Assembly: GCF_039654945.1 (NCBI RefSeq)
Contig: NW_027361830.1
Coordinates: 7,626,001 to 7,690,000 of the forward strand
Source of the DNA: Dendrobates tinctorius
Lineage: Eukaryota
Direction: 5' to 3'
DNA length: 64,000 nucleotides
A program made the position numbers and the translations under genes. This document shows, piece after piece, positions 1 through 64,000 of the stretch. How positions within the stretch are numbered: position 1 is the first letter of the stretch; each line of letters starts with the position of its first letter. Below the pieces are notes generated by a model. The model made no database searches. It was not told the DNA's origin and saw only the letters and a program-made list of their open reading frames with translations.

Positions 1-178
1 ATTTTGAACATTTTTGTGGGTTTTTTTTTACTTTTTTTTTAATTTAAACTTGTAACATTTTTATTGCTCCTCTAGATAAGTTAATCCTGATTGAGAAATA
101 CACTACTAGTATTGCAGTGTATTGTCAGTTTAGCAGCAATTGCCATGGAGATATATTGATTGCTGATGTTGTAAAGGG
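1..178. mobile_element. Right end of a piggyBac-like (TTAA) non-autonomous element, cut by the window edge
   Basis: Ends ...GTAAAGGG|TTAA (TTAA 179-182), the reverse-complement type of the TTAA|CCCCTTC start at ~27945. Confidence 0.4.
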
Positions 179-329
179 TTAAAAAAATCTCATGTAAAGC
201 AATTACCTGATACTGTGTTACACCAAAAGGCCATCATGCCCAATATACAAACATCAGTGATACATGCCAATATTGACTGGTTCAGTCAATAGTCTGATGT
301 ATATAGGAGCCCCAACAGATCAGAGGAGT

Positions 330-515
330 AGTGGTCCATCTTGTCAGATTTCGGACTGCCGATCCTTTTGTTCTCTCTGAGATAAAGGAGTCTGACGACG
401 TCTCTTTCATAGAGAACACAAGAGCGTTCGGCAGATCAAGCACTCCTGTGTATAGGAGAGTCAGGCGAGATCACTCGCCATCCTTTGCTTGACAGCTATC
501 TAAATGTGAATGGGG
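330..515. repeat. Old interspersed repeat (MITE-like), paralogous to ~39700-39885
   Basis: Shared blocks in the same order at both loci: ATCCTTTTG..TCTGAGATAA, AGAGAAC, CTCCTGTGTATAGGAGAGT, TGACA.C.ATCT. Confidence 0.5.
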
Positions 516-1446
516 GACAATTTAGGGTGATTACCGTATACGCCTACATATATCTGACCAATTTCTTTCCAATCACACCAACCTCAATCTAAATTGTGTG
601 CAAATTGCTGGTTGATCAGATTTCAGCTTGTCTCATTTGCTAGATAACTGACTTGGCATTTATAAAGATCTGTCTTTCTGAGCTTCTAAACAGACAACTC
701 TCTTGTAGGGGATACAAGGGTACTCAGTAGGATGATCATGAAGGCCTCCATGCACATTAGAAATCTGTCTGATGAACAATGACACCTATCTCCCCCAACT
801 CCCCCTTAGACTTCTGTATTGATGATATTTCAAATGACATATTTTTTTGTCTATGGACTGCCAAAAAATCAGGGCTAGTTGGAAAATATCTCCAGAAAAT
901 TTTCAATTCACACTTCACATTAGGATTTCCCACTTTAAAACTTCTCAATGAATATTCTTGCAGCGCTCACTACAACTTTCTAAATTTGCAGGACCACAGA
1001 ACACTTCTATTTCTAGTGCCTTAAATAAAGTTAATTTTGTTTCAGGCGTTTCGCAGAATACATTTATTTAAGAGTTAACAATCAAGAGAAGCGTGTTTTG
1101 ACGGTGTTTGGTAAACCTATGTTCAGCCTCTGAGAATACCGGTTGTGGTATACACATATATTTCTACTTTCTAAGAAATCGTAAGCTGATAGAACGAGAT
1201 GACTTTTACCACTATCAGGCTTCCTGCAAAGAACTTAAATGCAAAGTTGGTCTTCATTAAAGGAAATGTATTCTGATTCATAGCAGGGTTTACTTTAATT
1301 TTGTCTCTATTAAGTGAAGATATGTTTTGTATCTAAACAGGCACAGCCATACTGGGTTTGTCAGTTTCCACAACTTTTCATGATATAGTTGTATTATCTA
1401 TGGTTTAACCAGACCTCTGGTGAACCTTACGCATCATACAGTATAA

Positions 1447-1851
1447 AGGGGGCTTCACACATAGCGATATCGCTAGCAATATTGCTAAAGTGTCACCGAT
1501 TATGTGACGCAGCAGCGATATTGCTAGCAATATCGCTATATGTGACACTTACCTCCGACCGGCTCCCCCGCTGGCTATCGCTGATCGCGCGAGAACGTCC
1601 TGGGCCGTTTCTCGGCAGCGGCTTCCTGCTGGGATTCCTGCTGGCGCCGACGAGCGACGCGTGGACGCGGGCGGGAGGGCGTCTTCATCGCCACATCTGA
1701 CAGGTAAGTAACGACTGCTGCGTTGCTGCATCGCTAGTAAGATCTGCCTGTTTGGCAGCTCACTAGCGACCATTTAGCAATGCACCAGCGATCCTGACCG
1801 GGTCGTATCGTTGTCGGGATCGCTGGTGCATCGTTAAATGTAACGGGACCC
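1447..1851 (+). mobile_element. PIF/Harbinger-type MITE, family A copy 1
   Basis: Imperfect TIR AGGGGGCTTCACACATAGCGAT / ATCGTTAAATGTAACGGGACCC; TAA on both flanks; homologous to 2472-2846, 5256-5650 and 21197-21558. Confidence 0.8.
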
Positions 1852-2234
1852 TAAGGAAGAGTTATTACATCCTACTCAGCCCAGGTGATATATACTAGTT
1901 GGTTGTGCATCTTCCTATTAAATCTTAAGATCCCAAATGGGGATGAGCAGACCCATGGAAGTTCGGGTTTTGGTACCGATCGAACTTTAGTCCAACTTTA
2001 GTCTCTCACTTCCCCTGGAGCTTCGAACATTAGAATGGACTTCTGTGATAAGTTCTTGTGCTAACTGTTCAGTATGAACCCTGAGCTTTTAAGTTACGGT
2101 TTGCATATCTCTAATCCCAATCTTGCAGCTCTTCCTCTACAAGACAAATTTGGGGAGATTTCATTAAAATTGTATTTTTTGCACATGCAGATAAAGAATC
2201 CTAAAATGGGCCAAATGTATCACACTAGTTTTAG

Positions 2235-2390
2235 TCTTTCTTCTCTGTTCCTCCTTCTCTGTCCTTCCTTCGCTCTTCTTTCTCCTCTCCTTCTTTCTTT
2301 ATCTCTTTCTCTCTTCCCCCCCCCCCCCGTCTTTATCTCTCTCTCTGTTCTTTCTACAGCCTCTCTCTCTCCCCAGCGACTCTCTCCTCT
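2235..2390. repeat. CT-rich low-complexity/microsatellite tract
   Basis: Near-pure pyrimidine run with (CT)n and poly-C. Confidence 0.8.
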
Positions 2391-2471
2391 GCATGCGGGA
2401 GGAAGGAAAGATAGCAATCGGCAGAACTATCTAATGTGAATGGCCATGTATATATCAGTAATTGAGCCTAA

Positions 2472-2846
2472 AGGGGGCTTCACACCTAGCGATATCGCTA
2501 GCAATATCGCTATAACGTCACCGATTTTGTGACGCAGCAGCGATATTGCTAGCGATATCACTATGTGTGATACTTACCTCCGACCGGCTCCCCCGCTGGC
2601 TATCGCTGATCGTGCGAGATCGGCCTGGTCCATTTCTCGGCGTCGGCTTCCTGCTGGCGCCGAAGAGCGAGCCATGGATGCAGGTGGAAGACTGACACCC
2701 TTGCCGCGTCTGAAAGGTAAGTATGACTGCCGACTGCTGCATCGCTAGTGAGATCTGCCTATTTGGCAGCTCACTAGCGACCATTTAGCGATGCACCAGC
2801 AATCCTGACCGGGATCGCTGGTGCATCGCTAAATTTAAAGGGGCCT
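2472..2846 (+). mobile_element. PIF/Harbinger-type MITE, family A copy 2
   Basis: AGGGGGCTTCACAC ... TAAAGGGGCCT termini; flanked by TAA and TTA; high similarity to copy 1. Confidence 0.8.
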
Positions 2847-3058
2847 TTAGGCTCAGTCCACACAGTCTCTCTGCCCACTGCCTGGTGCTCATCCTGAGGA
2901 CGTATGTGCCAGACAGTGTGAACATTGTCTCTTCAGAGAGGATGCAAAGTGTGAGATCTGGTTTGGCTGTGTAAGAGGCGTCTGACCGATATCCAAGAAG
3001 TATCGTTTCTCCTTGCGGAGAATGACATGCTAAGCATGCCGAGATGAGGAGACTTAAA

Positions 3059-3089
3059 GCCGCAATGCTCCTCTGGGAAATATGCAAAT
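3059..3089 (-). promoter_or_regulatory. snRNA-type distal sequence element: octamer plus SPH (Staf/ZNF143)-like motif
   Basis: Minus strand ATTTGCAT-A-TTTCCCAGAGGAGCATTGCG: a perfect octamer (3082-3089) next to a near match to TTCCCAGAATGCATTGCG. Confidence 0.6.
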
Positions 3090-3120
3090 TGTCTCTTCAG
3101 AGAGGAAGAAGACTAGAACT

Positions 3121-3137
3121 CTAGTGCCACCTATTGG
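3121..3137 (-). promoter_or_regulatory. CTCF-like motif inside the retrozyme
   Basis: Minus strand CCAATAGGTGGCACTAG closely matches the CTCF core CCASYAGRKGGCRS. Confidence 0.5.
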
Positions 3138-3216
3138 AAGTAGCAATCCTAAAAGTCATTGTCGACCCTTTAACGAGCCTTGTTACATGACTTAGGATAA
3201 AAGCCAAAACCAGAAT

Positions 3217-3273
3217 CTCAATTTGCAGACACTGTGTTTCGGGGTACTGCCCCTCGTCAGTGCAAAGTGTGAG
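3217..3273 (-). ncRNA. Type I hammerhead ribozyme with canonical core
   Basis: Minus strand reads CUCA-CAC-UUUGCA CUGACGA GGGG CAGUA CCCC GAAA CACAGUG UC / UGCAAA-U-UGAG. All core nucleotides are present. Stem I is 6+4 bp, stem II 4 bp, stem III short and near-palindromic. Predicted cleavage is after GUC, between 3228 and 3227. Confidence 0.92.
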
Positions 3274-4389
3274 GATGATCTCGTCATTCTCCGCAAGGAG
3301 AAATGATACTTCTTGGATATCAGACAGTGTGAACAATCGGTGAATGGTCGCCTATGTTGACGTTACTGTATACGCAGGTAAAAGCTCCTAACCTATACTG
3401 TAGGCTAGGTGCATGGACACGATGTGCAACTAATTTAAATATCTAAAAATAGGGTAGACTCCCACAGAATTCATCAAAAACTGCCCTTGATGGGTTTCTC
3501 AATAAACAATGGAGAAAAAGACAAAACAATATTCTGCTATGCATTATAGTGGGCAGGTTTGAGTACATTCTGTATTACACATTTGCCATGCCTTCTTGCA
3601 TCACCCTGTGTACAGGGGGCACAATGATACCTGCGCGTTGCCAGGTTGCTGGGAGGCAGTACCTTATTAAATAATAGCTGAGATGAAGCGTCACATCTTG
3701 ACAACACTGGAATTTTGACATTTTATTTGGTAAAATATTGATTTAATCCTGTTGCATTAGCTCAGAGCTGTTACACATTTGTTTTCTTTCCAGGTAATGT
3801 TTGCTAAAATGGGGGAAGAAGTAATTTATATTTTAGCCATTAATACAGAAGTAAGGCTTCATTTCCTCATATTGTACTTGCTGACATTTTCCAAGGCATA
3901 TTCATTTTGCATGTTCTTCTTTAAAGGGCAAGTACAGTAACTTTTTCACACAGAAGTTTTTATGAAACCTAAAAACTATAAGCAGCCTCTGAGCTGATTT
4001 TTTTTTTTAATAAATAATGGTAGTGCTAAAAACTCAACTTAATTTTCAAGGATTTTTATTCACAGTCCTGAATAGTTGTAGAAGGAACAAAGAAAAGTAT
4101 GATAATTAACCCAAAAGATATACGGTAAATATGCAAAGCACAATCTATTCTACAGCTTATTCTTACATGATATAACAATGTACATTTGAATAGCATGTGT
4201 CACCAGATCAAAAGTGGCCATTTTTATTTCTCACTTTATTCCTTCAAACCCACTGCGCCACTGAGTTTTTATTTTTTATATCCTACATACGGTTCTAGAG
4301 ATTTTGGACTTTTTACTTAGTACTAATTTTTATGGCCTTTTTCAAGGGAGTGTTGCTCACAGGTTGCCAATGCAGAACACCCTGTAGAA

Positions 4390-4620
4390 ACGCCCCCAGA
4401 GGATCCTGTGAATCACCCCCCCAGAGGACTCTGTGAGGCACGTCCCCTCAAATGATCCAGTGAGGCACGCCCCCCAGAGGATTCGGTGAAGCAGGCCCCC
4501 CTAGAGGGTCCTGTGAGGCGCGTCCCCCCCAGAGGATCCTGTGAGGCACGCACCCCAGAGGATCCTGTAAGGCACGCCCTCCAGAGGATCCCGTGAGGCA
4601 CCCCTCAAGAGGACCCGATA
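4390..4620. repeat. ~28-30 bp minisatellite inside a degenerate MITE (~4195-4745)
   Basis: About 8 units of GAGGATCCTGTGAGGCACGCCCC(C)nA; flanking inverted pair CCAGATCAAAAGTGG / CCACTTTTGACCTGG. Confidence 0.7.
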
Positions 4621-4914
4621 AGTCACAAATAAAAGGTCTCATCTCTGGAATTGTTTGGCAGATTGAAAAAAAAAAATCTGGGAAGCAGCAGGAAAAAATA
4701 AAGGAAAAGGGTCTCCACTTTTGACCTGGAGGTAGGTCCCTCTATAAGAAGCCATAAATAGCTAGTGAAGATACAGCAACACCCATATTTGAAGTAGGGC
4801 TATGGTAATGTGTGCATAAACAATGTACAAATTCATTTACAACTTTAATTGGTTATAATATGGACCCAAAAGTTATGTGTAGTAGATATAGATGAGGAAA
4901 AGCAAGCAATAGAT

Positions 4915-5095
4915 CAGTGGTTCCCAAACTCCAGTCCTCGTGGACCCCAACAGGTCATGTTTTCAAGATTTCCATAGTGTTACACATGTGAGAGAATTTC
5001 TGATGCCTTGATACTTCATCACCTGTGAAATACTAAGGAAATCCAGGAAACATGACCAGTTGGGGTCCGCGAGGACTGGAGTGTGGGAACCACTG
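4915..5095. mobile_element. hAT-type palindromic MITE
   Basis: TIR CAGTGGTTCCCA.ACTCCAGTCCTCG; 8-bp TSD CAATAGAT/CAATAGAC; a partial relative lies at ~19659-19770. Confidence 0.85.
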
Positions 5096-5255
5096 CAATA
5101 GACGATGGAACAACTACATTTACAAGAAAGGCAAAGGGAAAAATATGGATATTCTTCTGAAGCAAATCATAAAACCAAATATTGGCTTAACCCTCCAAGT
5201 ATGATGTCCAGGGAGCTCATACCTTATCACTCCTAGATTGGGCAATATAGCATAA

Positions 5256-5650
5256 GGGTACCTTTACACCTAGCGATGCACCAGCGATCCCGACCAGCGA
5301 TATGACACGGTCAGGATCGCTGGTGCATCGCTAAGTGGTCGCTAGTGAGCTGCCACACAGGCAGATCTCACCAGCGACATCGCTGGGGACGGGGATTGCT
5401 ACTTACCTGTCAGACGCGGCGATTCTGGCGTCCTCCCGCCCGGCTCCACGCGTCGCTCGTCGGCGCCACAGGAAGCGCCCGACGAGAAATGATCCAGGAG
5501 CTTCTCGAGCGATCAGCGATAATCAGCGGGGGAGCCGGTCGGAGGTAAGTATCACATGCAGCGATATCGCTAGCAATATCGCTGCAACGTCACAAAATCG
5601 GTGACTTTACAGCGATATTGCTAGCGATATCGCAGTGTGTAACGGGGGCT
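5256..5650 (-). mobile_element. PIF/Harbinger-type MITE, family A copy 3
   Basis: Reverse orientation relative to copies 1 and 2; TAA on both flanks. Confidence 0.8.
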
Positions 5651-6733
5651 TAAGTTTGCAGTTAGCCATTATCCTAGATCTTAGGAACAAATAGCACTGA
5701 TTTGTGCAATGAAGTAGAGCTAGATTCTTACCAATTGAATACAGCATGCAGTACAAACCTCGGCCGATCTATGTTGGTGGTAGTTAAAAGCAAAATTCTC
5801 GTTAAGGGATTTTAAAATATATATAGTCCTGAATCACAATTATTTTTATTGTGAAATTTGAAGTACTCCTTAAAACCTGAATATATGATTCCAGATATGC
5901 AGTGGCTGTCACACACAGACCTGGCCCATCCATGATGCAGTGCCATTAGGGAAAAGCATGGTCGCCTTCTATGAGAGGTAATCATTTTATTGCAACCTGA
6001 TACATTGTGATCAACTGATTATCTCTTTCTCCTTTTTGTTTATTTTGTGTGAAATGAAATAATTAAGGCATGTTACCTGTGGCCGGTAAATTTTAGACAG
6101 ATGAATCATAGACAGGGGGTATCAGGAATATAAAATTAAGATTTTAAATTACATTTTGTCAAAAACAAAAATCTAATTTTCAGTTGCTAATTGAATTGTC
6201 TGCCATGTGCAACCTTCCTAACAGGATTCATAGCAAGAATATTGTGTGAAAATGTATTTTTGGTCACTGAAAATGAAATCTTTTGAGAGTTGGTGTTTAA
6301 CTTTTTAATTGGTTCAGGAGAGTTGTTTATTCGCGTGAATATTAATGTGACTGATAGATATAACCAAACATGGGTTTTCTGTTTGTCTTGCATTCTAGAC
6401 TCTGGAGAGCTAACAACTTTGTTCTTAGCCCTTGGAGGATATTATGATATTTCTACTTCTAATTTAAAAGTTTGTACATATTTATTCCAAGGATTACATT
6501 GTATACTGTAAATGTAATTTGCAGTTTCTGTAAAATAATATTTTTTTGTGATTATACCTCTAATTAAGGTGAAAGCATGACTGCCAGTGTTTAAATTAAC
6601 ATTATAGCATATTTTATATACTAAGTTGAGAAATGGGCAAAGTTGTTTGTTTGTGTCCTCACAATGAAGGATGAATTTTCTTTTCCCATGTGTTTGTGTT
6701 ACATGTATATTTAAGTTTTTTTGGCAATATATA

Positions 6734-8361
6734 CAGTGGGGCAAAAAAGTATTTAGTCAGTCAGCAATAGTGCAAGTTCCACCACTTAAAAAGATGAGAG
6801 GCGTCTGTAATTTACATCATACGTAGACCTCAACTATGGGAGACAAACTGAGAAAAAAAAAATCCAGAAAATCACATTGTCTGTTTTTTTTTTCATTTTA
6901 TTTGCATATTATGGTGGAAAATAAGTATTTGGTCAGTGGAAAATAAGTATTTGGTCAGAAACAAGCAATCAAGATTTCTGGCTCTCACAGACCTGTAACT
7001 TCTTCTTTAAGAGTCTCCTCTTTCCTCCACTCATTACCTGTAGTAATGGCATCTGTTTAAACTTGTTATCAGTATAAAAAGACACCTGTGCACACCCTCA
7101 AACAGTCTGACTCCAAACTCCACTATGGTGAAGACCAAAGAGCTGTCAAAGGACACCAGAAACAAAATTGTAGCCCTGCACCAGGCTGGGAAGACTGAAT
7201 CTGCAATAGCCAACCAGCTTGGAGTGAAGAAATCAACTGTGGGAGCAATAATTAGAAAATGGAAGACATACAAGACCACTGATAATCTCCCTCGATCTGG
7301 TGCTCCACGCAAAATCCCACCCCGTGGGGTCAGAATGATCACAAGAACGGTGAGCAAAAATCCCAGAACCACGCGGGGGGACCTAGTGAATGAACTGCAG
7401 AGAGCTGGGACCAATGTAACAAGGCCTACCATAAGTAACACACTACGCCACCATGGACTCAGATCCTGCAGTGCCAGACGTGTCCCACTGCTTAAGCCTG
7501 TACATGTCCGGGCCCGTCTGAAGTTTGCTAGAGAGCATTTGGATGATCCAGAGGAGTTTTGGGAGAATGTCCTATGGTCTGATGAAACCAAACTGGAACT
7601 GTTTGATAGAAACACAACTTGTCGTGTTTGGAGGAAAAAGAATACTGAGTTGCATCCATCAAACACCATACTTACTGTAAAGCATGGTGGTGGAAACATC
7701 ATGCTTTGGGTCTGTTTCTCTGAAAAGGGGCCAGGACGACTGATCCGGGTACATGAAAGAATGAATGGGGCCATGTATCGTGAGATTTTGAGTGCAAACC
7801 TCCTTCCATCAGCAAGGGCATTGATGATGAAACGTGGCTGGGTCTTTCAACATGACAATGATCCAAAGCACACCGCCAGGGCAATGAAGGAGTGGCTTCG
7901 TAAGAAGCATTTCAAGGTCCTGGAGTGGCCTAGCCAGTCTCCAGATCTCAACCCTATAGAAAACCTTTGGAGAGAGTTGAAAGTCCGTGTTGCCAAGCGA
8001 AAAGCCAAAAACCTCACTGCTCTAGAGGAGATCTGCATGGAGGAATGGGCCAACATACCAACAACAGTGTGTGGCAACCTTGTGAAGACTTACAGAAAAC
8101 GTTTGACCTCTGTCATTGCCAACAAAGGATATATCACAAAGTATTGAGATGAAATTTTGTTTCTGACCAAATACTTATTTGCCACCATAATATGCAAATA
8201 AAATGAAAAAAAAACAGACAATGTGATTTTCTGGATTTTTTTTTCTGTTTGTCTCCCATAGTTGAGGTCTACCTATGATGTAAATTACAGACGCCTCTCA
8301 TCTTTTTAAGTGGTGGAATTTGCACTATTGCTGACTGACTAAATACTTTTTTGCCCCACTG
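6734..8361 (+). mobile_element. Full-length Tc1/mariner DD34E transposon with long IR/DR TIRs
   Basis: TA|CAGTGGGGCAAAAAAGTATTTAGTCAG ... CTGACTAAATACTTTTTTGCCCCACTG|TA; ~200-bp TIRs; TA TSD. Confidence 0.97.
7125..8147 (+). CDS. Tc1-like transposase, 340 aa, open reading frame
   Basis: Paired-like HTH N-terminus with RSGAPRK; [20 protein letters not shown] and [15 protein letters not shown] motifs; 34 residues between the second D and E. Confidence 0.95.
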
Positions 8362-9282
8362 TATTACATATACTGTACATATTGCATATATTATATTTCT
8401 ACACTGGCCACTGGGGCTTTTTTAAACTCCTACTTCCTGTCCTTTCAGGAAGTTTGCATGACCTTTTTATATATGTATATGTATAGGTAACATGTCTATA
8501 ACATGTCTGTACACAGCTCATAAAACATTCACAATAGGCATTGTTACATCTGACCTATCTCCCCTTCCCTTCACAATTATTGCCTACTCTCATTAGACTC
8601 TTCAGTATATAAGATAGGGTCGGTTTCTGACCATTGGGACTATGTACATGTGTTGTTTCCTGAAACAAAATGACGTTAAAGTGTAAAAAGAAAAAAAAAG
8701 CACCAGTGACCAGTGTGAAAATCGTACAATTTCTATTTTCTATTTTTATTACAGGTTCTGATATGTAAAAAAAATAAATTCAGAAACATTTTTAGAAAAT
8801 ACAATTAACACTAAAATCTTATTTTAAAAAAATGTTGATTTTTGTCTTATGTAATGGGAGCATATTTTAGCTATAAATCCATATACCAAATAGCCAAAAT
8901 GGCACAAAAGGTGACCGTTGGCGACTAGAATAGGTGTATAAATCCACAGGCACATAGTTATGGGTCCTTAGTTTTTGGTCCATGGTATTTGAATAAAACA
9001 CTCCTCCTACCCCTCTCTGCACTAACTGAAAAGGCTCGGGGAGGCGGGGGCTCACTATACACCTGACCCGTAAATTATGTTGTCCTTGTATTTTCAATGC
9101 TCCTTGTAATCAGACTTCATAATATTTTTGGTACCATTTTGGCTTCTAGGTATCTTTATACCTGTAGTTGTAATCTGCTTCCTTTACAGATCCACTTTTC
9201 TAATAGTGCATGAATGACCACCAGTACTCCACTCTAAAGATCCTGTAAAACAGATACCTTTTGTCCTAATTTGCTGTACTCA

Positions 9283-10356
9283 TGTTAAGGACTCGCCTGA
9301 GTTGTAGTAGCGATATTGCAACCACTAGGGGCCGCGCCGGCAGGTTATTGTCGTCAAAATATAGCCTGAGGTCGGTACACGGAGCAGCAGTGTAGTTGGA
9401 AGGATAAGCAGGAACCGTAGTCAGGATATAGCCAGAGGTCAGTACACAGAGCAGCAGTAGGATCTTGAGGATAACGGGAATCGTAGTCGCGATATAGGCA
9501 GAGGTCAGTACACAGAGCAGCAGTAGGATCTTGAGGATAAGCAGGAACCGTAGTCGGGATATAGGCAGAGGTCAGTACACAGAGCAGCAGTAGGATCTTG
9601 AGGATAACGGGAATCGTAGTCGGGATATAGGCAGAGGTCAGTACACAGAGCAGCAGTAGGATTTTGAGGATAAGCAGGAACCGTAGTCAGGATATAGCCA
9701 GAGGTCAGTACACAGAGCAGCAGTAGGATCTTGAGGATAATGGGAATCGTAGTCAGAATATAGCCAGAGGTCAGTACACAGAGCAGCAGTAGGATATTGA
9801 GGATAACGGGAATCGTAGTCAGGATATAGCCAGAGGTCAGTACACAGAGCAGCAGTAGGATCTTGAGGATAACGGGAATCGTAGTCAGAATATAGCCAGA
9901 GGTCAGTACACAGAGCAGCAGTAGGATATTGAGGATAACGGGAATCGTAGTCGGGATATAGGCAGAGGTCAGTACACAGAGCAGCAGTAGGATCTCGAGG
10001 ATAAACGGTAATCGTAGTCAGGATATAGCGAGAGGTCGGTCGTTAGACGGAGCAGCAGTAGGATCTTGAAGATAAGCAGGAGATAGATAGGAAGAAGCTA
10101 GACTAAAGGCAGTTAGCTCAGTAATCTCGCAATGAAGGAAGTGCAGTGCCAGGATTAAGTAGAGTGTTCAATCAGAGATCACAGGTTGAGCCAATCAAGA
10201 ACTTGGGCTGGATACATCAGGAACTCATGTTCGAGACATCATAAACCACACAGGTACTAGTATCTGGTTTAGCAAGGAACTCTCCAGTGAACTGAATAGC
10301 TCAGAGGGAAGAGTTGCCACCTGGTGCACAAGAGCTGCTGGGTTTGAGTGCTGACA
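9283..10356. mobile_element. Solo LTR containing a tandem array
   Basis: TGTTA...TGACA termini; 5-bp flanks ACTCA/ACTCT (4 of 5 match). Confidence 0.65.
9350..10080. repeat. 66-67 bp tandem repeat, about 11 copies
   Basis: GTAGTCAGGATATAGCCAGAGGTCAGTACACAGAGCAGCAGTAGGATCTTGAGGATAACGGGAATC recurs at 9417, 9483, 9550, 9616, 9683, 9749, 9815, 9881, 9947 and 10014. Confidence 0.95.
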
Positions 10357-10581
10357 ACTCTAGTGAATGTAAAATTGTATGATATGGTAATTTTTGTTTT
10401 CCGTAAAACAAAAAAAATTTTAAGTGTTCAGTTCTACTTGCAAGTTGTTTTGCTGCGATTCTTTTATATAGTTGGCCAGTCTCCACCTATATGACTTTGT
10501 ACATAATATTCTATTCTTCACAATGCAGCACTTATTCTGCAGCATTAACATTGGGCCAGTATTTTAAATCATGTTATTTAA

Positions 10582-10890
10582 AAGGGTTGTCCTTTATCAA
10601 CAGATTGATATCAGATTGGTTGGGATCTGATACCTGGCACTCCCAGCTATAAACTGTAATCTGCTCCAGATCAGCTGGATCAGCGCGACTCTGCGCACTT
10701 ATTATTGGCAGCACTCGGGACTGCTCCTCATCTTCTATTCATTAAACAAGGCATGGTGCCACACTATTCTGACTCCATACAGTGCTTGTGCCTGGCCATC
10801 ACCTTAGCAGATAACAGCTGATGTGTGGAGTGCCGAGTGTTGGACATCCAGTAATCTGATGACCTACATTGTTAGTCCCTGAAAACTCCT
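10582..10890. mobile_element. Kolobok/T2-type MITE, degenerate
   Basis: TTAA|AAGGGTTGTCC ... GAAAACTCCT|TTAA, with internal inverted symmetry. Confidence 0.55.
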
Positions 10891-11168
10891 TTAATATAAA
10901 GGAAAGTACATAGAAAAATACACCGATTATTAGAAAAGTGTAAAAATTCTATTTAGTCTTTCCTGTGATATCTCCATCTATCTAGTGCGAGATTTCCAAA
11001 AGCACCAGCTCTAGATGATGGGTTTTAGGCTAGTGACACACATTTATGCTTAATGTAGTATTTTAACCAAAACAAAAAGTAGACACAAAAGAGAATTATC
11101 AGTCCTTATGTACTTTTCCTTCCTTAATTTTATTTGTGAGCCAGAAAGCTCAGGATGAACACTGCTAT

Positions 11169-11355
11169 AGGGCCACATTCACACATCTGTGTGTCATTTA
11201 CATCTGTGATTTATGGACAGCCCGCAGGTCTCATGCCTTAATTTGACAGTCTCATTGGTATACTGTGTATGAAGCTTTCAGATATGGGTCAAGAGACTAG
11301 TGGCTGGTCCGAGAATCGTGTCTGCCCTTGACACACGGATGTCTGAATGCAGCCT
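11169..11355. mobile_element. Small Harbinger-like MITE
   Basis: Inverted termini GGCCACATTCACACATCTGTGTGTCA / TGACACACGGATGTCTGAATGCAGCC. Confidence 0.55.
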
Positions 11356-12912
11356 AGGTTTGTACTACAGTAAATAGTTTGTTGGAGGGCAGAAAATCGT
11401 AATGAGTTTAAATAAGAAAAACTATTTTAAAATAGAATAATAAAATGTCATTCGCATTTAAGACATTTACATTATATTCACATAATATACCCAAAATCTC
11501 TGATAGGTGTGGTTGCGAAGGAAGGACCAACATCTATCTCTAGAACTGTGATGTCTTACTCCCAATTCTAGTTTTTGGGAATGGATAGGTGTGCGTGCAT
11601 GCCAAGCCCTCCACTTACGTCTGTGAGGAGATTGGCCAACAAGAAGACAGGAGAGCACGGGGTGATACATCGGTCCCAGAGGGACCTGTATCCATCACTC
11701 ATTTTTGGCATACATGTCTGGGATGGTTACTCTCCTGGGTCTCACCATAGAACGTTTAGCTGTATCTGTGACTGCACCAAGGATAGTACAACTATTAATT
11801 TTGAAATCTATATATTGCAGTAAAGAGTAGACATTTGAGACTGTATTTTTGATGTTCTTCTGTTAAGGTACTGAGAATAGAAAAGGATTTAATAGGGTTT
11901 GTTGTAATAGAGAATAGTAATATTCTCCTTTAAAAGCCTTGCATCAGTTGTAAATCCTAACTTTTGACGCTGATCATCTTTCACAAAAAATCAGCCATGC
12001 TGTTCCACTGAATGCAATGACGGGCAAATAATTATGTGTGTTTTGCCAGCTGTATTCATATTACAGTATTCCCTCCAACCGCACACATTGGCGAGATATT
12101 CAGTGACTCAGCAGTGGGCTACTATGCACAGCGAAGACCAAAGCTGCCATTTCTACAACTTCACATATTCACTACTCCTTTGAACTATGGACAATTTCTG
12201 GCTGGGTTTTCACATAATGATGTGACCCGTAATCAGATGTTCGCACACGTCATTAAAATTATGATCACCGAAGCTTTGTATAGATCTATTCGGCAGCTAG
12301 ATAATGATTTACTGGCTATAGCTCTAGGAAAATGTGATCATTAGAAAAAGATTTTAAAAGCCATAATCATATTTTTTATGTATTGTTCTAGTTTTTGTAG
12401 TTTGGAATGATTGATTATTTTTTTTGTCTTCCTTCTGGTGGGATTCTGTGAAGACAAGGCAGTGAGTCTGTACAGGAAGAGCTACAGTGTAAAGTGCCGG
12501 GTTTGGGCAGAATAGTAAATTGCACCAGACTACGTTCATGATGGCCGATTCCTTATATCAGGTGTTCTGTTCCTCTGTTCTACACCCCAGATCTGCTTTT
12601 ATTACAGATTATATAAATGCAAGCTTGCCACAAACAAAACCGACACGCAAGATGACTTTTACATGCAAGCAACAATACTATAAGGTTGGATATCTATGTA
12701 TCTGTGCCATCCAGATGAGGTTTCAAATGGTCGCAACTCATGTCAGAATGGCGTCAGTTGTCATCAGGTCTATTCACTAGTTACTGCATAATCTTTTCAT
12801 ATATAATTATTTTGATGAGCATCATAGGTGGTAATAGAGTACAAAGAGTCTATAAAGTTAAATTAATTTGCCACCATGGTGTGGATATAATGTGGACAAC
12901 TGCAGACAAGAC

Positions 12913-13469
12913 TAATATATGTAAATGGAAACATACAGTCATATAATCCATAAAAATCATCTTTATTAAACATGTATATTAAAATTAATTACACAGGCAA
13001 AAGGACGTATAGGGCTAAAAGATGGTAACATGATGATACCAGCATCCAAAATGCCCAAGGTTAGGTATGTCACTGGTTATAAACCATATCACCTCATAAC
13101 AGAATGTGGCCCCTTGAGGAAGGTACTGCTGCCGAAACGTGCTTCGGGTTCGGTGGGTATTGTCCTGGAGAATTGTCCACCATATTCAAGGTACTGTGCA
13201 TACATAGATATATTTTTGCCATTGAGCTGATCTTTACTATATGGTAATTGGAATTTTTCTGTGTAGACGCTACATTCTGTTATGAGGTGATATGGTTTAT
13301 AACCAGTGACATACCTAACCTTGGGCATTTTGGATGCTGGTATCATCATGTTACCATCTTTTAGCCCTATATGTCCTTTTGTCTGCATAATTAATTTTAA
13401 TATATATGTTTAATAAAGATGATGATTTTTATGGATTATATGACTGTATGGTACCATTTACGTATATTA
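12913..13469 (+). mobile_element. Penelope-like pLTR remnant with an inverted 3'-end duplication
   Basis: ~195-bp inverted repeat (12913-13107 vs ~13272-13469) around a unique core that begins with a hammerhead-like motif; AATAAA at ~13412. Confidence 0.75.
13108..13150 (+). ncRNA. Degenerate PLE-type hammerhead
   Basis: GGCCCC UUGAGGA A GGUA CUGC UGCC GAAA CGUGCU UC GGGUU: C3 changed to U and stem III poor. Confidence 0.55.
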
Positions 13470-13585
13470 CCACAATCTTTTCAGGCTGATACCGCTCCGA
13501 AAACCACCTGAAAAAGCGAAATAAAAGCTATGTACCATTCCTCCTCTGAAAATTATCTAAGAGAGCTTCCCAAAGAGCACTATAA

Positions 13586-14450
13586 GGCTGAGTTCACACG
13601 TCGCGTTTTCGCGGCGGTTTTAAATGCGCGATTTTGCCACGAAAACGCGAAAAATAAGCATCCCATGCAATCCTATGGGATTCCGCAATGCTGTGCTAAT
13701 GCTGCGGTTTTTTCCGCGGCGGAATTGCTTCGCGGTAAAAAACGCAGCATGCTCATTAATTTAGCGGAATCGCGGCAATCCCGCACCCATAGGATTGCAT
13801 TGTTCCGCTTACTTCCTGCATGTAGCTGTGCCCACCATGCGAAAAGTAAGCAGGACATTTGCGGATGGTACCCACGGTCCGGAGGAGAGGAGACTGTCCT
13901 CCGGGCTATTGGTACCATATCTCTGTAAAATAAAAAATTAAAATAAAAAATATTGTTATTCTCACCTTCCGGCGTCCCGCGCAGCCTTCCCGCCTCTCCC
14001 AACGTTCCCAGTCCCAGTAATCCTTTGCGAGAATGACCGCGATGACGTCGAGATCTCGCCGGAGCGCGACATCTCGCAGTCATTCGCACAAAGGATTACT
14101 GGGACCGGGAGCGTGGAGAGAGGCGGGAAGGCTGCGCGGGACGCCGGAAGGTGAGAATAACAATATTTTTTTATTATTTTTTACATTTTATCTTTTAGTA
14201 CTGATGCTGCATAGGCAGCCTCAGTAGTAAAAAGTTGGTCACACTCGTCAAACACTATGTTTGACGAGTGTGACCAACCTGTCAATCAGTTCTCCAAGTG
14301 ATGCTACAGATCGCTTGGAAAACGCTAGCATTCTACAAGCTAATTACGCTTGCAAATCGCTAGTTTTTCCACGGGAATTTAAAATGCGATTTTCCGCGGA
14401 ATGGAATTCCAGAATTCTCGCGGTAACTTCTGCTACGTGTGCACATAGCC
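13586..14450. mobile_element. PIF/Harbinger-type MITE with a large internal hairpin
   Basis: TAA|GGCTGAGTTCACACGT ... ACGTGTGCACATAGCC|TAA; internal palindrome at ~13925-14190. Confidence 0.85.
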
Positions 14451-15352
14451 TAACTTTTAGCTGAAGTTGTTATTAAATAACCAATTGCTCTTATTGATCA
14501 CCAGTATTATGGGAGAATTTTGACCACCACATTATATGTAATTTTATTAGTGCATCTTGAACCTTGTATATATTAAAATAATTAATGAATTAAATTATTA
14601 TTTGTGTCATTTTTGTGATATTTAGCCTGTAATATACAGATGTTACAATATTCCTGCCTTTAAATTTAATCAAATGACTTTTCAAATTGGTTAATGTAAT
14701 TATTTTGCATGCAATGGAACATTTATGATGTCAAAGAAAGACGACCCCCTGTCCCATTGTTACTCCTAATGGCAGTGACACTAGTTTCTGCATATTCGTA
14801 TAAAATACCCTAGTGCACTGTATGCTATTGTTTTGAAATCCAATGCATATGGTTTTGTATGCGGATAAGTTAATTTGAAGAAAATGAGATTTTTGCTTCA
14901 ACCCTCATCAATCTTCTGACATTTGATCTATCAACAATTAGATTACTGTAGACTTAGCTTTGCTATTGCAGCCTGGCCATTTAAGGACAGAAGGTAAACC
15001 AGCAAAGGCCACCCATTCAGATGTCTGCTTTGTTTAGGAGACTCGGAAGTATAGAAATACTTTTTACTGCATGAAATCAGAAAGCTAGTGTATCTCAGGC
15101 TTGCAGTGCTTACAAAATGACACTAATAGACAATGTGGATCACTATTTTATTATGACGTATGAGCATGAGAAGTCATCCTTGGGGATGTTTAAATGAGAT
15201 CTCAAGAAGGACAATGTATAGTTGAAAAAAACTAAGTATCAAATGGGTTTTACATTTCCACCATTGTCTCTTTTAAAATTCTGCCCTAGGTGCTGTTTTT
15301 GGTGACCATCATTGCAATATTTTTCAGTTTGCATTGTTCCATGGTACCCTAA

Positions 15353-16061
15353 GGGGATACTCCAGAGAAATGAAAATGTATTACAATCTACATTCTGTTT
15401 AAAACTATAAGATCCTTTGGCCTGTTATGCATACTTTCATATGATTTTACTTCTTCTCACTGTGACCTCACGTCACAGCAATGCTGCTGCTCCTCAGATC
15501 TCCACCTGTTTTCTGGGACGCTATGGCAGAGATCAAAGGGCATGGCTTGCGTCTTTCTACTTATGTAACCCAGACCTCTGGCCAATGGATATCATAGACT
15601 GTGTATGGGGTATGATGTCACCTCCCCCTATAACTCTTATCCTGCGCTGTCTGCCTGCACCCTCACAGCTTGTACATGACTGTCAAGGAACATGGTGTGA
15701 AAACTAGAGAAGCAGAGAGGGGGAATAGACCGGTCATATACAAACTGTGAAGGTGCACTCAGTGTGGAACAAGAGAGAAGGACGAGGGGCATCAAACTCT
15801 TGCACAGACTGTGATAAGCCTTGTCCAGGGGGTCTGGCTTACATAAGCAGCAAGAAGCAAGCTATGCCCCTTGATCTCTGAGGCAGCTTCCCAGAAAGGA
15901 GGCGGAGCACTCAGGAGCAGCAGCAGTGCTGTGATGTGAGTTTACAATGAGTAGTATTAAAATCACAAAGTTCCATATAATAACAGGCATTAATATAATA
16001 CGCCTTTATAGTTTTAAGCAGAATGTGGATTGAAGAACATTTTATCTCCTGGAGTATCCCT
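15353..16061. mobile_element. Kolobok/T2-type palindromic MITE
   Basis: GGGGATACTCCAG ... CTGGAGTATCCCT|TTAA; degenerate arms. Confidence 0.7.
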
Positions 16062-16254
16062 TTAAATATAAGTATAAGTAGTTTGTTCTTGCTACTGAAA
16101 GCCTCTTTTCAATTCTTGGAACCAATAGTTTTCTTTCAATATAAAATGTAGGTGTTGTGGATCTGTTGGGATAGAAGAAGCCTTAAAGACCTAAGAAATA
16201 TAACTATGTCCCTAAGGAATGGTCCTAATCAACAAAATGTACTAGTGTACTATA

Positions 16255-17192
16255 CAGCTGTGGCAAAAATAAGAGACCACCACATCAAAACCCTGTCATG
16301 GGCAGCCCATTCTCCAGACTTGAACCCCATTGAAAACCTCTGGAATGTAATAAAGAGGATGATGGATAGTCACAAGCCATCAAACAAAGAAGAACTTCTT
16401 AAATTTTTGAGCCAGAAGCAGTGTGAAAGACTGGTGGAAAGCATGCCAAGACGCATGAAAGTTGTTTTTAAAAATCGCTGTTCTGCAAAATATTGATTTC
16501 TGAACTCTTCCTGAGTTAAAACATCAGTATTGTTGTTTCTAAATTATTATGAACTTGTTTTCTTTGCATTATTTGAGGTCTGAAAGCAGTTTTTTTTGTT
16601 TTTTAATTTTGACCATTTCTCTTTTTCAAAAAAAACAAAAAACAAAACTTATTGCTTGGAAATTCAGATACATGTTGTCAGAAGTTTATAGACTAAAAGA
16701 ACAATTTACATTTTACTTAAAAATATACTTATAAGGCTAGTTTCACACTTGCGTTTGGAGGCTCAGCGGACACACACCGTGAAGCTCCGCCCCCTGCCAC
16801 GACTCCTCCAGTCAGCTCTGCCTATGGGCATATGCCGCTGCCTGCGGCCCCTAATCTTTAGCATTGGGTACGCAGGCCGTGCGCAAGTATGCTTTTGCCG
16901 CCGCATACGTCCTTTTAACGGTGCGGCGACCGCACCAAAATGCAACACGTCAATAGGACGCATGCGGCGACAAAAGCATACCTGCGCACGGCCTGCATAC
17001 CCAATGCTAAAGATAGGGTACGCAGGCAGCAGCATGCGCCCATAGGCGGCGCTGACCAGCGGAGGTGCGGCAGGGGGTGGAGCTTCATGGTTAGCGTCCG
17101 CTGCGCCTCCAAACGCAAATTTGAAACTAGCCTAAAGAGAAAATCAGACAAACTGAACATTTGTAAGTGGTCTCTTAATTTTGCCAGAGCTG
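16255..17192 (+). mobile_element. Internally deleted Tc1 element interrupted by a MITE
   Basis: TIR CAGCT(G/C)TGGCAAAA.TAAGAGACCAC at both ends; only the C-terminal transposase remnant [11 protein letters not shown]...SMPRRM remains (~16285-16496). Confidence 0.85.
16735..17132. mobile_element. Palindromic Harbinger-type MITE nested in the Tc1 remnant
   Basis: TAA|GGCTAGTTTCA ... TGAAACTAGCC|TAA; near-complete fold-back. Confidence 0.88.
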
Positions 17193-17322
17193 TTTATAGA
17201 ATTGATGTTATGCTATGTGAAAAACCCTGCACAGATTAAACAAATAGAGAACTGTCTCTCCTATTATGACAAACCACACTTTGACACATACCAACAGGAG
17301 CAGAGTGTCACGGTTCGGTAAA

Positions 17323-17694
17323 GGTGCTTTCACATTGCATTTAGGTTCCCGTTCAGTGGCTCCCATCGGGGTTTACGCCCAAACCCCTCATAAAACAAGA
17401 TTTAGACGTATGTGCCTACTTTGCCGTAGACTATAATGGTGCCAGCATAGATTTTCAGGCTTATACAACTAACAGTGGCGGACACTCTGAAGCAGTCTAC
17501 TAAGTCTGAGATTCCGCCTCCAGTAGACATACACATTCAAAAATGATAAACTGGCAGAGCGCATGTTCGCTCTGCCAGCACCATTATAGACTATGGCCCC
17601 TTGGTACATGCGTCTGAATCTCGTTTTGCGGGGAGGTTGGACATAAGCCCCGTCAGGCCAACGAACTGGTGCCTGAACGCAATGTGAAAGCACC
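17323..17694. mobile_element. Harbinger-type MITE, family B
   Basis: TIR GGTGCTTTCACATTGC / GCAATGTGAAAGCACC; related to 44709-45043. Confidence 0.75.
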
Positions 17695-19413
17695 ATACTA
17701 GGGTTTGATGACTAACTGTGGACCGCGGCAGGGATTTCACCACATACAAATGAACAATGTATGACTCAAAATATCCTCTGTACTTTCAACGTGTTGATGA
17801 TGGGAGGGAGAGAGGAGATTGTTTCTTGTTGACCTCTTCCTCACCCTATTAAAGAGGACCTTTGTTTTGGTTATCGTCCATTGAAGGTTAAATATAGAAT
17901 ATCTTTACTTAACTGTTGCTAAATTTAATGCCAATTGTAGTAACCTTTGTCTCAACTTCCCTTGATGTAACATTGTGATTGAAACATGGGGACCATTGTT
18001 TCATGTCTTTAAAAAGCTACCTTTTACTGCTTTTTCAGTAGGACTTGTTAACATCACATTTTTGGGAGTGTTTTACTCCAAGAAAGCTCCCATTGTACAA
18101 AACTCCAAATGTGTCTGTAGGGCAGCATCATCAGGCAAAGGCAAAAAGTGTCCTTTTGACATCTCTTTGGCCACAACGAGAGATAGCAGATTTGAATTTG
18201 CATGTTTGTTAAATTTTCCTAGGAAATTAGATCAATGACCTTTATTATAGTCTGGGTGTTTCTTCAGACCCCAAATCATAATAAACTTAAGATATAAAAA
18301 AATAAGGAGAATATTCATACTCACCTCTGTGGCCCCTCTGCTCCTCACAATCCTCGTGTGGTCTTCAACACATCTTCAGATCTCCACAGCTTGCACTGAA
18401 ATTCCCGTGACTTATGGCTCTAATGAGGCCCAAGTTCTGCACATGATTGTGCAAGGTCATGACGCACGCAGTGAAGTCATGACTCCGTGACCTTTTGTGT
18501 GCTTGCACAGGATCCTCCACGGCATTTCAGCCCCAGTCATGGCAATGTGAAGATGGTACGAAGAGCAGACAAGTAACGCAGGGGGGCTGGAGAGTTGAAT
18601 GGTTAGGCAAGTATTTTTGTTTTTATTAATTTTTAACATTTTGATGGCCGTTTACGGTTCAAAAAAATGACGCTAGCGATCACCATTTTGCTGAATTCAT
18701 GCTTAAGAAAATTGCAAATAAATCTGCATTTTGACAGATGCTGATCTTTGTAACAATCGAGTAGAATTCAATTCAACTCGAATTTATTTGCTCATATTCA
18801 GCCAGTACACATCAGTATATAGTGAAAAAAAAATGAAGTAGTGTAGCAGACTGTGCTCTTGCCCCAACTCCAGCCCAAATAGATGAAGATGTAGACCATT
18901 TTGTGTGCTGTTTTAGACATTCTATGCACACTGCATTAGTCCTTAAAATTTTGTCACAAAAACAGACTTATGAAAATAAGACTTCTAGCTAAAAATTAAT
19001 ATCTATGCAGGTTGTTTTCATTAACTTCTAGACTGAAATGGTCTTGACAAGGCCTATTTATCAACTGCAGTTACAGATTTGTACTGTCTAAGATTCAAAG
19101 CGTTTTTATTGGGCGCCAATAATAATATTACTGTTATTATGATCTTTATTATTACATTACATTCCAGAGCAAGGTTGGGAGCTCCAGCTTCACTGCATGA
19201 ATTTTGTGAACGAGCTTCCTCATATGAAAACCACACAGCAAGGGTCTAAAGAATGGTGATGACACCAGTAAAGTGCATTCTGAACAGTTAGGTTATTCTT
19301 TGGAGAGTGGTGCCATAAATTCATCAATAATGGTTGTACTTTTACCCCTTCCCTTATCTTTTCAGAGCCCTCTATTGAACATGTGTCTTTTTTAATCCAT
19401 AATACTAGAGTAA

Positions 19414-19837
19414 AATCGGCCATACACATTAGATGGCTGTCGGAGGAACAATTCTTTTGGCGATGGTCATCTTGGTCAAGGTCACTTTTTCCACAAACGG
19501 GAGTGCTCACTGACATTCACGCAACCAAGTTCATATGTCCTCTATGTGAAACCCATCAACAGACATGTCTGAAGGCAGCTGATCACCGGGAGGACAAAGC
19601 AATCTTCAATCCTAAATTAGATATGCCCGAACAACATCTCCCCTGACGATTAGTTGGCCAGGATTTCCTTAGTATTGGATAGTAGATTGAATTATTGACT
19701 TGGCAATACCAAGGAAATCCTGAAACCATGACCTGTTGGTGGCTCCTGAGCACTGGAGTTGGGGAACACTGCATTAGTGTCAGTTGAACCATCGATACTG
19801 GTGGGTTAGGCCGACATTAGTCTGTGTAATGGGGGCC
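19414..19837. mobile_element. Degenerate Harbinger-like MITE containing half of an hAT MITE
   Basis: GGCCATACACATTAGATGGCTGTCGG ... CCGACATTAGTCTGTGTAATGGGGGCC|TAA; 19659-19770 resembles 4915-5095. Confidence 0.5.
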
Positions 19838-21196
19838 TAAAGAGATTTCAACTAATCACTTGTCTAAACATGAGACACAAATTAATTACAGTAGACTACT
19901 CTTGTCAGTGGCCACTAATTCATATATTTACTGTAATATCAATTTAATATTTAGCACCACTCCATTCATTAACCGCACAGAAAGGCTGACAATAGTACCC
20001 TCTATGTCATATTGAGCAATCTCGACAACAAAGCTAATTGGTTTCCTTTCCAGTGACCTTTTTTTCTGTCAATTAAATTACTTCTGGCTAAGTAGTGCAG
20101 GGAATTGATAAAATCGCTTTATATTCAATATGGTCATGGCAGTGGTTGCTAATGCTGCCTGTTTTCCATATATATATTATAAACATTTGTATCAGTTTGT
20201 GGCTGGAATTCCCCTATCTTAGTTATTCATTTTGTTCATTTGTTTTGTATTTTTTTTTCTGATAAATCAGCTTTTTTCATTTGTGTAATCTTGAAACTAG
20301 AAAGAGAGTAATAAAATTAGCGGTTGGGTTCGGCTGGAAAGTCCCTCATCTTTCTGAATTTCTTTACTACTTACTGGATATTCTTTGTGTGTACATTTAT
20401 GGCACTTAAAAGGTAAATGGCAGTATAAAACAGTAAAAAAAAAAAAACATTTATTTTTAAAATTTCCTAATAATGGATATCAAAATAAAACTATATATAC
20501 CCATAAAGAAGTGGATGCATAAATAGTCACTGGCCCCTTGCCTATTCTTCTCTCTGCACTTGAACTAATGCACCTGAAAATGTACAAATATTTCATTACC
20601 TGAAAAAGGTCATATCGGTTTTATTGGGCTACATCCATATTTGTTCTTTCATGTACCACTATTTCATAAAGCACGTGAAGTGGAAAAAAGTTGACAAAAA
20701 TTATACCAGAGAAACGGTCTTTTTAGCTCCTAATTTTTATATATGAATTGCCAGTGTAATTGTGTCTCCAGATTGTGATGATTATGTCCATTGTTATTGA
20801 TCAATGTGATATTCCTCACTGGCTGTGGCTATTTTTAAAAAGAAAAAAAAAATTTCTACAGATCTCAGTAAAAAAATATTCACGCTTATTTATACATGCA
20901 AGTGTGCAATTGTGGATAAAGTAATGACATTCATGCCATAATCATTCGCTATATTTACCAAGCCTGGCTCCATTTTTTTAATTTTTAATTTCCGCATGTA
21001 TAAGTGACGGTGAGCTATGACAAATTAGCCCTGTCTTGGCTTCTGTTGCTTTTTTTCTGCACTGGGAGTGGGAGTTTTCGTTCATCTGATGGCAATTTCT
21101 TTATGGTCTAGATGTAGAACTAGGAACAAGAATAGAGTTTTATGGTTTTACAAGAGTTGTTGCGAATTGATAACCAGAACCTGGCCCATCGGCTAA

Positions 21197-21558
21197 AGGC
21201 CCCTTTACATTTAGCGATGCACCAGCGATCCGACCCGGTCAGGATCGCTGGTGCATCGCTAAATGATCGCTAGTGAGCTGTCACACAAGCAGACCTAACA
21301 GCGATGCAGCAGCGACGCAGCGCATGATACTCACCTTTCACACACAGCGATCCTGATGTCCTCCCGCCTGCCTCCACACGTCGCTCGTCGTCACAGCAGG
21401 AAGCTGACGACGAGAAATGGAGCCGGACATTCTCGCACGATCAGCAATGGACAGCCGGTCGGAGGGAAGTATCACACATAGCGATATCGCTATAATGTCA
21501 CAAAATCGGTGACGATATAGCGATATCGCTAGCGATATCGCTATGTGTAAAACCCCCT
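21197..21558 (-). mobile_element. PIF/Harbinger-type MITE, family A copy 4
   Basis: TAA|AGGCCCCTTTACAT ... TGTGTAAAACCCCCT|TAA. Confidence 0.85.
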
Positions 21559-22802
21559 TAAGTCCTTAAACTGCGTCTGCTGGATGGGAGCCCTAAGAGC
21601 TGCCTCTTCTTTTGAATAGCTGGTCTGGTGCGCCATCACATGTACATCACATCGTAATGCTTGTGTTGAGCCAGGCTGGGTAATCAGAAGACGATATGGT
21701 GGATGCTGTCAGGTAAGAGACGGTCCTTTTGGCTCCCATCAGAGGCCAGAGATTAATGAACTGGCCAATGGACCCGCCACTGAGAACTGATTCACATCAA
21801 CTCTAGTTATTACCATGTATGCACTCAGGAGCTAACTGCTCCCCAGCCAGCCAACTTCATGATTGCTGGGGGATAGGCACTCAAGATTGATGGTTCAGAC
21901 CAGTAACATTGTTACCCCATTGACCTGAACAGTGTGTTCCTGATGATACTAGAAGATGCTGCATTGGAAGTTACTAAAGCTGGCCAGAGTCAGGAGCCAA
22001 CGGTACTCTCTAACGATTCCACCCAGCTTCATTGTGTAAGCAGTGCACATGCTTGGTCACTGCTGTATACTGGCAGCGGATGATGGTAATCTAGGCAAAA
22101 AAGAATGCTGTTAACAATGACAAAAAATCAACAATCACAGGAATAGAGCAGAATTTTAATAAATAGTAAAAAGTAAAAATTAAAAGTTCTATTTTCAAGC
22201 ACTATTCAACGATACACATCAATGCAAAGTGAAATAATACTTTCGTAATAGTGGTTATGATTGCATTAAAAAATAAATTGAAATATGCATGGAAATGGGG
22301 TAAACTATATATTGTGAAAATGAAATTTATTCAATGTAGCTTAAGTCATATCCTTGATTGAAGATGCCTGAAGATTTCCTCTTATAAATTATTCTCTGTT
22401 TTCAAGGATGTATATGTCTAAACATTTCCGCTCACAAAATATATTGATGATCCCAAAGTGGTTGAAAACATAGGCCATTAAAAGCATTAAAGACTACTGT
22501 GGTCTATAAGTGCTCTGGCAGGAGGATAATCTCTCCGCCGAGCAATTTGTTGAAAGCATATTTGCTTGATTTTAGACATCCGTAATTTTAGATTGAATGT
22601 GTGTGCAATTTGGGTGTAACACCAACCAGAATAATCTGCTCCGACAAACTAGACTAGAAGGCATGTATCCTAACAGCTTAGTTCTGCATTAGTAAGAACG
22701 CCAAAATACAGAGATGAAAGGACTAAAAAAGGTAAGCCGACGGTTTAAAATTGACATGCAAACGCTTAAGATGGGTTTACCCTGGTCGACTTGTGGCTTT
22801 AA

Positions 22803-23315
22803 AGAGTATTCATCGTTTTAATTTTTATTTCAGAAATCAATTGTACACATGAGAATAAACAACTTTGTAATATATCTTATCAGAGAAATCTTTCTCTGCC
22901 AGAATTGATCTTTCATTATCAACATTCTCACTTCTAAGGTAAAATCTGTATTCAATGAAGGCTGACTTTCTCATTACTGAGATTGGAGATGGCGTTTAAT
23001 ACTGATGAATTTTATGGAGGAGGAAGGAGCCAGGTACAGAGCTCCTCCCCCTGCCCCGCCCCCTGATCCTCCTTCCTGATCCTCCTCCTACCTACATAGA
23101 ATATCATCAGTAGCAGCTCTCGTCTCCTATCTCAGTAATGGGAAACCTGTCTTCACTGAATACAAATATTACATTGGAATTGAGAATTTTGATAATAACT
23201 GATCCTTTTTGGCAGAGAAGGAAGACTTTTTTCTATCAGATGTATTACAAACTTGATTTTTTTTTCATGTGTACTATTGTTTTATGAAATAAAAATTATA
23301 ATGATTGTTGTGCTT
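22803..23315. mobile_element. Kolobok/T2-type palindromic MITE
   Basis: TTAA flanks; inverted arms such as TCTCATTACTGAGAT / ATCTCAGTAATGGGA. Confidence 0.7.
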
Positions 23316-23849
23316 TTAAACGACCGCTGATCGGCTATATATTTGCTTATCGGCGGTTGTTTTTAAGGCCTGTTTACACAGGCAGATCACATCTCACATG
23401 CACTCAGAATGATCAGTAATAAACTGTTATTGTTTTTGGCAGCACATTGTCCTGTTGAAACAGGAGAATGAGCTGTCGAGAACATTGATTTTATGAAACC
23501 AGGCAAAAGATAATTTTGCCCAAAGAATAAGTACTTTGCTTCTACTTTGGGTTATCAAGAGCCTTTTTCCACTGCACAATTACAGTGAAAGAGCATTCTG
23601 AGCCTGATTATCATGCAGTGTATCTGCACCATAAGGGTATTTCACTACAGCTTTGAGTTTGAACCCATATTATATTGTGTGATATTATAGATATATAATT
23701 GATTCTCAAGTTTCGTATGTGTCAGTTTTAATCCATTTACATATAATGATATGATGTTTAAGCAATTGGATGATGATTGTGTATGGATAGTGCTCAGGAT
23801 CTGAGCTCTTTCCACACGCGTATGACACTGACTTTCTCTCACTGGTTCC

Positions 23850-24680
23850 TTTCCGCCAACACCGCCTCCCCCTCCCGCTCAGCCAAAGTGATCGCGGGGC
23901 ACCAATGGGCCATCATGGCAGTTAGGGCCGGGTAACACTCCTGTCACTACATTCTTGATACTCCTGTGAAGCTCAGCCACATGCTGCGCTTCCTAGGAGA
24001 TGGAGCTTTGTACTACATATTGCAGTATATAGTATAATTGATCTGATGATCACTGATTCAAGTCCCCAAGGAGACTAAAAAATTATGCAAATAAAAAAAG
24101 TAAATAAAATTTAAAAATGTGATTCATCCTACATATTTCTCCAGTAAAATTAAAGAAGTAAAGAAAAAGTAAACACATTTGGTATCCATTCGTTTATTAA
24201 AGTCAAGGCTATCAAAATGTTGAACTAATTAAGCCATATGGTAAAAGCCGTAATAAGAAAAGAAGTTAAAACCTCAGAATTGCATTTTTTTTCTTTTTTT
24301 TTTGTCATCACTCCGCCCTAAAGAAAATCAAAATGGGATATCTGCCCCAAAATGGTATAACTGAAACTGTCAGCTTGCGAGACAACAAACCAAGCTCTCA
24401 CATGGTTCAATTGATGTAAAAATTAAAATGTTACAGCTCTCGAAATATGGCGACAAAGCAAAGATTTCTTTCTTTTACAAGCGTTTGAATATTTTTTACA
24501 ACTTTTCAAACTTGCTGATTTTATTTTTATCTTCACAATAATACTGACCTGAAGAATTGCACTTATAATGTCATTTTTGGCACAAAATTAACGCCGTTAT
24601 AACAAATCCCCCCAAAAAATGTCAGAATTGCATTTTTTTTCACAATTTCATCATGCTTGGAATTGTTTTCCTGATTGCAG
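23850..24680. mobile_element. Fragment of the large piggyBac-like non-autonomous family
   Basis: Shares CCCCAAAATGG, AAGTCCC..GG.GACTAA and A-rich blocks with 29810-31800. Confidence 0.45.
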
Positions 24681-26435
24681 AAGATAAAATTGCCCAGGCA
24701 GGATAGTGTATAGGAGCAGAGAGTGCGCAGTATTATGGTGAATTTGGAAGTTAGATACACTCAATGTCTGTACTTGAGGCACAGCAGAGCTTAGCTGGCA
24801 GCAAGCTACCTGAGAGAGACTGCAGTGCACAGGAGCAACCTGGAGAACTGGAATACAGCAGGGCAGTGACTGAAAATGTGGACACCAGGGCAGATTTAAA
24901 AACTAATTGTATTAGCTCATGTGAATACATATTTACATTAATGTAAGACCACATTGTGATTTTGGCAATAACCATTTAATATGCCTAAGTTTAGGTGTAC
25001 CATAGGTGAAAGTACCCTTGAATATAGTTGATGTAAGGTGATGGGTCTAGTTAGAGTTGCACATTTCTATAGGGCAGATTTCTAGTCTCTTCAAATACTC
25101 CTATTTTCTCCAGAATAAATGTAACATTGTTCTCTCAGTCCTCATTTGGCTTGGAGGCTCATCTTGAATTGTGACGATGCATACAGAAAACACAGGCACA
25201 TGGTGCTAGCTCAGGTAGACGTCACTGAGTCCCATGTGTCAGCAGATGACGCATCCCAGGATTCTGGGAATCCCGGATTAAGGAGAGATGTGCGTTATAT
25301 TTTACCGGAAGCTGTTTTAGATGAACAGCTGCTTGTTATGTGCAGAACAAACCGGTATAGACTTCAAAATAGCGGCTTCTGAAAGTGAGTCATCTGTACA
25401 TGTGTCTCAGTTCATGCAATCATAGTAAAGGACATATAACATTACAGTAAATTCAATAGCACTGGCTATTTTTCTAGTTAGAAATGTTATCAAAATCTTC
25501 AATCTTAGTTAGCTAAAATTTTTCCTTTCTGCAAATTTACATATAATCAAGATAAACAATCAGTTACAGTATATTCTAAAGTATTTCAAATAAAGCCACG
25601 TTTTACTGTACATCCTTCTGAGATAATTATGGCAATTATCCAATAAAGCCAATCTGGAGCTACAACCGAATCCCTTTTCTCCTGAGCTAATGTGGCCTTT
25701 AATTTAATGGCATGCTTAGTAGCAGTTTATTTCATTGTAACCTCCAAATGGTTCCATTTCCTGAATGCTGAGTGACATATGACCCGAATTGCCACAGTAA
25801 AAGTAAGGTGTGTAGACAAGCGCTGGCAATGCAGTGAGGTTTTTTTTCAGCAGGGTACTTTATTCTAATGGTTTTGAAGGTTTATTTCCCTCCTAATTAA
25901 CATTTTCTGTGATTATCATTATTCACTTTTTATTATATTGAGAAAACATATATATGAATTGCTTGTTCTAAGTAGCACATAAATGCTGGCTCTTTTTTTC
26001 TAGACCTTGCAAAGTGATGGCTCTGACAGTTGACTAAATTCCCTCCATTTTTGGAAAAGTTGACAAATTTCAGTAAAAGCGGAAAAAAGAAAGGTCCGAT
26101 TAATCAAGACTGGCGTAGCACATGCCACTTAATGAATTCGGCGCCTCTTCAAAGTGGTCTACGTCACACCAGAAGTGATACTTTTGTCATGGACTGCAGT
26201 AGCATTTTTGTCATGCAAAACGCTGACACTTTAGTTAAAACTGACTTATGGGTGTAACCACTCCCCTTTCCATCCCCGGCTCCACCCAAACGTCACAAAG
26301 ATTTAAATTAATTGCAGGCTTGTTATGTTTTTTGGGGCCTTAGTCCACGCAGAAAATTAAAGCACGAGTCCCAATGAAACATCTCCAATAGGGTCCTCAG
26401 TTATGATACCTCATTCATAGTACTGATCACCTCAT

Positions 26436-27150
26436 TGTCAAGCTTCTGCCAGAAGCAAGACGGCGCACAATGAGACTGAAGGAAAGGGGAGCTCTGCCAC
26501 TAGGGAAAGATTAAAGGGGGGCACACCTGACACTTGCCCTGCACAATCCCTAGATGGGTTCTTTCTCCCCGTGTGGCAATCACGTTTCTATCCCTGTGTT
26601 ACCCTGAGAACGACCTTCACTAGTGCATAGGGCAGCAGGAACGTTAGTACAGCTCCAACATAAACAAAGAAAGAGAAACAGGGATAATATAAGCATCACT
26701 CAACACGCTCCCAGACTACAGAAAGGTGAATGGAGAGGATTAGGTGAGGCAAATCGAATAGGAGATAAGGTAACGACAAACACTCAAAAAACTTCCAAAC
26801 AGATATCTCTAGAGACTACTCCTAGACTATCTCTCTTCACAAAGCTCACACTTCCAGCTACAAACCAGGTCATAGCAAGCTATCACTACCAACTACTCAA
26901 GGTAAGTTGAACATTTATACCAGATCTGAGTGACAAACTCAGGACAGAGAGCTCTAGGAGGCAAACAGGACTATTTAAACCTTGCAACAATAGAGAAAAG
27001 GAAATTTGCACACCTTAACCCTTGCTACACCAGAACATGGGATGTCTGCATAGCTAACTGGAAGGCAAAGCAGATCCATCTAGTGCAGGTGCACTTGTAA
27101 CCAGAAGCCGTGATCTTCTGAGCCTTCTCTGTTGTGGTATCCCCGTGTCA
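26436..27150. mobile_element. Solo LTR
   Basis: TG...CA termini; perfect 5-bp TSD CTCAT (26431-26435, 27151-27155). Confidence 0.75.
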
Positions 27151-27653
27151 CTCATACTGGACAGGGGGAATATTGGACCCCCTCATAAGTACAGTTTAAT
27201 AAGTCGGTTAATAGGTATCTCAACCTAGGATAGAGGATTTCTGAAGAAGACAGCAAGTATTTTAGAGGTTGTTTCCGAGCTCTTCTATATTTAGATCTGA
27301 AACCATGGAAGTGTATGGTTAACCTGATGTTTCAATATTTTTGGTGCATATAAAAGATATGATTGTGCAAGGACATGGAAAAACATATAAATTTAAGTGA
27401 TATGGTTTTTTTTCTATAGGGTCTTTTTTTTTTGCTTTGGACTGTCTCGACTTGAAATATTGTCCCTTAACAAAATTACATAGTGTACCCTGCTGTAAGT
27501 GGTAATCTGAGGGAAAACTTGACAATAAGTGTTTACCTTTCCTACAACAACCTCGCAGAAGAAATTTTGTATCACACTGTGCTTGTTCAAACCAATTAGA
27601 TTTTTATGTGACTGGTCCATTTATAATTAAGAACTTGCCTTTAACCCCTTCAT

Positions 27654-27942
27654 ACTGAAAAAGATAAATTTCAGCTCACCTCTTGTAAGTTCGTAAGAAC
27701 TATTGAAAAGCTCTGAGCGCGGACACGTCTCTGCCAGGACGTATAATGACTCCAAGAGAAGGAAGAAAGGTCCAGCTCCAGAAATTTGTGCTCGAAACGC
27801 GTACAGAGACCTGGAGAATATCCCCATGCGGTGAACTTTGTTGCCGTTACTTGATCACAAGCAGCCATGAATGTATTTTAAACATGATACAATAAAAATC
27901 CTGGATTTTAAATTTCTGGAGCTGGACCTTTCTTCCTTTTCT
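27654..27942 (+). mobile_element. Short Penelope-like remnant
   Basis: 14-bp TSD TTTAACCCCTTCAT (27640-27653, 27943-27956); 28-bp inverted repeat (~27760-27787 vs ~27910-27937); hammerhead 3' half CGAAACGCGT at ~27793; AATAAA. Confidence 0.65.
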
Positions 27943-28469
27943 TTTAACCCCTTCATGACATTTGATGTACCTATAAGCCATGGACGGGTAGGGGGTTCCT
28001 GACCATTGATGTATAGGTACGTCAAGGGATCACTGCCGGGAGTTTGGCTTATGTGATAGCCGAGCCTTGACTCTCACAGCCAGGAGAGTTGCCCATAATG
28101 CCCCTGCTGTTTAACACCCTAAATGACGCAATCAGTATCGATTGCAATATTTAGGAGGCTGGGAAAGGTTTGGGGGCTCCCTCTCCTGTCCAATCGGCTC
28201 ACCACACAAGGTTATTGTGAGGGCCCAATCGTAGTCATGGCAACCCGAGGTAGTCATGATGACCTCTGGGTCTGCCAACTATTGCCTGTTGGATCATGCT
28301 GAGAGCATGGTCTAAGAGACTTCTGTCGGTGTAAGGACATGTTCAGTGTTGGTCAGTATCTTACATCTGTATTTGTAAAACAAAACCAGGAGTGGTACAA
28401 TCATAGGAAAAGTATAATAGAAACACATCATCACTTCTGTATTTATCACCCACTCCTGGTTTTGGATAA

Positions 28470-28969
28470 GGCCTCTTTCACACTTCAGTTTTTTCGCGTC
28501 AGTCATAATCCGCCAATTTTTGAAAAAAACGGATCCGCAAAAAAGGGGTGGATCCGTTTTTTTCCCCCCCATAGACTTACATTATTGGTGGATATTGACT
28601 GATGGTCATCCGTCACCCCCGTTTTTTGACGGATCCGCCAAAATTTTTCTGGCTCCCGGGCGGATGAGACTGACACTGCAACGTTTTTTCCTCTTGACGG
28701 TCCGCTATTTTCATGTGCGCATGCCCGGAAGCTTTGCTCCGGGATAATTTTTAACCCAGTAATGCCGTTCCGGGATCGTAAAAAAAAATCTCTCTCTATC
28801 TCTCTCTCTTCGTTTTTCCGGGCACGGGTTCCTTTAACATTCAACCTTCGCCGGATCTGTCAAAACAACGGTCCGGTGCCACACGTTGCTGTCAATCCGC
28901 CGACTGATCCGTTTTCAGCCATTTTCACGGACTACAACCGATCTGAAAAACGGACGTGTGAAACAGGCC
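28470..28969. mobile_element. Harbinger-type MITE nested in another MITE (~28330-28997)
   Basis: TAA|GGCCTCTTTCACAC ... GTGTGAAACAGGCC|TAA. Confidence 0.85.
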
Positions 28970-28999
28970 TAACAAATACTGATGTAAAATACTGGAATA

Positions 29000-29810
29000 C
29001 AAAAAGGAAGAGAGGAGTGCACCACCAAAAAAAACAATTTATGATGAAAAATGGGATCACCTACAGCATGTTATTGCATGAGATGAACAAAAAACGGGAG
29101 GCACATGCTTGAAAAATAGGGATCTCCAGAAATAAGAGTAAAAAACAATACTTTATTTACTAGTCAAACATGCAAACAAAGGACAATATTAAAAACATTT
29201 AAAAGACAAAACGTGGTAAATTCACATGTCATGCCCATAATACGGCAGTGACACTCCTCCAAAAAGAACTGTTCTAAGATATGAGTGGCCCCAGATAAGA
29301 CTCTATGCAGACTAAGCTGATGGGTATAGCAAGATTGAACACATGAATAAGTTTGTGTACCAAGCTGAAAAATAAGTACAGGCTAAGAAAATCCAATCTG
29401 CCTAGCATATATTAGGTCTATGTTCACAGTACCATATGAAAAAATCATGAATAACGCCTATAATATAACAGATAACATAAACATGAGCAAAAATATGATA
29501 TGAACCCTAAAACACATAATGTGGAAAAGAAAGAGGGGGTCAAGCAATGTAGATGTAAAGTGCATAGGTGCATGCCACAAATAAAGCAAAGAGTAATGTA
29601 GATGCCTAGAATAGCAATGCCATAATGAAGGTTTCCATAGTGCCCAATGGATAATACCAAAAGAGTTGTGCATCCAAAAAAAGCAGACTGGCAAACCTGC
29701 AAGTGTGAAGATGAAGACACTGCAGGTGGGACCATGGCGAGCAACAATGAAGGAGGAGGAAGCGACCCCACGCGTATTGCCACCAACCTATGTGGCTTAT
29801 TCAGGGGACA
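29000..29810 (-). mobile_element. Penelope-like pLTR remnant with a decayed hammerhead at 29766-29807
   Basis: Minus strand CCC CUGAAUA A GCCAC AUAGGUUG GUGGC AAUA CGCGU GGGG, followed by an AT-rich tail with AATAAA (~29152). Confidence 0.6.
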
Positions 29811-29970
29811 GGTATAGTGCATTAAAGCAGCGATCAGAGTGATAAAAGTTAAAGTCCCATAGAGGGACTAAGAAAAATAAGTAAAAAAAAAATTGTAAAA
29901 ATATAAAAAGAAAAAAAACTTCATAAATATGTATTTTTATGTAAAAACAAAACTATACAAAAAAATAACA

Positions 29971-31210
29971 TTTCTCTCTCACCCATGACATCACCACAGA
30001 GAGAGGGGATCCGCCATTAAGGGACAGGAAACCTACAGAAAAAAGGGCGGTACCTCTCCTCCACACCAGTTGGTTTCCTGTCCCTGACAGGTGACCTACA
30101 GGTTGCGGTACCTGAACAGATGAAGAAAAGTTCCGGGGCCAGCCTGTCTGGGTACTGGCAGCGGGGAGGCCCCTGTCACGGTGGGTGCGATTCCCAAAGC
30201 CGCCACCCCTGGGACCGATGTGTCTGCAGGGTGAGCGGGAGGGAGAGCAGAATCACCATTCCAGAAAGGAGGCTGGGGCTTCCGGGGGCCCGGGCAGAGG
30301 CACGCGCGATTATGGTGCCTGTATACATCGCGGCGAACTAAGATGGCCACTGCCCGGAAATAGAAGACTCAATCCGGGTCCCCAAGTTGGTGCATGCGCA
30401 GCAAGAAGTAGTCCTTCCTTCTGCCCAAATCCTAGGAATAGGGGAGAGGAGAGGTTTCACACCCTAGATGTGAAAACATGCCTAGTTCAATACCTAGAGG
30501 CCACCAAGAGATGTAGGAAGGAAGTCTCTCTTTGTGTGTTTCCAGGGGCCTAGAAAGAGAGTCAAAGCGTCCAAGAGTACCCTAGCAAAGTGGATAAGGG
30601 AAGCGATTGTCCTGGCCTATTCATCGAGTGGGAAAGCTCATTCCACAAGAGCAATGGCGACCTCATGGGCTGAGAGGTCTGAGGGATCGATAGAACAAAT
30701 CTGTAAGGCGGCCACCTGGTCATCACCTTCGACCTTTTTTAAACACTATAGACTAGACCTAGCCTCTGCGTCTGACTAAAACTTTGGAATAAGGGTTTTT
30801 CAGGCGGTGGTCCCTCCTTTAGCTACCAGTCTCTGTAATTCTCTCCGTGGTGCTGTCATGGGTGAGAGAGAAAAACTTAGTTACTTACCGATAACGGTAT
30901 TTCTCAGAGCCCATGACAGCACCCGCTTATTCCCTCCCATCACGTGTGTGGTGATGGTGAGCACATTTTACTGTTCGTAGAGTGTTTTCGTATAGGCATG
31001 GTGTTTTTTGATAATAAGCAATATTATAATGTTTATATATTTCTGTTGTCTAACCTGGAGACCCTCTGATGCTCTGTAAACCAACTGGTGTGGAGGAAAG
31101 GTACCACCCTTTTATCTGTAGGTTTCCTGTCCCTGAAGCTCAGATCCCCTATCTCCGTAGTGCTGTCATGAGCTCTGAGAAATACCGTTATCGGTAAGTA
31201 ACTACGATTT
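29971..31210 (+). mobile_element. DIRS1-like tyrosine-recombinase retrotransposon, internal deletion derivative
   Basis: Starts TTTCTCTC; ends TTT; inverted terminal repeats; internal complementary region (~30840-30925) complementary to both termini; YR fragment; no TSD. Confidence 0.9.
30430..30779 (+). pseudogene. C-terminal fragment of the DIRS tyrosine recombinase
   Basis: FHTLDV..., then frameshifted KASKSTLAKWIREAI...AHSTRAMATSWA...AATWSS..TFFKHYRLD, giving the H-x-x-R, W and catalytic Y motifs. Confidence 0.85.
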
Positions 31211-32780
31211 TATTTAGTATCGCTGCATCCAGAAAGACCTGATCTATAAACCTGTGATGCTAGTTAACTATTTCGGTAATCAAATGAAAAATAAATGAAA
31301 AACGAGACAAAAAATTATGCATTTTCATCATGCCACCGAACAAAAAGTAAATTAAAACGTGATCAAATATAAAAATGCTATAGCTGAAAACGCCATATTG
31401 CTCTCCAAAAAACAAGCTGCCATACAGCTCCATCAGTGGAAAAATAAAAAAGCTATAGCACTCAGAATAAAGCAATGCAAATGCAAAAAAGTATATAAAT
31501 GTGCTATCACTGTAATCATACTGACCCGAGGAATAAAGCCGTCTTTTCAATTTTACCACACGTGGAAAGGCATTAAAAAAAACTTCCTGATTTGCTCTTT
31601 TTTATTCACTCTGCCTCCAAAAATTGGAATATAAGCAATAAAAAAAGTTATGTGCCCCAAAATGGAACCAATAAAGACGTCAACTGGTTTCCCAAAAAAC
31701 AAGCCCTCACATGACTATTGGTGGAAATATAGAAAAAATATAGCTCTCAAATTATGGCAATGCAAAAACTTGTTTTTGCAAAAAAAACCAAAAACATCTT
31801 TTACTGTATCTCTGTTGCTTCACTATAGTGATTGGCTCTGTCAGGGCGTTTCATTTGAATCATGCGAAGAGCACCGGATAAATGTAATGTGATCCACATC
31901 GTTGTGTGAAAAATTCCCAAGAAAAGCTTCAAATCAATCCACAAAAAAAGCCCCCACTCAGGTCCGTCATCTGTTAACTGAAATTATAGGGGGCTTCCAC
32001 GTTACTGGTAACACAAAGGCTCTAGAAAGGTGAAGTGGCTCCCCCACAAGAAATTCATAAAATTCTGGGCTCCCAAATCCAAATGCCTCCCCCCTCCCTT
32101 CTGAACTCCAGTGTGCCTAATCCACATGTTTGGCATTTCTGTGGCGATGAAAACCCGCTTAATTTACAGGGTACATGTTTCCAGGTGCACAAGCTGGGCA
32201 CAATGTACAGGCACTACAACGTACTAGGCACTACAATGGCAGATTTGCAATGTTTACTCAGCAACATCACTAGACTTGTAGATAAATTCCCAGAGGGGTA
32301 TAGTTTCCAAAACGCGGTCACCTGATGGGGCATTCTGTCCTTCTAGCAATTAGAGGCTCTGTATATGGAGTCCGCAAACTATTCTAGGAATATCTGTGAG
32401 AGTCAAATAGCGCTCTGTCTCTGAGTCTTGCCGTGTGACTAAGCAGCACTGTACAGCCATATATAGGGTATTTCTACATTCATCATAAATTGTGGGACAA
32501 CTTTTGATGCCATTTTTACCCATTTCTCCATGTGAAAATGCAAAATCTGGGGCTAAAAGAAAATTTTTGGGGTAAAAATATAATTATTCTTCACTGCTCA
32601 ATGGTATAAAATTCTGTGACATAACTCGTGGTGTCATTATGATAGCTGCACCCTTAGATGAATTAATTGAGAGGAGTAGTTTGTAAAATGTCACAGAGTT
32701 AAAATCTTCTGGCACCCAGGTGCTCTGCCATTGTGACATGGCACCCTCAAACCATTCCAGCAAAATTTGAACTCCATATA

Positions 32781-32888
32781 TGTTGGTAGATCACTAGTTT
32801 GCATTCTTTCTTTTAAGCTGTTACTTATTGGTATGCAATAGGTTGATCCCAACAAATACTGAGTGGTACTCTTTATTTTTGTTGTGTC
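32781..32888. mobile_element. Short retroposed insert, probably a PLE tail
   Basis: Flanked by an imperfect duplication TGAACTCCATATA / TGAACTTCAATAT that interrupts the host repeat unit. Confidence 0.35.
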
Positions 32889-34062
32889 TGAACTTCAATA
32901 TGACGCTGCTTCACTTCTGAGCTTTGCACTTGCCTGTAGAGTCCTATTTGAGCACATGCAGGTATTGGCGTACTCAGAAAAAAACTGTGTACCTAATTTT
33001 ACCATTAATTTTCTTCTATTCCTTTTGAAAATTAAAAACTTGGGGAAAAAGCAACATTTTAGTGGAAAAAGTGGTAATTTTCCATTGACTTATCCCCATG
33101 TTGTCCAATTTTGTAAATCGCCTGAGGCTTAAAAATTCTTACTACACCCTACCTGAATTCTTCAAGAGATGATTTTTTAAAATGGGGTCAAATGTGGGGG
33201 TTACTGCTGTTTTTGGCATGTCAGGGGCTCTTCAAATTGTGACATGGCATTCGCAATCTATTCCAGCCAAAATTACGCTCCAGAATTCAATTGCCGCTCC
33301 TGCCCTTCCAAGCCCGCAAACAGTAGTTTTACGCCACAATATGGGTTATCTGTGTACTCGGAAGAAATTGCCCAACAAATTATATGGTCCATTTTCTTCT
33401 TTTACCATTGTGAAAATGAAAAATGTGGGGCTAAAGCATCATTTTTGCGGGAAGTAAATATTTTTTTTTTCATTTTCACGGCTCAAAGGTATAAAATTCT
33501 GTGAAACCCCTGTGAGTTTAAGGTGCTCACCATACCTGTAGATAAATTGCTTGAGAGGTGTAGTTTGAAAAATGTTGTCACTTGTCGGGGGTTTTCACTG
33601 TTTAGGCAGATCAGGGGCTCTGCAGACACGACATGACTTACGCTATCTATTCCTGTCAATTTTGCCCTTCAAAAGTCAATTGACTTTCCCTTCAGAGCCC
33701 TGCCGTGCACCCAAACAGTAGTTTACCACGACTTATGGGGTATCGTTGTACTGAGGAGAAATTGCACAACAAATTGTATGTTCCATTTTCTTTTGTTTTC
33801 CTTGTGAAAATGTCAAATTTGAGGCTAAAGCAACATTTTTGTGGTAAAAAAGTAAAATGTTTATTTTTTTTTCTTCCTTATTGTTTTAATTCTTGTGAAA
33901 CACCTGAAGAGCTAATAACCTTCTTGTATGTAGTTTTGAGCACTTTAAGAGATGGAGAAATTGATTCCACCATCTCCTCTACTGCCGGCATCGGCGGGAA
34001 TTGCACTGCGCTCGATTGATATCCAAGTCCAGTACAATGTTTCACACGCACCCGTAGACATA

Positions 34063-35316
34063 CAGGGGTTGGACAAAATAATGGAAACACCTAACGTTTT
34101 GGCAGCATAATCTTCGAACATGTTATAAACATGCAAACCGTGACATATGGTAATATTTTGTAGTTGATTATTTGTGTTATGTGTATGTAAATTAACTGTT
34201 TATTTTGCAGAATTGTAAGAACATTGATGAGAACCTGATACCAATGGCAGACCTCCCGGATTTTCAAAAAGGCCAAATTGTTGGTGCTTGTATGGCAGGC
34301 ACTAGTGTAACAGAAAGTGCCCGAATGCTTGGCGTGTCAAGAGGTACTGTCTCCAAAGTAATGACTGCATTTGAAAGAGAAGTAAAAATGTCCGCAGCAA
34401 AGCACAGGTCCGGCTGAAAGTGGAAGTTGACTGAGAGAGACCGTCAGACTCTAAAGCGAATTGTGAGAGAGGATTGCAAGACCACGGCTCCGAAAATCAC
34501 TTCTGAGCTCAATGAACACCTACAGAACCCAGTTTCCACGAAAACTGTTCGTCGGGAGCTGCACAAATCTGGATTCCACGGAAGAGCTGCAATTCGAAAA
34601 CCGCTGCTCTCAATGACAAATGTTTCCAAGTGTTTAGAGTGGTGTAGAAACCTCCAGAATTGGTCCCTCGAGCAGTGGAAACGTGATATTCTCAGACGAA
34701 TCATCGTTTACACTATTTCCGTCCTCCGGCCGAGTGTACGGTTGGAGACAGCCGAAAGAAGCATTCCATCCAGACTGCCTTCTCCCAACCGTAAAACATG
34801 GCAGAGGTTCTGTGATGATCTGGGGTGCTATTTCATGGAGATCTGCCGGGCCAATGATATCCCTTCATGGAAAAATTAATAGCCGAGATTATTTAGACAT
34901 TTTGGGCAACCAAGTGCATCCTATGGTTCAAGCACTATTCCCGGAGGGGAACGCCATCTTTCAGGATGATGATGCACCAATTCATGCAGCTAGGATCATT
35001 AAAGCATGGCATGAGGAACATTCTAATGAAGTTGAGCATCTCATCTGGCCTCCACAATCCCCAGACCTTGAGCATTTATGGCCGATTTTAGAGATTCAAG
35101 TTAGACGTCGATTTCCGCCGCCATCGTCGCTCAAAGAACTGGAGGGTGTTTTAACTGAAGAATGGGCTAAAATTCCTTTGGAAACAATTCACACCTTGTA
35201 TGAATCCATACCTCGGTGAATTGAGGCTGTAATCGCCGCAAAAGGTGGACCTACACCATATTAAACTAATTTTTATTGATGTTTCCAGGTGTTTCCATTA
35301 TTTTGTCCAACCCCTG
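34063..35316 (+). mobile_element. Tc1/mariner element with short TIRs, probably DD36E (Incomer type)
   Basis: TA|CAGGGGTTGGACAAAATAATGGAAACACCT, a 30-bp perfect TIR; 1254 bp long. Confidence 0.92.
34243..35264 (+). pseudogene. Disrupted transposase
   Basis: Starts MADLPDFQKGQIVG; stop at 34415; frameshift near 34683; IFSDES; FQDD.APIH; SPDL-EHLW with 3 codons missing; stop at 35217. Confidence 0.9.
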
Positions 35317-36403
35317 TATATGTACACCTGCGATCCTATTTCAGCATGCTTCAATTTTTCTTCCTATCTGATTGGAGCGGAAAAAAAAACACAATTGAGA
35401 ACAGAACCATAGGATTAAATTGGTATGAATGCAATCCGATTTTTAATTGGATTGCATTTGTCCAAGTTAATCACAAGTGGGAGCGAGCCCTAACACTGGC
35501 AATCTAGATTGCCAGAGGTGAGTATATATAGGAGCGGGGAGTGGCCAACATAGAACAGCTGAGATCATCCAAGCAGGAAAGCTTCAGAGACTCTAATCTG
35601 AACAGTTTACACCCTGCACTGCTAACAGAAACCTGTATCGTTTAATACGAAGGAGAAGTGCTTCTAATCGGCACAGAAGTACATGAAATCAGATGCTGTG
35701 GTCTTCTGGCCCCTCACTGTCTCGTAAATCTGTGACCGCAGTACTGAGTGCTATTTGAAGAGATATTAAAATTTTACATGTTTGTCCATTTTGAGGGTTT
35801 CATTGTGCGAACGAAACCCATCATATTATTTGCAGCAAATCCTCTGTTTACATTTTTTTTTTTAAAAACTAGTTTTGTTGACATCTCAATACATTACAGA
35901 TAGCATAACCATTGACAATAAATGGAAGGATCAATCATGTAGGCATATTACAATTAGGAGAACTCTGCGCTACTGAATGGTAATTAAGGGCAGTAGAGCG
36001 GCGAAAGAACACAGTGTACAGATGTCAGCAATAACCCAAAAAAATCATATGTCAAAATGGCAAAAAGAATAGCATAAACGAACAACGCCAAACAAGCTAC
36101 CAGGGCAGTATTATAAATTACAATGTTTCAAGGATAAAAAGGTTTAGATCTTCCCTTATGAGTGAAATCGAAGCAGGAGAAAGGGAGATTGTAGTTTAAT
36201 GTGGGTAGTCATCAAATGTGAAAAATTCTAGAAGTCCCAAACTCTAAAATTTCTGCGGGAAACCTCTATTGTGGTATACAATTTTCACAATGGTTTCAGC
36301 TGCCAAGTGATGATTTTTATGTTATCATGATAGATCTAATCAATGACAAACAAAGTAATTTATCATATAGTGCTGAATCACTGGACATGTTTATAGTGGG
36401 TAA

Positions 36404-36727
36404 CAGGTATGGACTGGGGCTAAAATTCAGCCTTGGCATTTGAAATCACACAGACCCATGTTGTCCTCGTCTCCATGAACCAGGTGGGATGTAATACTAA
36501 TATTACCCTGGATGAAGGAAAGCAAGATTTACTACAAGACCAATATTTCTAATGATTCCCATGGCCTGCTGGGGTAAGTGATGGAGTCAGCAACTTTGTG
36601 CTCAATCACAACTCTTAACAGTGTGGGTATCTTGAGAATACTGATTCTGTTAACAACATAGCAGACAAGGCAACCCATAACCAGACAGGCCCTTCTGGCA
36701 TTTGCCAGCATTGCCAGTCTGGCCCTG
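36404..36727. mobile_element. hAT-type MITE
   Basis: Perfect 8-bp TSD GTGGGTAA; TIR CAGG...GGACTGG / CCAGTCTGGCCCTG. Confidence 0.8.
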
Positions 36728-39239
36728 GTGGGTAATGATCAGGAGTGTACCGCAGAACAAAGCAAAATCTATCCTAAAGTGAAGTGCGCTAGGGCAGCTC
36801 TTAGCAGATGTGCTATGGATCATAGGAGTGGGTAATGAGTGATCTTCATTGCATTGTAAAATCAACAAAGACCCTGTTAAATGTTACGTTCATTAGATCT
36901 ATATTCATTCTTTCATTCTAGTCAGGCTCTTTCAATTAAAAGCTTCTTTTTTTCCATAGTTTTGTGTACATGAATTATTTTATTGAAAATCTATTACTGT
37001 GACAATGAGCGTTTAGCATGACCTACATGCTTCTTATGGCCCTATTACTGATTGTGTTCAGCACAGACTTTGAATGGTATTAATCATACTTGGACTTTGA
37101 AGATTAAATTGAAATGTCGGATTATCATAATCTTTTTATTCATTAGTACTCTTTCTTTTTAGTTTCTGTATCAGCTATGAGTTTGCAGTATTATTTTTGA
37201 CCCTTCACTTACCATGGCCTGTCTTAGCGATAAGATTTATAACAAAGCCTTCTTAAATTACAGAAACAGTTGGTTTAATAACTGAGCAATTGTACATGGA
37301 TCATCTTTGTGGTGTTTTATCTGTCCTTATGTTCTAGTGGATATCTTTTGTGCTTTTTTTTCTTCTTTATCTTGTGGTATACGTTAACATTTTTGGGCCA
37401 AATTCTTGAATCTGGTGCATGTGATGTTCAAGATTTTTGTGCAAAATCGAAAATGCTCTTTATTTTTTTTTCTTTTGCCTATTTTGAACTTTTTAAAAAG
37501 TAAGAAGTTGCATGTTCCACACCTAAATATAGGCGTACATAAAACATAAAATCAATCGAAAAGTGACTGGAATAGATTTGTTAAAAAAAATTTGCAACTA
37601 TAGAAATTTATAAAGTTGCTACTGATGATTTGGCGGAAAAACATTTGGAAAACAAAAAACGTACCCACATTAAAGAACATAACAAATAGACAAACACATA
37701 AAATGGACTTCAAAAAAGGCTTAAATTAAAAAAAGGATTTGATACCAAACAAAGGCCAAAAATGACTCGGGGCCCCATGTGTATATATCATAAAAATGTC
37801 ATAATAATGTGTGAAGCATGGTCGTTTTCCCTGACCGGTGTCTAAGCAAAATATTAGGGCTCCCGTACTAGACAACCAAAGCTCTTCTTTTTATAATATT
37901 GCAGTTAACCTCTTTATGGGAAAGGGGCTGAGCTTCGTTACCAGGCACACATGAAGAATGATGCTATTTTTTAAAAATAAAGTAGACCCTTTCAAGAAGG
38001 CCTGTTGGCTCTACTCTCAGCATATCAAGGAAATGCAAAGAACAACCTTGTAGGCATCCAAACTAATAATCGGGTGCGCACCCCACGCTATTAACATCCC
38101 AGTAAACCTAGAATATTAGACTGGAAGGGAAGCCGTGCTACAAATTGGTGGGAAACATTGTGATGTATCACATATCACATTTTTGGATTACAATGCTTTT
38201 CTACAATAGTTCTATTCTCATGTCTGTATTAATAAATAATGACATTTCTCATAACCATTCTAGAGCATGTCCTCCTAGCTTAATGTGTTGTCCAGTTCCT
38301 TGATTACTACTTTAGGAATGTATAAACTGACAACTGGGTGTTTCCGATTGAAGGTGTGTCCTTACACAGACCTGACAGACAGCTGTCAAGATTTATAGAG
38401 CTACCATTCTCCTTCCAAATGGGTGTAACACCAAGTTGACAATTACTTCAGTTCTTGAAGGCACCCTGTTCTGAAGATTTGAGTGGTGTCCTTGGTCCCA
38501 GAAGCTCCACTTTTGGCTTGAGCTTGAAACAGTAGATTGTCTCCTATCTGGACGTCTTTAGTGCTGTGTGTGATGGGGGGCTGGCTTCCTGGCTCTTTTC
38601 AATAGCTTATGGCAACCATCTTCTTTGTCATAAACAGTGAGAACATGCCAACACTGGAAGCTCTCTGCTGTGTTGAACAAAAGATGGAAATAGGCCTGCC
38701 AGCATCTAGGGCCATGGCAATTTGTCTTTAGGTTGGGTTACCTTTGTAACTTAAAGTATAAGAGTAGGCTGCATAACTTGCTATTTTAAGGATGTGGCCT
38801 ACCCTCCGTAACATAGCCAGTGGGAACTATAGTCAGCAAGAAACCTTATACTGGCTCCTGTTATATCAGAAGATAAATCGGGTAAATGTAAATAAAAAGA
38901 ACTTTTGGCAAAAACATTTGCTGTTTATATGTGTCTGGTATCTAAATATAGTTTTTTGCAATGGGCTAAGGAGCAAAAATAAAATACCAGTTTTCAAAAA
39001 CATTCTAATTAAAATGGTTGCAACGTTGCCTTCATGGCCTTTAGAAATGAATTTGTTCTTTGTATTCTCTTGTATTCAGCAGCACATTCTCATTATCCTT
39101 TGTAAAATTAATATTATTTTTCCAGTGTTATTAATAACAACATAGGGCTAAAGTGTGTGCCGTATGTGTTAACCTTGTGTTTTGTTTTTTGGCAGAATTT
39201 ATTCCTTGTATTAGAAGGATTGTCTGATCGTATGTATAA

Positions 39240-39429
39240 GGCCGGGATCACACATGCGAGAAACACGGCCGAGTCTCGCATGTTAATACTCGGCACTGCT
39301 GCCGGCACTCAGGAGCAGAATGTGCAGCTCCATATATTGCTATGCAGCCGCACGCTCCGATCCGAGTGCAGGCGGCCGGGTATTAACATGCGAGACTCGG
39401 CCGTGTGTCTCGCATGTGTGATCCCGGCC
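39240..39429. mobile_element. Young 190-bp palindromic Harbinger-type MITE
   Basis: TAA|GGCCGGGATCACACATGCGAG ... CTCGCATGTGTGATCCCGGCC|TAA; a related palindrome lies at ~55644-55830. Confidence 0.9.
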
Positions 39430-40717
39430 TAAAGGTTATTATCCATTAATACAATCTCTTTCTATATTGGAGGTAGTCGGACATGCTGAGATGATTGCTA
39501 TGATTTTAGCAGATGAAGCAACTGGCAACAGCCGTCTTGGGGAAATTGTGCTGTTTAGGTCACAGGAGAGTATATAGTCTGACTCATTTATCAAAATTTA
39601 GATTAATATCGGCTGAACGCACCGATAACAGGTTTGGCTGATAGTCAGATGTGTATTGGTGCCTTATACAATCGATTGTCAGGGGATTTACGTATCCAGC
39701 ATGTGTAATTTTGGATTGCCAATCCTTTTGTATCTTCTGAGATAAGCCGGATGTCAGTAAGAGGCTCTCCGACAGAGAACCCAGGAGCACTGGGCAGAGC
39801 GAGCCCTCCTGTGTATAGGAGAGTTGTGGGAGATCTTGCAATCCGAAAGATTGGCCGAATCTTTCTTCAGCTGACAACCATCTGAAGGGCTTTATTCACA
39901 TTGACGTTGTTTGACACATGGCAAAGTTTTAATACTAGACAGGTTAGGACTCTCCAAATAGGTTCACCTTGTCATGGTGGGATGGTTTTTATGCTTCTTT
40001 GAATCAAATAGCGTTAACTAAGAGCCCTATGTATTTTGCATTTAGTATTACTATTTACTTGCTGTAAGGTATATGCTTATTTTGTTTTTTGTTTTTTTCT
40101 TGTTTTTTTATATAAAGCTTTCATATTGTGATACTAATATGGGGAAAAATGTTTTTATTGCAAGGGTTATCCTGTTTGTATGAGCATCTGCCAGATTTCT
40201 TTCCAATCACACCAATACAAATATAAATTGTATGCAATAAACCAATTGGTTGTATTAATGAAAGACAGCAAAATGTGCTGGAGTGGGTTATCAAAATCAT
40301 AGTGATTTAGATGTGTTGGTAATCACAACCAAGATTCCAGCACATGAATGGATAGTGCAGAACACACTGCATATAACCATAGCAACTGACGAAAAGCAGT
40401 GAAAAAGTCCTCATATCACAAGGTAAAGTGCAAAGTAGGTTTTTATTGAAAGGTGAAACAAACAAAACATGGCTAAAAAGTGACATTGGTAGGAAAAGAA
40501 AGGCCGGGTGACCATCGCAGCTCCAAATAAATAGTCATGAGAAATACATGAACATTGTGAAGTGTCTAACTGTCTAAACATAAATAATGTTTGCCCATGG
40601 TCGTGACCATAACTACAGGGAAAAAATTCCTACATGAATGATGACAGGCAAAAACATACAATATGGTAATAAAGGAAGCACTTACACAAGAAGGAGCAGC
40701 AAGGGAGACCACAGCCG

Positions 40718-40765
40718 TACCCCAACGCTCGGCGTTTCAGCGATAATGCCTTCCTCAGGGGGCAT
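40718..40765 (-). ncRNA. PLE type I hammerhead, near intact
   Basis: UGCCCC CUGAGGA A GGC AUUAUC GCU GAAA CGC CGA GCG UU / GGGGUA; predicted cut between 40724 and 40723. Confidence 0.8.
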
Positions 40766-41653
40766 GTGTAACTGCTGACAAAGGCCCATTATATAGGGGA
40801 AGTGAAAGTAAAATCATGCCCAGGATCAAGACACACCCACCCATCGGTCACAGCTAATGCATACAAATCACAGGGGATGGTTGCAAGTGAAAGCACCAAT
40901 CACGTCCAAGCATCGGACACACCCACCATCCCAGCCATTGAACACCGCTGACGCAGACAAAACACGGGGCCCCGTGCAGTCAAACGTCAGACGGTGGGCA
41001 GGAGGGAGGAGGGTGATGTCACGTGGTCCGTGACGCAATCGGCGCATGCGCAGTATGGACAGAGTCAACAGCGGCCATTTTGGAAAGGGGAAAAATGTAG
41101 GGGCAAAGCTGGAATCCGCACCAGCATATAATTAACAAAGTGTATAGCAGCCAATATAACGATAGACATAGGGGAGGCCAAAGTAGAATGGATATCATAC
41201 TAAGTACAGGCAACCAATGGGTAGATAAATGTATCTATATCTGTATCTCTCTCTCTTACGGTACTATAATGTGTGCATGAGACAAGTAAATGTGAGAAAA
41301 TGATAACAATAATAATAATACAAAAATGAAATAAAAGGAGTCCATACAAGAACCTAACTACACATGAACCAAATCAGGCTAGAAAAGGACATATATACAC
41401 AGCATTATGTTGGCCCAAATGCAGAAAAAACAAAAAAAAAAAAGAGAGAAATGTCCAGTCCATTGCAAAAATCAAGAGACCAGGTTGGGCGTGTAGTGAG
41501 GATCCGTTAGGCATCACATCCCCATGGAACAGGACTGAAATGTTCATCCACATGAGGGGCCGAGAGGCAGCAGAAACACGAAATCACTATAATAAGAATA
41601 AAATAAATTAAAAACATGCTAAAAAACATACAAACCAATATCACATAAATGGA

Positions 41654-42680
41654 TTATAGGAAAGGAGCAAAAGAGAGGCTCTCATTAAGGCCATGTGGGT
41701 GAACAGTCTTGAGTCGCCAGATCCACCGGGCTTCGAGCTGGCTGAGTCTTTTGGACAAACCCCCGCCTCGGACATCAATTTTGAGCGCATCAATACCTTT
41801 AACCTTCAATAGGGCAGCGTCACAGTCATGGAAATCAAAAAAATGACGTGGTATGGTTCTGAGGGTAGCGGGGTCATCATGTGTGCGTGCCGCTAGGATG
41901 CCCAGCACATGTTCCCTCACTCTTACTTTAAGTTGGCGTGTTGTGAGGCCGATATAAATCAGGCCACAAGGGCAGGTGGCATAATATATGACATATCTAG
42001 TGGTACAAGTTATTCTCTGACGAATATCATATGTAGTGGTACCACTAGAGTCACAAAAAGAGTTATCACGTATTATGTTGGGACATGCCACACAACCACC
42101 ACACGGGACACAGCCACCCCCAGGGCTGAGTTTATCCAAGAAGGTCTGTGGTTTACGAGCAATGTAATGACTGGAGACCAAATGGTCTCTAAGATTCTTA
42201 GAGCGCCTAAAGGACATGGATGGTCTAGGGGATAAAAATTGATTGATAATCGGGTCAACCCGAAGGATCGGCCAGGCTCTCTGTAAGGCCATACGTACCT
42301 GGTTGGACCTCGAGCTAAATGTAGTAACGAACCTAATAGTCCCATTTTTATTTGGGCGCTGGACAAATTCAGAGCGATATAAAAGATCATGGCGGGAAGC
42401 ATACTTGGCCCTATTAAGAGCCCGCTTGATGGACCTGTGGCTATAGCCACGTACCAGAAAACGTTGGCGCAAAATTTCAGCCTGCCTAAAAAAATCATCG
42501 TCCGTGGAGCAGATCCTACGAAGACGTAGGAACTGCCCCACGGGAACGGCACGAATAATGTGCTTCGGATGGCTAGAACTGGCATGTAACAAAGAATTAG
42601 TGGCGGTTGCCTTCCTGAAGATGTCCGTCTGCAGGACCCCAGCGCGGTCCCTCTTGATAGTAACATCTAAAAAATCACGA
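41654..42680 (-). CDS. C-terminal part of the PLE ORF: RT end/thumb, Zn-finger linker and GIY-YIG endonuclease
   Basis: FLDVTI, GQFLRLRRICS, CVPCGGCVAC, YVIYYATCPCGLIYIGLTTRQLKVRVREH, RHF..FH, LEARWI..LKT..PHGLN. The annotated N-terminal residues come from the inverted segment. Confidence 0.9.
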
Positions 42681-42963
42681 CCATGGGCAAACATTATTTA
42701 TGTTTAGACAGTTAGACACTTCACAATGTTCATGTATTTCTCATGACTATTTATTTGGAGCTGCGATGGTCACCCGGCCTTTCTTTTCCTACCAATGTCA
42801 CTTTTTAGCCATGTTTTGTTTGTTTCACCTTTCAATAAAAACCTACTTTGCACTTTACCTTGTGATATGAGGACTTTTTCACTGCTTTTCGTCAGTTGCA
42901 ATTGGTTGTATTGCAGTTTCTAGTTTTGCTGACCTTAGAAACATCCATCGGAAACTTACTTAA

Positions 42964-43750
42964 AGGGAATCTGTCACCACTTTTTTGGCACATCATGTCA
43001 AAATATCATTCAGTTTCGTGTCGGCTCTGCATTATACAAGTACTTTTTATACCCCTTGATTCCCCACCAATGATACATAAATACCAGTTTTATTCCTCCC
43101 GCGGTGTATGTAAATATGCTCGGTCCGGTCCGATCGGAGGGGCTCATTGTCCGTCTCCACCCCCCCCTCCTCCTCCTCTTGCTGTACGTATTTTTTTCTG
43201 TGAATATCACAGATAGTGTACAGTTACCGCGTGTGCGCATTCAAATGGCCGCTTGCGCGTGTGCAGTATGCTTTGCCCAACTGTGGGCAAAGCATAAAAT
43301 CAATATTGAGCATGCGCCAGCATACGCCATGGCGTTCTGTGGCCCGGAAGTATACCAGTATACTTCCGGGCCATAGAACACAATTGTGTATGCCGGCACA
43401 TGCGCAATACTGTATTTAGGCTTTTCCCACAGTTGGGCAAAGCATACTGCGCACGCGCGAGGGACCATTTGAATGCGCACGTGCGGTAACTCTACGTGAA
43501 CGCAGCAATTACCCAAACGGAATGCGTAGAGCAAGCCAGTAGGGGGGAGAGACAGACAATAAACCCCGCCCATCGGACCAGACCAAGCATATTTACATAC
43601 ACCGTGGGAGGAATAAAAATGGTATTTATATATCATTGATTGGGAGTCAAGGGGTATTGTATAATGTATAATACTTGTATAATGCAGAGATGACACTAAA
43701 TTGAATGATATTTTTACGTGATATGCCAAAAAAGTGGTGACAGATTCCCT
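42964..43750. mobile_element. Kolobok/T2-type MITE forming a 787-bp fold-back
   Basis: TTAA|AGGGAATCTGTCACCACTTTTTTGGCA ... TGCCAAAAAAGTGGTGACAGATTCCCT|TTAA. Confidence 0.92.
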
Positions 43751-44708
43751 TTAATAATTACCTTCTTTTCTCTCTGGTTCTCCTTCCCCTCCATCTGTGC
43801 TTCTCTACATGCTGTGACGTGGTCGATCCCATAGAACCACATGAAATCTGTTTGTTTGTGGGAAACTACATTTTTCACTTCCCACGGTTGCCAGTTTGCG
43901 GTTCTCTACCTGTTGCCGAGACCACTGCTGTACACTACTGGTTATACGCACTGAATGCAGGTGCACCATGATGGCTCAAAAGAATTTTCTGTAAAATAAA
44001 ACTTGGCGGCCTACATACACAATTAAATAGTATACCGAGCAGGTTGGTCGCTTGTTTTTATGGACGAGATTTTCTTTTTTTATTAGCATAGTTTTCATGC
44101 ATGATGCCTATCGTGTGCTACATTTCACCCACCAATGACATTTTATCGATCAGATGCTCTGGAGTCCTAACAGGCCAATGTGAAGCTGCGGTAATTTAAT
44201 GGACTTTGTCACTTTAAAATAAACCTATCAGCTGATTCTTAGCAAATGTGATCACTTTAGCTTCAGGCAGCTTCTTGCCAAGCCAGATCATTATGTAATT
44301 CTCTAATAGCAGACAAAACAAATACAAGTAACCAGAGAAAAACCAACATTCTCAACGTGCAAGTAAATTCATATTGGACATTACTTCTTTTCTACACATG
44401 TATGAAGAGAACATTGCACCACTATTACATTGCTAGCCGACGTCTCTTGGGTCTCCTCCTATCAGGTGACTGCGATACAAAAAGTGTTTTTGATATATTA
44501 CCTACTGCAACCCCTATCGGTGTCTATCGTCATTGAAAAGAATGGTGATTTGTTTGTTGGAACCTTGATAAAACTTTAGAACCACGTCATTTTCTTTGAT
44601 AATTCCTTTTGGGAAAGATTCATAAAAACTCTTGAACGTTTCATTCAGTGCATTCCTTTGTGCGAGATTGGCATGTGACACTGATTGCATCTGCCTCGCT
44701 AACAGTAA

Positions 44709-45043
44709 TGGCGCGTTCACACTGCGTTTAGGCACCCGTTCCGTTGCCCTGTTGGGGGTTTTGGAAGTATGCGCGGACAGGGCCATATGCATTAATGGTG
44801 TCAAGAGTGAAGGTGCGCTCTGACACGCATCAATTTCAGGTATGTCCGCCTACTGGAGATGGACACGCAGACGTAGTAGATGCCCAGAAATGATGCACGT
44901 CAAAGTGCACATGCAATCTATCGACACCATTATAGTCTATGGCCCTGTTGGCGCATACGTCCGAATCCCGATTTGCGAGGTGTTCAGACATAAGCCCAGA
45001 TAGGGCCACTGAACTTGTGGCAAAATGCAGTGTGAAAGCACCC
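44709..45043. mobile_element. Harbinger-type MITE, family B
   Basis: TAA flanks; TTCACACTGC / GCAGTGTGAA TIR core. Confidence 0.7.
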
Positions 45044-45088
45044 TAACTGTGGCCTTGAAGTGCATTTTTGAGTACAAATTAGCTTTAA

Positions 45089-45674
45089 AGGGAATCTGTC
45101 AGCAGGTTTTGGCTATGTAATCTGAGAGTAGCATGATGTAGGAGCAGAGAGCCTGATTCCAGCGATATGTCACTTACTGGGCTGTCAGTAGTTGTTTCAA
45201 TAAAATCAGTGTTTTAACAGCAGGAGTTTATCACTAGATTTCTAGCTGTTTTGTGCCTTCTAGTCCTCCTGTTCTGTGTAACCCCACCCCTCATTACTGA
45301 TTAGCAGCTTTTTGCCTATGCACAGTGTGTACAGAAAGCTTTCAATCAGTGGTAATCAGGTAAACTAATATAACTATACAGATTGATATATTTTTGTAGG
45401 GAAAAGTTTAGTGTACATTGTATTTTTATTAATTTCACTTTTTAAATGCTTAGGGGTTCAGTAGGGTTGTCCTGTTCTGCGATTGACACTTATCTATGCA
45501 GAGAAATATATCCAATGGACTCCATAATAACATAAATAAAGCATGGATTTAAATTAATAAAATAAAGGTTATACTGGATCCTTTCCAATAAATTTATATA
45601 TCAATCAGCTAAGTTCCTTCTGCTCTAAAATTCTGCCTGCAGATCAGACGCCATGTTCCATGTGGCAGGTTCCT
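45089..45674. mobile_element. Kolobok/T2-type MITE, composite or degenerate; relative at ~57250-57640
   Basis: TTAA|AGGGAATCTGTCAGCAGG ... GCAGGTTCCT|TTAA; GCCTATGCACAGTGT..ACAGAAAG is shared with 57420. Confidence 0.55.
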
Positions 45675-46553
45675 TTAAGGTGTAACTGCGCTTTCAGGTA
45701 ATTTCTTAGTATAACCTTTTGTCTGAGTACAGAAGAAATAACTCTATTTCTGCTCATTATATTACTTGTATCTTGCATTTTAACAGGTTTTCACTCTGCA
45801 CTAGAATTTCCAGCAGTTTTTGTGTCTCTTTGCTTGTCTTCCTCCATCTTTTCCCCCCTCTCCATAGATATCACTTGATCCCTCACTGAAGACAAATTTG
45901 TAGACAGATTTGAGCAGTTTTTCAGAATGAATGCTCCATTAATTATTGATAAGTTAGGAAAGGCATTTTTCCCTAGCAATGATATATTACTTAGTTTTTT
46001 ATCTTATTTTCACTTGTGTTAGACTTAAAACCATGTCTTAGCTGACGTCTAGCCTGATTCCAGACTACAACCCCTGGCAAAAATTATGGAATCACTGGCC
46101 TTGGAGGATGTTTCATCCAGTTGTTTAATTTTGTAGAAAAAAGCAGATCACAGACATGGCACAAAACTAAAGTCAATTCAAATGGCAACTTTCTGGCTTT
46201 AATAATAATAATAATAAATTTTATTTTTATAGCGCCGACATATTCCGCAGCACTTTACATTTCAGAGGGGATTTGTACAGACAATAGACATTACAGCATA
46301 ACAATAATCATACAGTAGATTATAACAAATACCAAGAGGAAAGAGGGCCCTGCTCGCAAGCTTACAGTCTATAAGGAAAGAGGTAGACACGAAAGGTGGG
46401 TGGTAACAGTTGCCCTGATTGTATGGACTAGCCATAATGTTAAGTGTGTGACAGTACAGACACAGAGGGCTAATGGATGCATAAAGCATGTGGGAACATG
46501 ATGCGGGAAATCTGATTATGGTAAAACTTTTGGCTGTGCCACACAGGGATAGA

Positions 46554-49500
46554 TTAGGTTAATGTGTTGAGGCGATAGGCCAGTCTGAATAAATGCGTTT
46601 TTAGGGCACGCTTAAAATTGTGGGGATTGGGGACTAATCGTATTGATCTGGGAAGTGCATTCCAAAGAATTGGCGTGGCACGTGTAAAGTCTTGGAGACG
46701 GGAGTGGGAGTTTCTGACTATTGAGGATACCAACCTCAGGTCATCAGCAGAACGGAGGGCGCGGGTAGGGTGGTATACTGAAACAAGGGAGGAGATGTAG
46801 GGTGGTGCTGAGCCATGGAGGGCTTTGTGGGTGAGGGTAATTAGTTTATACTGAATTCTGGAGTGGATGGGTAGCCAGTGTAATGACTGGCACAAGGTAG
46901 AGGCATCGGTGTAACGATTGGTGAGGAATATGATCCTGGCTGCAGCATTCAAGACAGATTGGAGAGGGGAGAGTTTGGTAAGAGGGAGACCGATTTGAAG
47001 AGAGTTACAATAGTCGAGACGAGAATGAATAAGAGAAACAGTAAGAGTTTTTGCAGACTCAAAAGTAAGAAAAGGTCGAATTCTAGAAATGTTTTTGAGG
47101 TGCAGATGACAAGAGCGAGCCAGTGATCGAATGTGGGGGACAAAGGAAAGCTCGGAATCAAGTATGACCCCAAGACAGCGGGCCTGTTGCTGGGGAGTAA
47201 TAGTGGAACCACACACAGAAATAGCAATGTCGGGTATAGGTACATTAGTAGAGGGAGGAAACACCAGGAGTTCAGTCTTTGACAGGTTCAGTTTCAGATA
47301 TAGTAAGGACATGATATTAGACACAGCGTTTAGACCAGTGGTCCCCAACCTTTTTTGCACCAGGGACCGGCTTGAACCAAGACCATTCTTCCATGGCCCG
47401 GCAGGGCGGGGATGGAGGAGTGACAGGGGCGGGGCTTTGGTCATAAGGGGGCGGGGCTATGGACGCGGTTGTAGTTTAGCAGTGCATATTTATCATTTAA
47501 TTATAACATTTTTAATGTGACTCAACTCACCATAGGTTTTGAATGAGTGGGAGCACCTGGCTTGTTTCTGTTTCAGTGGGAGCACTGGGCTACTTCTACT
47601 GATGACCGTCACTGCTAATGATGATTGGAACCTACAAGGAAATGGAGCATTGAGCACTTAAGAACAATTGTACTGGAGTACTGTACATGCTGATTATTTT
47701 CTAATCATCAGAAAATGTATGTGTGGTCCCCCCCATCCAGCTCTGTGTGGCTCCCCCTGTTGTATGCATGGCTCCCCTGTCCCATCCTGTATACATGGCT
47801 CTGCTCCCACTCTCCCATCCTGTATACATGGCTCCGCTCCCATCCTCCCATCCTGTATGCATGTCTCTGCTCCCATCCTTGTATACATGGCTCCGCTCCC
47901 ACCCTCCCATCCTGTATACATGGCTCTGCTCCCACTCTCCCATCCTGTATACATGGCTCCGCTCCCACTCTCCCATCCTGTATGCATGGCTCTGCTCCCA
48001 CTCTTCTATCCTGTATACATGGCTCCCCTGTCCCATCCTGTATGCATGGCTCCGCTTCCACTCTCCCTCCCTTGTATATATGGCTCTGCTTCCACTCTCC
48101 CTCCCTTGTATATATGGCTCCGCTCCCATTCTTCCTCCCCTGTGTATATGGCTCCGCTCCCACTCTCCCTCCCTTGTATATATGGCTCCGCTCCCACTCT
48201 CCCTCCCCTGTGTATATGGCTCTGCTCCCACTCTCCCTCCCTTGTATATATGGCTCCGCTCCCATTCTCCCTCCCGTATATATGGCTCCGCTCCCACTCT
48301 CCCTCCCTTGTATATATGGCTCTGCTTCCACTCTCCCTCCCCTGTGTATATGGCTCCGCTCGCACTCTCCCTCCCCTGTGTATATGGCTCCGCTCCCATT
48401 CTCCCTCCCCTGTGTATATGGCTCCGCTCCCACTCTCCCTCCCTTGTATATATGGCTCCGCTCCCATTCTCCCTCCCCTGTGTATATGGCTCCGCTCCCA
48501 TTCTCCCTCCCCTGTGTATATGGCTCCGCTCCCACTCTCCCTCCCTCATATATATATATATATGGCTCCGCTCCCAGTCTCCCGGCCTCCCTTGTATATA
48601 TGGCTCCGCTCCCAGTCTCCCGGCCTCCCCTGTATATATGGCTCTGCTCCCATTCTCCCTCCCCTGTATATATGGCTCCGCTCCCACTCTCCCTCCCCTG
48701 TATATATGGCTCCGCTCCCAGTCTCCCGGCCTCCCTTGTATATATGGCTCCGCTCCCATTCTCCCTCCCCTGTGTATATGGCTCCGCTCCCATTCTCCCT
48801 CCCCTGTGTATATGGCTCCGCTCCCACTCTCTCTCCCTTATATTTATGGCTCTGCTTGCCTCCCCCATCCTCCCCATCATACTTACCCTCACGTCGCTGA
48901 ACTTCCTTCCCGTCGCTGCACGTCCCTGCATCTCGCGGCGCTTCAGCTTCTTCCTGTGCGGAGCGGTCACGTGCTACCGCTCATTAAGGCCCATGAATAT
49001 GGACGCCACGCCTATGGGAGAGGAGTGGCGTCCATATTCATGACCTTTAATGAGTGGTAGCACGTGACCGCTCAGCGCTGGATGAAGCCGCCGCTGGATG
49101 AAGCCGCCGTGGGATGCAGGGTGAGTATCAGCTGCTGCACCGCCCCCCGGCTCCCCTTGTGTCCGCGGACCGGCAAGGGCACTGCAACGGCCCGGTGCTG
49201 GGCCGCGGACCGGCGGTTGGGGACCCCTGGTTTAGACAATCGCCGGTGTTTTCTAGAAAGGTTGGCGTGATGTCAGGAGAAGAAGCGTATAATTGGGTGT
49301 CATCAGCATAGAGATGGTACTGGAAACCAAATCTACTGATTGTTTGACCAATAGGGGCAGTGTACAAGGAGAAGAGGAGGGGGCCTAGAACCGATCCTTG
49401 GAGGACCCCAACAGTAAGGGGAAGGTGAGAGGAGGAGGAACCGGCAAAAGATAGAGTAAAGGAGCGGTCGGAGAGATAGGAGGAGAACCAGGAGAGAACG

Positions 49501-51500
49501 GTGTCCTTGAGGCCAATGGAACAGAGCATAGTGAGGAGGAGCTGATGATCCACAGTGTCGAATGCTGCAGAGAGATCCAAGAGAATTAGCATGGAGTAAT
49601 GACCATTTGATTTAGCTATTAGCAGATCATTAGAGACTTTAGTGAGGGCAGTTTCAGTGGAGTGTAAAGAGCGAAAACCGGATTGGAGAGGGTCGAGAAC
49701 AGAGTTTTCTGAGAGATAGCGGATAAGACGGGAGTGGACCAGGCGTTCCAGGAGTTTAGAGATGAAGGGAAGATTAGAGACAGGTCTATAGTTAGCGGCA
49801 CAGTTTTGGTCGAGGGATGGTTTTTTAAGTAGTGGATGTATGATGGCATGCTTAAATGAGGAGGGAAAAATACCAGAAGAGAGAGAGAGGTTAAATATTT
49901 TAGTTAGGTGAGGGGTCACAGCAGGAGAAAGGGACTGGAGGAGATGTGACGGAAATGGGTCACTGGTGCAAGTAGTTGGGCGAGAAGATGCAAGGAGCCT
50001 GCTTACTTCTTCTTCTGTGACTGGTTCAAAATCAGAGAGTGAGCTAGATGCAGTGGGGGAGGGAGGACAGTGCATGGTATGAGGGGATTGGGAGATAATT
50101 TCCTGTCGAATCTGGTCAATTTTTTCTTTGAAGTAATAGGCCAGATCGTCAGCTCGGAGCTCCGTGGTTGGGGCCTGTACTCTTGGATTGAGTAGAGAAT
50201 GAAAAGTGTCAAAGAGACGTTTCGGGTTATTGGACAGTGAGGTGATGAGGGTGTTGAAATAGGTTTGTTTGGAGAGGTGAAGGGCAGTGTTGTATGTTCT
50301 AAGCATAAACTTAAAATGGATGAAATCTTCGTGTAGATTGGATTTTCTCCACAGACGTTCGGCGCACCTGGAGCACCGCTGCAGGAAACGTGTTTGCACC
50401 GTGTGACAGGGTTGTCGCCATCTGCGTTGTGGTGTTCTATTTATAGGGGGTGCAAATTCATCCAGGGCACTTTGAAGTGTTTCATTGTAATGCTTCAATG
50501 CAGAATCAGGACATGAGAGGGAGGAGATAGGGGCCAATGAAGACTGCAAGTTCTTCATAAGTTTCTGGGTGTTAATGGCCTGTATGTTTCTATAAGTCTG
50601 GACAGTGGAGGTGACCTGAGCAGCCTGGCAGTTCTTTAAAGAGAATGAAAGAAGATTGTGGTCAGAGAGCGGGAGAGGGGAGTTTGCAAAATCATCCACT
50701 GCACAAAGCCGAGAGAAGACCAAGTCGAGGGAGTTTCCGTCTTCATGCGTTGGAGAATTAGTAAGCTGCGAAAGGCCAAACGAGGAGGTTAGAGATAAAA
50801 GGCGAGTAGCAGATGGTGAGAGGGGAAGAGCAATGGGGATGTTGAAATCTCCCATGATGAGGGTAGGGATGTCACATGAGAGAAAATGTGGAAGCCAAGT
50901 GGCAAAATGATCCAGGAACTGATGGGAGGGGCCAGGAGGACGATACACCACCGCCACTCGCATGGAGAAGGGGGTGTAGAGTCTGACGGCATGGACCTCA
51001 AAAGAAGGGAAGACAAGTGAGGGTACTTGAGGGATAACCTGAAAGGTACATTTTGGTGATAGGAGCAGACCAACGCCTCCACCAGCTCTACTGTCTGATC
51101 TTGGGGTATGAGAGAAGTGTAGCCCCCCGTATGAAAGAGCAGCAGCAGCGGTAGTGTCTGACTGCTGGATCCAGGTTTCAGTAAGAGCCAGGAGGTTAAG
51201 AGAATTAGAAAGGAAGAAGTCATGGATGAAGGAGAGTTTGTTACACACTGAGCGAGAATTCCAAAGTGCACAATTAAGAGAGACAGATGGCAGGCAGGGA
51301 AAATTAATAAGATTAGAGGGGTTTCTAAGTGTAGCAGTCGGGGGGTTTGACTTTCTATAAAATGGGGGACCAGGGTTGGGAGCAATGTCTCCTGCGACTA
51401 GGAGAAGGAGGATAGAAAGAGTGAGCAGATGGTTAAGTGATTTGTAAGAGCATCTCTGATGTTGAATGGAGGGACTGACTGGATCTGTGCAATTTAACAA
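46554..51500 (-). CDS. LINE ORF2 (APE endonuclease + reverse transcriptase), interrupted by the hAT insertion at 47336-49229
   Basis: [74 protein letters not shown]. Removing the insert and one TSD rejoins the frame as GDCLNAVS. Confidence 0.92.
47336..49229. mobile_element. Non-autonomous hAT (Charlie-like) element
   Basis: TIR CAGTGGTCCCCAACC / GGTTGGGGACCCCTG; perfect 8-bp TSD GTTTAGAC. Confidence 0.93.
47740..48870. repeat. 33-35 bp minisatellite, roughly 30 or more copies
   Basis: Unit GGCTCCGCTCCCACTCTCCCTCCCTTGTATATAT and variants. Confidence 0.95.
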
Positions 51501-51669
51501 TTAGCTTTATGAAACACTAAAAGAAATCAAGAACAAAAAATGTGGTAGTCAGTAATGGCTATTTTTTTTAAGCCAAGCATAGGGGAAAAATTATGAAATC
51601 ACTCAATTCTGAGGAAAAAATTATGGAATCATGAAAAACAAACCAACAAAAAAACACTCCAACACATCA

Positions 51670-53235
51670 CTAGTATTTTGTTGCACCACCTCTGGCTTTT
51701 ATAACAGCTTTAAGTCTCTGAGGCATGGACTTAATGAGTGTCAAACAGTACTCTTCATCAATCTGGCTCCAACTTTCTTTGATTGCTGTTGCCAGATCAG
51801 CTTTGCAGGTTGGAGCCTTGTCATGGACCATTTTCTTCAACTTCCACCAAAGATTTTCAATTGGATTGACATCTGGACTATTTGCAGTCCATGACATTAA
51901 CCTTATGTGTCTTTTTTCAAGGAATGTTTTCACAGTTTTTGCTCTATGGCAGGATGCATTATCATCTTGAAAAATGATTTCATCATCCCCAAACATCCTT
52001 TCAAATGATGGGATAAGAAAAGTGTCCAAAATATCAACATAAACTTGTGCATTTATTGAAGATGTAATGACAGCCAGATATCTCCCCAGTGCCTTTACCT
52101 GACATGCAGCCCCATATCAATGACTGTGGAAATTTGCATGTTCTCTTCAGGCAGTCATCTTTATAAATCTCATTGGAACGGCACCAAACAAAAGTTCCAG
52201 CATCATCACCTTGCCCAATGCAGATTCGCGATTCATCACTGAATATGACTTTCATCCAGTCATCCTCGATTGCTTTTCCTTAGCCCATTGTAACCTTGTT
52301 TTTTTTTGTTTAGGTGTTAATGATGGTTTTCGTTTAGCTTTTCTGTATGTAAATCCCATTTCCTTTAGGTGGTTTCTTACAGTTCGGTCACAGACGTTGA
52401 CTCCAGTTTCCTCCCATTCGATCCTCATTTGTTTTCTTGTGCATTTCCTGTTTTGGAGACGTATTTGCTTTAAGTTTCCGGTCTTGACGCTTTGATGTCT
52501 TCCTTGGTCTACCAGTATGTTTACCTTTAACAACCTTCCCATGTTTTCAAAAATGGAAATGCCTAGAAGACAAAGCACCCCAAGGTAAATATGCATTGAT
52601 CATATCTCTATGCACTTTTTCTGCCATCAGCCAGAGGTTTTTTCTGGGACTTATACAGCCTTTTTGCATATGCATACACCATTTGTTGCTAACCCAGGTA
52701 TTCACCTTCCTCTGGCTTATCTTTGTGGTAGATATTTTGATCTTTTTCACATCCATTTTGAAACTTTTCATTGCTACACTCTATAATATGCATATTAACC
52801 ATGCATTTATTACTAGCATATGTATGCAATTTTATTAGCCTGACTTAAATATGATGGCATTTATATGTATGGTTAATATTTAATATACTTCTCTAAAAAA
52901 CTTTTACCGATATGCCAGCATTCATATTATGCTACTTGCCCTAGGGTGCGGTTACTTGTTTATGTCCCCCTTCTTTTACACGTACTATGCTTTTATGCAA
53001 TGATTCTTATGAATAATCATGTTTCAATAAAGATCGATTTTTTAGACATAGCTTCTTTCTTGCTCATGTTAGATGTATAAACCTTCCCATGTTGTTTGTA
53101 TTTGGTCTAGATTTTCGACACAGCTGACTGCGAACAACCAACATCTTTTGCAACATTGTATGATGATTTACCCTCTTTTAAAAGTTGGATAATCTTCTCC
53201 TTTGTTTCAACTGACATCTCTCGTGTTGGAGTCAT
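51670..53235 (-). pseudogene. Disrupted Minos-like transposase
   Basis: MTPTREMS..., IFSDESR, DCLKRTCKFPQSL.WGCMSGKG, FQDDNASCH, SPDVNPIENLW; frameshifts, a stop and a 534-bp insert. Confidence 0.9.
52546..53079 (+). mobile_element. Retroposed AT-rich insert, probably a PLE 3' tail, inside the Tc1 transposase
   Basis: 14-bp TSD AACCTTCCCATGTT (52532-52545, 53080-53093); AATAAA at ~53026; no poly-A tail. Confidence 0.7.
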
Positions 53236-54556
53236 GATTCATCTCAGTCCACTTGGTGCAACAGCTCTACAAGGTGTGCTCACTCCTTTTTAGGTGCAAA
53301 CTAACGAGCAGATCTAATTTGATGCAGGTGTTAGTTTTGGGAATGAAAATTTACAGGGTGATTCCATAATTTTTTTCTCAGAATTGAGTGATTCCATAAT
53401 TTTTCCCCTCTGCTTGGTTTAAAAAAGTAACCATTACTGACTACCATATTTTTTGTTCTTGATTTCTTTTAGTGTTTCTTAAAGCAAGAAAGTTGCCTTT
53501 GGAAATGACTTTAGCTTTGTGCCATGTCTGTGATCTGCTTTTTTCTACAAAATTAAACAACTGAATGAACATCCTCCAAGGCCGGTGATTCCATAATTTT
53601 TGCCAGGGGTTGTATTTCACATGCTTCAAACTCACACTGTCTATTGCAGCTAAGCAGTGTGAGAGGTTCATATTTCCGTGTGTAAAAAAAAATATATATA
53701 TATATATTCAAGTTGGATGGTGGTTAACCAAGAAAATTGTTACTTAACCTTCAGACTCTCTGACTGCCTGACCTAAACATTCATGCCAGAAAATGTGATG
53801 AATCGGATGTATGTTTCTAGGAAGTAAACTGGACTTATCAATGAGTTTTCTAATCTCACAGTGAATGAGAAGTGCTTTTTATTCATTGTTCCTACACGTC
53901 CTAGGAAAGCTGTTTCCTTTGTACAGGATAACCCACAACTTGTTCTGCCATACCAACGATTGCGTAAGGCAAAAGTACCAGATAAGGAGTATGGCTGTCC
54001 AATGGCGGCCCACAACAGTAATTCATTATTGTAGAATTGCAGCCTTATGTTTAATTTGTTAATTTGTTATACATGGTTTTTTTTTTTGGTTTTTTTTATA
54101 AAGAACTGTGGAGCCAATTCATCAAAGGTGGCATTTCTTCCACCACTTTTGACATATGCCCCTGAATGTGCATCTTTTAGGCTGGCTGTGTGCCAGAATG
54201 ACAGTTGTACTCCATCTCATCTGTCATAGGTTTCGGCATAATTTATAATGAATCCACCGGGCCACACCTGATAAGGCGAGCTCACTCTCTAGCAAAAAAC
54301 TGGCGTGAAAATGGCAAATATGTTTTTTTCTTGGGGGGGGGGGGGGGGTTGGGTTGTAAACAAGTCAACTCGCAGGATGGTTTTTTTTGCCTACAGAGAT
54401 GTGTACTTGGCTTTTTTTTTGTGCAGCTTTTTTGACTTTTGACACTATAGATCATATGATTCTTAGAGAAATTTTGTAATCACACGATGTGTGTATCAGC
54501 TTATTTCTAATGTTAAAAACAACAACAATTACATTAATAAAATAAAAAAAACTTAA

Positions 54557-54993
54557 AGGGGTTTTCTCCTGAGCAAAACTTAATTTTAATGAATAGATCT
54601 TGGAATAATAATAATTTCCACAATTGATGTATTTAAATGTTCCTGTGCTGAGATAACCTTATAAATGTGCCCCTGCTGTGTACTGTGTAATGGCCGTGTC
54701 TGACTGTGCAGGAACATGGTCTGATCACAGCACAGCTCCTGGGCAGGGGAGGAAGCAAAAAAATATACAGACATTACTGCAGATGATCACAAATGATTGT
54801 TTCTTTGAGATAAAACATTGCTTAAAAACAGGCAGTAAAATGTTTTACCTCACAAGAGCAAACAGCTGTGATCCCATGCTGAAATATTTGTATACTCTTT
54901 TGCTTCCTCCCCTGCCCAGGAGCTGTTGATCAGACCATGTTCCTTTACAGTCAGCCATTTCACAGTACACAACAGGGGCACATTTATAAATTT
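54557..54993. mobile_element. Kolobok/T2-type MITE, right end lost
   Basis: TTAA|AGGGGTTTTC start; inverted arms TTATAAATGTGCCCCTG / CAGGGGCACATTTATAA. Confidence 0.65.
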
Positions 54994-54994
54994 A

Positions 54995-55643
54995 CTAGCT
55001 GAAGAGCCCGGCGTTGCCCAGATATAGTAACTAACTGACGTCCCACTTTGTCCCTTCGGAACCCCCCTCTCCACTCGACGACCCGTTCTCTCCCTTCGTA
55101 GCCCTGCTCTCTACCCGCCGTCCTGCATTCTTCCTCATCAGCCCCGCTCTCCATCCACTATCCCACTCTCTCCCTCCGCAGCTCCTGTCTCCACTGGCTG
55201 TCCCGCTCTCTCCCTCAACAACCCCACTTTCGCTCCGCAGCCCTGCTGTCTCCATCCACCATCACGCTCTCTCCTTCAGCAGCCCCACTATCCAATCGGC
55301 GTCCCGCATTCTCCCTCCACAGTCCCGCTCTCCCTCAGCAGCCCCTGTCTCTACTGGCCATCCCGCTGTCTCTCTGCAGCCCCGCTCTCCACTGGCCGTC
55401 CTGCTCTCTCCCTCAGCAGTCCCGCTCTCTCCCTCTGCAGCCCCTGTCTCCACTGCCCGTCCCACTCTCTCCCTCAGCAGTCCAGCTCTCCACCCGCATC
55501 CCGCTCTCTCCCTTAACAGCCCCGCTCTCCACCCGCCATCACGCTCTCCACCCGCCGTCCTGCTTTCTCCCTCCACAGCTCCCCTCTCCATCTGTGTCCC
55601 ATTCTCCCTCTACAGCCCTGCTCTCTCCCTCCATAGCCCTGCT
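54995..55643 (-). mobile_element. Helitron-like 3' end followed by a C-rich minisatellite
   Basis: Minus strand ...GGGCAACGCCGGGCTCTTCAGCTAG|T: a GC hairpin then CTAG before a host T. CCCGCTCTC(T)CC repeats at 55060-55640. Confidence 0.55.
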
Positions 55644-58600
55644 CGATTCTCGTGCAAGTCTCTCGCGTGAAAACCTTTGCACTGCCGCCGGCAATCGGAC
55701 CGGAGCGTGCGGCTACATGTATTTCTATGCAGCCGCACGCTCCGGTCCAAGTTCCTGCGGCAGTGCAAGGTTTTCATGTGAGAGACTCGCACGAAAATCG
55801 TGCGAGTCTCTCGCAAGTGAGTATGAGCCGTTATAGTGATTTAGAACAGCAGTTAAATATTCTCTAGCAGTTGACTTTTAAGGTCCCTTCTTATATGTAG
55901 TATTAGGCTTTGAGTTCATTTTGAAAAAATTGTAGTATACTGTTTTGTCGTTCACGGTCCAGTTATACATCAGTACATGTTGAAATGATAATGCAGAGGA
56001 TTTCGAGAACTCCTCAAGATGTTCTTGGGGTTTAACTTACCCTGATGAACCATTTCAAGTGAAACTCTTCATTCGTGGAAAAAAAAATAAACAAGATTAA
56101 TTGCACCTTGTGATCTAAGAAATAATAATGGTAAAAGGCAAAAACATGTCAGTCACACCATTTCTGAGAAGCCAGACAACGCATGACTGAGACCTTGTGC
56201 TCCTCAGCTGATCGGGCTGCATGCACTGACTTCGTCCGGTTCCGTGGCCACCTTCAGCAGGTTCTTTTTGGAAGTGACGTTTTCTGAATATTCAGCTTCG
56301 GCAGAAAATTGAAATGAAGTTCTTATTCTGCATCTCCATTATCTTAGTGCAGAAGAGACAGAACACAAAAGCTCGGCTGAGTTTTTCTTCATAATAAATT
56401 ATCTGCCAGGATTTTTGCTCTAAGCTGAAATACATTAGAATTATCCTCATCTTATATAAATAAAGGAAAGATTAAGGTCAGATTATAGAAATGCATTTGC
56501 AGCTCTGATCTCCATATTTCGTCTGCGTTTTGGCTTTAGGCATTTTGATTTCTTGTTTGCTTTTTCCTTTTCTTTAACGAGCTGTATTGTTGGATGGTAA
56601 ATATCCGCATTCTACGTCTTTCCGACTCCTCATGACACCGAACACGTTGGTAATGTGTCATTGTCACGATTAGCGTACATCTGATGGTGATCTAAACATT
56701 TATGGGTTTCTGGATTACTATAGAAAAGAAAAGGGGCCTCCTAAAAAGACATCACTGTGTATGGCCTCATCAGATATTTGATTTGCTTGTTTAGACGTCA
56801 TCTAGTTATTTCTGTTTCCATAAAGGACGTCGCCCAGTTTTTTTTTTTAATTGTCAGGAGGGCAGACCCAAAAAGGACAACGCAATAATTTCCATGGAAG
56901 GTCGCACAGGAAGCCATTTACAGTGAAATCTAGGCGGCGTTTCCTTTTCTAACTGTAATCCTGATACGCCCCTGCCCATTATTGTCACATTTATATGGTG
57001 TCACCTTCCATTCCGCAGCTATATTTGTCCACTGCTGGCCAAAGATAGTATAATTGGAATTATAACGGATTGGTTTTAGAGGTGTTTTCATATGACCCTT
57101 CTATATGGAGTTTTTATAGCACAGGTTTTAAAGCCATAGTTAGTGGATTAAAAGAAATTAAATAGAATATATTCTTGCAAAATATTTTTTTCCTTCTCTA
57201 TCCACTCCTTGCTTTGGCTTAAAAGCAATCTGTTACTTTGTTTTTTTGTCATCAAATCTGAGAGCAATGTAGAGACAGAGACCCTCATTCCAGTGATGTG
57301 TCAGGTACTGGGCTGCGCAGTTCTTTTTCAGCAAGAGATTATCCCTAGAGGACTAGTAAACCAGCTGCCACGTTGAGGAGCTCTGTAGAACCCCACCCCC
57401 ACCACTGATTGGCAGCTTTCTGCCTATGCACAGTGTACACAGAAAGTTGTCAATAAGCTGTATGGATGGGGTTGTACAGAGCTCAGCATTCAAAGAACCA
57501 GCTAGAATTGCATCAAATAAAACTGATTTTTATCAAAACTGCAGCAAGCAGCCCAGTAAGTGTTACATCACGGGAATCAAAGGTATTTGCCCGTACATCA
57601 TGTTGCTCTGAGATATGGTAGGAAAAACCTGGTGCATTAAAAAGGCACATTTAAAAGCACCCAAAAATGGGTTTCTGTAATGGCAATTGCGATGTATGGT
57701 GGGCACGGAAAGTGATAATGTTGCTCCACATTAAGCAATCTGCACAGACTCAGCATGTTCTGTATTGCCTACTATTGGTCTTATGTTACACTTTCCATTT
57801 GTGAGGGTTTTTTCTAGCACAATGATGTGTCTTCAGGTTTAATAATGCAAGAAGACACATAACCAACATCCATCACTTGTATGGCGTGTTGTATTTGCAT
57901 CAGCCTGTCAAAGAAATGTATGTACAGGAGAAAGGATTGTACTTAAAATGACTTTAAGATCTGCAGTTTAGCCCCTACTGTGTCGCCATCTGCCTAGCAC
58001 AACATGGAAATGAAGCCGTCTCCGATGTTGCTATGAATTTGCATACTATGACTGGTTACAAATGTTAAATCAAGTCTTTAAGAGTGAACCCGTCACCCAG
58101 CTAGTCACTTAATTACATTGATTTATTTCAGATGATCAGTTATTAATTACTTTTTAGTTGCTTAATAGCGCTCCCTTCTCAAACCCTTTCATGGAGGATT
58201 GCAGAGCAGCATGCCTATTTGTTACACATCCAGGGCCGGATTCTCCGGCACAGACATTGCATGCTTTTCCCATAGGTGGGCTTGGGGATAGAAGCCTTCT
58301 AATGGGAATGTTCACATTTGTGTGTGTATAAATATATTTAATATTTAACGTGCATAACAAAAAAATGAGGGTAGCACTCACACTTTATATGTTAATTATT
58401 CCTTCACAATGCTGTGGGAGAGGACATTCAGAAGGACAAAGGAAGATTGACCATGAAACTAGATGATGTACGAAATGTAATATTCTGCTTTATTTTGTAA
58501 GACCATTTTAAAGCCTTGAAGATGTGGCCTACTAGTTGCGTGAAGTCTGTGGACCTCCATACACATTAGATTAAACTGGGCTGAAGACGCCAATCTTGGG

Positions 58601-58924
58601 GAGGCCAGACAACCATCTTATGTGGCCTACAGATTAATAATCTTTTGGGGAAGAAACGTGCTGTACTTGGTGAATTTAAAGGGAACTGTCAGCTAAACCA
58701 AGGAAAGCATGAATCGGACACCACTTGTTTTACTGCAGCCATATATGTGGCTCTTCCGAGGAAATGTACTTTGAAAGTTTGGTTGAGCACCATGGATCAC
58801 TCGCTTGAGGCAGCTTCTCTCTCCCTGTGTGTATGTATAGGGAGAGACCTGCTAGTTTAGAAGAGATGGGGGTTGAAGAGAGGCCATCAGGGACCTGCCT
58901 TGGATGAGTCATCCTTGACACTTA

Positions 58925-59446
58925 AGCCCCCGTTACACATAACGATGTCCCAGCGATCCCAACAATGATCCGACATGATGGGATCGCTGGGACATCGTTA
59001 GTCTGATCGCTGGTGAACTGTCACATAGACAGCCCCAGCGATCAGGACCAGTGACATTGGATGCTGGTTTCTAATGTTAACATCGGGTATCCAGGAGCCG
59101 TGGCTCCTAGATACCCGCTGTTTACCTTGGAAACCAGCGTACACGCTGGTTTCCAAGGTAAACATCGGGTATCTAAGAGCCGCGCGACTCCTGGATACCC
59201 GATGTTTACATTAGAAACCAGCGTCGCTGATCCCTGGATTCTCGCTGCCACACGCAGCGATGCGGGCTGGCCAGCGGGAGACCAGCGATCGAATAATGAT
59301 CCAGTCCGATGCTGCACGATCAGCGATACCCGGCAGGGGGGCCGGTCACTGATCCCCGTCACACACAGCGATCTCGCTGGCGAGATCACTGTGGCGTCAC
59401 AAAATCAGCGATCTTGCTAGCGAGATCGCTGTGTGTGACGGGGCCT
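58925..59446 (-). mobile_element. Harbinger-type MITE, longer relative of family A
   Basis: TTA|AGCCCCCGTTACAC ... GTGTGACGGGGCCT|TTA; internal palindrome centred near 59140. Confidence 0.85.
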
Positions 59447-60049
59447 TTAGTCCTTATTTGGTCTCTCAAAGTATGTTTTCTCTGAAATGCCACAGTGTTT
59501 CAGAGTAAAGCATGCATGGCAGCAATAACACGAGTGGTGTTTAATACATACAGCCCATGGTTCAATCAGCATGACATGTTCCCTTTAAATTCAAACTGCT
59601 AAGTCCCCAACAGGTAAAAATCACTAGGCCATCATTTACATTAGATGACTACCCCAGTGAAATCTGTGTGTTCAGTTGGTTTTAATGTGTTTGGGGCTAT
59701 ACCCATAGCGCCCAACCACCCTTGAATGTTTCTGTCCCAATTTCAGGGCTCAGAACCACCGTCCTGGCACTTCAAGGCTTTGTCCCTGGTCTATTACTCA
59801 CCCCTCTTAAATTTCCTCATTACTCTGTAGCTCCTCAGAGGGTAGGGCTGCATATCTCTGCATTGACATAAATTAGAATGTTCACACCACTTCTCCTGTG
59901 ATCGGGCCTTTTTGAGACTCAAACTCGCATCTCCATGTTCTGAGGTAGCAGCTTTAGCTAGGAGCCACAGTCCACAATGATGTACATTTAAGAATTTGGT
60001 AATCTTGAAATGTATTGCCGGCAGTGAACTCACAAGTAGATTATACATA

Positions 60050-60680
60050 CCGTATTTTTCGGACTATAAGGCACACTTTTTTCCTCCAAAAATGTGGAGG
60101 ATAATGGGGGGGGTGTCTTATAGTCCGTATGTATCTGCTCTGGCTCAGGTCGGGAGTGGCAGCGGCGGGGCAGCGGGTCAGAGGAGGCATGAGCCGGCGG
60201 CTGCGACTAACTCTCGTGCCCACTGCTCAAGAGAAATGAACATTCACTGCATTCCACTCCCATGCGTGGGGAGGGCAGTGAATATTCATTTCTCTTTAAT
60301 AGAGGACACACTGTTAGCCGCAGCACCCGGCTTCCTGCAGCTGCCGGGCGTTCACATTTGTCTGCAGCTTAAGGGAATGAATATTCACTGCTTTCAACTC
60401 CCATAGGCGTGGAATGCAGTGAGTATTCATTCCCTTTAGTAGCGGGCACATATGAACGCCCAGCAGCTGCAGGAAGCTGGCAGCTAACACTGTGCCCGCT
60501 GCTATTAAAGAGCAATGAATATTCACTGCTCTTTACGCACATAGTCCCAGCGTGGAGAGCAGTGAGTATTTTGACAGCGGTCCTTGACTTGTGAGCAGCG
60601 CATGACATCCCTGCCTTGCACTGCTTACAAGCATAAATCAAATCAAGTGCTGGCATCGGAACAAGATGCTTCGAGGGAGG
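60050..60680. mobile_element. Tigger/pogo-like non-autonomous element, one end only
   Basis: TA|CCGTATTTTTCGGACTATAAGGCACAC; internal GAATATTCA repeats. Confidence 0.6.
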
Positions 60681-60695
60681 CAAGTATATATATAT

Positions 60696-61474
60696 CTTGG
60701 GGTTGTTCTTTATCTCTCTCACCAAGGCTCTTCTCCCACGATTGCTCAGTTTGGCTGGACGGCCAGGTCTAGGAAGTGTTCTGGTGGTCCCAAACTTCTT
60801 CCATTTAAGGATTATGGAGGCCACTGTGCTCTAAGGAATCTTGAGTATAGCAGAAATTCTTTTGTAACCTTGGCCAGATCTGTGCCTTGACACAATTCTG
60901 TCTCTGAGCTCCTTGGCCAGTTCCTTTGACCTCATGATTCTCATTTGGTCTGACATGCACTGTGAGGTCTTCTATAGACAGGACTTGTTTTGTAAAGGCA
61001 CACACCTATCAGTTTACACACAGCTGGACTCCAATGAAGGAGTAGAACCATCTCAAGGAGGATCACAAGGAAATGGACAGCATGTGACTTAAATATGAGT
61101 GTCTGAGCAAAGGGTCTGAATACTTATGACCATGTGATATTTTGTTTTTTAATAAATTTGTAAAAAATGTCTACATTTCTGTTTTTATCCGTCAAGAGGG
61201 GTGCAGAGTGTACACTTATGAGAAAAAAATGAATTTTTTTGAATTTACCAAATGGTTGCAATGAAACAAAGAGTAAAAAATTTAAAGTGCACACGCATAC
61301 ATATTTTTACTCCTTGGTAATATATCTATTGATTGTATTTATCATTGTAAAGGCTCATAGTTCTGTTACTTGGTCTGGTCTTTAAACTGAAGGTGGGAAC
61401 AGTGCGGATATTTCAGCGCAGACATGTTTAAATGTAAAAATTTAAAGAGGTCTGAATACTTTCCGAACCCACTG
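60696..61474 (-). mobile_element. 5' part of a Tc1 element (Passport-like) with a transposase N-terminal remnant
   Basis: Minus strand TA|CAGTGGGTTCGGAAAGTATTCAGACC; MRSKEL...SIILKWKKFGTTRTLPRPGRPAKLSNRGRRALVRE with an in-frame stop; insert at 61288-61433 flanked by a GTAAAAA(A)TTTAAAG duplication. Confidence 0.85.
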
Positions 61475-62310
61475 TATGTGGGGTGCATTTATTTTTTTTA
61501 CCAATCATAAGAAAGCAATGTTATACTGATGGAAAGAGGCAAATGCCCCCCTCCATGGAATGTCAGAACAGACTTTCTGCTTGATCTGGTGAGACTAAAT
61601 CTGCATTAATCAGATCCTCTGCCCCTTTTTGCTGATATATACAGTTTAAAATTTAAAAAAAAAATGCTTAAAATCCTCTTTAATAGCCAAGATTGATTTA
61701 GCAAACAGAGAACACTGGAAGACGGATTTTAATAGGAAAATCATTTTTAAGTAATTTCTATAATATGTATCAATTTTCCAGACACTCTTAGAATAATATT
61801 TATTCTTATTATGTAAGTATTATATGTGTCTAGTAATGAATTATCCCATAGGCTATTGTAAAGCTAGGAATTTATAACAAATATCACTGTGGGGCGTTCT
61901 ATAGTATCTAAGATAATGTTGGCATTTTTGTTTGCATAACCCGTTGTCTGGGGCAGGATCATCGTACTTCTCACGATCTCATTGTCTTTTGTAAGAGCTT
62001 CACAGTGAATCTTGTTGAGGTTGAGTAATCTTCTCACGATACAGTTGCTATGGTTTGGCATATTAAGGAGAGCAATGAGTAACATAAATTAAGTCACCAA
62101 AGTGAAGCTTTGAACTTGCAGTCAGCTATACCGTGTCAGAATGTTAGTTTTTGAGGTGTGTGGTTGGTGTCAGAGTCTGGTGTGACCAACTTCATGTAAT
62201 TGTGGTATTAAAAAAAATTCAGTATTTGTTCCCTTTGGATTATTCATGTGAACTACTATTACATAGAGCAAAATTATGTGTGTGTATATGTATGTAATAT
62301 ATATATATAT

Positions 62311-64000
62311 TGTGGTGAAGTTACCACTATGTCAGCTAGGGGGTGCTGTGTGGGTGTCCCAGGACGGGTGTACAGGCACATTCAGTGTGGTAACAGGAGC
62401 AGGGTCCTAAATGACCATTATGGGTCTCAAGGTGGGTGGCCTTGGGATGCAGGCTCCAGGGTGTATTGATCAGCAGAGGTACTGCTGATCTTTCTATTAC
62501 ACTGTGTCAGGGAAGCCTGTGTGTGTCTATACAACCTTTAGTGATGTCATAGCCATGTGATCACCTGTGGGTGTGTTTACAGGGCTATGTAATTGAGGTG
62601 TTTGGCACATGTGAGAGAGAGTGTGAGAGTGAGTCTGTCTGAGTGTGGACAGACTTCCATGTGTCCAGGTGGGACACTACAGAGAGTGTATATGGGGAGG
62701 ACTACAGCTCCCAGCATGTGCTGAGACTCTCAGTCCTAGTCTGAAGCCACGGACATTTCTGTTCCTTTGCCTGAAGTGAAGGTTACATTTCAGTGTTATG
62801 CTGTCTATGGTTTATGGAGTAATAAACCTGGTGGAATTTTAAAGGAACGTGCCTCATGTTTGTCTCCCGCTGCACCTAAGCGAGTCCGAATCCTTACAAT
62901 TGGTGACAGACTGCGGGCAGCGACTCCCAGAAGCACTTGTGGCAGCGCTGGCGATTCTGAGCCAGGAGAGCAGACGGTCTGACAACCGTGAGTAATACTG
63001 ACCGAGGTCAGAGAAAGTGACTATTAATATTTGTGGGATACCTCTGAGGAGAAGAGGCGTCCAGGAACCTGTGTGGCCGACACAGATAACAGACAGGAGT
63101 CTGTGTTGCACTGACCAGGGTCAGTGAGAGACTGTGTTCCTGGAGGGTCAGTGAGCAAGGTCCTGGAGGGTCAGTGTTGGGAGGTTCTCGGAGAGGAATC
63201 GGATCCCTGGAACACGTGCTATGACCTTGGACCTGGTGAGGCGTGTGTTGGGCAGTCTCAGGCGGAGACGGATGTCCTGAAGAGCACCCGCTGAGCCCCT
63301 GGACCTGGTGAGGCTGGTGTGTTGGGAGACCCTGGGAGGAGGGTCGGCTCCCTGAATAGCACCGGGTGTGCCCTGTGTGTTGGACGGTCTCAGGTGGAGA
63401 CGGTACGTCCTGAGTGGCACACGAACAGGACATGTGAGAGACTGTGCATGTGTTTTTTTTCTTTTTTTTTTCTTTTCCTCTGCAAAACCTGAAGGTGCTT
63501 GCTGTGGCTCAGTGGGGTCACGAAGGTCTCGCAGCACAAGGACCTGGTGTTTTCTTTAAGGGATCTGCCCTGGGAGCATTGGTAGCAGACGCTGTCTGGC
63601 TACACCATCCTGCTGCAGCTTTATGGCATGTGACTAAGCGGATACAGTAGTTGTGGCTTTACACAACTATTAAGGGTGAATACCCTGTATTATTGCTGCA
63701 TAACCCATTATACCTGCACTGGTAAGGCCCTATGGGTGCACTTTTGTGGCTTTTTTATCTTTGAGGGTGACAAGCGGCTTCCAGTAACCCGGCGGGGTTA
63801 CGAAGGTGACAAGCGGCTTCCGGTGGATCGGCGGGTCCACGAAGATGGCGCAGCAGGAGCTGCAGTGACACCAGCCGCTGTGTATGTGTGTGAACAGCAG
63901 CCGGAGGTGCCGGTGATCAGTGACAGCAGGAGCTGTGGTGGTACCAGCAAAGACTTGTGTGGTATCGTTAAAAGACAAACTGTACTGTGTGAACTGTGGC
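62311..64000 (+). mobile_element. LTR retrotransposon: 5' LTR 62311-62898, PBS and non-coding interior
   Basis: TG...TTACA with AATAAA at 62821. Followed by AT-TGGTGACAGACTGCGGGCAG, which resembles the tRNA-Ala PBS TGGTGGAGAATGCGGGCA. No gag/pol recognised. Confidence 0.65.

What the first reader, a model, noticed from the sequence alone, without database searches (positions are those of the whole stretch)
2910..3335. Self-cleaving, possibly self-transcribing retrozyme: 318-nt monomer with a canonical hammerhead
Seen in sequence: a non-coding insert with a perfect 15-bp TSD; a 13-nt terminal redundancy (2943 and 3261) defining a 318-nt circularly permuted unit; and a minus-strand type I hammerhead with every core nucleotide intact, an extended stem I with an internal loop, and a tiny near-palindromic stem III (ACAC-A-GUGU). 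Established: small hammerhead repeats of this size (newt/axolotl satellite 2, non-LTR retrozymes) give monomeric and circular RNAs, and hammerheads with a minimal stem III typically cleave as dimers. Inference: this is a young dispersed retrozyme in an apparently anuran genome, copied from a multimeric or circular RNA. It is the best candidate here for an undescribed system; I cannot check whether this family is already catalogued.
Basis: partly seen in the sequence, partly recalled or inferred. Interest (0 to 1): 0.9.

Follow-up and report, generated by a model that had tools for sequence, protein, structure and literature searches.

The report
Frog hammerhead retrozyme, single dispersed copy
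This is one dispersed, probably inert copy of a very abundant 318-base frog repeat that carries a hammerhead self-cutting RNA motif; it is real and cleanly inserted, but repeats of this kind ("non-LTR retrozymes") are already described in amphibians, frogs included.

Summary
A 396-nt non-coding insert (2925-3320) lies between perfect 15-bp target duplications. It holds just over one 318-nt unit and, on the minus strand, a type I hammerhead with an intact core that would cut between 3228 and 3227.

Public runs of at least three related organisms hold this unit at very high depth against unique flanks. They also hold the exact head-to-tail joint 3260->2943, so the 318-nt unit exists in tandem or circular form.

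In RNA sense, the 5' end of the insert is a 38-nt antisense copy of the unit, and the 3' end is an 18-nt copy of an internal stretch. Both resemble the complex tandem/inverted insertions of Penelope-like elements (PLEs).

It is a retrozyme, but not an undescribed system. Cervera & de la Peña (2020) and Li et al. (2026) describe such repeats in all amphibians they sampled, with a mean consensus of 316 bp. This scan already holds 132 notes on hammerhead retrozymes in this genome, including a 317-bp unit.

Cleavage, circles and self-transcription remain untested. This locus has a single hammerhead with an unstable helix III, so it is probably a dead-end copy. I rate it a new member of a known kind, of low to moderate interest.

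The parts
2910..2924 (.). Left copy of the 15-bp target-site duplication, CAGACAGTGTGAACA
   Evidence: single-copy depth
2925..2942 (-). 3' terminal 18 nt of the insert in RNA sense. It is an exact direct copy of the internal stretch 3089-3106 (unit positions u122-139) and is not contiguous with what follows in the canonical unit.
2943..3260 (-). One complete 318-nt retrozyme unit, circularly permuted. It is non-coding, with the longest ATG ORF at 37 aa. Folded as a circle it gives -100.5 kcal/mol, z = -4.3, 63% paired.
   Evidence: (joint 3260->2943 'goes back 318' in X1, X5, X15)
3082..3089 (+). Octamer ATGCAAAT, the kind of motif found in the distal element of snRNA-type promoters. It abuts the point where the 18-nt terminal copy begins. 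Function untested.
   Evidence: about 0.01 expected by chance per unit (my estimate)
3222..3266 (-). Type I hammerhead ribozyme motif, with predicted cleavage between 3228 (C17) and 3227
3261..3273 (-). 13-nt terminal redundancy (identical to 2943-2955). It forms the 5' strand of helix I.
   Evidence: loose ends at 3273 in family contigs continue as 2956 onward
3274..3282 (-). 9-nt junction, gagatcatc in RNA sense, with no clear source
3283..3320 (+). 38-nt inverted (antisense) copy of unit positions u202-239 (2989-3026), 37/38 identical, at the 5' end of the insert in RNA sense
3321..3335 (.). Right copy of the 15-bp target-site duplication

Best explanation
This is a dispersed, single-hammerhead copy of an abundant 318-nt non-LTR retrozyme family of frogs.

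Shown:
- The family exists at very high copy number in several related species, also as head-to-tail units.
- This copy is a 396-nt insert with a 15-bp target duplication.
- It carries a complete canonical metazoan type I hammerhead: helix I of 6 bp plus an internal loop, helix II of 4 bp, and a short palindromic helix III.

Inferred:
- Family RNA is transcribed from tandem arrays, cut by pairs of hammerheads acting as a double hammerhead, and ligated into about 318-nt circles.
- An RNA that spanned the cut site (a circle, or an uncut transcript of more than one unit) was reverse-transcribed at a staggered chromosomal break by the enzyme of an autonomous retroelement, most likely a Penelope-like element.
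- Both target 3' ends seem to have primed on retrozyme RNA. The plus-strand end started at u139 and gave the main copy. The minus-strand end started at u239 and gave the 38-nt inverted piece. This is twin priming, equivalent to the 'inverted 5'-truncated copy' typical of PLE insertions.

The locus itself, with one hammerhead and an unstable helix III, is probably an inert end product.
For: - Target duplication and insert edges.
- Hammerhead: all 45 model positions, core identical to the consensus; 1 match against 0.05 expected.
- Abundance and other species: the insert bins reach about 1e5-9e5 summed depth against about 5-8 on the unique flank, in X1 (the source organism) and X5. X15 shows about 3e3-4e4 against about 6. 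X19, a second run labelled organism A, shows about 2e2-1e3 against no flank cover. That is three organism labels.
- Head-to-tail joint 3260->2943 with a 13-nt overlap: 4, 5 and 4 contigs in X1, X5 and X15. Loose ends at 3273 continue as the unit.
- The unit is non-coding with no tRNA and is highly self-paired as a circle, z = -4.3.
- Need for a dimer: the catalytic fold of the monomer is -12.3 against an MFE of -16.2 kcal/mol, in which CACUG pairs with CAGUG. The helix III hairpin scores 0.0, and the duplex of two helix III strands scores -8.4.
- Architecture matches the 'canonical' metazoan type I hammerhead as defined in PMC4209133. It differs from the minimal hammerheads of PLE pseudo-LTRs (pLTRs), which have helix II of 7-8 bp and no helix III.
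- PLE-style scars: inverted piece, terminal extension and a long target duplication, set against the descriptions in PMC8557442 and PMC11167929.
- Class already described in amphibians, mean consensus 316 bp.
Against: - No cleavage, circle or transcript has been shown for this family. All runs were assembled contigs, and the 'RNA' label of X15 and X19 is a guess.
- The Rfam score is below the gathering score.
- In Xenopus only 1 of 9 retrozyme dimers cleaved in vitro, so an intact motif does not guarantee activity.
- Some family contigs carry hammerhead variants with a mismatch at the base of helix II (table 5c).
- The mobilising enzyme is inferred from scars at one locus. No PLE was seen among the six longest ORFs of the window, and microhomologies of 4/6 and 5/7 are weak.
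- The jump from u122 to u285 and the 9-nt junction are unexplained.
- An empty site in related species could not be shown. Contigs of X5 and X15 stop matching at 3339.
Confidence: 0.75

Rival explanations
1. The unit is simply the pseudo-LTR of an autonomous Penelope-like element, and this locus is a severely 5'-truncated PLE insertion rather than an independent non-autonomous retrozyme.
For: PLE insertions are mostly 5'-truncated, carry hammerheads in their pLTRs and show inverted pieces and tails. Li et al. find that nearly every Xenopus retrozyme family is sister to a PLE pLTR.
Against: Contigs in three organisms join unit to unit directly at 318-nt spacing, with no coding region between. 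The hammerhead is of the canonical retrozyme type, with helix I of 6 bp, helix II of 4 bp and a palindromic helix III. It is not the minimal type reported for PLE pLTRs. No similarity to anything else in the window, and no PLE among the ORFs scanned there.
Confidence: 0.12
2. The template was not a circle. It was a linear, promoter-defined transcript slightly longer than one unit, starting near u268-273 and ending at u285. Its source would be an internal snRNA-type promoter, as reported for newt satellite 2. The 13-nt redundancy would then mark the two RNA ends, and the cDNA would have jumped onto the 3' end of that RNA.
For: The sense segment begins and ends within 13-18 nt of the same unit position. 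The junction u122->u285 shows no homology, as expected for an end-to-end template jump. The octamer ATGCAAAT lies in the unit. Newt satellite 2 is cited as having an snRNA-type pol II promoter (Coats 1994, as cited in PMC2220036).
Against: This is one locus only. Just over one turn on a circular template gives the same product. No proximal element or start site was identified, no RNA ends are available, and the Coats paper could not be read here.
Confidence: 0.15
3. A piece of satellite DNA was captured at the DNA level, for example as filler at a double-strand break or by reintegration of an extrachromosomal circle. No reverse transcription would be involved.
For: The patchwork of short direct and inverted pieces resembles filler DNA. 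Tandem arrays could shed circles of unit length.
Against: A perfect 15-bp target duplication indicates a staggered cut that was filled in, as in target-primed insertion. The extra pieces start exactly at both target ends, with microhomology to the RNA sense strand. The scan's notes report many other copies with target duplications of 12-15 bp (unchecked).
Confidence: 0.04

Closest known systems
Non-LTR retrozymes of amphibians (axolotl Rtz331/Rtz353; Xenopus families such as REP4). Cervera & de la Peña 2020, PMC7229834; Li, Clavereau & Pollet 2026, bioRxiv 10.64898/2026.07.22.740005
   Same: Unit size (318 nt against about 330-350 in axolotl and a mean of 316 in Amphibia). Non-coding, GC below 50% (46%). 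One canonical type I hammerhead per unit with a weak palindromic helix III. Present as tandem units and as dispersed monomers. A long target duplication. A highly self-paired predicted circle.
   Different: Sequence similarity to those families outside the hammerhead core was not tested, because no reference sequences were on hand. RNA circles and cleavage are shown for axolotl but not for this family. This copy carries extra inverted and direct end pieces.
Newt satellite 2 (Epstein & Gall 1987; Forster et al. 1988; Coats et al. 1994), as cited in PMC7229834 and PMC2220036
   Same: A unit of about 330 bp with a type I hammerhead that needs a double-hammerhead conformation. An internal promoter of snRNA type is reported for the newt, and an octamer is present here.
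   Different: The newt repeat was described as a satellite, whereas this is a dispersed copy with a target duplication. Promoter function and transcript ends here are unknown.
Pseudo-LTRs of Penelope-like elements with minimal hammerheads (Cervera & de la Peña 2014, PMC4209133; Craig et al. 2021, PMC8557442; Frangieh et al. 2024, PMC11167929)
   Same: Insertion style: a terminal extension, an adjacent inverted truncated piece, partial tandem structure, and initiation of copying inside the RNA at a site with little homology to the target.
   Different: No RT/GIY-YIG coding region. The hammerhead is canonical (helix II 4 bp, helix III present), not the minimal PLE type (helix II 7-8 bp, no helix III). 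The 18-nt end piece is not contiguous with its neighbour in the unit, unlike a PLE 'tail'.

Membership tests
Hammerhead ribozyme, type I (Rfam RF00163) | Conserved core C3 U4 G5 A6 N7 G8 A9 ... G12 A13 A14, A15.1-U16.1 pair, H17 at the cut site | tested here: met
   CUGACGAG ... CGAAAC ... GUC, identical to the consensus at every core position. C17 is at 3228.
Hammerhead ribozyme, type I (Rfam RF00163) | Three helices around the core, with helix I open-ended | tested here: met
   helix I is 6 bp, a 3x1 internal loop, then 4 bp. Helix II is 4 bp with a 5-nt loop. Helix III is 3 bp with a 3-nt loop and is unstable on its own.
Hammerhead ribozyme, type I (Rfam RF00163) | Score at or above the curated gathering score (34 bits) | tested here: not met
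   25.5 bits, and nothing at gathering. The short helices limit the score, so this is an operational cut-off and not a structural feature. By my scaling of the E-value, about one chance hit of this score is expected per several Gb.
Hammerhead ribozyme, type I (Rfam RF00163) | Self-cleavage | not testable with these tools
   Needs in vitro transcription of monomer and dimer. Only 1 of 9 Xenopus retrozyme dimers cleaved in Li et al..
Metazoan non-LTR retrozyme | Small (about 170-400 nt) non-coding repeat with one type I hammerhead per unit and no LTR, PBS or PPT | tested here: met
   318-nt unit. Longest ATG ORF is 37 aa. No tRNA-like part. One hammerhead.
Metazoan non-LTR retrozyme | Multi-copy, occurring as tandem units | tested here: met
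   depth about 1e5 against about 5 on the flank, and the joint 3260->2943 (318 nt back) in contigs of three organisms.
Metazoan non-LTR retrozyme | Target duplications longer than the 4 bp of plant LTR retrozymes; GC below 50% | tested here: met
   15-bp duplication. Unit GC is 0.456.
Metazoan non-LTR retrozyme | Expressed as linear and circular RNAs of unit length | tested here: inconclusive
   Unit and head-to-tail joints are present in X15 and X19, which are only guessed to be RNA and are kept as contigs. No ends, strand or circularity can be read from them.
Penelope-like element (autonomous) | ORF with PLE-type RT and GIY-YIG endonuclease between pLTRs | tested here: not met
   No ORF in the insert. 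Of the six longest ORFs of the window, Pfam named only a Tc1-type transposase and a LINE-type APE+RT.
PLE-mobilised insertion (works like) | Complex tandem/inverted ends, a terminal extension, and internal initiation with little target homology | tested here: inconclusive
   The 38-nt inverted piece, the 18-nt end piece and weak microhomologies are present and fit the descriptions. This is a single locus, and the end piece is not a contiguous 'tail'.

The most novel reading that the evidence does not exclude
The ends of this insert record the transposition intermediate. That intermediate would be a capped, linear, terminally redundant transcript of about 331-338 nt, made from a promoter inside the unit, and not a ribozyme-made circle. 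It would have been copied by twin priming from both ends of a staggered PLE-type cut. If general, the hammerhead would be dispensable for retrozyme mobility in frogs, and the 13-nt redundancy would play an R-like role.
Probability: 0.12. Interest if true: 0.55.

Novelty: new member of a known kind. Interest (0 to 1): 0.25.

Why it matters
This is a clean, datable example of how hammerhead retrozymes land in a frog genome. The intact target duplication and the pieces primed from both target ends add single-locus support to the published hypothesis that Penelope-like elements mobilise animal retrozymes. The locus also shows that default Rfam searches miss this hammerhead. It does not reveal a new system. 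The family-level questions (does it cleave, does it circularise, what transcribes it) are the same ones already open for amphibian retrozymes.

Tried and rejected
- Rfam at gathering on the whole window, and at E <= 10 on 651 nt, found no hammerhead. Only the 96-nt search did. The other weak Rfam matches (CRISPR-DR57, mir-246, mir-1271) are chance hits on the inverted repeat and flanks.
- Self-BLAST of the insert against the window found no other copy of the family in the 64 kb.
- Exact scans for the hammerhead core plus helix II found nothing in viral contigs. They found three metagenome contigs, L001-L003, that share only 25-28 nt and look like bacterial or phage hammerheads. These gave no help for a family alignment, so no covariation test or covariance model could be made.
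- Search of the scan's findings by sequence was blank.
- Coats et al. 1994 on the newt promoter could not be fetched, so no proximal-element consensus was compared.
- Empty site: contigs of organisms B and G cover the right flank only from 3339 and then run into unlike sequence. No contig at 88% likeness or more covers 2896-2939 in those runs. Presence or absence of the insert in relatives is therefore undecided.
- A SINE or tRNA origin is rejected, and a coding function is rejected.
- Snap-back priming for the inverted piece is rejected, because the two arms lie 256 nt apart.

Full report
**What is in the sequence**

The stretch 2925-3320 (396 nt) is bracketed by two perfect copies of CAGACAGTGTGAACA, at 2910-2924 and 3321-3335. 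A 15/15 direct repeat in a 900-nt region is expected about 4e-4 times by chance (my estimate). Its inner edges also coincide with a jump in public-run depth from single-copy to about 1e5. This is a true insertion with a target-site duplication.

**The hammerhead**

On the minus strand, 3266..3222 reads UUUGCA-CUGACGA-G GGG CAGUA CCC C-GAA-ACACAGUGU-C|UGCAAA.

- Given 96 nt, Rfam Hammerhead_1 aligns all 45 model positions at 25.5 bits, E = 1e-4, and every core nucleotide equals the consensus.
- The score is below the curated 34 bits.
- The filters dropped the match in both larger searches, so a routine Rfam pass would miss it.
- The core descriptor occurs once in the window against 0.05 expected.
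- Helix I is 6 bp, then a 3x1 internal loop and 4 more pairs. Helix II is 4 bp. Helix III is at best 3 bp around a 3-nt loop.
- This is the 'canonical metazoan type I' architecture defined by Cervera & de la Peña (PMC4209133). It is unlike the minimal hammerheads of PLE pseudo-LTRs (pLTRs), which have helix II of 7-8 bp and no helix III.

Energetics:

| Structure | kcal/mol |
|---|---|
| Helix III hairpin alone | 0.0 |
| Two helix III strands paired | -8.4 |
| Catalytic fold of a single motif | -12.3 |
| Alternative fold that sequesters C3-G5 | -16.2 |

These values fit the double-hammerhead requirement shown for newt and axolotl (Forster 1988; PMC7229834).

**Is it a family?**

The window holds no second copy. 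Public runs show the family is real. Runs labelled with at least seven organisms hold part of the stretch. I laid four of them, carrying three organism labels.

Laying the contigs of four runs on 2500-3800 gave these results:

- The insert bins had summed depths of about 1e5-9e5 in X1 (source organism A) and X5 (organism B). The unique right flank had about 5-8.
- X15 (organism G) showed about 3e3-4e4 over the insert against about 6 on the flank. X19, a second run of organism A, showed about 2e2-1e3 against no flank cover.
- The joint '3260 -> 2943, goes back 318' with a 13-nt overlap was present in 4, 5 and 4 contigs of X1, X5 and X15.
- Contigs that end their fit at 3273 continue with the sequence that follows 2955.

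The 318-nt unit therefore exists head-to-tail, as tandem DNA and/or multimeric or circular RNA, in several related frogs.

This copy differs from nearly all family contigs at 2973, 3110 and 3159, and from a majority at 3005 and 3039. Within the hammerhead match (3222-3266), only the helix III loop position 3233 was listed as variable, but 16 variant rows were not shown.

The unit is non-coding, with its longest ATG ORF at 37 aa, and has no tRNA-like part. It is 46% GC. Folded as a circle it gives -100.5 kcal/mol, z = -4.3 against dinucleotide shuffles, 63% paired, with helix I extended to about 27 nt per strand.

**Anatomy this finding's text does not cover**

I number the unit from the cut site: u1 = 3227, u285 = 2943, and u286-318 = 3260..3228. 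The insert then reads, in RNA sense, as follows:

1. 3320..3283: an antisense copy of u202-239, 37/38 identical.
2. 3282..3274: 9 nt of unclear origin.
3. 3273..2943: u273-318 plus u1-285, which is 331 nt or 1.04 units.
4. 2942..2925: u122-139, 18/18 identical.

The plus-strand target end (...TGAACA-3') abuts the copy of u139, and the RNA just 3' of u139 would read TGCAAA on that strand (4/6 match). The minus-strand target end (...CTGTCTG-3') abuts the antisense piece, where a templated continuation would read CTGACCG (5/7 match).

The simplest reading is that both 3' ends of a 15-bp staggered break primed cDNA on sense retrozyme RNA. This is twin priming, and it yields a main copy plus a short inverted 5' piece.

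Craig et al. describe PLE insertions as 5'-truncated partial tandems. These often carry an adjacent inverted truncated copy and a 30-40-bp extension at one end (PMC8557442). Frangieh et al. show a PLE RT initiating inside its RNA at sites not homologous to the target (PMC11167929).

The scars here fit that style. It is one locus, the microhomologies are weak, and the jump u122->u285 and the 9-nt junction remain unexplained (note).

**How it most likely works**

Shown: an abundant 318-nt hammerhead unit exists in tandem form, and this locus is a retro-style insertion of just over one unit that spans the cut site.

Inferred from the published biology of the class (PMC7229834):

- Arrays are transcribed.
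- Neighbouring hammerheads pair through helix III and cut.
- A host ligase circularises the monomers.
- A circle or an uncut multimer is copied into DNA by a PLE enzyme.

This locus has one hammerhead only. It cannot release a unit-length RNA, and it cannot form an intramolecular double hammerhead. It is best seen as a dead-end monomer, the kind Li et al. call offspring that could not transpose.

**Self-transcription**

The unit contains a perfect octamer ATGCAAAT at 3082-3089, with about 0.01 expected by chance. Newt satellite 2 is cited as having an snRNA-type promoter (PMC2220036). I could not read the original paper, identified no proximal element, and had no raw RNA reads. The claim stays an inference.

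A variant worth testing follows from this. The sense segment's ends (u268-273 and u285) may be the ends of a promoter-defined, terminally redundant linear transcript rather than the trace of a circle.

**Comparison with what is known**

Cervera & de la Peña (2020) defined metazoan non-LTR retrozymes. These are 170-400 nt with type I hammerheads, occur in tandem, have longer target duplications and GC below 50%, and form linear and circular RNAs. Those authors showed dimer-dependent cleavage for two axolotl families of 331 and 353 nt.

Li, Clavereau & Pollet (2026 preprint) found such elements in all seven Amphibia sampled, with a mean consensus of 316 bp. They report 57 families in Xenopus, most of them sister to PLE pLTRs, and only 1 of 9 Xenopus dimers cleaved in vitro.

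The present element meets every sequence-level criterion of that class. Expression as circles could not be tested.

It is not a PLE, since it has no ORF. None of the six ORFs scanned in the window is a PLE. Its hammerhead is not of the PLE minimal type.

This scan already holds 132 notes on hammerhead retrozymes in this genome, including a 317-bp unit and a two-armed 352-nt insertion that an earlier follow-up judged ordinary. I treat those notes as leads, not as evidence.

**Verdict**

- The retrozyme reading is supported.
- 'Undescribed system' is not supported.
- 'Self-cleaving' and 'self-transcribing' are untested.
- Novelty: a new member of a known kind, assuming the family is not already in Dfam or Repbase, which I could not check.
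- Interest: 0.25.

I did not verify it.

Noticed in passing
window 2463-2855: A MITE-like palindromic repeat of about 390 bp with imperfect 31-nt terminal inverted repeats lies just upstream of the insertion site. Four more copies sit in the window (1444-1856, 5249-5633, 21193-21562, 59270-59450; about 71-81% identical). Its summed contig depth in public runs reaches about 2e6, far above the retrozyme.
   Followed up: partly
window 7125-8147 (+) and 49128-51500 (-): An ORF with Tc1/Sleeping-Beauty-type transposase domains and an ORF with LINE-type endonuclease plus reverse transcriptase domains. None of the six ORFs scanned in the window is a Penelope-like ORF.
   Followed up: no
L001:233-257, L002:1577-1601, L003:48-72: Three metagenome contigs carry the same hammerhead core plus helix II string (CTGAYGAGGGGCAGYACCCCGAAAC) a short distance upstream of a Shine-Dalgarno-like site and an ATG. 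They are unrelated to the frog unit outside those 25-28 nt. They are probably bacterial or phage hammerheads with a convergent helix II.
   Followed up: partly
window 3339-3712: In run X15 (241 million letters, guessed to be RNA, a related organism) a 512-nt contig covers this unique right flank at depth 5.7. That depth is unlikely for single-copy DNA at that sequencing volume, so the flank may be transcribed there. The contig's other 138 nt do not match the insert.
   Followed up: no
window 3005 vs 3304: The only mismatch between the 38-nt inverted piece and the body of the unit is at 3005. The body has G. The inverted piece carries the complement of A, which is the majority letter of the family in all four runs. 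This is either a later mutation or a sign that the two pieces were copied from different RNA molecules.
   Followed up: partly
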